DNA of 64,000 nt, taken from Octopus vulgaris (Eukaryota). Location: contig OX597816.1 of assembly GCA_951406725.2 (NCBI GenBank), forward strand, positions 45,632,001 to 45,696,000. The letters are read 5' to 3'. Made by a program: the position numbers and the translations under genes. Below the pieces are notes generated by a model. That model saw only the letters and a list, made by a program, of their open reading frames with translations. It searched no databases and was not told where the DNA came from. Shown here piece after piece: positions 1 to 64,000 of the stretch (the first letter of the stretch is position 1; the number at the start of each line of letters is the position of its first letter).

Positions 1-361
1 ATAATAATTAATAATAATAATAATTAATAATAATAATAAAATACAATGAATGACTGATAATTAAATAATCAAAAATAAATTTTCACATTTTACAATAATA
101 ATGTCTTAGGGATACAAGAACTATAGCAGAAACTCATTTTGGACAAAGGCAGTAAAAAAAAAAATAATTAAAATAAGGATGGGTGAACTGAGGGAAAAAT
201 ATACGTTTTGAATTTGAATGAATCATTTAAGTTGTTTAGAATAATTCAATTTTTAAAATTTCTTTCGGATTATAGTATTATGGTGCCCATCTTCATATTG
301 TTTCTCGCATATAACTGATTAATTCATAGCTTATTTATCAATACTATTTATAAATACTGTT

Positions 362-630
362 CAGCCTCGCCTGGGCCCCGTGCCGGTGTCATATAAAAAG
401 CACCATCCGATCGTGGCCGTTTGCCAGACTTGTCTGGCACCTGTGCCGGTGGCACATAAAAAGCACCCACAACACTCATGGAGTGGTTGGCATTAGGAAG
501 GGCATCCAGCTGTAGAAACATTGCCAGATCAAAATGGGCCTGGTGCAGCCTTCTGGCTTCCCAGACCCCAGTTGAACTGTCCAACCCATGCTAGCATGGA
601 AAGTGGACGCTAAACGATGATGATGATCAT
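362..630 (+). mobile_element. SINE-like retroelement with (GAT)n tail (family A)
   Basis: 3' end ccaacccatgctagcatggaaagtggacgctaaacgatgatgatg; internal gtgccggtggcac-taaaaagcacc units; near-identical copies elsewhere in the window. Confidence 0.85.
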
Positions 631-2005
631 GTTCATCAATACCAGTCATGTAATAGAGGCATTTGATAGGATATGATAGAATAACATTTCCTAAATGTTT
701 ATCCTTTAACAGACTGTTTATTTTTCTACGCTTTATTAGCAATGGAAGCTGTATAAGTTCAAAATTAGAAATCTGCAAACATACTTGATGTGTGTGTATG
801 TTGAAAGACCTTATTTTGTGGTGTACATCTTCAAGTATCTCTTACAAACATACATTGTTAAAAAACGCAGAAAAATAGCAGAAGCAACAGGTCACCCAGT
901 ACTGGTAATAGAAATAGAATTGCTGTATCTAAATTTCTGCTTGTTAGTTTCTTCAGCAGCTAACATCCATGTCACCTCGTGTCAAGTAAACACCAGCTGC
1001 TAGCTGATATAGTTAAACAGTGATAGAAAGGTCACGAATGTTGCATTTTGCTGACAAGTTGAATAAAAATTCATCCTTAGAAACAAAAGCAGTATTAATT
1101 CGAAATTAGCAATCTGTATATATAAAGTGTGTATATATTAAAAGCCTTACTAAACTCTGGAAATCATCTTAAAATATCTCTTATAAAAGTGCTGGAATTA
1201 TTTACCTTCATTTACCAAATTGTTCTAGTTTGTTTATCATGTTAGCTATACTATGAAACTTTGAGAAGTAAAATGAATGTATTTCTAAGAAGGTGAATCA
1301 CAAATCCATGTAAAAAATAGAAAAAGAGGAAAATATACAAAATCATATAACACAGCAGCACATATTCCAAAGAATGAAGAAACGAAATGGGGGGCCCAAG
1401 GAATCATATTGTGATTGTCACAAATGACACTACCATTATTACAGCTGAACTAGTTTGTCCAATTTTGTTTGCATAATTAATGAGGTTGATTTACAAAATC
1501 TAAATAGAACTGAAAAAAAAAAAAAATGAAAAGAAATTTGTCCAAAAATATATGTTATTATTATACTATAAAGGAATTTATGTATGACATAAATCTTGTT
1601 GGTTTTTTTTTGTTTAAAAAGAAAAATTAGAAGAAAAAAAAATCACTGGAGCTACTAAGCTGAGAAGAAACTTGGAAGCAGGTAAACAGCATGAATTAGA
1701 AGAGGATACATTTTGTCAAAAATTCTAGTAAGATGAGAAGATTAAATTAGAAAAAGAATGAATATTGTTTTGAAAGTACATTTTAAAAAGACAGGTTTTG
1801 TCAATTTTTTTTATTCATTTTTTTTTTTTGCTTGTTTTAGGTAAGATATTAAAGGAGGAAGAGAAAACAAAACTATCTCTTCTGGTAAAAAAAAAATATT
1901 AGAAGGAAAATAAATTTTAAACACAGATGTTCTAGAAGTTCTACTATTTGTATTTTGTCCAATTCAAATACTACAAAATCTACATTTTAAATTACACACA
2001 CACAT

Positions 2006-2069
<64 letters not shown>

Positions 2070-2234
2070 GTCAAACAGTATCCCTAGTACTATAAGTTGA
2101 ATGCCTTGAAATTAAATGGAATATTGGAAGTTTCAATGAGAAGAGGTGGGTGAAATGGTGATGATAATGGCATGATGATGATGATAGAAAAGAATATATT
2201 TTGAGAAGGTTCTGAATTTGTATTTATCTTACTG

Positions 2235-2270
<36 letters not shown>

Positions 2271-3267
2271 TTTATTTTGTTGCTGTTTCTTTCAGGAAAG
2301 CAAAATGGCCAACAGAAAAGAAAGAAAAAAGCTTTACTGCCACAGACTAAGTTAGAGCTTTAAAAAAAAAAAAAAATTTAAAGTTGAAGGGAAAAAAGGA
2401 GGAGGACAAAATGTACAACTTGTGTCAAGTATATAACAATGATTTGGAGAGAACAAAGGAAGAAAAAAAAAACAATTACATAATTCTTTTATGTTTGTGA
2501 TTAAAAAAAAAATTGTAAGATGTTAAGGGTTGCAATGACCCCTAAATCGTTATTGAAATATAATTAAAACAAGAAACAATTTGGACAGGTGAGAAAGGAA
2601 GACTCAAAATTTAAACAGGAAAACTCAAAATAAGAGTAAAGTAACTGTTTTGTTGTTATTGTTTTGGTTTTTTTTTTTTCGTTTCTTTTTTTTTTTTCAA
2701 ATGTAAAAAGATAATTTGAAATGAAAATATATATACATATATATATTTTCAATTGGAAGAATAGCCGTAAGGGGAAATAACTTTTCATTTTAAATTGTAT
2801 TTTTTTCAGTTTTTTTTTTTTTTTTTTGCTTCTGTCACATTTTTTTTGCTTTATTTTGTGGCTATTTCCCCAGATCAAAAATGTTGGTAAAATGATTACT
2901 AAACAACTACAAGAGTAGAAAAAAAAAATAACATTCCCATTTAATATTTACACTCTCTATCCATTGCACTTCTCCATCAGACTTATATGCAATGTAATTT
3001 AAGAGTGTGTGTGTAGTTATGAATGTCTATGTGTAATCTGTTTTATAAAGTAAAAGAGGATCTTCATACAGACTTCTTATATAAACTCATTCACACGCAG
3101 AGTATTGGTCCATAGTCAGCAAAATTAAATATTTTACCTTCGTTATCCTAACCTAATTATATAAATGTGCAAAGAGAATCACAAATATCTTAGGTTTTTT
3201 TTTTTGTTTTTGCTTTTTTTCTTATTTGAGGAATCTATCTACTTAGAGTAAAGTTTTGATTAATAAT

Positions 3268-3990
3268 TTCTTACATAGGCACAAGGCCAGAAATTTGAAG
3301 GGAGGGAACAGTCGATAAAAATTAACCCCTGTACTCATCAGGTACCATATTTTATCCTTGGAAGGATGAACAGCAAAGTTGACTTCGACAGGATTTGAAC
3401 TTGTAATATATAAAGAAAAAGTCAGAACAAATACCACAAGAATTTTTGTTTTTTTTTTCCTGTGGGGATTTAACAATTCTTCTAGTTCAATCGCACTTCT
3501 TAAACATAGCTATTTCTAAAATGAGCACAAGACCAGAAAGTGGGAGGAGGAGGGGGTCGGTTGATTACATCAATCCCCAGTAAATGACTGGTACTTTATT
3601 TTTAACGAACCCAAAAGGCAAAGTTGAACTTGGCAGTATTTGAACTAAGAATGTAGAATTGAGGGGAAAAAATGCATCTAAGCATTTTTGTTCAGGATGC
3701 TAATTTATGCTGCCACCTTACTGCCTTTTTTTTTCGTTTTGGTCTGTTTTTATTGTTGCTTTTTTTTTTTAATTTCTTTTAAAATTTTAGCACATGGCCA
3801 GAATTTTTGAGGGAAGGATGCTAGTTGACACCATCAACCCTAGTATTTGACTGGTTTTATTTTTTATCAACCCTGGAGGGATGAAAGGTGAAAGTTGATC
3901 TTGGCAGGATTTGAACTCAGAATGTAAAAAGAACAGCAACTAATACCATAAGAAATTTTGTCCAACACTAACAATTCTACCAATCCCCCA
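3268..3990 (-). mobile_element. Three diverged tandem copies of tRNA-like SINE family C
   Basis: Repeated cacaaggccagaaattt...ggatgaaaggcaaagttgac...gaatttgaactcaga consensus. Confidence 0.75.
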
Positions 3991-4312
3991 CCCTCAATAA
4001 CTCAATAATAATAATAATAATCACAAAGTTTAAGTTTCTTTTGAAAAAAAAAAAAAATTAACATCACATGGTTCTCTCCAGAAAGGTACAAAGTCAGTAA
4101 GTTGAAAGTTTATAATAGATTTTTTTCTTTTTTTTTTTTTACCTTTAAAACACCAGACAGAGCATCAAGTTGTGTGGAAACATGGGAATAAGATCTCATT
4201 GGGTATTGGTGTGCATGTGTGTATACATGCAAGTGTATACGCATACAAATACAAAACATTTGTCTCACATATGTAGAACAGTTAAACTGAATGAAATGAG
4301 AAATCAGTGTAT

Positions 4313-4356
<44 letters not shown>

Positions 4357-4914
4357 ATGAATATATAGGTACGTATGCATAATTGTATAGTTTTTCAATG
4401 ATGTATAAAGTATACACAATTATGTATGTATAAAGTACAGCCAGCCATCATCAGCAAGAGAGTATGCTTTGATAATATTCGTGATACCTTCACTATTTGT
4501 TTTAGGTGCCTATGGAAACATGAGCACACATCGATACACATTCACTATTACAGGGCCCTGCACTCTTGGCCTAGTGGCATGTGAAAGATGTGAGAGTTGG
4601 TTGAGAGAGAGAGAGAGAGAGAAACAGAGAGAGACAGACAGAGACAGAGAGAGACAGAGTGTTGCCCAAGCAAGTGTCTGGTATTCATTTACTGTAGAGC
4701 AGATTAGAGCAAAATGCCTCACTCTGGAGACACAAAATCTGGTTAGTCAAGGAATTGAACCCACGAATTATAATGTAACGGCCAAACATCCTTGCCTATA
4801 AACCACACACACACACATCAGACTTGTATGGCATCTGGCTGTCTGAGATCATGTGTTCAAATTGAAACACTTTCATTCTGGAAGAAGAATCCTGGCAGCT
4901 ACCTAAAATGTATG

Positions 4915-4951
4915 TGCACACACACATATCTATACTGTTTCATATATATAG

Positions 4952-4983
<32 letters not shown>

Positions 4984-5264
4984 ATGTGTGTGTGTGTATA
5001 TATATATATATATACATACATATATATACACACACACATATTTATATACACATATATATACATATATATACACATATATATATACACATATATATGCACA
5101 TATATATATACATACATATATATATATACATATATATATACACATATATACATACATATATACACATATACACATATATATATACATATATACACATATA
5201 TATATACATATATATATACACAATATATATATACATATATACACATATATATATATACATATAT

Positions 5265-5303
<39 letters not shown>

Positions 5304-5306
5304 TAT

Positions 5307-5339
<33 letters not shown>

Positions 5340-5378
5340 CATACACATATACATATTTACACACACATGCACACACAA
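4915..5378. repeat. Compound (TA)/(CA)/(TG) microsatellite; similar tracts at 5770-5890, 8820-9185, 10620-11000 and elsewhere
   Basis: Direct inspection; explains the YI/HT-rich spurious ORFs. Confidence 0.97.
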
Positions 5379-5816
5379 AGTGTGAGAAAAGATTCAGCGT
5401 AATGTTACCACTGCCATGGTACAGACCCAGTGACCAGGTTACAGATGTAAAACAACGTATTTCGGTGAGGGGAACATAGTACATAACGAACACTAAGAAA
5501 ATTAGACAAAACAAAAGTGAATATAGTGGTACATGACTTTTAAATGAAAATTATGAATACCACAACTGTACTTGTTATTTGTATATAAGTAGTAAAAGGT
5601 ACCGCCAAGGAGAGCTTACCCGTTTCACAGATTATCACTGCACGTGTGAAATGGATGAGCCAACCATGGGACCTTTTTACTTTTATTAAGCATGTCCAAG
5701 TCTACCTGACAGGTAAATTAAATAGTCATTTGAACTATTGTCTTCACAGTTCCATACTGGGCATATTCCATACATACATACATACATTATATATAAATAT
5801 ATATATATAATGTATG

Positions 5817-5884
<68 letters not shown>

Positions 5885-8800
5885 TATATATACAAAATGA
5901 TGAACACAAACATATTTAACATACATATAATTTAGGTCTCCCTGGTTTAAGAAAACTCACTGACACAGAGAGATACAGAAGACATTCAATGCAAATGCTG
6001 CCAGAAGCTAGTAAATGGGTGTAATAACCCAGCATGGGTTGGGAATGGGGTATTTCTCTTGTTTTCATTTTTTTCTTAATTAAAAAAAAGTGGGGGAGGG
6101 GGTTCATGTTATTTAACACAGTCCTCTTAATGAACACTGCTGAAATTAGCAAATTTTGCCCTTGCCCAAATGAATACATATGCAAGTCTAACAGTCTGTT
6201 AGACTTGCAGAATAAGGCCACGCTTACAACTGAATATCTTAATTCTCACCACCATCACCCCCGCTAAATTTTTTTTCTTCTTTTCTTTTCCCCTCCCTTC
6301 CCAATAATTCTGAGCTGACACGAGGGCAATGCTCCAAGGGGCTGAATCAAATCAGTCTTTTCTTTTTTTTGTTTTTTGTTATTTTTTTTTTTTTGTTTTT
6401 AATAAACAGAAATCACAACCAAGAGATGTCTGCTGAAACTGAGACTGGTAGGGTGGGGCAAGAAAACAACACATACACACACACACACACACAAATTTAA
6501 AAAAAAAAAAAATGAACAACAATTGATATCTAGATCAAAAATGGGAATGTAACTACACGTCCAGTTTTCTGCGAATAAATCTTTGCAGACCAACTGAAAG
6601 AATGGCACCAGAAACGTACTATGGAGAGAGACTATCAGATATCACCAATGTCTCATATATTACATATATAAATGTTTTGGGATTTTTTTTTTTTGTTTTA
6701 GAAAAAATTTTGAATTGGAAGAAAATTAAAAATTAAAAAAAAAAAGCATAAGAGGTGAAATATTAATTATTCTAACAATGTACAAGGACAAGTGTGATGC
6801 AGAATTTTTATATTTCAGTGAAAGAGATGGAGTGGAGAGAAGCAGCCTTTTTTTTTATCCCAGAGGAAAAGAAAAAAAAAATTCAAAAACGGAATATATC
6901 CAGATTGGATTGAAACTTCAAAGGAAGGAATATAGAAAAAGAAAAGGATAGGGGTATTGTTTTCTATAAAAAGTGTAGCTAATTTTCGAATATTTAATAT
7001 TTAAATAAGAAAAATATGAATTTTGAATATCATTCAATAGTTTAATAGACATCACAAAGTACCTACTTTCTAATGAGAAACATGACAAAAAAGGAGACTT
7101 CGTTAAGATGATGCTGACATTATTTGGTGGTATGTAATGACAACAGACAAACGAACAGACAAATTTATGCCATATGGACATTCTAGAATTTTTGGCAAAG
7201 TTAAATGAAAACAATAATCAGGAGAAATATATTGACTGCAACACAAATATGGATAGGTGACTGTTAAGTCAAACCATTATCCTTATTTGTGTGTGTACAT
7301 ATCTATATGAGTATGTGTGTATATACACACAAATACACAAACTTATGCACATCTATGTATAAATACATGTACATGTACATATGCATGATTACACACACAC
7401 ACGTGCAAAACACACTCATATACATACACACACACAAAGTTGTAAACATACATATGTATCTCAAAAATGTCCATATAATATCCTTAAATCGACTTTACAT
7501 TAAAAATCTAATTGGTTAATCCATAAATGATTTGTGTGTAGGTGTAAAGACACACATACATTTTTAATAAAGAATCCTAAAGAAAATCTAGAATCAAAAG
7601 TAACAATCCATTGAGTCCACACAGCTAAATTTTCCTCTACGGCAAACAGTACAATAAAAATAAAAAACAAAAAAATTTTAAACAGTTTAAAATTTCAGAA
7701 ATTGCTAGAAGCAGTACCTAACTTTTTAGAGCCATTCTTTTGCTTACTTATAGATTTTTATTGCTAAGAATGTGTTTTTTGTTTTTTTTTTAAATTCTCT
7801 TTACCAAACTTGAGGGAGGAAAAACAATTACAGCAAGAACAAGATGGAATTGTTCTATCAATCACCCTTATTTGATTTATATCTTGAGAACCTAAACTAC
7901 ATAAAAGTAAAGGAAAGAAGGAAAGAAAATATGGTAAATGTTGCAATTTATAGAACACATCAATTTAAAGAATCTATTTTCCATTAGGAATAAGAATGAA
8001 ATTCTCTCAAGACACATGTGAAAATCTGAAGACAGTGAGCCAGAAAAATCTTCATTTCTGACAAACTCCAAGATTTTTTTTTTTTCTTGTTATAGAGCAA
8101 GGGAAATAAGATTACATATTGTTGATGCTTTTCTCAAATGCAACCAAACAGCAAAATATAATTTTAAAAACCAAAAACAAACAAAAGAAAACAGAAAGGA
8201 ATGGAGTGTCACAAACATGGCTTACCAAGAGTCCACCTCTAAAGAACCCATCACAAAGGTAGGCTAAATAAAATAAGGTTTCTTTTAACCCTTTTGCTAC
8301 AATATTTCTATTGGAATACATTGCATTTCTGAAGTTAAATTGGGAAAATAATGAAGAAATTTAACAAATTATCTTCATCATTATAAAGCTGGTTAATGGA
8401 AAATTTTGAGGGAAGATTTTGATTCAGATCATTTATACCAAGAAGTTTGTTTCATACAACCAGGGATCGTCTCAGACAAGGCTGGTATCAAAAGGCCCAA
8501 AGAATGTACCATGTGCTACACTAATAAAGGATGAGGAACTTGCAACATAAATAGGGAAAGGAACCTAGATCATTGACTCTGGTTCATACTGGTTTAAGTA
8601 ATTGGTGGAATGTGATATTTGGGATGTGCAATATTTTTTTAGCTAAGGACATAAAGGGTGATGATTGATGTTTCTTGGTTTAAACAACAAATGAAATTCT
8701 GGTACAGCTCGCCTGGGGTTCCCAGAAGCTTACTCTGTAGCTTGCCAAAATGGGACATGAAAAAATAAAATCAACACAAAGCAAAGCAATATAACTTCAC

Positions 8801-9101
8801 CTATATGCGTGTACAAGTGCGTGTATGTATGTGTATATATATATATACTTACATATAAGACCAAAATATACATACACACACACATTATATATATATATAT
8901 ATATATACATATACATACACATTATATATATATATATATATACATACACACACATCATATATATGTATATAAACACATACTATTTTCATGTATAAGGTAT
9001 ACCAATTATTTTGTATATTTGCACTTGTGTGCATGCATATATACATGTATATGTATGTGTAAGTTTGTGCACATATATGTGTGTACATATATGTATGTAT
9101 G

Positions 9102-9158
<57 letters not shown>

Positions 9159-9894
9159 TTTTTTCTATATATATATATATATATGAACAAAAATCCATTC
9201 ATAGTCACGTAAAACAGAGCATGATGTTGGAAGCATCAACAAAGAAGAGAAGAGAAATCTAGCAAGTGGCTGAAGAAAAACAAGATAAAAAAAATTTAGA
9301 CTTTACAAAAGAGGTATGAAATTCACAACTAACTAATTGTTCCAGTCAGGCACAACATAACATTAACATAAATTATCATTCATTATGATCAGCATAGTGA
9401 AATACTTAACTTGGTGTCTCCTAATATCATTTAGAAAAGTGATTTTTTTTTTTTTCACTTCATATTAAGTTATAAAAAAAAAAAAAAACTCGTTTGAGCT
9501 TTTGGTTGGGTTTTTTTTTTTGTTTTTGTTTTCTTTTAAAGTTTTAGTAATTAAATTCTACAGTATCTACAATGCTGCTTTGAAATCTATCCATGGTAGT
9601 CTAAATTTGATTACTATCAGACTCGCATTGGTTTCCATTAGGAATCAATCTAAAAGACTAGAAAAAAACAGCAGCATAAAAGGATGTACTGGAGGGTGAG
9701 GAGGAGGAGGAGAAGCAAGAGGGGGAAGAGAGACTGAAAGGAAGGGAGGTAGGGATAGAAAGAGAAAGAGACAGACAGACAGACAGTAGATGTGGTTTCT
9801 GGGATGGTGAATTGTAGTCTGGGAGAAGAGATGAAATTATTACTTCGATGATGATACTGACGATGATAATGATGGTGATGATTGTGTCTGATTT

Positions 9895-10440
9895 AAGCAC
9901 AAGTCCAGCAAATTTCGAGAGGAGACAAAGGGAGGTTAGCTGATTTAAACTGACCCCAGCACCGGCTAGAATGGTACCTTTATTTTATTGACTCCCAAAA
10001 GGATGAAAGACAAAGTTGGCTTTGGTGCGATTTGAACTCAGAATCTGGAGAGCTGGAAGAGATAGCACAAAGCAATTTTCTCTGATACTCAAATGATTCA
10101 GCCAATCCACTGCCCTCAATAATGAAAAAAAAAAAAAAAAAAAATGATAACGAAAATGATGACGATGATAATAATGATGATGATGGGTTTTAAACTTTGG
10201 CACAAGGCCGCAAATGTATGGCGAGAGAGGGGGGATAGAAGGGAGAGATTAACAATTAAACCAACACCACCACCACCATCATCACCCCCACCCCACCCAG
10301 TACATGGCTGGTGTTTATTATATTGACCCTGGAAGAATGAAAAAAAAAAAAAAGGGTAAAGTCAACACTTAGCATGGGGTGAACTCATAATATAACTAAA
10401 AACCACTAGGAAATTAGTCTGGCACTTAGAGTTTCTGCCA
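9895..10440 (-). mobile_element. Two family C SINE copies
   Basis: Same consensus; flanked by GAT/AAT microsatellites. Confidence 0.7.
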
Positions 10441-10616
10441 TTAATAATAATAATCATAATAATAATAATAATAATAAACATACTCAGTTTGAACAATGAA
10501 ATTGAGCATCAATACTAAATATATTATTCCATCATTCAACTTATATGCAAAATAATTATTTTTAAAAATTGCATTGTGTCCCATGCAAACTTAACAGCTT
10601 CGCTGTTTTATATTTG

Positions 10617-10662
<46 letters not shown>

Positions 10663-10939
10663 TATATATATATTATATATGCATAGATATACATAGATAC
10701 ATACGTATGTATGTGTGTGTGTGTGTATAAATATATATATATATATATATATATACATACATACATACACGGAAGTGTGTATTTACATGTATTTATGTGT
10801 GTGTGTATATCTATACATATATTGTACATATATGTACACATGTACATTATACACACACACACACATGTAAACATACCCAGGTACACAAACACATATACAC
10901 ATGTCTTGTATGTGTATATATATTATATATATATGTGTG

Positions 10940-11003
<64 letters not shown>

Positions 11004-11943
11004 ATTCTAGATACGAAGTAGAAAAAAAATCACATCCCAAAAAATTCATTTTTCAAAAAGGGAGAGAGAGAGAGATAGACTATAAGTGGAAAGATATAAG
11101 AAAATGAAAGAGTTAAAAAAAAAAAAGGAAGCAGTGTGAGTCAATCAAAATGTGGATAGCTGGACACATTTACAATTCCCTCCATATAATATTTTCTCTG
11201 ATATCTTCACAATAGAAAAGATTCAGAAATGGTAATCCAGCTTCTGTAGAATTGTCTTCCAATTTTTTTTTTTTCTTGTCCTGTTTGTTGATTTTATTTT
11301 TCTTAAACTCTTTAATTTTAATTTTTTTTTTTTATATTTGTTTGTTTGCTTTTTTGTTTCCTTTATTTTTTTCCCTTCCACATAAAAGAAGGAAATCACA
11401 ATAATTGCTGTTGTTGTTGTTGTTGTTGTTATGTTGTGGTAGTGGTGGTTGGGTGATGCTTTTGTAATTTTTTTTTTATTTGCTGTGTTAGTGAGGATCT
11501 TTTTTTTTTTTGTTTTTAAATTTACATATTTATTTCATTTCATGTTCTACTTCTTGAAATAGGACACAAAAATTAACTTTCGTACATCCAACTCCTCAAA
11601 ACCTTGGTATTCACATCCATTCGAATAGTTTGTTGTTTTTGACTTTTCTTTCAATTTTTTTCACAATTTTTGTTTTCTTAACCTTTAACTTCATTGAGCC
11701 ACAATTAAACTTTCACTCTCTCTCTCTCTCTCTCTCATTTTCTCTTTTTTGTCTACCCTATCTCACTAATTAACTACCAACCCTCACCTCTACCCTTTCT
11801 TTCTACCAGCCACTCTGATCCTTTCTAAACCAATCATTCATTCTCACCTGACCAATTTACCTTCTCCCCTTTCCCATTAACTGAAGTTACATACGTTTCC
11901 TTCCGATTCCTGAAATTATGTGAGGTTATGAGCCAATCAATGG

Positions 11944-13054
11944 TCACGAAACCCTCTGCTGGTTGATGGCAGACGCTGAGACATCCTCCTGTTTAACAGG
12001 GAGTCCAGATGCCAAGATACTCTCCTGGTTAGCAGAGGGTTCGGTTGTTGACACATAAACCTGGGTGGTAGCAGAGGGCTCAGATACCGAGACGTCCTGC
12101 TGATTAGCAGACGATTCAGACACTGAAACATATTGCTGGTTGGCAGAAGACCGAGACACTGAAATAGTCTGTTGGTTGGTGTCGTTAGCGGGCTCAGACA
12201 CCAAGACATTCTGTTGATTAGTGGTGGTGGTGGTGGTGGAAGTGGTGGTGGTGGTGGAGGGCTGGGGTACTGAAACATTATTTTGGTTGGCGGATGTCTC
12301 GAGCACCGAGCTGCAAACCTCTGTCCATGTTTCTGAGCCATTCAATAAGGTTGAATCTTGTGAACCAATCACGGTAAACGTCGGTGCTTCAATGGCTGGT
12401 GTAGGGGTTAGTGAGAGTGATGTGTTTGTAGTGGCTGTCGTTGCAACTACTGCAACTGCAGCTGTGGTAGATGTTTTCGTTATCTGAGTTGTCTTGATCC
12501 CTGCCAGGTTCAAAAGTGCATCTGCACCCTCGGCAATTTTCTTTTTCTCGTCTTCATCGAGAATGGGCAACCGCTTCTTACTGCGGTGTTGTCTGTTAAT
12601 GAATTTGTCCCTAGCTTCATTAGCATTTTTACCTGACTGCGGAACGAAAGGAAATCCTTCTTTCGTGACAGTCTTTGTCGCAGAGTCGATGCTTGGGCTT
12701 GCAGTTGTCATACTGACAACAGACGTAATAACTGATGCGTTTGAAGACACTGCTTGCTGAGAGCCATTAGCCTGGTGTGGGCGGTTCCCAGTATCCTCTT
12801 CGCTGAAGCTTTCTTCTTCATCAAAATCACTGTGGTAGCTGTCAAAGTCACTGTAGGCATCCTCATCATCTTCACCTTCATCTGGTTCAGGGCCAAAGTC
12901 ATACTCATCATCGATAGAAGAGCTGGATACATCATAGCTGTCGTCGTCTGTTGCTTGAGTTGATGTGGCACTGTAGTTGTGATCCTCACTCGGGCTGCTG
13001 GTACATACAATTGGGCCAGCTTGCTTTTTGCGAACAGGACCATATGGAGCACCC
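11944..13054 (-). CDS. FoxN2/3: FoxN2/3 (FOXN3/CHES1-like) forkhead transcription factor, terminal coding exon
   Basis: Acceptor tttctttcttttgcag at 13055 and up; open frame to stop at 11944, extending track ORF 11944..12750. It encodes SSPSEDHNYSATS (cf. FOXN3 EDHNYS), an acidic D/E tract, and EKKKIAEGADALLNLAGI (cf. FOXN3 C-terminal KEAAGSLLHLAGI). The motifs were recognised from memory of the family. Confidence 0.88.
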
Positions 13055-13442
13055 CTGCAAAAGAAAGAAAAAATTTAAAATAAATAAATAAATAAAATAG
13101 AATAATTCAAACTGTCGAAGATAAAACAATAACTATTAGAGTGCTATAATTCATAGGAAGAGAAAGAAAGTATGAGTGCATGTGTGTGTGCACATGCACA
13201 CAAAGACACACACACACATTAGCATCTGGCCTAGTGGTTAAGGTGTTGGACTCATGATTGTAAGACTGGGGTTTTCATTCTTGAACTGGGTGATGCATTG
13301 TGTTCCTGAACAAAAGTCTCATTTCATGTTGCTCCAGTTCACTCAGCTGGCAAAAGTGAGTAATTAAGTGATAGACTGACATCCCATCCAGGGGAAGAAT
13401 ATATACACAACAGAAACTGGTCTTATGAGTCTATATGGAGAG

Positions 13443-13960
13443 AGTGAGTGAGTGAATGAGTGAGTGAGGAGTGAGTGAGTGAGGAGTGAGTGAGTGAGGA
13501 GTGAGTGAGTGAGGAGTGAGTGAGGAGTGAGTGAGTGAGGAGTGAGTGAGTGAGTGAGGAGTGAGTGAGTGAGTGAGTGAGTGAGTGAGTGAGTGAGTGA
13601 GGAGTGAGTGAGTGAGGAGTGAGTGAGTGAGGAGTGAGTGAGTGAGTGAGTGAGTGAGTGAGTGAGGAGTGAGTGAGGAGTGAGTGAGTGAGGAGTGAGT
13701 GAGTGAGGAGTGAGTGAGTGAGGAGTGAGTGAGTGAGTGAGTGAGTGAGGAGTGAGGAGTGAGTGAGGAGTGAGTGAGTGAGTGAGTGAGTGAGTGAGTG
13801 AGTGAGTGAGTGAGTGAGTGAGTGAGTGAGGAGTGAGTGAGGAGTGAGTGAGGAGTGAGTGAGGAGTGAGTGAGGAGTGAGTGAGGAGTGAGTGAGGAGT
13901 GAGTGAGGAGTGAGTGAGTGAGTGAGTGAGTGAGTGAGTGAGTGAGTGAGTGAGTGAGTG
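13443..13960 (+). repeat. (GAGT)n/(GAG) compound microsatellite, ~520 bp
   Basis: Pure GAGT units punctuated by GAG; source of ORFs 13364..13999 and 13431..13985. Confidence 0.97.
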
Positions 13961-14267
13961 CGTGCGTGTGTATGTGTGTATGCACGTACTTTCTTTCACA
14001 ATTTCAATGTATGAGCATCCATTTTATCCAGCCAAGTGAATGATTTAGTCATTGAATTAGTCTGTAAAATGGTTGAATATTCCAGACATTTGAGGCAGAA
14101 GCACCATGACAATGTAACCAGACAAGAACTTTAAATTACAGGTACAGACCATTCAACATGCTTCTACAGTTTCAATCCACCCACTTACACTCACAAGGCT
14201 TGGGTCAACTGAGGGCTGAAGTAAAGATGTCTTGGTCAAGATGCCATACATAAAAAGCACTGGTGCT

Positions 14268-14505
14268 GGTGCCATGTAAAACGCACTGATGCTAGTCACA
14301 GGTTAAAAGCATTAGTGTGGGTTCTGGTGCCACATAAAAAGCATCCAGTACACTCTGTAAAATGGTTGGTGTTAGGAGGGGCATTCAGCTGTAGAAACCA
14401 TGCCTAAACAGACTAAGGAACCTGGTCTTGGCCCCTGGCCTTGCCTGCTCTTGTCAAGCCATCCAACCCACGCCAGTATGGAAAATGGATATTAAATGAC
14501 GATGT
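14268..14505 (+). mobile_element. Family A (GAT-tailed) SINE, diverged copy
   Basis: Same ggttggtgttagga...ccaaccca...ggaaaatggatattaaatgacgatg 3' end. Confidence 0.7.
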
Positions 14506-15448
14506 TAAAGATGACATAGCTGCTCAAATTTTTTAGTAATTTTCTAAAGAATTAAACACAGAGCATAAATATCTAAAAGGTGGTACATGCTATAAAATAC
14601 AAGATTCAAGGGATGCGGCAAGAAAACAAACCAGAGTGCAAAATTAGCATTTGTTTGATCAAAACGTTTTGTTTTTCTTTGAAAAGCATGCAAAAGCGAT
14701 GTTTGCAAATCCCCATTTGCTGAAGTGGGCTACTGAGGCAAAAAAAAAGGTAAAAACAAAATCTCCTAATCATTTGTTCCCTTTGTGATATTACAGAAGC
14801 AAGAGTTAAGCACCAACCTAATGGAGTTTTGTGGACTGCATAGATTTAAAAAAGTAAATATTTTCTTGTTTATTTCCTTCACTGTTGTTCCAAGACCCTT
14901 CCTAAATAATGCAAGATCAACAACAGCCTTGTGGCTATGCAGCAGAGCACTGAACAATTGGACCAATACATCATGAGCCTATATTTTTCTGTCAGAAGAT
15001 ATCTGCCAGAGTTCTTTAATAAATAATTTAGTCAATTTGTAATACTGCTGTCTTTTTTTTTTTGTCTTCACATCTATATTACTTTTTCATTAAGAAGATA
15101 ACCCATCCATTTTATAGTCCTCTTGATCGCTGCAGAAGTGGTGCTTAAGATTATCTAATTAACATAAACTTCGTCAAATGTCAATATAGAGTAAGAAGAA
15201 AAACAAACTAACAAAAAAAAATGAAAAAAATTCAGATAAGAGAGCGGAAATGGTAAGCTGTTGGATAATGATGAAGAGATAACATGGTTTTCAATTTAAA
15301 ATCCGGTGTGGTTCACAAAATAGATGTAAAACCTGAATTATATTCAGTACGGCAGGTACAAAGATATATCTTTAAAAAAAAACAAAAAGTGGGAGGATAA
15401 TGCTAATCTCCGAAGTAGTAACCATGCCAACAGACACAAGAAACTTAC

Positions 15449-15524
15449 CTTTGTTTTCTTTTCAGTTTCAAACGAGTATTATTTTCACCTGAGTTCTCCA
15501 CATCTCCAGATCGTCTGGAATTTT
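15449..15524 (-). CDS. FoxN2/3: FoxN2/3 internal exon (76 nt, phase 1-2): (Q)NSRRSGDVENSGENNTRLKLKRKQ(R)
   Basis: ttcttgtag acceptor and AG|gtaagt donor; open frame; phases join exactly to the exons on both sides. Confidence 0.75.
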
Positions 15525-15585
15525 CTACAAGAATAACAAGAAATTAGAAATTACTTCAGAAAGAAACCAAAGACTTATTAAATAA

Positions 15586-15619
<34 letters not shown>

Positions 15620-15773
15620 GAGAGGAAAAAATGATAAAGTAACAGATTTCTCGCTTTTAAATCATGAATTTCAATTTTGTTAAAAAAGTTCCGATCTAAG
15701 TCACGTTTTCTACTTCCTTCCACTTGAACAGAAATTAGGCATCAACATGTTGTAATAATGGTTCAACCATCCT

Positions 15774-15992
15774 TTAACCCTTTTGTTATTGTATTTATTT
15801 TGAGATGTTCTGCGTTTCTTTCAATTACTTTAAATATAACAAAGAATTTAGTAAAATAACTTAGTTATCATTCAGCTTATATCAGGAACATAAAATGTGA
15901 CTAAGGTTTGGTTGAAGATTTTAATTGAAACCTTAAGAAAACAAGACATTTGTACAACAGAGCCTGAGCCGGGTTGGTAACAAAAGGGTTAA
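15774..15992. mobile_element. piggyBac-type MITE (copies at 8285-8495, 55317-55545, 58280-58480, 59711-59938)
   Basis: TTAA-cccttttgtta...taacaaaaggg-TTAA termini; homologous copies in the window. Confidence 0.8.
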
Positions 15993-16375
15993 ACAAGGAA
16001 AAATATATATATATCAAAGGTAAATAATAGCCATGACTTCAAAATGGTTTAAGACATATGGCTGAGGGAAGAAGGATTTTATTGAAGTTCTCACACAATT
16101 TCTTTCCTGTTGATGCTCACCCACCTCAATGTTAATGTAAGTAAATGAGCTTCCTTTGGTTTCAACGACTAGTATTCCAGTTGTTTGAGCAAATGAGCTG
16201 CAAACAAATTAACAATAATAGCGGTAATTGCTTCAAATTTTGGCACAAGGCCAGCAACTTTAGTGGGGAAGGTTGTTAGTCAATACAATCAACCCCAGTA
16301 TTTAACTGATTACATTATTTTATCGATCTCGAAGGGATGAGAGACATAGTTGCACTTGGTGAAATTTGTTTACTA

Positions 16376-16802
16376 CTAGACTACCACTGACCCATTGGGT
16401 TACCAACAATTCAAGGTACCCGAAAAAAATGCACATCTCAGGAACCCATAGTCTAATTTACATGACACTTGTTTTATTCCATTTGTATTCACATTACAAT
16501 GGTACCTTACTTTCAGAGTATCTTCCCAATATGTGCTGGTTTAGTGATTTCTAAAGGCGTTCACAGTAAAGAGTAATAACTCCAGATTTCACTGCTTAAA
16601 TTTGTGGAAACAAACCCCAAAAAAACCACATATCTCGAGAATCTGTGGTCCAATTTACACAAATCTTGTTTTATTCTGCCTGTATTCATATTTCAGAGCT
16701 ACCTTACTTAGAGAGTACTTTTCCATTATGCACCAGTTTGACAATATTAAATTACAGACAAGTACGCACGCAAGCAATCACAGAGTTTTAGTAGTATATA
16801 GA
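16376..16802 (-). mobile_element. Non-autonomous Helitron (related copy 22253-23094)
   Basis: Minus strand starts tctatatact and ends with hairpin acccaatgggt plus CTAG; the shared body recurs at 22.9-23.0 kb. Confidence 0.7.
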
Positions 16803-17006
16803 TTAAGAGCATCAGGCAGAGAGTATTACAATATCTAGTTATATTGTTTAAAAGGCTGGGTTTGAATCCCTTTAAGAGTTCATAAAATAAGTGCTAGTTA
16901 ACTATATTATCAACAGTGTATGCCCACTACCAAAATTCAGGTACTAACATTAGGATTCTACAGCATATAAATTCTGAGTTCAAATCCCACTAAGACTGAC
17001 TTGACC

Positions 17007-17403
17007 CTCTTTTACTCTTTTACTTGTTTCAGTCATTTGACTGTCGTCATGCTGGAGCACCGCCTTTAGTCGAGCAAATTGACCCCGGGACTTATTCTTT
17101 GTAAGCCTAGTACTTATGCTATCAGTCTCTTTTGCTGAATGGCTTAAGTGGTGGGGAAATAAACACACCAGCATCGGCTGTCAAGCAATGCTAGGGGGAC
17201 AAACACAGACACACAAACATACACACACACACACATATATATATGATGGGCTTCTTTGAGTTTCCGTCTACCAAATCCACTCACAAGGCTTTGGTCAACT
17301 CAAGGCTATAGTAGAAGACACTTGACCAAGATGCCATGCAGTGGGACTGAACCCGGAACCATGTAGTTGGTAAGCAAGCTACTTACTACACAGCCAATCC
17401 TGA
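17007..17403 (-). mobile_element. tRNA-derived CORE-like SINE (family B; octopus OR-type) with internal microsatellite and (TAAAAGAG)n tail
   Basis: A/B-box-like head (tggctgtgt.gtaag / ggttcagtccc), CORE-like 'gtggcaccttgggcaagtgtctt', central (CA)/(TA) tract; many homologous copies. Confidence 0.85.
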
Positions 17404-17964
17404 CCATGTATTTTTTATATATAGATAACGATAAAGCAACAGTCAAGTAAAGAGGTCCACATAATCAAATGCAACTAAATTTCTGGCCTTGTAACTATTT
17501 TAAAAATTAGCCTTATTATAGGAGATTATTATTTAAACAAAGGTTCTCAACCCATTTTGGCCAAAATCCCCCTTTTGACCCTTGGAGTCACAAATACCCC
17601 CACCCACCCTAGAAAATAGTTTTATTTACTCAATATACTACTTATTTTGATATCAGCAGATAATGATTAAAAAATACAGGATGTCGTTTCACATATGCCC
17701 TTGTACGCAGTCGAGAGTACAGATGTGCAAATTGAAATACAAAAAAAAGACGGAATAATGAATTGAAAATTTGGTAATTGCGTTTATTTCCATCATGTGA
17801 CACTTATGAGATCAAGATGTTGTCTATAGAAAGAGTGCTCTTTGGTACAAGAGAGCCCCTTTGCTCCAAAACGCTTCCCTTGAGTTCCATATGGCCCCTC
17901 TTGAAAACCTTTGATTTAAAACAACTCTTCATAATTTCCAGAGTGCTCTTTCGCAGCTCGTGAA

Positions 17965-18480
17965 GGTTGATGGTTGGAATGTGAGAAGTTAGGGTGAGGG
18001 TCAGGATAGGTGGTTGGGGTGTAATGGTGGAGGATTGAGATGTGAGCAGATGGTTGGGGTGTGATGGATATGACTTGGGTGTGAGGGATATGGCTGATGT
18101 GTGAGGGATATGACTGATGTGTGAGAGGGATGGCTGGGGTGTGAGGAAGATGGCTGGGGTGCAAGGAGGATGGCTGGGGTGTGAGGGGAATGGCTGGGGT
18201 GAGGGTTGATGGTTGGGGTGTGATGGATATGGCTGGAATGTGAGGGAAACGGCTGGAATGTGAGGGGAAACGGCTGGAATGTGAGGGGAAACGGCTGGGG
18301 TATGAAGGGGGATGTATGGGGTGAGAGGGATGGCTGAAGGTGAGGGTTGATAGTTGGAGTGTGAAGTTAGGGTGAGGTTCAGGATAGATGGTTGGGGTGT
18401 GATGGTGAAGGATGGGATGGTTGGAATATGAATATGGATGGTTGGAGTGGTGAGTGTAGGTGATTGGGTTGGTGAGTGCA
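17965..18480 (+). repeat. G-rich ~20-bp minisatellite (gatggctggggtgtgaggg) bounded by a ~70 bp direct repeat
   Basis: Tandem degenerate units; gaagttagggtgagg.tcaggatag.tggttggggtgt occurs near 17985 and 18363. Confidence 0.85.
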
Positions 18481-18859
18481 GGTGGCCAAGGCAGAGAGGG
18501 TGGAAGGAAAGGACAGAGAGGGCGGGACAAAGTAGAGAGTAATGATGACTGGAGGGAAGAGGATTTTTTATATATATACATATATATTTACATGCTCTTA
18601 TTTATAGTTTTTATATGTACCTCATGGTCCAATTTAAAAAAAAAAAAAGAATTGTTCCATGTTCTCTCTAAAGTTTACACATTTTTGTGACATCAGCAAC
18701 ATACAATTCTCGCTGGTAGGAAAAAAGTTTCTGAAATGAATTGCTTTGGTCCAATGATAAAATGCCTCCAATGTCTACAGGAAATGTAGGTTCAAGTCAC
18801 ACAAGCAACCTCTGCTTTTTTCAACCAAAAAGGGCTTTTCAATTCAATGCTGTTATTTA

Positions 18860-19487
18860 CAGTAATCCCTTGACTATCGCAGGTGTTACATTCCAAATCC
18901 CCCCCGCAACAGGTGAAAATCTGCGAAGTAGAAACAGTACTGTGCTGCATATATCTTTATAATTTGTATATATTTATGGAGATGTACTTGCATAGCAAGT
19001 GATTTGATCTGAGATCATGTGCTGAAACGAAAACAATTGCAGCATGGAAGGTGTTCATAAGCCATTTAAGAAACACACAAAAGCTGTTCGATTCACTTCA
19101 ACATTTAAGTTTAATTTGTCAACATATTTTCGTTGCTTTAAGATCACGACCTGTTCACTGACAAAAATCTGTGCTGCATCTGAGAAAGTAACAGTTAGTT
19201 CGTTATATATATGTACGTATGTATGCATGCATGCATGCACACACTATAAACTTAAAGCTATAAACCTGTAGTGATGGATAGGTGTAGACTGACCACTCAT
19301 TACAACAATATCAAATTTCAACCCACCCACCCCCCCGCCGAAACTAAGAAGTGATTTACGACCCTTACCCCCACGACAAAACTCTAAAACCTATTATCAG
19401 CTACTTATCTCTATATCTCAAAACTTTTGTTTTACTATTGCTTATCTTTTTTCTCCCCCCTCCCCCTTACATTTAGTTAGTTCAAGT

Positions 19488-19530
<43 letters not shown>

Positions 19531-20027
19531 GTATGTATGTGCGTATGTATGTGTGTATGCACGTACGTACGCATCTGCATATGTATGTATATGCGCATGT
19601 ATATATGTGTGTGTACATGTACGTGTGTATGCCCATACGCATGTATGTATGTTTGTACTTATTTTATTATAAATGCAAAACAACACCACATGCTCAGCTC
19701 CCGAGTTTTGCTTTCCATACAGTACGTGCAGTTCTTTGTTTACTCATCTACAGTACACTACATATTGTCTTTTGATATATTTTAATTATACAGTATTTAT
19801 TCATACAGTGTTTATACAGTATTGTACTTTTATTTATTAATTTATGAATTTTTAGGCATGAAAATGCTACAGAAATAATTAAAATCTAAAAAATAAATAA
19901 CCATCAACTGCAGAAACCCACGATACACGGAGGAATCTGTGATATACATTGACATTATATAAGCCAGAAAAATCCGCAATGTACTGAAGGCACGATAGTT
20001 GAACCGTGTTATGGCAGGTGATTACTG
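18860..20027. mobile_element. pogo/Tigger-like non-autonomous DNA transposon with nested insertions
   Basis: TA-cagtaatccc...gtgattactg-TA termini. Confidence 0.7.
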
Positions 20028-21709
20028 TATAGCTTTATATGTACTTCAAGATCCAATCCCAAAATGGTTTTAAAACAAGAACTCCATATCCCTATACATT
20101 ATCAGAGATGACAAGAAGCTTTGCTAAGAGGGAAGGTATTCTACCATAGAACACTTAAGAAAACCCATCCAACCCAGACCACCATGGAAAAGTGAATGCA
20201 AAACAGTAATATGTTTGTGTATACATGCATGTATTTATTTATTATTTTATTTTATTTTATCTAGTTTCAGCTCACGAACTGTGGCCATGCTGCGGCACCG
20301 CCATTATGTATGTAGAGGAAAACAGAAAGAGGTGTTAGTGAGGATTACAAATCCGCAATTAAAAAACTCAACAAGCAACAACATAGCAAGTACAAACTAA
20401 GTGTATGTGTGAGTGTGTATAGATGTGTGTATACATATATGTGTATGCGTGTGTGTATAGATGTGTGTGTGTGTGAATGTTAGTTCTTGCTAAGTTGTGG
20501 TACCTGCTGAAATGGTATTTGTTGAGTTTTTACTTGCTGGGTTGCAGTGTTCTCATTAGCAAGTTGGTACAGAAACAATTCCTGTTATATAAATTACTAA
20601 GGGAAGGATATGTATGTGTGTGTGTGTGTATGTGTGTGTGTGTGTGTGTGTTTTGTAGGCCCTCTCAGACTGTTGTGATGATATGCAGCCCAAAACATTT
20701 TTGTAAGAAAACCTTCAGCAAGGAAAGAACTGGGAATGTGATGGTGTCTGGTAAACTCCACTAAAGGCACCCAAAGATCTGGTGGTGGTGGGGGAGGGGC
20801 AGTGGTAGCAGGAATTATGTCTTTAAATCTTTTACATTATTTGATGTATACTGCTTTCAAATAAAAATATCTTTCATCACATGGAAAAGGAGGAAGAGGA
20901 AGGAGAGGAGGAGGGTCAGTAAAATTACTATAGTGGGTGCAATGGGACCGATTTTTATGAATCATATCCTCTCACTGATATAAAAATAAACTTTGTGTCT
21001 AGTTAAAAAAAAAAAAATCAACATCGGATTATATATATATATATCTATATTAGAAAAATAAAATTCAAAGACTGAATTTCTGAACACCATTAATTCATTT
21101 TCTAATCAATAGTATCATTTGCGACTCAAATTCAACCCCAGATAATATAATTGTTGAGGAATATTGATTCCACTATTTGCTCTTCGCATCTGAGTGGTTC
21201 ACAAAATCTATAACCATGAAAACTTCACCAGCATAAAGAATGCCCGTGCAGATCGCTTGACTTGGTGGAACCATTCCTCACCCCCCACCCCCTGCCATTT
21301 CCAGACTATTGACTACAGATGTTGTCAGCATGTCTTGTCTTTAATAGTTTCTGTTATAGATTTATTACAAGCTTTCAGTTATTATGACCTTGTGTGGTTT
21401 ATTACTAAAGGACCAAGAGAACACATGTTATGAATAAAATATGTATGGGTAGCGAATCAGCAAATTCATTAAGTGCTGGATGGATTGCTTTGCAAGTATT
21501 AGTTCCGGCTCTCTACACCCTAAGTCCAAAATCCTGCCAAGGTCAACTATGCTTTTTATCATTTAGGAATCAATAATTAAAACACCAATCTAGAGAGAGA
21601 CAGATGGAGAGCATGAGATGGGGGGGGGGGGGTTCCACTGAATAAAAACTGTCATTAACTGAGCATAAAGACTCATTACATAATTTTTATATTCATATAT
21701 ATATATATC

Positions 21710-22070
21710 ATTATCATCATCATCGTTTAACGTCCGCTTTCCATGCTAGCATGTGTTGGACAGTTCAACTGGGGTCTGGGAAGCCCGAAGGCTGCACCAG
21801 GCCAGTCAGATCTGGCAGTGTTTCTACAGCTGGATGCCCTTCCTAACGCCAACCACTCCGTGAGTGTAGTGGGTGCTTTTTACGTGCCACCGACACAGGT
21901 GCCAGACGAGGCTGGCGAATGGCCATGCTCGGATGGTGCTTTTTACATGCCACCGGCACGGAGGCCAGGTGAGGCTGGCAACGGCCACATTTGGATGGTT
22001 CTCTTACATGCCACCGGCACTCGGTGCTGGCTACGGCCACATTCGGATGGTTCTCTTACGTGCCACCAGT
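21710..22070 (-). mobile_element. Family A (GAT-tailed) SINE
   Basis: catcatcatcgtttaacgtccgctttccatgctagcatg... with four internal tandem units. Confidence 0.85.
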
Positions 22071-23094
22071 GTATACAAAATATTGACAGTGACTTCAAAG
22101 TTTCAAAAAAACAGATTTCTCAATCATTTACAAAATCAATAAATGAAATGCCAGTCCAGGGACAGAAAGATAGATGTTTTTCATTGGATAAAAACAACAA
22201 CCATTAACTAAGCATAATAACTCATTACATAATTAATACATATATATATATACTAGACTAGATTACCCATGACCCATTGGGTCACCAGAAAAGTCTGAGT
22301 TTCCTGCCAAAGGAGTTTTGTTTTGTGGGGTTTTTTTTTTTTCTTTTCCAAGTTATTTCACATGCTTTCAATGTGACAATGTGACACAAAATCACGCATA
22401 AATGGCTCCTTTCACCAGAAAAGGAAAGATTTGGCTGCTATTTCTTACACACCCTGCTACCACATAACAGGTATTTCAGGTCCTTTATCACAAGTAGCTG
22501 TTACATAGTAGCAGGACATGATAAAAATCGCAACCAAATCTTTGGAGGTGAGACAGGTTGAATGCACTCGGAAAAGGTCTTTTATGAAATATTTACCATA
22601 TTTTTAAAGTCATTTTCACTTTCAAATAATTTAAAATATTGTCTGTTTAAAGAAAGCTAAAATATAAATATTTACTGTACAAACAACTTACATTTCTGAA
22701 ATCACATTGACTTAAAAATATTTCTAAATGATTAAATATTGTTTTTAACGAAAGTGAAAATAGAAACATTTACTGTAAAAAAAAAATTGTATTTTTTCTT
22801 TGCCAAGTCACTGTGCCTAATCAAAAGGTAAGAGGTTCTTCACTTTCAGGATTAAGTTATTTTCAAAATATTTTCCCATTATGCACCATTTTGGATATTT
22901 ATACCCCAAAAATCCCTAATATCTCCATAACCATTTGTCCGATTTATGCAAAATTTGCTTTATTCTGTTCATATTAACATTTAACATTTCAAGGGCAACT
23001 TAATTCATAGTATTTCTCCCATTATACGCCAGTTTGGCTGGGTAACATTACAAGCAAGCAAGATGCAGACTGATTTTTAATGTATTATATATAG

Positions 23095-23245
23095 TACTCA
23101 TTCTGTCAGTCCCTTTTGCTGAACTGCTAAGTTATGGGGGATGTGAACACACCAACACCAGTTCTCAAGCAGTGATGAGGGGCCAAACACAGACACACAC
23201 AAACATATATATATATATGTCCTCTTTAACAATTATATATATATC

Positions 23246-23303
<58 letters not shown>

Positions 23304-23476
23304 CACATACACACAACAGGCTTCTTTCCATTTCTGTCAACCATATCCACCCATTAGGCTTAGGTCAACCTGAGGCTATAGTAGAAGACACTTGTCCAAA
23401 GTGTCATGCAGTAGGATTGAACCAGGAACCATGTGGTTGGGAAGCAAGCTTCTTGCAACACAGCCACACCTGCACC
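23095..23476 (-). mobile_element. Family B SINE, diverged
   Basis: gaggctatagtagaagacacttg...gaaccatgtggttgggaagcaagcttctt. Confidence 0.75.
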
Positions 23477-23755
23477 TATTAATTGATAAAAAAAAAAGTC
23501 TAGCTAAACAGTGATTTATGTGAAGTTGGAGAATGAAATACTGGCCTCAAAAACGAGAGACAGCATCAGGAAAAGTATCCGTCTGTAAAATACAGCAATA
23601 ACAAACACCATTCCACCCATGCCAGCATGGTTAAAGAATGAGCATAAAAACATAAAAGCAATGATGATGAATGATCAGTTACTTATATACATAAATCTGG
23701 TCTTTGTTCAAAGGGTTGTTTTTTTGTTTTTTTTATTGGTCTTTGAAGTACTTAC

Positions 23756-23812
23756 GTTTATTGAGTCCTTTCATAGACATCAAGGTATATGCCACATCAT
23801 GGATGTCAGAAT
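23756..23812 (-). CDS. FoxN2/3: FoxN2/3 internal exon (57 nt, phase 1-1): DSDIHDVAYTLMSMKGLNK
   Basis: gttttacag acceptor and gtaagt donor; matches the FoxN2/3 'D-x-D-A/V-A-x-x-M/L-x-x-L/M' motif (FOXN3 PDIDAASAMMLL). Confidence 0.85.
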
Positions 23813-23904
23813 CTGTAAAACACAATGAAAGTAAAACGATAGTGATAATATTAACCAAACAACTACAAATTTACTTATACTATTACTACTACTACTAATA
23901 ATAA

Positions 23905-24119
23905 TAATTCTTTCTACTATATGCACAAGGACTGAAATTTTGGGGGAGAGAACCAGCTGATGACATCAACCTGTGTTTCACTGGTACTTAATTTATTGAC
24001 TCCCAAAAGGATGAAAGGCAAAGTTGACCACGGCAGAATTTGAACTCAGAACATGGCAATGGGTGAAATACCACTAAGCATTTTGTCCAGCATGCTAATG
24101 ATTCTGCCAGCTCACTGCC

Positions 24120-24156
<37 letters not shown>

Positions 24157-24940
24157 GCTGATGATATGTAATTGGGGAGCATCATAGCCATGTGTTGAGA
24201 GGAATTCTTTGGGGTTTGAATAATTCATATCTGGAAACATGGGTGGTTCTTTCAACATCCTTAAACAACCCTTATTCAGGGACCTTTTGAGCGGGAGGGG
24301 TTACTCCACCAGAAGAAAATTCTAACTGGGCCCCACCTGCAAGGTCATGTGCTGTTTATCTTGATATGAGATCACCATGTCGCGCACATATGGTTGTGAT
24401 GCATGTGTCTAGTGTACCCTTATCAGATGGGTAGTCATGATGGGTATACTGGGCTTCGTATATTTTACCCCAGTGTCACTTTGATGGCTTGCACTGCTCT
24501 CTCACTCAATAATAATAATCCTTTCTACTCTAAGCATAGAACCTGGACTTTGTGGGGAAGCGGTCTATTGATTACATCAACCCATGTTTAACTGGTACTT
24601 AATTTATCAACCCCAAATGGATGAAAGGCAAAGTCGACACTAGCGGAATTTGAACTCAGAATGTAGCAGCAGACGAAATACCACTAAGCATTTCGCCCAT
24701 TGACAATTTGGCCAGCTCACCGCCTTAATAATAATAATAATAATAATCTTTTCTACTGTAGACACAAGGCCTGAAATTTGGAGGGAATGGGGTTAGTTGA
24801 TTACATCAACCCCAGTGCTCAACTGGTGTTTGTTTTCATCAGTCCTGAAAGGATGAACAGCTGAGTTGACTTCAGCAGAATCTAAATAAGGAAGATGGAC
24901 AAAATGCATTTTGTCTAGCATGCTGATAATTCTGCCAGCC
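23905..24940. mobile_element. (AAT)n-anchored cluster: three family C SINEs (minus strand) plus one LINE 3'-end fragment (24157-24518, plus strand)
   Basis: The elements are separated by (AAT)n tracts; the fragment ending ctctctcactcaataataataat recurs at 45800-46030 and 47240-47325. Confidence 0.8.
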
Positions 24941-25461
24941 GTTGTCTTCATATTGTTATTATTATTACTATTATTATTATTATTACTATTATTATTATTA
25001 AGTTGCAAAAATGGCAAGCGAGGATGGTACCACTCTCAATGTAGACCTGCGAGTTGGAAGGAAGGAAGAAAGTACAGTGGGCTCTCATCCTTGGTACTAG
25101 GGGTGATTTTGGACGGATCCCCCAGAATTGCTGGCCTCATGCCAAACTTTGAAATCGTTATTAGTAGTAGTACTATCAATGATGTCAAATGATTTGACAC
25201 TTCCCTCGGTCATTAAGCCATATTTCAAATGACCAATGCTTTAAAATGACTTGTCTAATGAATCAATGCATGGAATACAATTAAAAGGATATGAGATTTT
25301 CATGTTATAACTACACCGTTATAAGGCTACATGATAACAATTATAATAAACAATAAACTCAGAACTGAGTGTATGAGCATATGTGTGTCTATCAGTCCTT
25401 GTCTTGACATCATGTGACTGCTGTAAATGTTATTCATTTCTAACATTCTGCAAAACCATGT

Positions 25462-25655
25462 CTCTTTTACTTGTTTCAGTCATTTGACTGTGGTCATACT
25501 GGAGCACCACCATTACTCGAGCAAATCGACCCCGGGACTTATTCTTTGTAAGCCTAGTACTTATTCTATCGGTCTCTTTTGCCGAACCGCTAAGTTACAG
25601 GGATATAAACACACCAGCATCGGTTGTCAAGCGATGCTAGGGGGACAAATACAGC

Positions 25656-25687
<32 letters not shown>

Positions 25688-25859
25688 CATACATATATAC
25701 GATGAGCTTCTTTTAGTTTCTGTTTACCAAATCCACTCACAAGGCTTTGAACGGCCTGAGGCCATAGTAGAAGACACTTGCCCAAGGTGCCACGCAGTGG
25801 GACTGAACCCAGAACTATGTGGTTGGTAAGCAAGCTACTTACCACACAGCCACTCCTGC
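25462..25859 (-). mobile_element. Family B SINE
   Basis: Full-length homology to 17007-17403. Confidence 0.85.
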
Positions 25860-26607
25860 TAGCATGGGTTACATGAATACTGAGAAAAAAGTTGTTGTGG
25901 CCAGATGCCCTTCCTGTTGCCAACCCTTATCAGTTTCCAAGCAGGATAATATTTTCCCTCATGACCAGATATGTTTTTTGCGGAATATTAGAAACGAACC
26001 ATATTCATTTACAACAATCATGCAATATTAAGACAAACACATGCACACGCACACAACGGGCTTCTTTCAGTCTACCAAACTCAATCACATGGCTTTGGTT
26101 GGTCCAGGGCCATAATAAAAGAAGACACTTGCCCAAGGCGTCACACAGTGGGACTGAACCTGAAATCATATGGTTGGGAAGTAAACTTCTTAACCACACT
26201 ACTATGCCAGTACCAAGCAATCTGCATCACTCTGATATCACCTAATTATCGTTAAGAACACACACATTTATCGAATACTCAGCTTCTTGCATGCTAATTC
26301 AATGAGCATGTAGTTCATTTGATCAAACAGCTGAATACACATCAGTGAAACCGACAAAGATTCATTTACTTTATTACTGTCTTCATATTGAATTTCAGTA
26401 AACTTAAAGCATGATTTTGTCACTACCTTTCTCTGTATCTGCAAAATGTCTTACATACAGTCAGAGAGATCAAGAACTAACTAAGAATATTTATAATGAT
26501 ATTTGTGCAGGCACAAACATTTTTAGATTGTTTATTTGATTGAACAGTAGATTGATTTCAGTAATGAGATATCTAGTTTTCCTTTTGCTGTGTGTGCACG
26601 TACGAGC

Positions 26608-26648
<41 letters not shown>

Positions 26649-27468
26649 TAATTGCATTTTTCCTTTCTAAATATTAAATTTATAATTAACTTTTGTTCAG
26701 CCCTATATCAGCCCTGATTAAAAAGTATTCCTGCTTTGGTCAGCCTCTCTTTTTATGTACCTATCTAGAACTTCAAGCCTGGGGTTGCACCAAGTGGTGG
26801 TATTCCACCACTATCAGAACCCAAATCTTAGAAGCCACCTGAAGAGAAAAGGAAGAAATCAAACGACAGGGAAGAAAGACTTAACAAAATCAACTTCATC
26901 CTCCACCAGTATTACCATGCAGTCAATGCCATCAATTCTACTATGTAAGAATTGGTCTACAGAGTCATCAATGCCATCACCATAAAGGAAGCATTCAGCA
27001 AAAAAGCTAAATTCTCAGATACAAGATAAATCCAACAACGATGATAACTACACTATTCAATGCGTTCTCCTTGTTGTAAGAGAGTGTGGTAGATGTGATG
27101 TGAAGGAAGAATTGTTTGCTATTTTTATCAGGTTATGAAACAACTTAGAGACACCCTCAATTTATTAGCTTAGTTGCAAATAAATCTCCAGTGATGCCTC
27201 TACTAGCTGACTACTAATGAGACTCACTTTCATCATTTCATATTCACTAAAATTCAATCAAATCTACACATATGTTATTTACACAATTCTAGCACTACTT
27301 TCCTTTCATCATTCTTTATACATTACTATTCAACTGTTTCTTAATTCGGTATCTTCACTCATGTATCGTATTGCTTTCAATTTAGTCAGCATCTGAAACT
27401 CTCTCATTCATTCACTCACTCACTCACTCACTCACCCAGTTATAATAATGTATGATAGTTAGACTCAC

Positions 27469-27519
27469 CTGTATCACAGCCAGACTGAGCTAACCTTTTG
27501 CTTAAAAATGGGAAGAGAT
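27469..27519 (-). CDS. FoxN2/3: FoxN2/3 internal exon (51 nt, phase 1-1): xLFPFLSKRLAQSGCDT
   Basis: tttgtttcttccag acceptor and CAG|gtgagt donor; resembles the invertebrate FoxN2/3 'LFP(F/Y)LS(R/K)RLA' motif downstream of the forkhead domain. Confidence 0.85.
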
Positions 27520-28224
27520 CTGGAAGAAACAAAAAGATTTTTTTTTTCAAATTTAAAAACTCAAACGGATTTATTTACACGTCAATATCATTGCCATTAT
27601 CAATCAACATCATTTTTACCACAACCATTCTAAGAATACTTTCATCACCATTTCATCATCATTGATTTTACATTCATTATTTCTACTAACAAAGGTTGGC
27701 CTAGCTTGCAGTACAGTAGTGTTATACACATCCTCACTAAATGTTTACAACACAACTACTATGACAATACTGCTTTTTCAATGCAGTTCAATTCTTTTCT
27801 TTATTAGTGACGTTAATGCTTTAAAACGTGTTTGGAATTTCACACCTAGACATCCTTCATATCAACTTCTCCAATGGCACAGACAGATGTATTTATGAAG
27901 GACGCCGGTGCTGAAGAAATTACTTTGCTGTTTCAGAACATTCTCACTTCCTTCTCTCTCTCTCTCGCTCTCTCTCTTAATTGTTCATTCTCAATAAATC
28001 CAAAAGGCATTTATGATAAATATTAGTTTTACATGAGTCCATCTCTACATCAGTGGTTCTCAACTGGGCTTCCATATGACCCTTGAAGGTCCTTTATGCA
28101 CAATAAGTTGCTTACACAAAATATTTTAATTACTAAGACAATTCCTAATAATATTTAATTATAAAAATACAGTAGGGTCTTTCTTTATATACATATAGAA
28201 TAGTTATACACATGCGCACACATA

Positions 28225-28550
28225 CAATACACTCATAAAGAGTCCCTTCGGTCATGAATGCACCTAGAAAGTTCCCTTCTGAGATACAAGTCCGTGCAAG
28301 GTTGTTTATGGAAGACCAGCAGTTGCCTAAGCATACCATCCTCCCGCACTCCACGTCACCAATGTTATCCAAGGGTAAGTTAAAATCTGATACGGCTTGC
28401 CACCAGGGACATCACGACTCATTTCTACAGCTGATTGAACTGGAGCAACATGAAGTAAAGCGTCTTGCTCAAGAACACAACACAACCTAGTCCAGGAATC
28501 GAACTCATTACCTCCTGATTGTGAACCCAATGCTCTAACCACAAAGCCAT
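28225..28550 (-). mobile_element. tRNA-derived SINE family D (related fragments at 13225-13435, 31265-31365, 51330-51435)
   Basis: Minus-strand head tggctttgtggttagagc...gagttcgattcc (A/B boxes), then tgtgttcttgagcaagacgct. Confidence 0.7.
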
Positions 28551-28577
28551 ACATAGAAATACACATAAAGCAATTAC

Positions 28578-28826
28578 AGTGTGGAAGAGACATGTATGAG
28601 CCATTCAAAAACACATAAAAACTTGTCTTCACTGAAACATTTATTATTTGGTGTCAAAATTTCCATTGTGGTTAACTGCATCCCAGACTCAAACCAGTTG
28701 TAATGGAACTGAGCCAATGACTAGGGCACAGCTGTTGTGAGGAAAACTTTGGCACTAAATAATAAATGTTTAATTGACATTAACAGTTTTTGTGTGTTTT
28801 TGAATGAATAACAATGTTTCCCATGC
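28578..28826. repeat. ~250 bp imperfect inverted repeat
   Basis: cattcaaaaacacataaaaact / agtttttgtgtgtttttgaatg and aaacatttattatttggtgtcaaa / tttggcactaaataataaatgttt. Confidence 0.8.
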
Positions 28827-28882
28827 TTTTAGTTCCAACACACAATTTCAGACAAACTCACTTGCTAGACAGATACATCTTT

Positions 28883-28912
<30 letters not shown>

Positions 28913-28914
<2 letters not shown>

Positions 28915-29384
28915 ATAAATCCTTGAGTATAATATGAAGGGATTTTTAGGGTACTGTACCTCTGAAAAACCTAAACCTTGTGTATAATATGCACCCCTTC
29001 TCTAACTTGAGTCAAGGAGATCTATATAACGTCCTTGGTTTGTAAAACTGTATACAGTAATGTCCTTTATTATTATTGTAGATATAACATAATGCAAACG
29101 TGTAGCTTTTTTGCGCATTTTGTTTGTAGAAAATAAAGAAATATCAGTAATAACATTTAATAAATGTTGCTTACTGCAAGTTATGGATGATTCTTTTATG
29201 ACTTCATTGCTTTCAGGTTTAGCTTAAGGTATTTTCATGCCTGACATCACAAAATGCGTCTGAATAAACATTGCCAGACAGCAAATAGAGACTCGGACAT
29301 TGCTTAGAAAATATTTTTTTCATTTTTAGCCTCGTATATAGTACGCACTAGGGGGGGGATGCGGATTATACACAAGGATTTACG

Positions 29385-29385
<1 letters not shown>
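28913..29385. mobile_element. pogo/Tc-like MITE inside a (TA)n/(CA)n tract
   Basis: TIRs taaatccttgagtataat / attatacacaaggattta. Confidence 0.65.
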
Positions 29386-29423
<38 letters not shown>

Positions 29424-29438
29424 CACACATGCACAACC

Positions 29439-29793
29439 ATCCAAATTGAGGGAGTGGTGTAGGTAAAATCCAGACTACATGTTAGTTAGCAGATCTTCTG
29501 ATGTAGTAATGACTTCACCAAGGAGTGCTCAGCTATCTACTCACTGAACTAAAGATACCTTAATTATATGAAGATTACCTTGTTGTTAAGGAATCCTAAG
29601 TTAAAATCGTATCTTCAGCGAGTTAACTTGGGATTTCTTAACGGCAGTGTAGCCTTCATATAATTAAGGTATCTTCAGCCTGGTGAGTAGGTAGCTGTGT
29701 ACCCTTCATTATGTAATTATTACATCAGAGGATTTGCTAACTAGGAAACAAATGTAGCCTGCATTTTACCTGCTCCACTACCTTGATTTGGAT
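29439..29793. repeat. ~355 bp imperfect inverted repeat (fold-back)
   Basis: The arms pair end to end, e.g. aagataccttaattatatgaag / cttcatataattaaggtatctt. Confidence 0.9.
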
Positions 29794-30280
29794 TAGGATT
29801 TTTTTTATTATTATTATTAGTTTATTTTAAACATTTTAAAACAGACAGGTTTCTTATCATAAAACAGAGATTGGTATTGCCAGGGTTAAGGAAAACCATC
29901 AAAGTGCAAACGATTTTTTTCATTAACTCTAATTAGATTAAGATTAATCTCTTCTTTGCAAACTGATCTTAATCTTTTGTTTAATTAATGGAGTTTATTT
30001 ATTTATTTTTTTATGTTGTTAAAAATAGATATAGCAAAGCATAGGAATGTGGCTAAGAAGTTTGCTTGGAAATTGACAGACTTCTAAGTTGGATCATACT
30101 GTATGAAACCTGAGCAATAGTTTTCTACTATAGCTTCAGTACACATCAAGCCTTCTGAGTGAAATTGAGTTGTGGTGAAACCAATGCTAGATTCTACCAT
30201 TCTTGAAGGGTACCACTTAATCCTTCACTTGGTTCAACACCAATAGTCCTTATTTGACTACATATATATATATATATATA

Positions 30281-30459
30281 CTTTATTTAAAGCAGCAGAG
30301 AATTCAACAAAACCTGTTACTCTGAGGGAGTGGTGTAGGTAAAATCAGAGTAACAGGTTTTGTTGAATTTTCTGCTGCTTTAGATAAAGCATATTACTCT
30401 ACCACTGGTATTTGAGTACTCTTTTTTCCACCTTGTTTCACATTTATGTGTTTACTCCA

Positions 30460-30460
<1 letters not shown>
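30281..30460. mobile_element. Same palindromic family as 47758-47980, centre replaced by foreign sequence
   Basis: 45-bp arms 30281-30325 / 30345-30389, followed by a ~70 bp unpaired tail matching 47758-47830; (TA)n on both sides. Confidence 0.8.
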
Positions 30461-30512
<52 letters not shown>

Positions 30513-30532
30513 TCAGTTTGCAAAGAAGAGAT

Positions 30533-30575
<43 letters not shown>

Positions 30576-30803
30576 TAGGGGATATAATTCCAAACTTACA
30601 GGGAAAAATTCAATTTAGCAATTATAACTCAAATTCACAATATATAATATATGTATATAGTTAAGAGAACCTCTCTCTCTTTCGGAGAGGCACAAGCACC
30701 TACACGCACATATACATACACGGAAGTAACTTCCGCCTGCCGAATTCAATCACAAAACTTCGGTCAGCTCGGGGCTATAGTAGAAAACATGCCCAAAGTG
30801 CCA

Positions 30804-31017
30804 CTCTATTAAGTAATTCAATAGTGAAAGACATTATAAATATTATATAGAAAAAATTTGAATATACTATAATAAATATTATTTTTAAAAAATCACTAAA
30901 TTAAATTTAATGTTTATTTAATTTAGTGACTTTTTAAAATAATATTTATTAAAGTATATTTAAATTTTTTCTATATAATATTGATAATGTCTTTCACTAT
31001 TGAATTACTTAATAGAG
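30804..31017. repeat. AT-rich near-perfect palindrome with ~100 bp arms
   Basis: ctctattaagtaattcaatagtgaaagacattat... / ...ataatgtctttcactattgaattacttaatagag; about five differences; short loop. Confidence 0.92.
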
Positions 31018-31830
31018 GTTATTTCTCTTAATTATATAAATATTAAAAACACAAACGTGATTATTTTACACTATCTCCAGCAGAATACTTGCCTGGAACC
31101 CAGACATCTAAAAGAAATAGGCATGGCAGCTGAAACCAGGTGAAGGTGGCTGTGGTTGGCAAGAGACCACAGAACCCTTCCACAGGTGAAGATTAATTCA
31201 GCTCTTAAACATATTCCCATACCTGTGCTTCTGTCTCTTTGTGTGCTTGTGAGTGTGTGTATGAAAACATGTGGCCTAGAGTTAGGCTCTCACGTAGTCC
31301 CCTGGAGCAAGGCACTTCATTTCATATTACTCCGGTCTACTCAGCTGAAAATGAGTGCCATCTGAGTGCTAGTGCAACGCTCTCTTTCTCCAGCTCGGAT
31401 TTTTGATGTTCCATTGGGTCAAGAGTAGGAAGGTTGATTGAGAGGATGACAATGTCAGCTTGTAATCACATGAGCACCTAAAACAATTAGTGAAAGCAGG
31501 GTACATGCTACCAAGTCATGCTCATTTGCAACAGCTATCTATGGTTTTTGGTTCATGTAATATATATATATATATATATATATATTATGATGATAGCCAT
31601 CTCACATTGAGCCTGAGTATGCTGATTTGCTTTTATCTTTATGTGTGTAGATATGACTACAATGTTATCACACATCTATTGCCATAGGTCTTTACAAAAT
31701 ACAAAACAGATCAAGAAATGAAATGATAGTGAGATATCTGTAAATTATAGGATTATAGGGTTTAAGTGATAAAAGTTTGTACAACACTTTTGCCACTCTC
31801 TCAGTTGCCATAGTAGGTTCCAGTGAGAGG

Positions 31831-32038
31831 TATGAAGAGGTGCTGAAAAGTTCCTGGGTATCACGAAAGGCCTAGGTAGAGGCCCAGCCTTCCAAGTTCT
31901 TTTACAGGGCTTAGAAAAACTAAAGGGCCGCTACAATAAGAGTGTGAATCTGAGAGGGGAATATGTTGAATAAAATCATAACTGATCCTTCTGAATTTTC
32001 TTTTACGTAAAGCCAGGTATTTTTCATCACCCACTCAT
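31831..32038 (+). mobile_element. Mariner-derived MITE
   Basis: Imperfect TIRs tatgaagaggtgctgaaaagttcctgg / ccaggtatttttcatcacccactcata; internal remnant LEKLKGRYNKSVNLRGEYVE* is typical of a mariner C-terminus. Confidence 0.75.
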
Positions 32039-32166
32039 ATTGCAAAATAACTGGTACTATTTTGACTGCATGGTTTGTAGTCAAAGTAACTTTCTCCTAC
32101 AACATCTGCTTTCGACATGGTTTTGACAAAAATAATGTTATTATAATTTGAGTTTTGAATAATATA

Positions 32167-32396
32167 TTTCTTTACTACCCACAAGGGGCTAAACATAGAG
32201 GGGACAAACAAGGACAGACAAAGGGATTAAGTCGATTACATCGACCCAGTGCGTAACTGGTACTTTATTTATCGACCCCGAGAGGATGAAAGGCAAAGTC
32301 GACCTCGACGGAATTTGAACTCAGAACATAACGACAGACGAAATACGGCTATGCATTTCACCCGGCATACTAACGTTTCTGCCACCTCGCCGCCTT
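32167..32396 (-). mobile_element. Family C SINE, young copy with CpGs retained
   Basis: aaggcggcgaggtggcagaaacgttag...ctgagttcaaattccgtcgaggtcgactttgcctttcatcc on the minus strand. Confidence 0.85.
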
Positions 32397-32981
32397 GTTT
32401 TGAGTTTTGAATCATAAGTAGCTCTCACAATGTCAATATTACCGATGTCACATACTGAATGTATGTGTTTTGTTTATATGCTTATTTTCTGCAGGAATGC
32501 ATCAGGGGAAATCGATATCCAGCATTCTCGTTCACCTGCAGGGCAAGTAGTCTCACCTGGTTTGAGGTATTCAGTCTTCTTAATACTCAGCAATTTAAAG
32601 GGACTTTTCCCCTTGGTGCAATCTTGCAGCTAATATGTGCTTACACAAAACATACATACGTAACATAAGCAATGCTGATATTTTATTTTATTTATATATA
32701 TATATATATAGGCTATATTTATTTATTTATTGTCTTCATCTACTGTTTCATTTCAAATTACTGTTGTTTACTTTTGTACATCCAACCTGTATTATTTTGT
32801 TTGCCCGAACCCTAATTCTCAGCAAATCTTGTGAGTGCTGCTGAGATATTTAGTTCCTAGTCTAATTGTTAAAGGCTTGAAACTAGGTATTAGTATTTTT
32901 CAGTCAATAACTGCCAAAGTATTATGGTTCTGGTGTCTGTTCTAGGTGTACATTTTGTAGTATTTAATGAATATTTTATTT

Positions 32982-33020
<39 letters not shown>

Positions 33021-33789
33021 GTGTATAATTTGTAGAAAGCAGAAGATACAACTGAATATCTCAGATGGATTGTAAGCATATATCCAATAAAATCTATGAT
33101 GTTTCTTGACATTCCTAGTCATAAAAAAGCATCTGTGTAATCCTTTAGCTCTGCCCCTTCAGAGATGAATGAAATGAATAATTCCTTACTTGAATAATAA
33201 GGATATCCAGCTGTAAAACAATTGTGTCAATAATGTGTACTCATCTAACCCATGCTAACATATGGAGAAGAAAAGAAAAAATGGATGCAAAATAAATGAA
33301 GGAAATATAAACACTGATCTTTTTATGCATGCATGAGTGTAGTGGTTTAATTGTTAGTGTAATTGATCTTACACCTGGATGCCTTTACTGCTGCAAACAA
33401 CTCAACCGTCAAATAAGACCTCCCCACTCCCTTTATCTGGTGTGTGTGCGTGTGAAGTAGTAAGTCAAGCAAAGACAAGGCAAAGACAGTTAAGTGCCTT
33501 GCTCTCAGATGCAACACAATGAACATATCAAGTCCTAAACTTGTGACAATGTGACTAATAGTCCAGCACCTTCAAAACTGCTGCACATCACAATCTAAAA
33601 GACAAATTATTTCTCTCACAACTGTTATTATGATATAGTGAAATCCATCTGCATGTCTGTCTGTAACATAACTACAGGTTTGGTTTGCAATCCCAACTCT
33701 CTCTTTCATTCTCTCCCCATATAATGAATGCACTCAGACACACAAACATATATATATATATATATATATATATCGAATTGAACCAGCCA

Positions 33790-34114
33790 GGATCCCTGGT
33801 CTGGTGGTACGTAAAAAGCACTATCCGACTCGTGGCCGATGCCAGCGCCGCCTCGACTGGCTTCCGTGCCGGTGGCACGTAAAATACACCAATCCAACCG
33901 TGGCCGTTGCCAGCCTCGCCTGGCACCTGTGCAGGTGGCACGTAAAAAGCACCCACTACACTCACGGAGTGGTTGGCGTTAGGAAGAGCATCCAGCTGTA
34001 GAAACATTGCCAGATAAGACTGGAGCCTGGTGCAGCCTTCTGGCTTCCCAGATCCCCGGTCGAACCGTCCAACCCATGCTAGCATGGAGAACGGACGTTA
34101 GATGATGATGATGA

Positions 34115-34118
<4 letters not shown>
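33790..34118 (+). mobile_element. Family A (GAT-tailed) SINE
   Basis: Homologous to 362-630; ends ggacgttagatgatgatgatg. Confidence 0.85.
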
Positions 34119-34157
<39 letters not shown>

Positions 34158-34692
34158 TTGCTCAACAAAATTGCTTAAAACATTAAGCTATCATTAGTGA
34201 AAATAAAAAAATTTCTTTTTTTAAAAAGACTAAGTTTATTTATCACAAAATGGAAAGAAAATAATGAGTATTAATTCATCAAATTTTTTATCAGAAAAAC
34301 TAACGAATATTAATTTTCCTTTGTTAAATTTGAATATATTACTTTCTTTACAATACAACTAATGTTTACACATGGTTGGTTGTATGATGCTCTCAGTAGA
34401 GCTGGGGGTGAATGCATCAGAGAAAAAGATCAGTTTACTTATAGCAAAGGGATCTCACAGGCATCCCAATCCTGAAAATGTTGAATTCACTAAAAATATT
34501 GTATACACAGACATCAATTGTCAAAATTTCCTGTCTGTTGTTTGCTGTATACTGTACTGTATATAGATATTTATATACATTTGAAACAATCTATTTCTGC
34601 ATGCTCTTTGTGTTTACTACCACAGTTCACCTGCAGCATATGAAATCTACCTTCTCTGTTAGCCTGCCTTTGATCTCGCTACACTTTTTGCA

Positions 34693-34890
34693 TCATCACC
34701 ATCACCATCATTGTTTAATGTCTGCTTTCCATGCTGGCAAGGGTTGGACAGTATGACATGAAACAGGTCAGCTGGGAACTGTCCAGACCCCAACTGTCTG
34801 TTGTTGCATGGTTTCTATGGCTGGATGCCATTCCTAACACCAACCACTTAACAGAGTGCGCCAGGTGCTTTTTATGTGCCGCCAGCATGG
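34693..34890 (-). mobile_element. Family A SINE, diverged, inserted next to an RTE fragment
   Basis: catcattgtttaatgtctgctttccatgctggcaagggttggac. Confidence 0.7.
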
Positions 34891-35589
34891 AGATGTAAGT
34901 CCATTGAATTATACATGTTCACCTTACAAAATTTCCTGTTAGTCGTTTGTTGTATATGGTATATATTTTTACCTATCAAAGGTTTCGTTTATTTCAATAT
35001 CGCTTCCCCATGTTTTACTTAATCCTTTGTTGAATATATATCTATATTTCAATGAAACAAAGTATCACTTATTCTGGGCATAAAACAATAGGTCATGCAC
35101 TAATTAAAATAGAAATAACTTGCACACTTACGAGAAAGTGAAAGGCTGTTAGGGCTAAATTTGGGGGCCAGTGGCACGGGTTTCACATTGCTGCAATGAG
35201 AAAAATTAAAACAATGTTAGTTATAAAAGCATGAAGAAAAAAATAGCCAACAAAAAGGAAAAGGTATTAATTATTACTTCTAATATAGACATAAAAGTAC
35301 TGAATTTTAAAGGGAGGGAATAATCAATAAGAATGACAACAACCCTCCCACCAGACTGTCATTAGGTACTTATTTTATTGACTCCAGAAGGATGAAAGTC
35401 AATGTTCACTGACTGAGACTGTATTTGAACCCAGAATGTGAAGAAACTCACAAAATTAAATATTGCAAGCAATTTGTCAAAAAAAACAACATTATAATAC
35501 ATTTACAAGGCCTACAATTTTGAGAGAAAGGGTTGGCCAATTAAGTTGATCACAGTAACTAGGGTTGCTTTAATTAGGGTCTTCAAAAC

Positions 35590-36345
35590 TCGTGTCCATG
35601 TCACGCTGCCATGCAGGAATGCACTTTGCACTCAACCTACACTTGATCTTGAGGAGTAAGCCCTTTGCTACCAGCAGAAGTAATAGTGCTCTCAACATTC
35701 ACTAGTCCGTTCTTCTTCAAGTTACCACACTTTTAGAATAATCACCTCCACTGCTAATTTGGTTACCCAAGGAGCAAAAGCTATCAACTACTATTAGGGA
35801 GCTGTCTTGGTATTTGAGAGACTCTATTATTGCATGCTCATAGTGTTTACTACTCCAGTGCACCTGCTGCATATGAAACCTACCTTTTCTGTTAGCTTAC
35901 CATTGACCCCTCTACATCTTTTGTATGTTCATTTGACTACACAGGTACACCATGCAGAATTTCTACCTGCTCCTTTACTGAAGGAAAAGCTTGACCATTT
36001 CCCCAATGTTATAAGTGTCCTGTCATTCTTCCAATTTACTAAAACTGATGTTTTCACTAAGTTTACTTTAAGGCCCTTCAATTCCAGATTTTGCTACCCT
36101 ATCTAAAATTTCAGTTTCAGACTTCAGAATTTGCTACAAGAGCTAAGTGTAGAGTATACAAAAGTTCCCAAGGGCAGCCAATTTTAAATCATTTTATAAT
36201 GCTTGAAGGATTATAATAACTATGGGGGCTGAGAACTGGGTCTTGATGTCCCCTCACCTGCACACTAAATTTATTGTTGAATGCTCTTTCATACATAGCT
36301 TGTATGGCCTTCACAAGCCATTCACCTATTTCTAGCAACCAAGCA
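35590..36345 (-). pseudogene. Degenerate RTE-like LINE reverse-transcriptase fragment (small related piece at 34590-34690)
   Basis: Minus-strand translation gives EWLVKAIQAMY..FSVQV.GHQ..VLSP, LELKGLKVNLVKT, a Cys-rich KRC.G..GKL....FICSRC segment and VVDSFC.LG.QISSGG, with stops and deletions. Confidence 0.8.
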
Positions 36346-37708
36346 AATCGATCAATTAATTGCAGTCCTTGACTAGTACTCATGCATTCCACACATATTA
36401 ATCTTTAGACTTATATATATGTAAACACCAACATTAGTTTGTCTTTTATTAATCTGTCTTTATCACGCTGCTAATTGTGTCAGACTCGATAAACACCTTC
36501 CTCATTAATTCTATACAATCCTGTTGTTGATTAGCTCTAAGTCATCTCCCGTCAAGAAAATCGAGCATCAAAAGTAATTCAACCATGAGAAACTTGCATC
36601 CCCACCACCCCCAGATAATAGTGAGATCTAGGTTAACAAAGACAGAAAATTTATCATCTTTTTACCCCAAGGAAGAGAATATCTAGTACATCATTATCCA
36701 ATGTGTCATTTTTTTTAAAGATGATAAGGTTTGCATCAATGAAGATTTTGACTTCTATTTCTAGCAGACCAAGTGACAACATAAGGGTTCCCTCCGCACA
36801 CTTATGGTAAACAGGTAGGCTGTCAATAGCCACATACCTGAAACACTTTGGAAATGTGAGAAGAGGGGTGAGGGGGATAGATAACATGAGAATGATACTG
36901 TTGAGAAAGGTGGTGGTGGTGGTGATGGTGGTGGTGCTACTGTTTCTTAGCTGTGACATACTCAATTGTACTATATATGCCAACTCCATTTTCAAGGAAG
37001 ATAATGAGGTCACCGACAACAGCATTAATTGATGCTGCCATTTGTAGTTTGTCAACTTCATTAGGATCATCCTTAGCAGCAGCAGCAGCAGCATTTATAG
37101 TCAAGCAGTTAATTAGTGACAGTATATTGTTCTTGTTCAACCCGAGGTCAAGAACTGTTTGATTGGACCTATGATCAGTGGCATTCCAGCCATGACTCTC
37201 TGGTCTGTTTTTTTAAAGAGAGTGCATTATCTAACAGGCAACGTGTCCTTCAATCAATCTATTAAGATAAAAGAGTGTAAATTAAAGAAGATTTGGATAC
37301 TACAAGATGTAGCAACTATACAAAGCACTCTTCTTGACTTGGTGTAGTAGTAGTAGTAGTAGTTGTTGTTGACTGGTAATCAACAAGGTTTGCTTTCTCT
37401 ATTGTCAATAGTATCAACAATACACCGATTACAATGGAAGTGACAAAATGGAGAGGTGGAGAAGGAAGAGGTCGTCTAATTCATTAACCAGCAAGAAAGT
37501 CTTCTAATTTGTTAATTGGCAAAGAGGTTTCTAATCTGTTAATCACTATTCAATTGTTTCTGTGATTTCCAACTTCACCTAAAACAACTAAAAACTTCCA
37601 CATCTAAATATCAACACAACAACCAGTACCAACAGCACACAAAACAGCATCAACACTACCTTAAAGTGTGTGCATGCATGTATATGTGTATGTTAATATC
37701 AAACAGTG

Positions 37709-38165
37709 GCTGCCATCCAGACAATGGGCAGGGCATGTCTCCAGAATGGAGAACCACCGCCTTCCTAAGATTGCCCCCTTTGGCGAACTCTCCTCCGGCC
37801 ACAGTGTGAGAGGAGCACCGAGGAAGTGCTACAAAGACAGCCTCAAGAAGTCTCAAATAGCATGTCATATTGACCACCAATGCTGGTCAGACCTAGCTGC
37901 GGACCGTGATGTCTGGCGCCACACGATCATCAGTGCAGTCAGCTAGTTTGAGGTACAAAGAAAAGAAGCGCTTAAAGACAAGAGACGCAGGAGGAAGGCA
38001 CGAGCCGCCTCTGACACCACACTGGATGTTACCTTCGTCTGTGGACACTGCTCACGGACCTGCCTTTCCCGTATCGAACTTGTCAGTCATGAGTATGCGT
38101 GCGACGTGGACAGCCTTCCTGATCTTCGTTCGCGAAACCGAGCCATGATATATGATATGATGAGG
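37709..38165 (+). mobile_element. 5'-truncated RTE-clade (BovB/RTE-1-like) LINE with a 14-bp TSD
   Basis: Encodes WAGHVSRMENHRLPK...GAPRKCYKDSLK...W..LAADR..WR, one stop, then a C-x2-C...H zinc finger (FVCGHCSRTCLSRIELVSH); (TGATA/TGA)n tail; TSD aatatcaaacagtg at 37695-37708 and 38166-38179. Confidence 0.92.
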
Positions 38166-38809
38166 AATATCAAACAGTGAGAATGAGTGCTTAGTGCTAT
38201 ATTGGTAGATGGATATTCTTTATTTGTGGATAAACAAGGCTACCAATGGTTTCATGTAAAGAGGAATCTTTCAACAGGTGTAGCTTTGTGTAGTCTCGTC
38301 CAAAACGGAGATGAGTACCAATATTCCCATGTCGCAAGCTTGATAATTGTTAAGAGACTCATCTTTACATGAAACCACTAGTCGCCGCATTAACACACAA
38401 ATAAAATGCACACACATGCATACATATATGAATGATACATGCAAGGGCAGGGCTGATAATCAATATGTCTCCCACAGAAAACAAAGACCGAGTCTCTGAA
38501 AGCTTTCTGAAAACAAAGGAGCTTTGTTATAATTATATGGCTGTGAGCTATACAGAACACCACAGCTTTAACCCTTAAGCATTCAGATTACTTTGTCAAG
38601 TGTAATGCTTAATTATACATGTTGTTTTGAATTAATCATGCATGGTCTTGTAGCTTTGAGATTTCAGTGATGTGATTGTTTATTTTTAGAATGGCATTGT
38701 AAGGTAAGCGTGAAATGCTGGATTCATTCAGTTTAAATGTAAGAATATTTTGAGCTGGATATGGCCGGTTTAAATGCCAAAGGGTGAAGCCCAGAAATCT
38801 CATGTTAGT

Positions 38810-39023
38810 CTTTACTCTTACTCTTTTACTTGTTTCAGTCATTTGACTGCGGCCATGCTGGAGCACCACCTTTAGTCGAGCAAATCGACCCCGGGACTTA
38901 TTCTTTGTAAGCCCAGTACTTATTGTATCGGTCTCTTTTGCCAAACCGCTAAGTGACGGAGACGTAAACACACCAGCATCGGTTGTCAAGCAATGCTGGG
39001 GGGACAAACACAAACACACAACC

Positions 39024-39058
<35 letters not shown>

Positions 39059-39224
39059 TATATACGACAGGCTTCTTTCAGTTTCCGTCTACCAAATTCA
39101 CTCACAAGGCATTGGTCGGCCCGAGGCTATAGTAGAAGACAATTGCCCAAGGTGCCATGCAGTGGGACTGAACCCGGAACCATGTCGTTGGTAAGCAAGC
39201 TACTTACCACACAGCCACTCCTGC
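38810..39224 (-). mobile_element. Family B SINE flanked by a ~165 bp direct duplication
   Basis: Full-length copy; flanks 38647-38809 and 39225-39395 are near-identical. Confidence 0.88.
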
Positions 39225-39419
39225 CTTGTAGCTTTGAGATTTCAGTGATGTGATTGTTTAGTTTTAGAATGGCATTGTAAGGTAAGCGTGAAATGCTGGA
39301 TTCATTCAGTTTAAATGTAAAACGGGTAGAATATTTTGGGCTGGATATGGCCGGTTTAAATGCTCAAAGGTGAAGCCCAGAAATCTCATGTTAGTTACAT
39401 ATGTTACAACAATGTGTTT

Positions 39420-39620
39420 CAGTTTATTTTGGCTGTAAAATCCTACTTGCTCACATACTTCAGCTTCAGTTAAAGCTGCCCATGCTAGGATCAAATGGAT
39501 TGCTGTTTCCTCCTGCTCCCCACAGATGTTAAACACTTGTTTCAAGGTAAATGCTTCTTAACATGAATTATTATTGCATTCTGTTCTATTTTGGCCTAGC
39601 TGCCATAAACATTGCCTAAA
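39420..39620 (-). pseudogene. Relic of an R4/Dong-type (REL-endonuclease) LINE CCHC region
   Basis: xNICGEQEETAIHLILAWAALTEAE resembles C-x2-C-x3-ET-x2-H-x4-C-x2-L; upstream AMFMAA...NAI. Confidence 0.55.
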
Positions 39621-42368
39621 ATGTTCATTTCATTGTAGATATCTAAATTTTATTTCCTATATGAGACAGAAGCAAAAAAAAACCCAGCCTATTAAATAAT
39701 AGTATGGTCAGCAGGTTGAACGATTACACTTGTACAGTCATTTGTTTATATGTCCTAGTTTTTTTATGCAAGTATGGACTACATAAATATATTATCGAGG
39801 CATCGTTTTAAAACTGGATACCCTTCCTGATGATAACCCCTATCTGTTTTTCAAGTGAAGGATATCAAATTCTACACGTGCTCGAAGATGCAAAGCCAGT
39901 AGATAACCAACTGACAGGGAAATGACAACAATGACCCCAGCCATCACAAAGCAATTTTAGGGGACACGCAAATAATAACAAACACACAGATGCACATGCA
40001 TCACATATAAACCTTACATATCTTACATAAAATCAAAAATTAGTTCATGGAAAGTGATTTTTTGGGGGGAGATATGGCAGTTAACTTTTGCAGGATAAGC
40101 AATTTCATAAATACTTCTGTATTAAGGGCAAAGTTAGTGGTGATGAAGGTGGAAGAGTTAAGTAAAGAGAAGAGCAAGGAAGAAACAGCTGGATGCGTAG
40201 GAGACTAATGAAGAGATGTAAAAGGAGAGTAGTGAGAAGGGAAGTAAACAATGAAAAATAAACAACTTTCTTGTATTGGATACATACACAAACTAAGAAG
40301 AACGGTGGAAGTCAAAATGACATCTATCACAGACAAAAATTTCAGCAGAAGAATCCACACAACATAGAAGGTGTGTGTGTGTGTGGCTACTTTTAGATAA
40401 AATAAAGTATTCCAACTATATGATGAAAATAGGAAAAGCTCTTTAATAAAAACAAGGGAAGCTTTTGAAATGTGTGATAAAAAAAAAAGTTAATGTGTGT
40501 GTTGTGCATGCACCTTTTGAGAGAGAGATACACAGAGAGAGAGAAGAGAGCATGTCACCATGCTCAAATAGTACAGTCAGTCTGTCTTTGTAAGCCATTG
40601 CAATATTTTCCAACATATGTGTGCAAACACACCATTTCAAAAGATGTATACAAGTAATTACAAATGCATACTCCTTTGAGAGAATGTGCATGTTGCTGGG
40701 TACTTGCACATGAATGATGCATGTGTGTATGTATACAGATCTACGTTTGGGTGCTTTTTAAATATTTTGAATGCATTAATCCAAAGTGAAATTATACACC
40801 CACATGTATGTGAATGATGCATTTACTGCAGGTATGTGCATTTGCATTGCACACATACATACCCTTCATGTATACTGAATGACTGCTGGGTAGGTAGGAA
40901 ATTACAAACTGCACCACAAAGCCTATATATGTGTGTTTGGTGCACAACACGCAATGAGAAATCCCGAAAGTTAACCAAGAAAATACGTTACACTTGAAGG
41001 AGACAAAAATATAATAATATAGAGAACAGCAATATAACAAATAATAAGACATGAATAGCTACAAATTTTGAATACTATAAAATAAAATGATAGACATCAA
41101 TATAAAATATAATATGAAGATAAGAATAAAAAATATAAAATAATACAAAATTCAACGCAGAATACAATAAATTGAAATACAAAGTAGAATACAATAAAAC
41201 AAAATTGGAATATGGTAAAATAAATAGGATATGAGCAGAGGAAATGAAATAAACAAAGTCGGTGAATATGATTTAAGAAACAAACAATTCTTTGTTTTCA
41301 AATGTTGTATTCTCTTGCATATTGTTATAATGACTTGTGAGTGTGTTTGTGTAAGATAGGAGGGATATTATCTGACAAAGCAGAAATGGTAATCTCCAGC
41401 AGAGAACAGCAAGAACAAGAATACTGCAAGATAGCTTAAAGAAAATAATTAAAAAGTCAAATTCTTCAGTAAATGAAAAGTCGCTGAATTAAGGTCAAAC
41501 ATCTTTGTTTATATTTATTTCATGTCGCAGTTGATGAATAACAGCTTTGTTAGTTTCCAGCGAACCAACCACTGGTTCATTGCATTTCTGATGGTGAGAG
41601 TGACAAAAGAGTGTCTGCAATTCACTGCAGAACAAATATCACAAAGAACTGTTTCAACAGCACCAGTTTTTTTAGTATTTTTGGTGATGCATGCATCCAT
41701 CGATCCATCCATCCTTCACCAGCAACGTTGCCTCCAATTTTTTTTTTTTATGTATGTGTGCACAAAGGTTTGCTTGTGTGCAAAATATATTTTTCTTTGC
41801 AAAATATGTATGCATCCGTGTAAGTAACCATCTTCAATTAAAAAAAATTTGGTTTCATCATATAAAAACCTTGTTTGTCTGTGCCAATTTTTGCCTGTGT
41901 CTTCCAATTTTTGTGTTTATCTACAATTTGTATAAGGTGTGTACGTGCACAATTGCACAGCTTAGCAGGATAACTATTCACCAGCATACATTAGTGAAAA
42001 ATAAACATGTATATATGGGGTGTAGTTATGTGATATAAAACACTTGCTTCTCAACCACATGGTCCCAGGTTCAGTCCCACTGCATAGCACCTTGGTCAAG
42101 TGTCTTCAGGTCAAGCCTCAGGTCGATCAAAGCCTTGTCAGTGGATTTGGCATATGGAAACTGAAAGAAGCCCGCCATGTATGTGTGTGTGTGTGTGTGT
42201 GTGTGTCTTTGTGTTTGTGCTTGCCCCCTACTTTCATCGAAGCAATGAAAATATTTTGGCAAATTAAATTTAAATGTTGAAGTGAATCTAACGGCTTTTC
42301 TGTGTTTCTTAAATGGCTTATAAACACCTTCCATGCTGCAATTGTTTTATTATTATTATTATTATTAT

Positions 42369-43125
42369 TAAGGTGGCAAGCTGGCTGAATCATTAGCACA
42401 CCGGGTGAAATGCTTAGCAGTATTTCATCTGCTACTACGTCCTGAATTCAAATTCTGCCGAGGTTGACTTTGCCTTTCATCCTTTCAAGGTCAATTAAAT
42501 AAGTACCAGTTACGCACTGGGGTCAATGCAATCGATTTACACCTTCTCACCAAATTTCAGGCCTTGTGCTTATAGTAGTAAGGATTATCATCATCATTAC
42601 CATCTAAAACTGTTTGATTCAGATCCATGTGATTTTTAAAGTTTCATGGGCCCATTTCTTTCAGGTTTAGATTAACTAAGAGACAGGTTTCTGTTAGAGG
42701 CCCATGAAACTTTAAGTCATATGGAGTCCAATCAAACTGTTTTGTCTGCAGTATTTCGTCTGCTGCTACGTTCTGAGTTCAAATTCCACCGAGGTTGACT
42801 CTGCCTTTCATCCTTTCGGGATCGATTAAATAAGTACTAGTTACGCACTGGGGTCGATATAATCAACTTAATCTGTTTGTCTGTCCTTGTTTGTCCCCTC
42901 TGTGTAGCCCCTTATGGGTAATAAAGAAATAAGTATCATTGGCATGCCAGGAAATGCTTAATAGTATTTTGTCCATTTTTATGTTCTCAGTTCAAATTCT
43001 ACCGAGGTCAACTTTGCTTTCCACCTTTTCAGGGTTGATAAAATAAGTACAAATTGAGCATTGAAGCTGACATAATCAACAAAACCTATCCCGTGAACTT
43101 ATTGGCCTTGTGTGAAAATGTAAAA
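42369..43125 (+). mobile_element. Three tandem family C SINE copies with an inverted-repeat insert at 42606-42741
   Basis: Repeated gttcaaattctgccgaggttgactttgcctttcatcc. Confidence 0.8.
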
Positions 43126-44942
43126 CCAATATTTCAGCAAAATTATTCACAACAATATGTGTAGCAGGTCTACACTTTGATTTGAACCTGCGACTTATTT
43201 TTCATTGGGAAATTCTTTGGAAGCAACAAGAATTTTGGCAGAATGAGTAATCATATCAGTAAAATTCTAGCCAATAAAAGCATATGCAAATAACTACCAG
43301 ATTTGAGTTATGATGTCACCACAGATCTGTCCAATCAGATATAAAGAGAAAGGCAGAGAACAGCAGATGGGTACAGCCAAGCATTATTTTAAGCAATGTT
43401 CAAATTCACCTGTTATTTGACAACCAAAATAGTCAACATAAAGAGTCAGCAACAAAAATGACTGAAACTGCTACTAACTCAAGAAATATATTACAGCAGA
43501 GGACACTTGCATTCATTCACTCACGCATCCACACATATCTATAGAACCTGTTCGACCAAGCCTCTCCATGAAAAGAACATTCTGTCATTCCTACACTGGA
43601 CTGGTTATTCCAATACAATCTCTCAAAAACATGATGAATTGAAAACAAAAGACTTCTCTCATCCATACACATCTTATTGCAACCCTGGTTTAACATCAAA
43701 TACAAAGAGATTTGATAGGTTGCCAGATGCAAAAAACTTTGGAAATGAATCACATATTCAACTATTCATGTATAAGAGAACATTTTAGGCTTTTTTCTTC
43801 TTTTTTTTTTATAGCTTTAGTATCATATGTACAAACTACACATAACAAAGACATCAGCTATTGCGAATGAAAATTTTGTGTTGGTGAATAAATTAATGTT
43901 GCTCTTTACATTCCCTCTCCATGTCTCCTCCCACTCACCATCACATCATTCTTTTTTGAAAAAAATTCAAACATACACAAGTACACATCAAGTTTTATGA
44001 TACATAATTGAATACTACCAACATCAGTTGGTGTCTATATAATTCCTGCTTGATACGAATATATCCAAAGAAAAGATGTAATAAAATTGCTCTTTTACAA
44101 AAATTCTTAAGCAAACTGCTTTCAGTATGAAAACAGAAATATATGAGAGAACTTATAATGAACATTATTTTGCATGCTTATTTAGCCAGTAACTGAAACA
44201 AATAATAAAAGTAATATGTATTTAATAATTAAAATATTAACAAAGTACTCTTTCACCACATATTTTGAATAAAATATTTTCAGAAAACCCATATAAACAA
44301 AAGGATTTCTTATAATGAGAATTATCTACCCTTTCTTTCACTTCTATTTTGAAAACAGTTTTGCAGGTAGAATCTGTAATAGCATTGTTCAAAGATTTGG
44401 TTGAGCACTGTAAACTCATGGTTAGTTCTCAATGAACAGAGTTTATAACAAGTCTTATAATTCGTGGTTGCAGCCATCTGCATCTCACTAAATGATCGCC
44501 AATAGGCCAACAAAGGAACTTCAACTGTTAGCAATAGCAGTTGAATAGTCTTTCAAATTACAACATACTACCTCCAAAGAAAAAGGGGGATGCTAGTTAA
44601 TGTGATATTGGATGTAAAATATTTGAAGAAAGAAAAGAATGGGGGGGGCTGTACAGCTTTTATGGCTATTTAATCAAGGTTGATCTGAGGTTCGACAGCA
44701 ACCAGTAAGCTGTGGTGTCATAAAACTCTGCTACAGCAACAAAGACAGTACTCAAGCTTGACAAAAAAAATTCGGTCATTCGGTCATTTGTGTTATGTTT
44801 ATCTATCTATCTATTTTAGGATGAGATGATGAAGTATATTTACATATTACTGTTTTAAAACAGATGCTGCTAACCCCTTACCTATTTTTCAAGAAAGTAG
44901 TAGTAGTAGTAGTAGTTGTTGCTGTTGTTGGTGGTGGTGGTG

Positions 44943-44981
<39 letters not shown>

Positions 44982-44984
<3 letters not shown>

Positions 44985-45430
44985 AGGTGGTGAGCTGGCA
45001 GAGCCATTACCATATCTGGCAAAATGCAAAGCAGCGTTTTGTCAGTCTTCATGCTCTGAGTTCAAATTTTGTGAAGGTTTTTGTTTTTTGTTTCCTTCCG
45101 GCCTTTTGGTTAATAAAATATGTGCCAGATGAGCACTAGGGTTGATGTACTCAACTTAACCTCTCCTCTGAATTTGCTGGCATTGTGCCAAAATCTGAGA
45201 GCTCTTATTATTAAGATGGTTAGCAGACAAAACCGTTAGCATGCTGGGTAAAATGCTGCTAAGCATTTTGTCAGTCTTTGCATTCTGAGTTCAAATTCCA
45301 TCGAAGTCAACTTTGTCTTTCATTCTTACAGCATCAATGAAGCAAATACAAGTTGTACACTGGGGCCAATGTAATCAAAAAGCCCCTTCTCCATAGAGTT
45401 CAGGTCTTGTACCAATGGTAAAAAGTATTA
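44982..45430 (+). mobile_element. Two diverged family C SINE copies after an (ATT)n tract
   Basis: Consensus match to family C. Confidence 0.7.
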
Positions 45431-45436
45431 TTATCA

Positions 45437-45787
45437 TTATTACCTCCGCCTTAGCAAAGGTGGAGGTATTGTTTTCATTAGTATTTGTTTGTTTGTCCGT
45501 AGACAAGGTATCTCAAGAATTGCTGGATGGATTCGGATGAAACGTTCAGGGATGTTTGGCATTGTGACTGGCACAAATGGATTAGATTTTGGGATCGATC
45601 AGGTCCCGGAAAAGGATTCTGCATTATTTTTCCTGTCTTTTTACTTAATTTTTGAGAGTAGTATTCATGTTTGTGATAGCAGTCGAGTTTAGTTCAGATA
45701 TTCTCATTTTAAAAATCAATCTGGCTAATCATTGAGAGGACATTGGTGTTGCCTTGGTGGAGATTTGCACTCTCTGAGTGCTTTTGT
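45437..45787 (+). mobile_element. Helentron/HINE-like non-autonomous element
   Basis: 5' tattacctccgccttagcaaaggtggaggta hairpin, (TTTG)n, 3' ggtggag subTIR plus gcactctctgagtgc hairpin before a T-run. Confidence 0.7.
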
Positions 45788-46639
45788 TATTATTATTGAA
45801 TAAAGAGAGCAATGCATGCCATCAAAGTGACACTGAGGAACAAATGTACGAAGTCTAATATACCCATAATAACTATCTGCCTGATAAGGGTACATGCATC
45901 ACAACTATAGGTGCATGACATGGTGATCTCATATTGAGATAAATAACACATGGGGTGCAGGTGGGGCCCACTTTGAATTTTCTTGAGGTCAAGTAACCCA
46001 CTTCACTCAAAAGGTCCCTGTTTAAGGATAAATGAATTATTATAATTATTATTATTATTATCTGAAAACAGCTAATGACTGATTTGTTGACAGGGTAAAA
46101 CAACAAAACAATCTTCACTGTTTGGTGCTCAGCACTTTTTATTCGGACACACACACAGACATACATACATACATACAGACATTTTCACAGTAAAGAGCAA
46201 GAGAAAGTATTTGCTGCTAAGAGTATACTGCTATTATAAAATGAATTATGCTGATAATAGAGGCACAACTAATGAGTAACAATAACTGGACGGAACAAGT
46301 GACTAACATGTAAATATTGTTGTAACAAGATTAACCAAAAGATAGCAAAAATATATTAAAACCAGCTAATCACAACAACAAACAAAACAGATAAGATACC
46401 AATAAGAACTACTACTGTCAGTAATAGCCCACCCTAACAGCTGACTGACTTATTGCTAAAAGTGAAATGCAAGCTAACATAAATAATGTAATAGTTGAAA
46501 AAAAATTTTTTAATCGCTTGAAATTACATCAGTAATGAAGACAAAGGTGAGCATTAATGAAAACTTTTCTTGAGAGAGGGAAGGGAAAAAACTCTGAAAT
46601 TTACATCAAACATTGAGAAGACCCAGCAAGACAAGTGGG

Positions 46640-47113
46640 ACCATAACCTTTTGACCTAAGCGTACCTTCCCTTCATCGGACACTGCTTGCGAAGACCTGT
46701 TGAGGCAAGTGAAATCGGAATCAAAATCAAATTCGATGACTGGCATCCGTGCTAGTGGGGCACTAAGAGCAACATCCGAGCCTGATCATTGCCAGAGTGG
46801 CTAACTGGCATTCATGCCGGCGGCACATAAAAAGCACCATTCAAGAGTGATCGTTACCAGCATTGCCTTACTGGCACTTGTGCCGGTGTGCAGGTGACAG
46901 GGGGGGGACACGATTTTTCCGTGGCCATTGCCAGTGGCACGTAAATGCACCCACTACACTCTCGGAGTGATTGGCATTAGGAAGGGCATCCAGCTGTAGA
47001 AACTGCCAGATCAAGATTGGAGCCTGGTGCAGCCATCTGGTTCGCCAGTCCTCAGTCAAATCGTCCAACCCATGCTAGCATGGAAAGCGGACGTTAAACG
47101 ATGATGATGATGA
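46640..47113 (+). mobile_element. Family A SINE, longest copy in the window
   Basis: Extends further 5' than the other copies; ends ggacgttaaacgatgatgatgatga. Confidence 0.85.
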
Positions 47114-47706
47114 TTGATACCATAAGAATTTATAAACTTTTGAGAGAACGTGAAATAATTCTTTTTCTGAACTGAATCTCAAAGCATACCTAAAGCTATA
47201 AATAATAACATGTAAATATTGGGCAATGTAAATATCAGACAGGTTGTCATGATGGATATATTGGGCTTCATATATTTCTGTCCGAATGTCACTTTGATGG
47301 TATGTGCTGCTCTCTCAATAATAATGATAATATTTTCTAATATTTTCTAAGGTGCAAGGCTTGAAATTTTTGGAAAGGGGGCTAGTTGAATGCACTGACC
47401 CCAGTGCTCAACTGGTACCTATTTTATCTAACTTGAAAGGATGAAAGGCAAACTTGAACTTGGCAGAATTTGAACTCAGAATGTAATAATAATTTCTTTT
47501 TATACTTTTTAATTGTCTCAGTGATTTTGACTGTGGTCATGCTGGAGCACTGCCTTTTAGTCAAAGAAATTGACTCCTGGACTTATTCTTCGTAAGCCTG
47601 GTAATTATTCAATCAGTCTCTTTTTGCCAAACCACTAGGTTAGAGGGACATAAACACACCAACATTGGTTATGAGGCGATGGTGGTGTTGGGCAAACAGA
47701 CAGACA

Positions 47707-47743
<37 letters not shown>

Positions 47744-47757
47744 CACACACACACACA

Positions 47758-47975
47758 CTGGAGTAAACACATAAATGTGAAACAAGGTGGAAAAAAGAGT
47801 ACTCAAATACCAGAAGTAGAGTAATATGCTTTATTTAGCAGAAATTTAACAAAAGCTGTTACTCGGAGTTTCACGTTCCTGTTTGTCGGACAGTTTTTTT
47901 AAACAAAACTGTCCGACGAACGGGAACGTGAAACTCCGAGTAACATCTTTTATTAAATTTCTACTGCTTTTAAAT

Positions 47976-47980
<5 letters not shown>
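47758..47980. mobile_element. Palindromic Penelope-like remnant with two inverted minimal hammerhead-like motifs
   Basis: Inverted arms 47829-47897 / 47905-47978; homologous to 30281-30460 in the opposite orientation; flanked by (TA)n. Confidence 0.7.
47905..47951 (+). ncRNA. Minimal type I hammerhead ribozyme-like motif (core variant CCGACGA)
   Basis: aaaactgt-CCGACGA-acg(ggaa)cgt-GAAAC-tccga-GUA-acatctttt; the mirror copy on the minus strand (47897-47851) restores stem I ctgt/acag. Confidence 0.6.
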
Positions 47981-48048
<68 letters not shown>

Positions 48049-49345
48049 GACAGGCTTCTTTGAGTTTCTGTCTACCAAATCCACTTTGGTCAGCCTGAGG
48101 CTATAGTAGAAGACACTTGCCCAAGGTGCCACGCAGTGGGACTGAACCCAGAACCATGTGATTGGAAAGCAAACTTCTTATCACACTGCCAATCCTTTCT
48201 ATTACAGGCACAAGGCCTGAAATTTTGAGGGAGGGAATTAGTTGGTTATATGAACATCAGTGCTCAATCCTGAAAGGGCGAAAGGCACAAATCGACCCCA
48301 GTAGAATTTGAACTCTGAATGTAAAGATGGAAAAAAGGCCACTAACCATTTTGTCTAGCATGCTAATGATTTGTTATGATGATAATTATAATTTTTATAA
48401 TAGACACAGGGCCTCATGCAAATTTAATACAGAGGGCAAGGGAGGACTGTCCTCAAATCAAAACCTATCTCTCAATTTGCTAGAAACAATAGCCAAATCT
48501 CTCTTAAATTGCACCTTACTTGTCAAAAATATGAATGATGTAGTACTTGATTCTCAACCAGGGTCCATATAACCCTTAGAAGTGGGGGAGGGGTCCCATA
48601 TAAGATTTTGTTGCAAAAATTTACATGCAATTTGTAAGCACAAAATATTTTCACAATTTTTTTTTAATAAAATCCCTAATAATATTTAATTCTAAACATA
48701 TAATAGGACATTTTTTTAAAACACTGAATTACCTATGAGGGTCCAACTGAGCAAATATAAGAATCAAAAGGGGATCCATAGGTGAAAAAAAAAAAAAGGA
48801 GGAAAAACAATGGTTGAGAACTGTTGATTTAGATAGGAATGATCATAAGACCAAAGAAAAACAAACATGCCCCACCGCAACCAACACCACTACAAACAAC
48901 AATATAACAGACAGCAATAGGATAATTCCAGAAAGCGGCAATAATAAAACTTGTATTTAACCAAATAATCCCATTGATTTCCTGTGTCGTCATAGCACCC
49001 AAACGTCTTTCTTTATACCTATAATGACTACTACTACTACTAGTGCAAATCGACAAAGGAGCCTCTATGTGGCCACTCAATTTGCTAGAAATGACAGCCA
49101 AATCTGTCCCAAATCACACTGTACTGTGTTTCAAAATTTTTAAAAAAACAGAAAAAGGAAAAAGAAACAGGTCAAATATTTTCATGTAACACTGAATAAA
49201 TAAGAGATATAGGATAGTCACGACTGGAAGATTTTTTTGATCATAAGTCAGCTCAACCGCTGCTGGCCTGGGGCTAAATAGCAACATCTAAAATTCAGTC
49301 GCAGAAGAAAAACACATACACACAATCACACAACTCAATACAGCT

Positions 49346-49384
<39 letters not shown>

Positions 49385-50045
49385 CAATTTAGCTCACATA
49401 TTCACTCTCTCTTTCTCTCTCTCTCTAACACACACATTTCAATTTAGCTCACATACTATCTCTCTCTCACACACACACACACACACTATGATCTATCACA
49501 CAACACACACGCACACACTATGATCTATCACACAACACACACACACACACACACTATTATCTATCACACAACACAACACTTCAACAGTGTTTGGACTTTT
49601 CTAAGCAATTTAGCTTTAGCCTGTTACCATAGAAACTGGGCTAAATTTAGAATTGGTTTTTCACTGAGACTCCACCTCCTCCTCTCGCCCCCCCCTTCTC
49701 TCTCATTGGCACATTCTCGTCATCTAATTGATAGGAAGGAAATAAACCAACAGCATGGCACTGCAGCACAACATTTTTCACAATACCACCAGGCATGTGG
49801 CTAACAGACACAGACTGTACGTAGTACAATACTACACAATTAGTTTAAATTGTTGTCAAACGATGTGCTTGTATGAGAGAGTTTGTGTGTGTGAGAGAGA
49901 GAGAGAAAGAGAGAGGGAAGGAGGAAGAGTGGTGGCGTACACTCTCGTAGCATATGTTTTGAGAGTGTGTATGTCTGAGAAAGGAGAGAGAGAGAGCATT
50001 TCTGAGTGAGTGAAAGTGATGGAGTGCACTCTTATAGCATGTTTT

Positions 50046-50080
<35 letters not shown>

Positions 50081-50393
50081 TGAGAAAGAGACAGAGAGAA
50101 AGAAAGAGAGGGAGCATTTATGAGTGAGTGAGTGAGTGAGTGAGCGGATGAGTAAGTGGTTGGGTGCACTCATTCTCTTGTGTCTGCATGCACGTGTGCA
50201 AGCGTGTGTGTGTGCATGAATTTTTAATATTACACGCATATATTTATGCATATACTAGTACTATAAATAATAGATGCTTGATAAGCCTACAAGCTTAGAT
50301 ACACAATGATACATACAACTATACATACATATTTATATATATAAACACAGACATGCAGGCAAATATGTATATATATATATATATATTTATGTA

Positions 50394-50540
50394 TCACCAT
50401 CGTTTAACGTCTGTTTTCCATGCTAGCATGGGTTGGACTGTTTGACCAGGGTCTGGGAAGCCAGGAGGCTGCACCAGGCTCCAGTCTGATCTGGCAGTGT
50501 TTCTACAGCTGGATGCCCTTCCTAACGCCAACCATTCCGT
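50394..50540 (-). mobile_element. Family A SINE, 3' fragment
   Basis: catcgtttaacgtctgttttccatgctagcatgggttggac. Confidence 0.8.
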
Positions 50541-50626
50541 CTGTGTGTGTGTGTGTGTGTGTGTGTATGCACACCTATAAACACATGCATGCATGCATAA
50601 GCACAACAACAAACATATGTGCACAT

Positions 50627-50666
<40 letters not shown>

Positions 50667-51647
50667 TATTTTGATAATATAATTATTTTAGACAAGGCCT
50701 CAATAAAATTGAATACAGAAAGGGTAAACTGTCCTAGGACCGAAAACCCAGATTGAAAGGCAACACACACCCACAGCAAATATGGGAGACAATTCTAGAC
50801 ATGTTGCAGTCTTATTTAGACATCATCAGTAAAGCATAGACCTCATATGCACATATATGCATACATACATACATATATATTTTTTTTTGTCAACAAAGCT
50901 AGGAAACAATCACTAAATAAATGTATGATATTTATAAATTGGTACAAGCGAAAACTAATTACTCAGAGACACCATACGCATAAAAAAAGACCAAAAGAAG
51001 TGATAATTAATGCAGTGATATATTACTGAGAAGGTCTAGTACTAAAACATGTTTGGATTATCTGCCATATTTGCTGGGGTTATTTAAATAACATTAATGA
51101 TGCCTTGTGAATATATTTGTTCTCATTCTGAATTCTTAATGCATAGACATACACATATATTTTGTATATATATATATATATATTATGGACTCTCATATCG
51201 TTAGAGGGTTCTACATGTTCATGCTGAACAACTACACAGAGGATTTGTTTTATAGTGACCAAATGTTTGTGTATATATAAGCTCACTCTTTTCCTCAAAT
51301 CAACATAACCTGTACAGGTACACGACACAGAGCAACATGAAATGAAGTGTTTTGCTCAAGAACACAACGCGTCATCCAGTCCAGGAATCAAAACCACAAT
51401 CTTGCACATCCTAACCACTAAACCATGTGCCTTCACACACACACACATATATATGCCTTAAACATTTAAACCAGCCATATCCGGCCCAAATAAGCTACTT
51501 GTTTTATGTTCTCGCCAGCCAGATGCAACCTATCACAGCTACCCTTCAATGTCATTCTAAAAATATACAATCATCATCATCATCAAATTTTCAAAGCTAT
51601 GAGATAATGCATGATTAATTAAATACAAGGTAAGCGAAAAAGCATTA

Positions 51648-51886
51648 CATCATCATCATTTAGCATCCGCTTTCCATGCTAGCATGGGTTGGACGGTTCA
51701 GCTGGGTTCTGGGAAGCTAGAAGGATGCACCAGGCCCAGTCTGATCTGGCAGTGTTTCTACGGCTGGATGCCCTTCCTAATGCCAACCACTCCGTGAGTG
51801 TAGTGGGTGCTTTTTACGTTCCACCGGCACAGGTGCCAGACGGGGCTGGCAAATGGCCACGGTCGGATGGTGCCTTTTACGTGCCA
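51648..51886 (-). mobile_element. Family A SINE inserted in a piggyBac-type MITE (MITE starts ~51460)
   Basis: The MITE sequence aagcattacat...ttgacaaaataatctgaatgctaaa is split by the SINE. Confidence 0.8.
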
Positions 51887-53304
51887 CATTTGACAAAATA
51901 ATCTGAATGCTAAATGTTTCACACAGTGGGACTGAACTCACGACCATCTGATCAGGAAGCAAGCTACTCAAGCATACAGCTACACCTGCACACACACACA
52001 CACACTTACAAAGGTATCTGAACAATATATGTATACAAAATCACATAAATTTGGTCAACTTAAAGCTATGACAAAAGAGATTTGTCAAAAGGTATAAAGG
52101 TACTGCTTAGTTGCCAAATGAATTTCTTAACACCCAGAGCCAAGCTCATGACCATTATCAAGAAAACTAGACAGATACCAAGCTGCCAAAATGAATAACA
52201 TCAATTATAAGGATAATTGTTTACCGTCATCATTAATACACTATTGATTATCAGGAATATTAAGTATTTTAGCAGTCTCCAAAATAATTAACAATCATTA
52301 ATTATTAGGTCAATTGTAAATGCTAATAAACAATAAGTAATTTTAAATAGTAGCAATTAACCCGGGTGAAACTTGAACTCTTGCACAGCACACAACAATG
52401 TCTTCATAAATGAATAGGGTGATTATTGGTAGCTGTGGCAGCATTAGTAGTGATGCTGCTGAAACAGACAAAATTGGTTCTACAAAAATTTCACTGGCAT
52501 AATGCAAATTTATATGCTGTATACAAAATATTGAAAATCTTTGCAAAATCTTGGTGTCTAAATTCATCAATTGAAAAGAGATAAACCTATCTATAGAAGC
52601 TGACATCAAATGTATGTGTGTGTGTTTAACATCAACAAGAATGGAAAACATCACATCTTTATGGGAGGATTACATCATATAAGACCAATGATCAGAGACA
52701 TTACTGTGGATGTTAATTCTATTTGGATCTATTGGTATCTGATTGCTTGATGCAGTTAACCGACTTTGCTCAACCACTGAGTGCTTACAAGATATCTGAC
52801 TGAATTTATTCAGCCCTCTTCCCTGATGTTTCGCATGTGCATGTGGGGTGTGTTTCATGTTTGCTTTCATATTATAATAAAAACAATTTTGCATTAAATT
52901 GAAGCATTACTCAATACATTTGGTAACGGTACAAATTTATTACTTTAACAAGAATAATATTGACAGTGACTTCAAAGTGAGTGCGTGTACACAAACACAT
53001 ACAGGCACAGGTAAGGCTGTGCATGTAGGAAGTTTCCTTCATACTCATATGGTTTCAAGTTCAGCCCCATTGTGCAGCAACATAGGCAAATGCTTTCTAG
53101 TATAACTTTGGGTCAACCAAAGCTTTGAGAGTTTTTGGTAGGTGGAAGTTCCAACTGTGTGTGCATGTGTGTGTGAAAGTGCTTATGCCTCCTTTGACTT
53201 ATATATATATATATATATATATTGTATATATATACATATGTGTGTGTGTGTATATATATATGTATATATGTGTGTGTGTGTGTGTGTGTGTATTTATATA
53301 TCCA

Positions 53305-53503
53305 CCAAACTGGCTCCTGTGCAGGTGGCACATAAAAAGCACCCACTACACTCTCGGAGTGGTTGGCATTAGGAAGGGCATCCAGCTGTAGAAACCTTGT
53401 CAGATCAGATTGGAGCCTGGTGCAGCTTCCCGGTTTGCCAGTCCTCACTCAAACTGTCCAACCCATGCCAGCATGGAAAGCGGACGTTAAACAATGATGA
53501 TGA
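53305..53503 (+). mobile_element. Family A SINE, 3' part
   Basis: Ends ggaaagcggacgttaaacaatgatgatga. Confidence 0.8.
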
Positions 53504-55546
53504 TTATATATATATATAGTTCAAATTTACAGGCAGATGAGGGAACAACAAACGGATGTATTAGTTTGACAACTGGGAAGAATGGAAGTCTTAGACATTT
53601 CGAGCCTATGCTCTTCAACTGAAAGGATTGATGGAGGGGGATATATGTGTGTGTGTGTGTATATATAGTCGTGTACATACTAAAGTTAACTTCAGCGCCA
53701 AATGACTTGGGATTCACTGCCTCATTGCAGACACACCTGGTATCTACTATAGTTGGGTAATGCCATGTAAGTGAAGTCTGGTAATGGAAGTATGTGTGTG
53801 TGTGTCGGTCTGTTCTCATCCATACTTTGTTTTCTTGACTGCATACAAGTTATAAATCAAGCACCACCATTCATAGAAGCAGTGTTGCTTGTTTACAATA
53901 TGAAAGTATGTCTTGGCAATTGGCTGTTTGGTAAACTGAAGGAATTATTACCTAGCATGGAAACAGGTGAAGGTCAGCACAGAAAGAGTACCTGGCCACA
54001 GAAAATTCAACCTCAACGAAACCTCGTCTGACCTATGCAAGCATAGAAAAGTAGAATGTTCAGAGCCAAAACGATGATAAATTTTTGCAGAACGTAGAAT
54101 TAAGTGTTCTATCCAAGGAACTCAAGCATGTAAGATGTGTATTGGTATTCACAAACATGACTTGTGTGCATGGATTATAGAGTCCTGATTATGATGATGA
54201 TGATGACAATGAACAACAAAGAAAAATTCTTATGAAACCTACATTCTGAAAGAAACCGTTCCAAATCAAAAGAAATATTCTTGAATAAGAATATTAAGAA
54301 CAGAAAGATTATTTATTCAACAAAATAAATAAAGTAAATAAAAAAAAATCTAATTAAATAAACAAATATTGCTGTCTGACCCTGTCCTGTCAAACTCCTG
54401 CCCTGGTTTAGCTCTTGAAGAATTAAGTTGGATTCCAAACCGAAAGTTTTGTTTGGTTCATTAAACATTCCATAAGAAGCTTAAAAGCAATATATGTAGA
54501 AACTGTTTAAAATTCAAAGACATTCAAACTAGAAACAGCTCAAATGTCAATTCCATTGGTTCAGTTCTGCTCCAAGTTGAAGTGCATTAATTTTGTTCTC
54601 AGTGCAGACGTATGCACGTCTTCATTACTAAAATTAACAAAACAATGACCAACAAACACCAGTAGGAACTACTAAAGCACTTTAGAATCACAGAGAAAAG
54701 GAAATTGTCTTCTAATGCAGACTTTTATAGAGGGAAAATGAGAAATGGTGTTAAGTTTTATGACATTCTCAAGGGTACTTCACACCAGCTGAGCAATCTG
54801 AATTAGCTTTAAATAGATTTCAATACATAGAGCTTACCTGTTACTTAACAATGCTTATCTGTAAGCACTGTTAAGTAACAGGTGAGATCAGGTATGAAGA
54901 AATAACACTTCTTCCTCCTGACTATACCAGACCAGACAAATTTGTAGATTTTATTAAAAAAAAAAAAATTTTTTAGGAGTGAAAACCAAGCTACAACTTC
55001 ATGCTGCAGTAAAATTTTTGACCCTGAATGTCTTTGTAAAACAAAATTACCAAGTATTACAATGACGAACAATAAAATCACTGTGCTGAAAGGTCATGGC
55101 TGTAAAGCTTTTTAGGCTTATCTGTTATGAACAGGAGGTTCATAACAGATTAGTGGATATTATTTCCTCTGTATAGTGCAACAGTACTGTTGGCTGCAGG
55201 TTTTCAACAGACCAATCACAAATCTAAGAAGGAAAGAGTAACAAGAGGTTGTCTAACTCAGAGCAAAGGTTTTGTTTTTTTTCAAAGAGTAGCAGTTGTC
55301 ATTAATGTTTACATACTTTAATCTTTTTGTTAACCATATTTCTGTTGAAATGTTCTATGCTTCCTTCAATTAATTTTTAAATATAACAAAGAATTTAGTA
55401 AAACAACTTATCATTAAGCTGGTGTTAGGAACATAAATTGCGACTAAGGTTTGGTGGAAGATTTTAATTCAGACCTTTTGAAAACAAGACTTGTGTACTA
55501 CAGAGCCAGATGCAGTTTCAGCCAGACAGGTATCAAAAGGGTTAAA

Positions 55547-55584
<38 letters not shown>

Positions 55585-55585
55585 G

Positions 55586-55619
<34 letters not shown>

Positions 55620-56688
55620 GCACGCATGCACAATGTTGAAGAAGCTAAGCTGAAATCTGAGTACCCAGACTAATATGATTGAGGTATACTAACAGCACAG
55701 ATATCCTATCATTGGTAAAGGTCTGTGGTTTTTCTATGATCTTTTGTAATTAATAACAGTATCTGTGTGGTGGAAGTCAGTTCAGGTCAGAGTACAACAG
55801 TCAGCAACTTGCAACCACAAGTTGGACATTTTATCTCACCCAAGTGGCTTTCTTCATAAGTGTGGCCAGCTTTGAGATAGTGTTTTAAACAGTCCTCAAA
55901 ACAACATTCCTTGTCACACAGATTACTTGGAAACACCCAGCTGAGGTATTATGTAGTTTTTCAACATCATGAATAACATAACTCTACACATGGCTAAGCA
56001 GTCCAGTTTTTGGAAGGCATACATAACCACAGGCCTTGCCATGTACTAACAACTCAGGCACTTTCTCTGAGAATAGTATTACAGCCTTCCATATGTCTCA
56101 CAGCTCATTTCGTATGAACGTAAGCTGTGCACTTGATCTTAAACAGTGCCATTGGCAATCAGACTTCTCTACTGGTCATTTGATGCACGACTTTTGTAGG
56201 TGTTTATGCTAATGCTGATTTTTTTTAGTGCTTTAGTCAGTCTCTTATATCACTTCCTTGGTTTGTATTGCAGATACTTTCGCTGATTCAGCTCACCACA
56301 CAATATCTGTTTTGGTAATCAACTATCTTCCAGGCATGTTGTGTGAGCAAATCATCTAAGCCATTGTTTCAGTATCAGAGACTCTACACTTGACACATGA
56401 GTTTCTTATATTACTTCTGTATTTCCATGTGATTCTCGTAATTAGTAATTAACATTTAATATAACATAACATAATACATAATGAATGCAAAATTCTGTCT
56501 GTCTTTCTGTCCATCTAGAACCCTTGTATCTCAGTCTACATAGATGTATACTTTTTTGGGAATCAAAATGATCCCGGGATTGAAAATCTGCCCTCCATTT
56601 GGTTCTTGAACATCCAGCATTGGGATAAGGACTAGATGAGGTTTTGTTATATACTAACAGTTGAAAAATCAAATTTTAAAAGAACTCA

Positions 56689-56987
56689 ATTCACACACCT
56701 AAAGTTGTTACTGAACAGCACGAGGAACATTCTAGTGAAGTTGAACATCTTATCTGGCCACCACAGTCCCCAGATCTCAATATTATCAAACATTTGTGGT
56801 GCATTATAGAAAATCAAGTAAGGAGTTGGTATCCTCCACCATCATCACTACAAGAACTAGAGACTGCTTTAGCTGAAGAATGGACAAAAATTCCATTGGA
56901 AGCAATTCAAACTTTGTACGAATCCATACCTCGTAGAAATTTTTCTTTGAAATTTTAAGGTGTTTCCATTATTTTGTCCAACCCCTG
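56689..56987 (+). mobile_element. Tc1-family transposon 3' fragment (DDE transposase C-terminus plus right TIR)
   Basis: IHTPKVV...LIWPPQSPDLNIIKHLW...SLQELETALAEEWTKIP...LYESIPRR; ends ttgtccaacccctg followed by TA. Confidence 0.9.
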
Positions 56988-57031
56988 TATATATGCCAAC
57001 ATTGAAGACATGTTAAATGGTGACGGTGTAT

Positions 57032-57076
<45 letters not shown>

Positions 57077-58537
57077 TACAAGTTTCAGTACAATTTCTGT
57101 CTCCCACCAAATTCCATTCACAAGACACAAGTTAACCTGAGCTCACATGAGAGCAAGCACTTGCCCAAGGTGATGCCTAGCAATGGGACTGAGCCCAGAA
57201 CCATATGTTCCAATACAAATTTCTAAAGCAATCGTCAATGCTACCCTAACCTATCTGAAAATAGTTATTACTTCCATTTTGCAACTGAATAAGAGGGATT
57301 TTTTCCTGTTAAGTTGCCACTTTTCAATTTTCTTCAATTTTCATTCCAATTGATTTCATATTTGACATATTGGTGCAGTTTTGTAATCACTGACATGAAA
57401 TCAAAAGCAACTGACATATAGGTGCCTGTTTCCATAGTAACAAGTCAAGCTGTTACCAAGCTGCTTACCATGTGTTCTTGTTGCTTATTAAATGCTTAAA
57501 ATACATTATGTATGAGGTGGTCATGAGATATGCTAAAAATAACAGCTAAATAGGCCTTAAATCACACTCCTTTTTGGAGGTGGGGATTTTGGGGTTTTTG
57601 CATAATCATATGAATTTCCATGTGCTGAATACAAATTTGCAAAAATTTTCTGAAAATTCCAAAAAAATAAAAGAGCTATGAGGGGTTATATGGTGTGTGT
57701 AAAGCAGAATTCTCCCAATATTTCATATTTTTACAGTTGACAACATGTGCTGTCATGCACAAAATGACAGCTTCCAAATCCTGTTTTCTGACTGGGTAAA
57801 AATCCTCAAACTTTAAACCTCAGTAACTTTTTTTTTCTGGAAAAAGTGAATAAGCCCCAGAGAGTTAGCATGGAAAATTACATTAATACACCAAATTTTA
57901 AAATTTTCACTAAACTTTTAAAATTTCCACAGGTGCAGCCAAATAGAAAAGAACCAATAATGGAAAAACGCAGCACTATGAAAACAGTTTAAGGTACCCA
58001 AAGAAACTAATCAATAAATCAGTTTATTACAGATAACATTCTAAAATGATTGATTATCATTAATTTTATAGTCTAACATGCTATGAAGCCAGTCCACAGA
58101 ATAATAGTTTTCAATTGTTTACTAACACCAAGTGAATTGAGAGGAGCAGAGTAGAATAATGTACTTGTCAAAAAAAACTTGACATTATACCTTCACTGGA
58201 TCTGGGCTCACCACCTTAAGATCAGGTAACCAAATGTTTTAGCTAATTGGTGATCTCCTCTCGATTATCTATTGTCTTCAACACTTTTGTTACCATATTT
58301 CTTTTGAATTACATTGGATTTGTTTCAATTACTTTTGAAAATAAAGAATTTGGTAAAATATCTTGGTCATTACTAAGCCGGTAATTGGAACATAAATTAA
58401 CAAGGAATTTTAATGGGAAATTTTAGTTTGTATCATAGAAGTAAGGGTGGTCTTCATCGGGTTGGTATCAAAACAGGTTAGATATAATCACAGTCTCCAC
58501 ACAGTCTATCAATTTGCTAGTGATAGTAGCAAAATCT

Positions 58538-58771
58538 TTAATCTCTTAGCATTTAAACTAGTCGTATCCAGCCCAAATATTCTACATTCACATATTTTAC
58601 ATTCAGACAAGCCAGATTCAGCCTCTCACACTTACCCTACAATGTCATTCTAAAAATAAACAACCACATCATTGAAATCTCAAAGCTACAAGATACTGCA
58701 TGATTTATTTAAATCAATGTGAATAAATAAGTATTACATTTTACAGAATAGTCTGTGTGCTAAAGAGTTAA
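58538..58771. mobile_element. Second piggyBac-type MITE family (copies at 38568-38790, 51460-51915, 60107-60950)
   Basis: ttaatctcttagcatt...tgctaaagagttaa termini; shared body aaagctacaagata..gcatgatt. Confidence 0.7.
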
Positions 58772-58802
58772 GGCTGCTCATTTAAAAAAATATATATATA
58801 TA

Positions 58803-58996
58803 CTCTTTTACTTTTTTACTTGTTTCAGTCATTTGACTGTGGCCATGCTGGAGCATCGTCTTTAGTCGAGCAAATCGAACCAGGACTTATTCTTTGTAAA
58901 CCTAGTACTTATTCTATTGGTCTCTTTTGCCGAACCACTAAGTAACAGGGACATAAACACACCACCATCGGCAGTCAAGCAATGTTGGGGGAACAA

Positions 58997-59045
<49 letters not shown>

Positions 59046-59211
59046 TACGATGGGCTTCTTTTAGTTTCTGTCTACCAAATCCACTCACAAAGCTTTGGTC
59101 CACCCGAGGCTATAGTAGGAGACACCTGCCCTAGGTGCCACGCAGTGGGAATGAACCTGGAACCATGTGCTTGGTAAGCAAGCTCCTTACCACACAGCTA
59201 CCCATGCGCCT
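58803..59211 (-). mobile_element. Family B SINE
   Basis: Full-length homology to the other copies. Confidence 0.85.
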
Positions 59212-60136
59212 ATGAAGAAATAGTTAAATTCGCTCTGTTTATATATCTACATGGATTACACACACACACAAATATGTAAACATACACACGTACATATAAA
59301 CACACACACATTGGGCTACTTTCAGTTTTTACCTACCAGGTTTCTTCACAAAGCTATGGCTACTGCTCAGCGCTATAGCAGAGATCTGCCCATAGTGCCA
59401 CGCAGTGAGATGAAATCCAAGACCACATGATTGGGAAGCAAGCTTCTCAACTGCAACAGCCACACCTGAGTCTTTATTTTAATTTCTGGAAGTAGTACTA
59501 GTAGGGTATGAATATTTTGTTTTTATAACAAAACAAAAAAAAAAAATCAATCATTCTTTCTCTGAAGACACATGACTGAATAGTAACTAGGAACAAAATT
59601 ATAGTTAATAAAATCTTGGGCAAATAATTTATAATAAAAGTGTCAAAAATATATGTGTTTCTGACAAGGTGTGTGTGTTGAAGAAAAGGACCAAATAATC
59701 ACAAATATCCTTAACCCTTTCATTACCGACCCAGCTGAAACCAGCTCTGTCTCTGTGTACAAATGTCTTGTTTTCATAAGTTTTGAATTAAAATCTGTCA
59801 TCAAACCTTAGTCACAATTTACGTTCATAACACTAGCTTAATGATAACTAAGTTATTTTAGTAAATTTTTTTTTATATTTAAAGTAATTGAAAGAAACAC
59901 AAAGTATCTCAAAATAAATACAGTAACAAAAGAGTTAAAAGTATACTCTCTGTCTCTTGCTTCTATTAATAAATTATAGCAACTGAAAAGTTTATTTTTT
60001 ATCATTACAGAGTTGGATGACATTTTTTTTTTTTCAGCAAAGAAAAAAACCAGTTTTCTTAACCACTCTACAAATGATTGCACAAGAATGGCTTAGCGTC
60101 TTTGTTTAATCCTTTAGCATTTAAATTAGCCATATA

Positions 60137-60510
60137 GGTGCAGGAGTGGCTGTGTGGTAAGTAGCTTGCTTACGGACCGCATGGTCCCGGGTTCAGTTCC
60201 ACTGTGTGGCACCTTGGATAAGTGTCTTCTACTATAGCTTTGGGCCGACCAAAGCCTTGTGAGTGGATTTGGTAGACGGAAACTGAGAGAAACCCGTCAT
60301 ATATGTATATATATGGCTGTGTTTGTCCCCCCAACATCGCTTAACAACTGATGCTGGTGTGTTTACGTCCCCGTACCTTAGCAGTTCAGCAAAAGAGACC
60401 AATAGAATAAGTACTAGCCTTACAAAGAATAAGCTCTGGGGTCGATTTGCTCGACTAAAGGCGGTGCACCAGCATGGCCATAGTCAAATGACTATAACAA
60501 GTAAAAGAGT
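60137..60510 (+). mobile_element. Family B SINE nested in a piggyBac-type MITE cluster (60107-60950)
   Basis: ggtgcaggagtggctgtgtggtaag...caagtaaaagagt; the MITE sequence resumes after it. Confidence 0.85.
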
Positions 60511-61446
60511 ATACATGTATACCTTGACCCAAATGTTCTATCTGTTTTATGTTTAAACTGACCAAATCCAGCTTCTCCCACCTAATCTACAATGCCTTTT
60601 TTTAAAATAAACAATCACATCATTGAAATCTTAAAGCTACAAGATAATGCACGATTAATTCAACCGTTTAGCATTTAAACCAATCACATCAGGCCCAAAT
60701 GTTGCATTTTGCTTTATGCTCAAACCAACCAGATCCTGCTTCTTGCATCTACCCTACAATGCCATTCTGAACATAAACAATCACATCATCAAAATTTTGA
60801 AGCTACAAGGTAATGTGAAGCAGGATTGAATCAAAACAATTTGAATATAAACGCATTGCATTTGAAAGAATAATCCAAATGCTAAAGGTTAAAAGAATGT
60901 GGATAAATAAGCTGTACATACGAAAGAGTAATCTGAATGCTAAGGGGCTTAGTAAACTAAAGAACACTGAAGACTAACTGCTTTTAAAAAAGATGGCAAT
61001 GTAGGAGAATTAACAGAAAATATAGTTAGGAATATTTCGTTTTTGGATTTGGTTTGCAAGATTCTTCATGAGTTCGTGTGTTTTAGGAAAATAAAAATAA
61101 GGGATAAGTGGAAATTTTACTGGTGAGTGTGTTAAATAATAAGGCACAAAAAAAGAATGACTCTCCCCAGACACAACAGAATAGTTAAGAATGTTAACAC
61201 AAATGAAACCGAAGAACTCTGATCGAGAGCTTTATGTCCTGATTTCTGTTGGAAATTAACCACTTCAAATGGCCAAGTACTTGACCAGTATTTTATTTTA
61301 TCAATCTTGATATGGTGAAAGGCAATAGTGACTGAACCCAGAATGTAAAAAAACTGGAACTAATACAACAAAGTATTTCGTTGGACTTCTTTATGATTTT
61401 GCCAACCCACAACCTCCCAATGCTTGTTTCTTGGAGTGGCTGTACA

Positions 61447-61880
61447 GGCGTAGGAGTGGCTCTGTGGTAAGTAGCTTGCTAACGAACCACATGGTTCCGG
61501 GTTCAGTCCCGCTGTGTGGCACCTTAGGCAAGTGTCTTCTACTGTAGCCTCGGCCCGACCAAAGCCTTGTGAGTGGATTTGGTAGACGGAAACTGAAAGA
61601 AGCCTGTCACATATATATATGTATGTATGTATGTATGTATGCATGTATGTATTATGTGTGTGTGTATGTTTGTGTGTCTGTGTTTGTCACCTGAACATCG
61701 CTTGACAACCAATGCTGGAGTGTTTACGTCCCCGTAACTTAGCGATTCAGCAAAATAGATCGATAGAATAAGTACTAGGCTTAGAAAGAACAAATCCTGG
61801 GGTCGATTTGCTCGACTAATAGGTGGTGCTCAAGCATGGCCACAGTCAAATGACTGAAACAAGTAAAAGAGTAAAAGAGA
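61447..61880 (+). mobile_element. Family B SINE, followed tail-to-tail by inverted older copies (61888-62412)
   Basis: Full-length plus-strand copy adjacent to minus-strand family B fragments. Confidence 0.85.
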
Positions 61881-63161
61881 ATATACCTTTTTATCTTTTG
61901 CTTGTTTTACTCATTGGATTGTGGTCATGCTGGAGCACCAGTATGAAGGATTTTTGTCAAATGAATCAACCCCATTATTTATTAAGCCCAATATTTATTT
62001 TATCGGTCTCTTTCAACCAAACTGCTAAGATATGGGGACACACACAAACACACATCATATTCTTTTATTCTTTTACTTGTTTCGGTCATTAGACAGCAGC
62101 CATGCTGGAGCACCACCTTGAAGGGTTTTAGTTGAACAAATTGACCCCAAGACTTATTTCTTAAGCTTAGTACTTATTCTATTGGGCTTCTTTGCCAAAC
62201 TACTAAATTACAAGGATGCAAACACACCAACACCGGTGGGGAGGGGGACACAAAGACACACACGCACACAACAGGCTTTTTTCAGTTTCTATCAACTAAA
62301 TCCACTCACAAGTCCTTTGTTGGTTCAAAGGCTTATAGGAGAAGACACTTGCCCAAGGTGCCATGCAATGGAACAGAAACCAAAAACCATGTAGTTAGGA
62401 AGCGAATTCTTATCAAATAGTCTTGAATATGCCTATAAAACATAGGGCACAAAAGCTGAAATTATTTTTGGTGGGAGAGAATGAGGTACGCAAATCAAGC
62501 TCAATGTTTAATGTCTGCTTTATTTTATTAAACCTGGAAGAATGAAAGAGTAACAGAATTAGCTTCGGCAAGATTTGAAACATAGCTAAATTGTGCAAAG
62601 AATTTAAACCATCATTCTATCATTTTTACATTCCCACGATTCACAGCCTGCAGGGATAATAATTAACACCATATCACAAAAAATAAATAAATAAATAAAT
62701 AAATAAACTTATACACTCTCCATTTAATGTGGATTCACATTAAATGCTAAGATACCTAATATCTTAACGAGACATGAAGTGCTAGACTTTTGTAGAGATG
62801 AGATGAGAAGTTGACACACGATGATGATGATGATGATGAATGAATGAAAGGAAAAACAAGATAAAAATACTAAGATAAAAAGAAAATGAAAAGCAAAAAA
62901 AAAAAGAAAGAAAGAACAGAAAATGCAAAATTAATCAATAACAAAATGATAAATAATTGAATGGATGGAAATTAATGAAATTAAGTTAACGAGGCCAAAT
63001 AAATAATTGCTGATATAATTTACCGACTGGGAGCTGAAGACTTTGTTTCTTTACACCAGTTGCATAAAAATGAAGCTACTCATATAACTCCAACATTTAT
63101 ACAGTTGTAACAACAACACTGGTGACACACAACTGTGTCATACAAAAGTAACATTACAATA

Positions 63162-63268
63162 GTGACAGACAACTGTAACACAAGAACAGTGACTGCCAAT
63201 TGTGACACAAGAACGGTGACAGACAATTGTGACACAAGAACGGTGACAGACAATTGTAACACAAGAAT
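63162..63268 (+). repeat. 27-bp tandem repeat, 4 copies
   Basis: Units of gtgacagacaattgtgacacaagaacg. Confidence 0.9.
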
Positions 63269-63345
63269 AATTTTGTATTGTTGGTGATCATTTCTTGTTA
63301 TGAACTAAAGGAACTTGATTAGAGATTGCTATTAGCTTCCTTACA

Positions 63346-63747
63346 TCTTTCTATATATATATAAAGCTGAAGTTGTCTGTGTATGGCAGGTTTGGTAGCC
63401 TTCAACTAACCCTATCTCCTCCGAGACCCTGCGGCGCAAGTTGACCAAAATTGAGAGTATGATAGAAGAAGGATTGTTCTTCCTTCTGTAGAAGAAATTC
63501 AAATCTGACCATGTTAACACCAAAAATTATTTACATCAAAAAGGTGCTTTTTTTTTTCTATGAAAATCCCTATTTTTTACGATTTTTTTTATGTTGTGTC
63601 ACCATTTCTCGGTGTATTTCAACCAGAAAAATGTTCAGTTAAAGAGAATAACAAGCTACATAATGCAAAATTTTTACATTTCTAAAATTCCAATTCTAAA
63701 AGGTTGTAAAGAAAAGAAGCCCGAGCAACGATGGGCTATAATGCTAG
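63346..63747 (+). mobile_element. Non-autonomous Helitron
   Basis: 5' TC after A; 3' hairpin gcccgagcaacgatgggc followed by CTAG then T. Confidence 0.8.
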
Positions 63748-64000
63748 TTATTTTATAAATGTACTCCCATTATTTTACTGCCCTAGTTGCAATACTAAGA
63801 GTTTCTCATTTGAGCACATGGAGGGTGATTTTGAGTAGCGGGGTTAACCAATTAAATTGACTCCATTACTTGACTGGTATTTTACCAATGCAAGAGACCT
63901 GAAATTTTGGGGGATGGGGGTTGGCTGATTACATTAACTCCAATGTGCAACTAGTACTTATTTCACTGACACTGAAAGAGATGAAACACAAAGTCAATCC

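What the first reader, a model, noticed from the sequence alone, without database searches (positions are those of the whole stretch)
30281..30389. Hairpin cassette whose loop matches an exact 24-mer ~880 bp upstream, replacing the ribozyme core
Seen: this copy has the same arms as the 47.8 kb element, but the centre holding both hammerhead cores is gone. The 24-mer tgagggagtggtgtaggtaaaatc (30323-30346) is identical to 29447-29470, the left end of the neighbouring 355-bp fold-back. The junctions show microhomology (tgag on the left, aaa/tc on the right). Inference: most simply a cruciform break repaired by templated insertion (Pol theta-type end joining). More speculatively, it is a family of constant stems displaying captured, variable loops. 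The loop is also partly complementary to 29764-29786, so a loop-arm RNA interaction is possible.
Basis: partly seen in the sequence, partly recalled or inferred. Interest (0 to 1): 0.75.

Follow-up and report, generated by a model that had tools for sequence, protein, structure and literature searches.

The report
Local DNA patched into retroelement junction
The hairpin is one copy of a common jumping-gene repeat whose tip holds 24 bases matching DNA 876 bases away, and four other copies in the same genome hold similar nearby matches, so it is likely a rare DNA-repair scar made while the element was being inserted, not a functional display loop.

Summary
30323-30346 equals 29447-29470, and this exact 24-mer occurs nowhere else in the 2.8-Gb genome. 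It carries letters private to the local donor, so it was copied locally. The cassette is one of hundreds of copies of a Penelope-like insertion: an inverted arm, a sense arm and a one-sided tail, set in (TA)n. Arms start at two fixed points and end at very variable depths. The 'missing centre' is therefore likely the join of two truncated cDNAs, not necessarily a deletion. Nearly all tips hold only family sequence. Of seven tips tested with about 15 or more foreign bases, five match a nearby donor: 24/24 at 876 bp, 22/23 at 701, 31/31 at 765, 59/59 at 469 (predicted before fetching) and 52/53 inverted at 5.4 kb. That is about 1% of copies, so a loop-display family is not supported. Best reading: microhomology-primed templated insertion during integration. 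A later hairpin break, or a jump by the element's own RT, is not excluded.

The parts
30281..30326 (-). Inverted (antisense) arm of the Penelope-like insertion; begins at the family's tail-less start point
30323..30346 (+). Locally templated patch: 18 non-family bases (30327-30344) plus 4-nt left and 2-nt right microhomology
30345..30389 (+). Sense arm, truncated just upstream of the GUA triplet (30350-30352) of the family's hammerhead-like motif; the core motif is absent
   Evidence: motif read by eye, no Rfam match
30390..30460 (+). One-sided tail of about 70 nt, between the family's two start points
30262..30280 (.). (TA)n target microsatellite, left
30461..30510 (.). (TA)n target microsatellite, right
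29447..29470 (+). Donor of the patch, in the left arm of the neighbouring fold-back
29437..29797 (.). Old fold-back repeat of a different family (arms 75% alike); holds the donor and its mirror (about 29763-29786, 18 of 24)
47757..47979 (-). Second copy of the cassette family with a longer, family-only centre

Best explanation
The 24 bases at the hairpin tip match flanking DNA 876 bp away and were likely copied by microhomology-primed DNA synthesis, most likely while the host joined the two cDNA ends of a Penelope-like insertion. Shown: the match, its uniqueness, the junction microhomology, the two-arm-plus-tail layout in (TA)n, and four more loci with the same signature. Inferred steps: (1) a Penelope-type endonuclease/RT cut the (TA)n and primed cDNA from both ends, at the two start points. 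(2) Both cDNAs stopped early, here before the ribozyme core. (3) Resection exposed at least 0.9 kb of the left flank as single strand. (4) The right end's 3' terminus paired with the 2-nt (interrupted, longer) microhomology at the donor and copied about 20 nt. (5) It let go and re-paired with the left end at the 4-nt microhomology, and the gap was filled. The likeliest polymerase is a host Pol-theta-type enzyme; this is untested. The loop is a neutral scar.
For: The exact 24-mer occurs only at loop and donor among 30 matches with up to 2 mismatches. Five of seven tested foreign tips have a local donor: window 24/24 at -876; L087 22/23 at +701; L088 31/31 at +765; L150 52/53 inverted at 5.4 kb; C22:44659273 59/59 at -469, predicted before fetching. 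Control: among 142 held copies (enriched for candidates) the best own-flank matches within 1.4 kb reach 58, 31, 24 and 16 nt, while 1704 swapped-flank trials never exceed 17 nt (5 reach 16-17). Twin-arm origin: in the 30 loci nearly all arms start at one of two points of a natural long copy (about 972 or 1043) and end at very different depths (329 vs 22, 958 vs 172, 158 vs 69 nt). Arm junctions overlap by 0-10 nt, and 9 of the 30 loci show no adjacent inverted arm. A purified Penelope-like protein cuts and extends both strands and starts at two sites that bound the tail (PMC11167929). Templates from near the integration site were seen in three L1-made insertions (PMC11702581). Donors within 0-2 kb of a break track resection length in human cells (bioRxiv 10.1101/2022.09.30.509517).
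Against: Timing is not resolved: arm-arm mismatches (7 of 241) and insert-donor mismatches (2 of 190) do not differ significantly (Fisher p 0.31), and the point estimate leans to a later event. Typical Pol-theta templates lie within 20 bp of the junction and span under 10 bp (PMC11541566), unlike these 23-59-nt patches from 0.47-5.4 kb away. Two tested foreign tips lack a clear donor: L152 has none in 30 kb; L151 has 14/15 at 313 bp, E 0.033 in 10 kb, and no match at E 0.01 in 30 kb. Exact microhomology is only 0-1 nt at the C22 junctions. No RT-endonuclease ORF was tied to this family.
Confidence: 0.5

Rival explanations
1. The element first inserted with a longer near-perfect hairpin. Later the hairpin or cruciform was cut at its tip, the centre was lost, and end joining copied the 24-mer from the resected flank.
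For: Palindromes are break-prone and are stabilised by small central changes (review PMC8701086, passages). Many tips are perfect palindromes or recurrent microhomology joins. Insert-donor divergence (1.1%) is lower than arm-arm divergence (2.9%), though not significantly.
Against: Very unequal arms and single-arm copies show that the tip is already a variable junction at integration, so no deletion need be assumed. The copy with identical arms (C22, 53/53) already has its patch. Arms with the most mismatches are also among those with a mismatched patch, as expected for equal age (n=5, weak).
Confidence: 0.27
2. The element's own reverse transcriptase fell off the RNA, jumped onto exposed flanking DNA (or a nascent transcript of the flank), copied a short stretch and then bridged to the other cDNA.
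For: Penelope-like RTs are related to telomerase RTs (PMC8557442). The L1 study links templated genomic insertions to ORF2p acting on DNA templates and leaves host versus element contributions open. Patch length and donor distance lie outside the usual Pol-theta range. Exact microhomology is minimal at C22.
Against: Microhomology on both sides (4+2 in the window, 4+2 in L150) is the priming-plus-resolving pattern of host end joining. No data here show DNA-templated jumps by a Penelope-like RT.
Confidence: 0.16
3. Assembly or sequencing artefact at a hard-to-read palindrome.
For: Palindromes trouble some sequencing methods. All five cases come from one assembly.
Against: Five loci on five different contigs show the same signature in both orientations. 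Two patches differ from their donors by one base, which suggests elapsed time. The patch picks the farther 24/24 arm over the nearer 18/24 arm.
Confidence: 0.05
4. A functional family of constant stems that capture and display variable loops, with loop-arm RNA pairing.
For: The stem is stable, and foreign loops recur at five loci.
Against: Only 3 of 357 unfiltered tips carry a locally matched foreign loop (read by eye). Each patch seen occurs once, cut points and lengths vary with no fixed capture site, and the loop-arm complementarity follows from the donor's fold-back.
Confidence: 0.02

Closest known systems
Endonuclease-positive Penelope-like element insertions with an inverted 5'-truncated copy and one-sided tail (PMC8557442, passages; PMC11167929, parts 1-2 of 4)
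   Same: Inverted truncated arm next to a sense arm, tail at one end only, two fixed start points, (TA)n targets, hammerhead-like motif near the start points.
   Different: The tail is about 70 nt, not 30-40. No ORF was linked to this family. Locally copied genomic patches at the arm junction were not mentioned in the passages read.
Templated insertions of polymerase-theta-mediated end joining (PMC11541566, passages)
   Same: Copy of nearby DNA, direct (cross-junction) or inverted (foldback), flanked by priming and resolving microhomology of a few bases.
   Different: There, templates peak within 20 bp and span under 10 bp, and the search covered only 500 bp. Here they are 23-59 nt from 0.47-5.4 kb away. 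POLQ dependence is untested.
L1-made insertions with sequence templated from near the integration site (PMC11702581, passages; its Fig. S10 not seen)
   Same: Local genomic patch arising during retrotransposon integration; twin-primed inverted cDNAs joined by end joining.
   Different: Human cultured cells and L1, three cases. Here a Penelope-like family in an invertebrate genome, with the patch between two cDNA arms.
Class 1 insertions from resected ends, 0-2 kb from a break (bioRxiv 10.1101/2022.09.30.509517, passages); MMB-TI (PMC8421209, passages)
   Same: Donor distance in the resection range, with short microhomology.
   Different: Nuclease-induced breaks in human cells, often in trans between breaks. 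MMB-TI searches were limited to inverted templates within 100 bp.

Membership tests
Penelope-like element insertion (EN+) | Inverted 5'-truncated copy adjacent to the sense copy | tested here: met
   window cassette; 21 of the 30 loci (some are the two arms of one insertion) map an adjacent inverted arm
Penelope-like element insertion (EN+) | Tail at one end, bounded by two fixed RT start points | tested here: met
   most arms start near position 972 or 1043 of a natural long copy; the tail is about 70 nt against 30-40 nt reported
Penelope-like element insertion (EN+) | Insertion into (TA)n microsatellites | tested here: met
Penelope-like element insertion (EN+) | Hammerhead ribozyme in the terminal repeat | tested here: inconclusive
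   A canonical core word in one subfamily and a one-letter variant in the other, followed by GAAA and GUA, read by eye. No Rfam hammerhead match at gathering score or at E up to 5. Cleavage untested.
Penelope-like element insertion (EN+) | Contiguous ORF with RT and GIY-YIG endonuclease in the parent element | tested here: inconclusive
   L192 holds a frameshifted RT + GIY-YIG ORF (weak Pfam hits below cut-off), but (TA)n separates it from the cassette and its 3' region does not match the long family copies. The longest shared family stretch, about 960 nt, has no such ORF.
Polymerase-theta templated insertion | Inserted bases are a copy of nearby sequence | tested here: met
Polymerase-theta templated insertion | Priming and resolving microhomology of a few bases | tested here: met
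   Window 4+2 nt, L150 4+2 nt, about 2 nt on the left in L087 and L088; only 0-1 nt exact at C22
Polymerase-theta templated insertion | Template typically within 20 bp of the junction and under 10 bp long | tested here: not met
   Donors 469-5400 bp away, 23-59 nt, against PMC11541566. Short self-templated duplications of the arms also occur in the family (by eye).
Polymerase-theta templated insertion | Dependence on POLQ | not testable with these tools
   Needs a mutant or inhibitor assay
Non-LTR retrozyme | Tandem hammerhead-bearing monomers and circular RNA | tested here: not met
   This copy and the long copies L194/L195 show no tandem monomers; RNA not examined
Constant-stem, variable-loop display system | Most members carry foreign loops at a fixed capture site | tested here: not met
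   3 of 357 unfiltered tips; cut points vary

The most novel reading that the evidence does not exclude
Penelope-like integration itself includes a DNA-templated bridging step. After both cDNAs are made, one cDNA end, extended by the element's telomerase-like RT or by a host polymerase it relies on, samples flanking DNA exposed 0.5-5 kb away. Thousands of fixed copies would then record how far the target ends are resected in an invertebrate germline, with a preferred reach of roughly 0.5-0.9 kb.
Probability: 0.2. Interest if true: 0.65.

Novelty: new member of a known kind. Interest (0 to 1): 0.4.

Why it matters
How the two ends of a Penelope-like insertion are joined is stated as unresolved in the in vitro paper read here (PMC11167929). 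Fixed patches at the arm junction are a natural record of that step. They imply that a free 3' end, and probably 0.5-5 kb of exposed flank, existed at these sites. A genome-wide count in hairpin versus single-arm copies would separate integration from later palindrome breakage. The locus itself is very probably neutral, and the general phenomenon, templated insertion, is well known.

Tried and rejected
Independent reads, no verdict. One search listed 24 runs; five were laid, all as contigs (X18, X19, X1, X20; X18, X1, X4, X20). The unique flank 29721-30252 is held almost unchanged by X1, X18 and X19, and about 2% diverged by X20. No contig of the four runs covers 30330-30334. In one search no listed piece spans the loop, and the small depth of X19 in that bin equals a joint from another family copy. 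The tool warns that holes prove nothing (filtered records, skipped repeats, X18 read to 76%), so this neither confirms nor refutes the junction; a polymorphic insertion would look the same. The 24-mer as family consensus: rejected. Loop-arm RNA pairing as separate evidence: rejected. Rfam: no hit in the window at gathering score, and only generic hairpin (miRNA-type) hits below threshold on the 47.8-kb copy. Dating by divergence: inconclusive. Parent ORF: the Penelope-type ORF beside L182/L192 was not shown to be the parent. The k-mer classifiers were unreliable: one search missed L087, and one search missed the window, L087 and C22 through over-masking. One search, which has no threshold, replaced them for the 1.4-kb test, and it cannot see the 5.4-kb donor. 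The loop-versus-mirror count printed was out of register and is not used; 18 of 24 comes. Short odd tips (9 nt or less: L089-L093, L096, L108, L154-L157; and L094, L121) gave no match above the null and cannot be judged. Deep-junction copies: 50 of 206 seen, none foreign. No ORF of 170 aa or more in 20-50 kb. PMC10962320 was not held. The retrozyme preprint 10.64898/2026.07.22.740005 had no passage on hairpins or tails (word search only).

Full report
Observation. The 24-mer at 30323-30346 is identical to 29447-29470, 876 bp upstream, and does not extend further. It sits between arms 30281-30325 and 30345-30389, which pair at 43 of 45 positions. A one-sided tail of about 70 nt follows, and (TA)n lies on both sides. 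The 47.8-kb element is the same repeat on the other strand. In the 2.8-Gb genome G000 the left junction is unique. The 24-mer has 30 matches with up to two mismatches: two exact (loop and donor), one with one mismatch and 27 with two. The donor belongs to an old fold-back family (arms 75% alike; relatives), and the loop carries the letters private to this local copy. The partial complementarity to about 29763-29786 (18 of 24) is just the donor's mirror arm.

What the cassette is. Pattern searches found 236 copies with 4-34 nt between the inner arm motifs and 316 tailed copies with 35-58 nt; these are lower bounds. Longer relatives continue 5' for up to about 960 nt. Mapped on one natural long copy, nearly all arms start at one of two points about 70 nt apart. 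They end at independent depths: 329 vs 22, 958 vs 172, 200 vs 83, 158 vs 69 nt. Junction overlaps are 0-10 nt, and 9 of 30 loci show no adjacent inverted arm (some of the 30 are the two arms of one insertion). This matches the published layout of Penelope-like insertions: inverted 5'-truncated copy, one-sided tail, (TA)n bias (PMC8557442, passages). It also matches the biochemistry of a Penelope-like protein that cuts and extends both strands and starts at two sites bounding the tail (PMC11167929, parts 1-2 of 4). I infer that the tip is where two cDNAs were joined. A hammerhead-like motif lies in the sense arm by eye, but Rfam does not recognise it. An RT + GIY-YIG ORF lies beside one copy but was not shown to be the parent. 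The family therefore works like a non-autonomous or truncated Penelope-like element; membership rests on structure, not on a linked ORF. That the host looks like a cephalopod is recalled from its repeats and was not tested.

Unfiltered lists gave 358 rows (357 places) of 511 matches: 87 of 87, 100 of 108, 100 of 316 and 71 further rows. Read by eye, nearly all tips are family sequence only. Many end at self-complementary 4-6-mers, and a few are short self-templated duplications. Three have a long foreign centre: the window, L087 and L088. Searches filtered against family letters (71 and 9 rows; 65 rows, second subfamily) added L150, L151, L152 and C22:44659273. Fifty of 206 deep-junction copies added none. 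Donors: window 24/24 direct at -876; L087 22/23 direct at +701; L088 31/31 direct at +765; L150 52/53 inverted at about 5.4 kb; C22 59/59 direct at -469, predicted in a note before fetching. L151 has a borderline 14/15 match at 313 bp, and L152 has none in 30 kb. That makes five of seven. Donors lie on the tail side in two cases and on the other side in three. In a threshold-free control on 142 held copies (enriched for candidates), own-flank matches reached 58, 31, 24 and 16 nt, and 1704 swapped-flank trials never passed 17 nt. The rate in unfiltered lists is 3 of 357, about 1%. Each patch seen occurs once and cut points vary, so this is an occasional accident, not a display system.

Mechanism. 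Shown: local copying with short junction microhomology (4+2 nt in the window, 4+2 in L150, 0-1 exact at C22). Inferred: a free 3' end primed on flank DNA, copied 20-60 nt, let go and re-annealed to the opposite end. A direct copy fits priming across the junction onto the other end's resected strand, and an inverted copy fits fold-back on its own strand; these classes are named in PMC11541566 (passages). That paper finds Pol-theta templates mostly within 20 bp and under 10 bp long, so these patches lie outside the usual range. In this family, however, templates that close would be the arms themselves and would appear as the self-duplications seen. Donors 0-2 kb from a break that track resection length are reported in human cells (bioRxiv 10.1101/2022.09.30.509517, passages). 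Three L1-made insertions carried locally templated DNA (PMC11702581, passages; supplement not seen). I favour integration as the moment (0.5 with a host polymerase, 0.16 with the element's RT), because the tip must be joined then anyway. A later hairpin break (0.27; palindrome instability in review PMC8701086, passages) is not excluded. Divergence does not decide it: 7 of 241 arm mismatches against 2 of 190 patch mismatches, p 0.31. An artefact (0.05) is unlikely given five contigs and two slightly aged patches, but all come from one assembly.

Novelty. Templated insertion is a known class, and it is known at L1 integration sites. Eight full-text searches listed no title or abstract on local patches at Penelope-like arm junctions; one search returned none, and most subscription papers are not held. 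Earlier notes of this scan describe twin-armed Penelope-type insertions elsewhere in this genome, which agrees with the reading I had already written down. None of the 16 notes shown mentions locally copied tips, and a look-up by sequence found nothing. Verdict: a real, recurrent repair scar; a new member of a known kind, with a useful handle on how Penelope-like ends are joined; interest 0.4.

Noticed in passing
window 29437-29797; relatives L004-L011: The donor's fold-back is an old copy of a second, unrelated hairpin family (L004 is a full hairpin about 73% alike); it may be another Penelope-type twin-arm insertion.
   Followed up: partly
L192:3336-7111 (G000:C4:19.876-19.880 Mb): [quoted passage not shown] Related ORF ends lie within a few kb of other cassettes (L013, L017, L062, L089, L091, L193), probably through the shared (TA)n target.
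   Followed up: partly
lists: Many tips recur identically on different contigs and end at self-complementary 4-6-mers: either repeated joining at the same microhomology or re-copying of whole hairpins.
   Followed up: no
e.g. C6:35445582, C7:68122740, C19:60934627, C24:12837914, C16:787238: Tips with duplications templated from the element's own arms; roughly 20 by eye, more common than flank-derived patches.
   Followed up: no
L196 / G000:C22:44659273-44659382: The 59-nt patch begins with 8 bases identical to the element's own arm motif, which hints at a two-step template switch.
   Followed up: no
L199 / G000:C26:22703777-22703870: Both arms carry clustered changes at the same few positions of the ribozyme-like motif while the rest is near intact.
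   Followed up: no
L204 / G000:C9:100315993-100316116: The tip holds a run of about 27 A.
   Followed up: no
G000:C6:8898157-8898274 and C1:144580220-144580269: Left and right arms carry different subfamily letters, as if copied from two different RNAs.
   Followed up: no
G000:C20:70236835-70236951; C21:21725, C35, C36, C44: One copy has the tail on both sides. A set of near-identical copies on small contigs suggests segmental duplication.
   Followed up: no
window 13411-13990; 17200, 23270, 25656, 39021, 59004 and others: A GAGT-type satellite and many copies of SINE-like repeats of about 200-300 nt.
   Followed up: no
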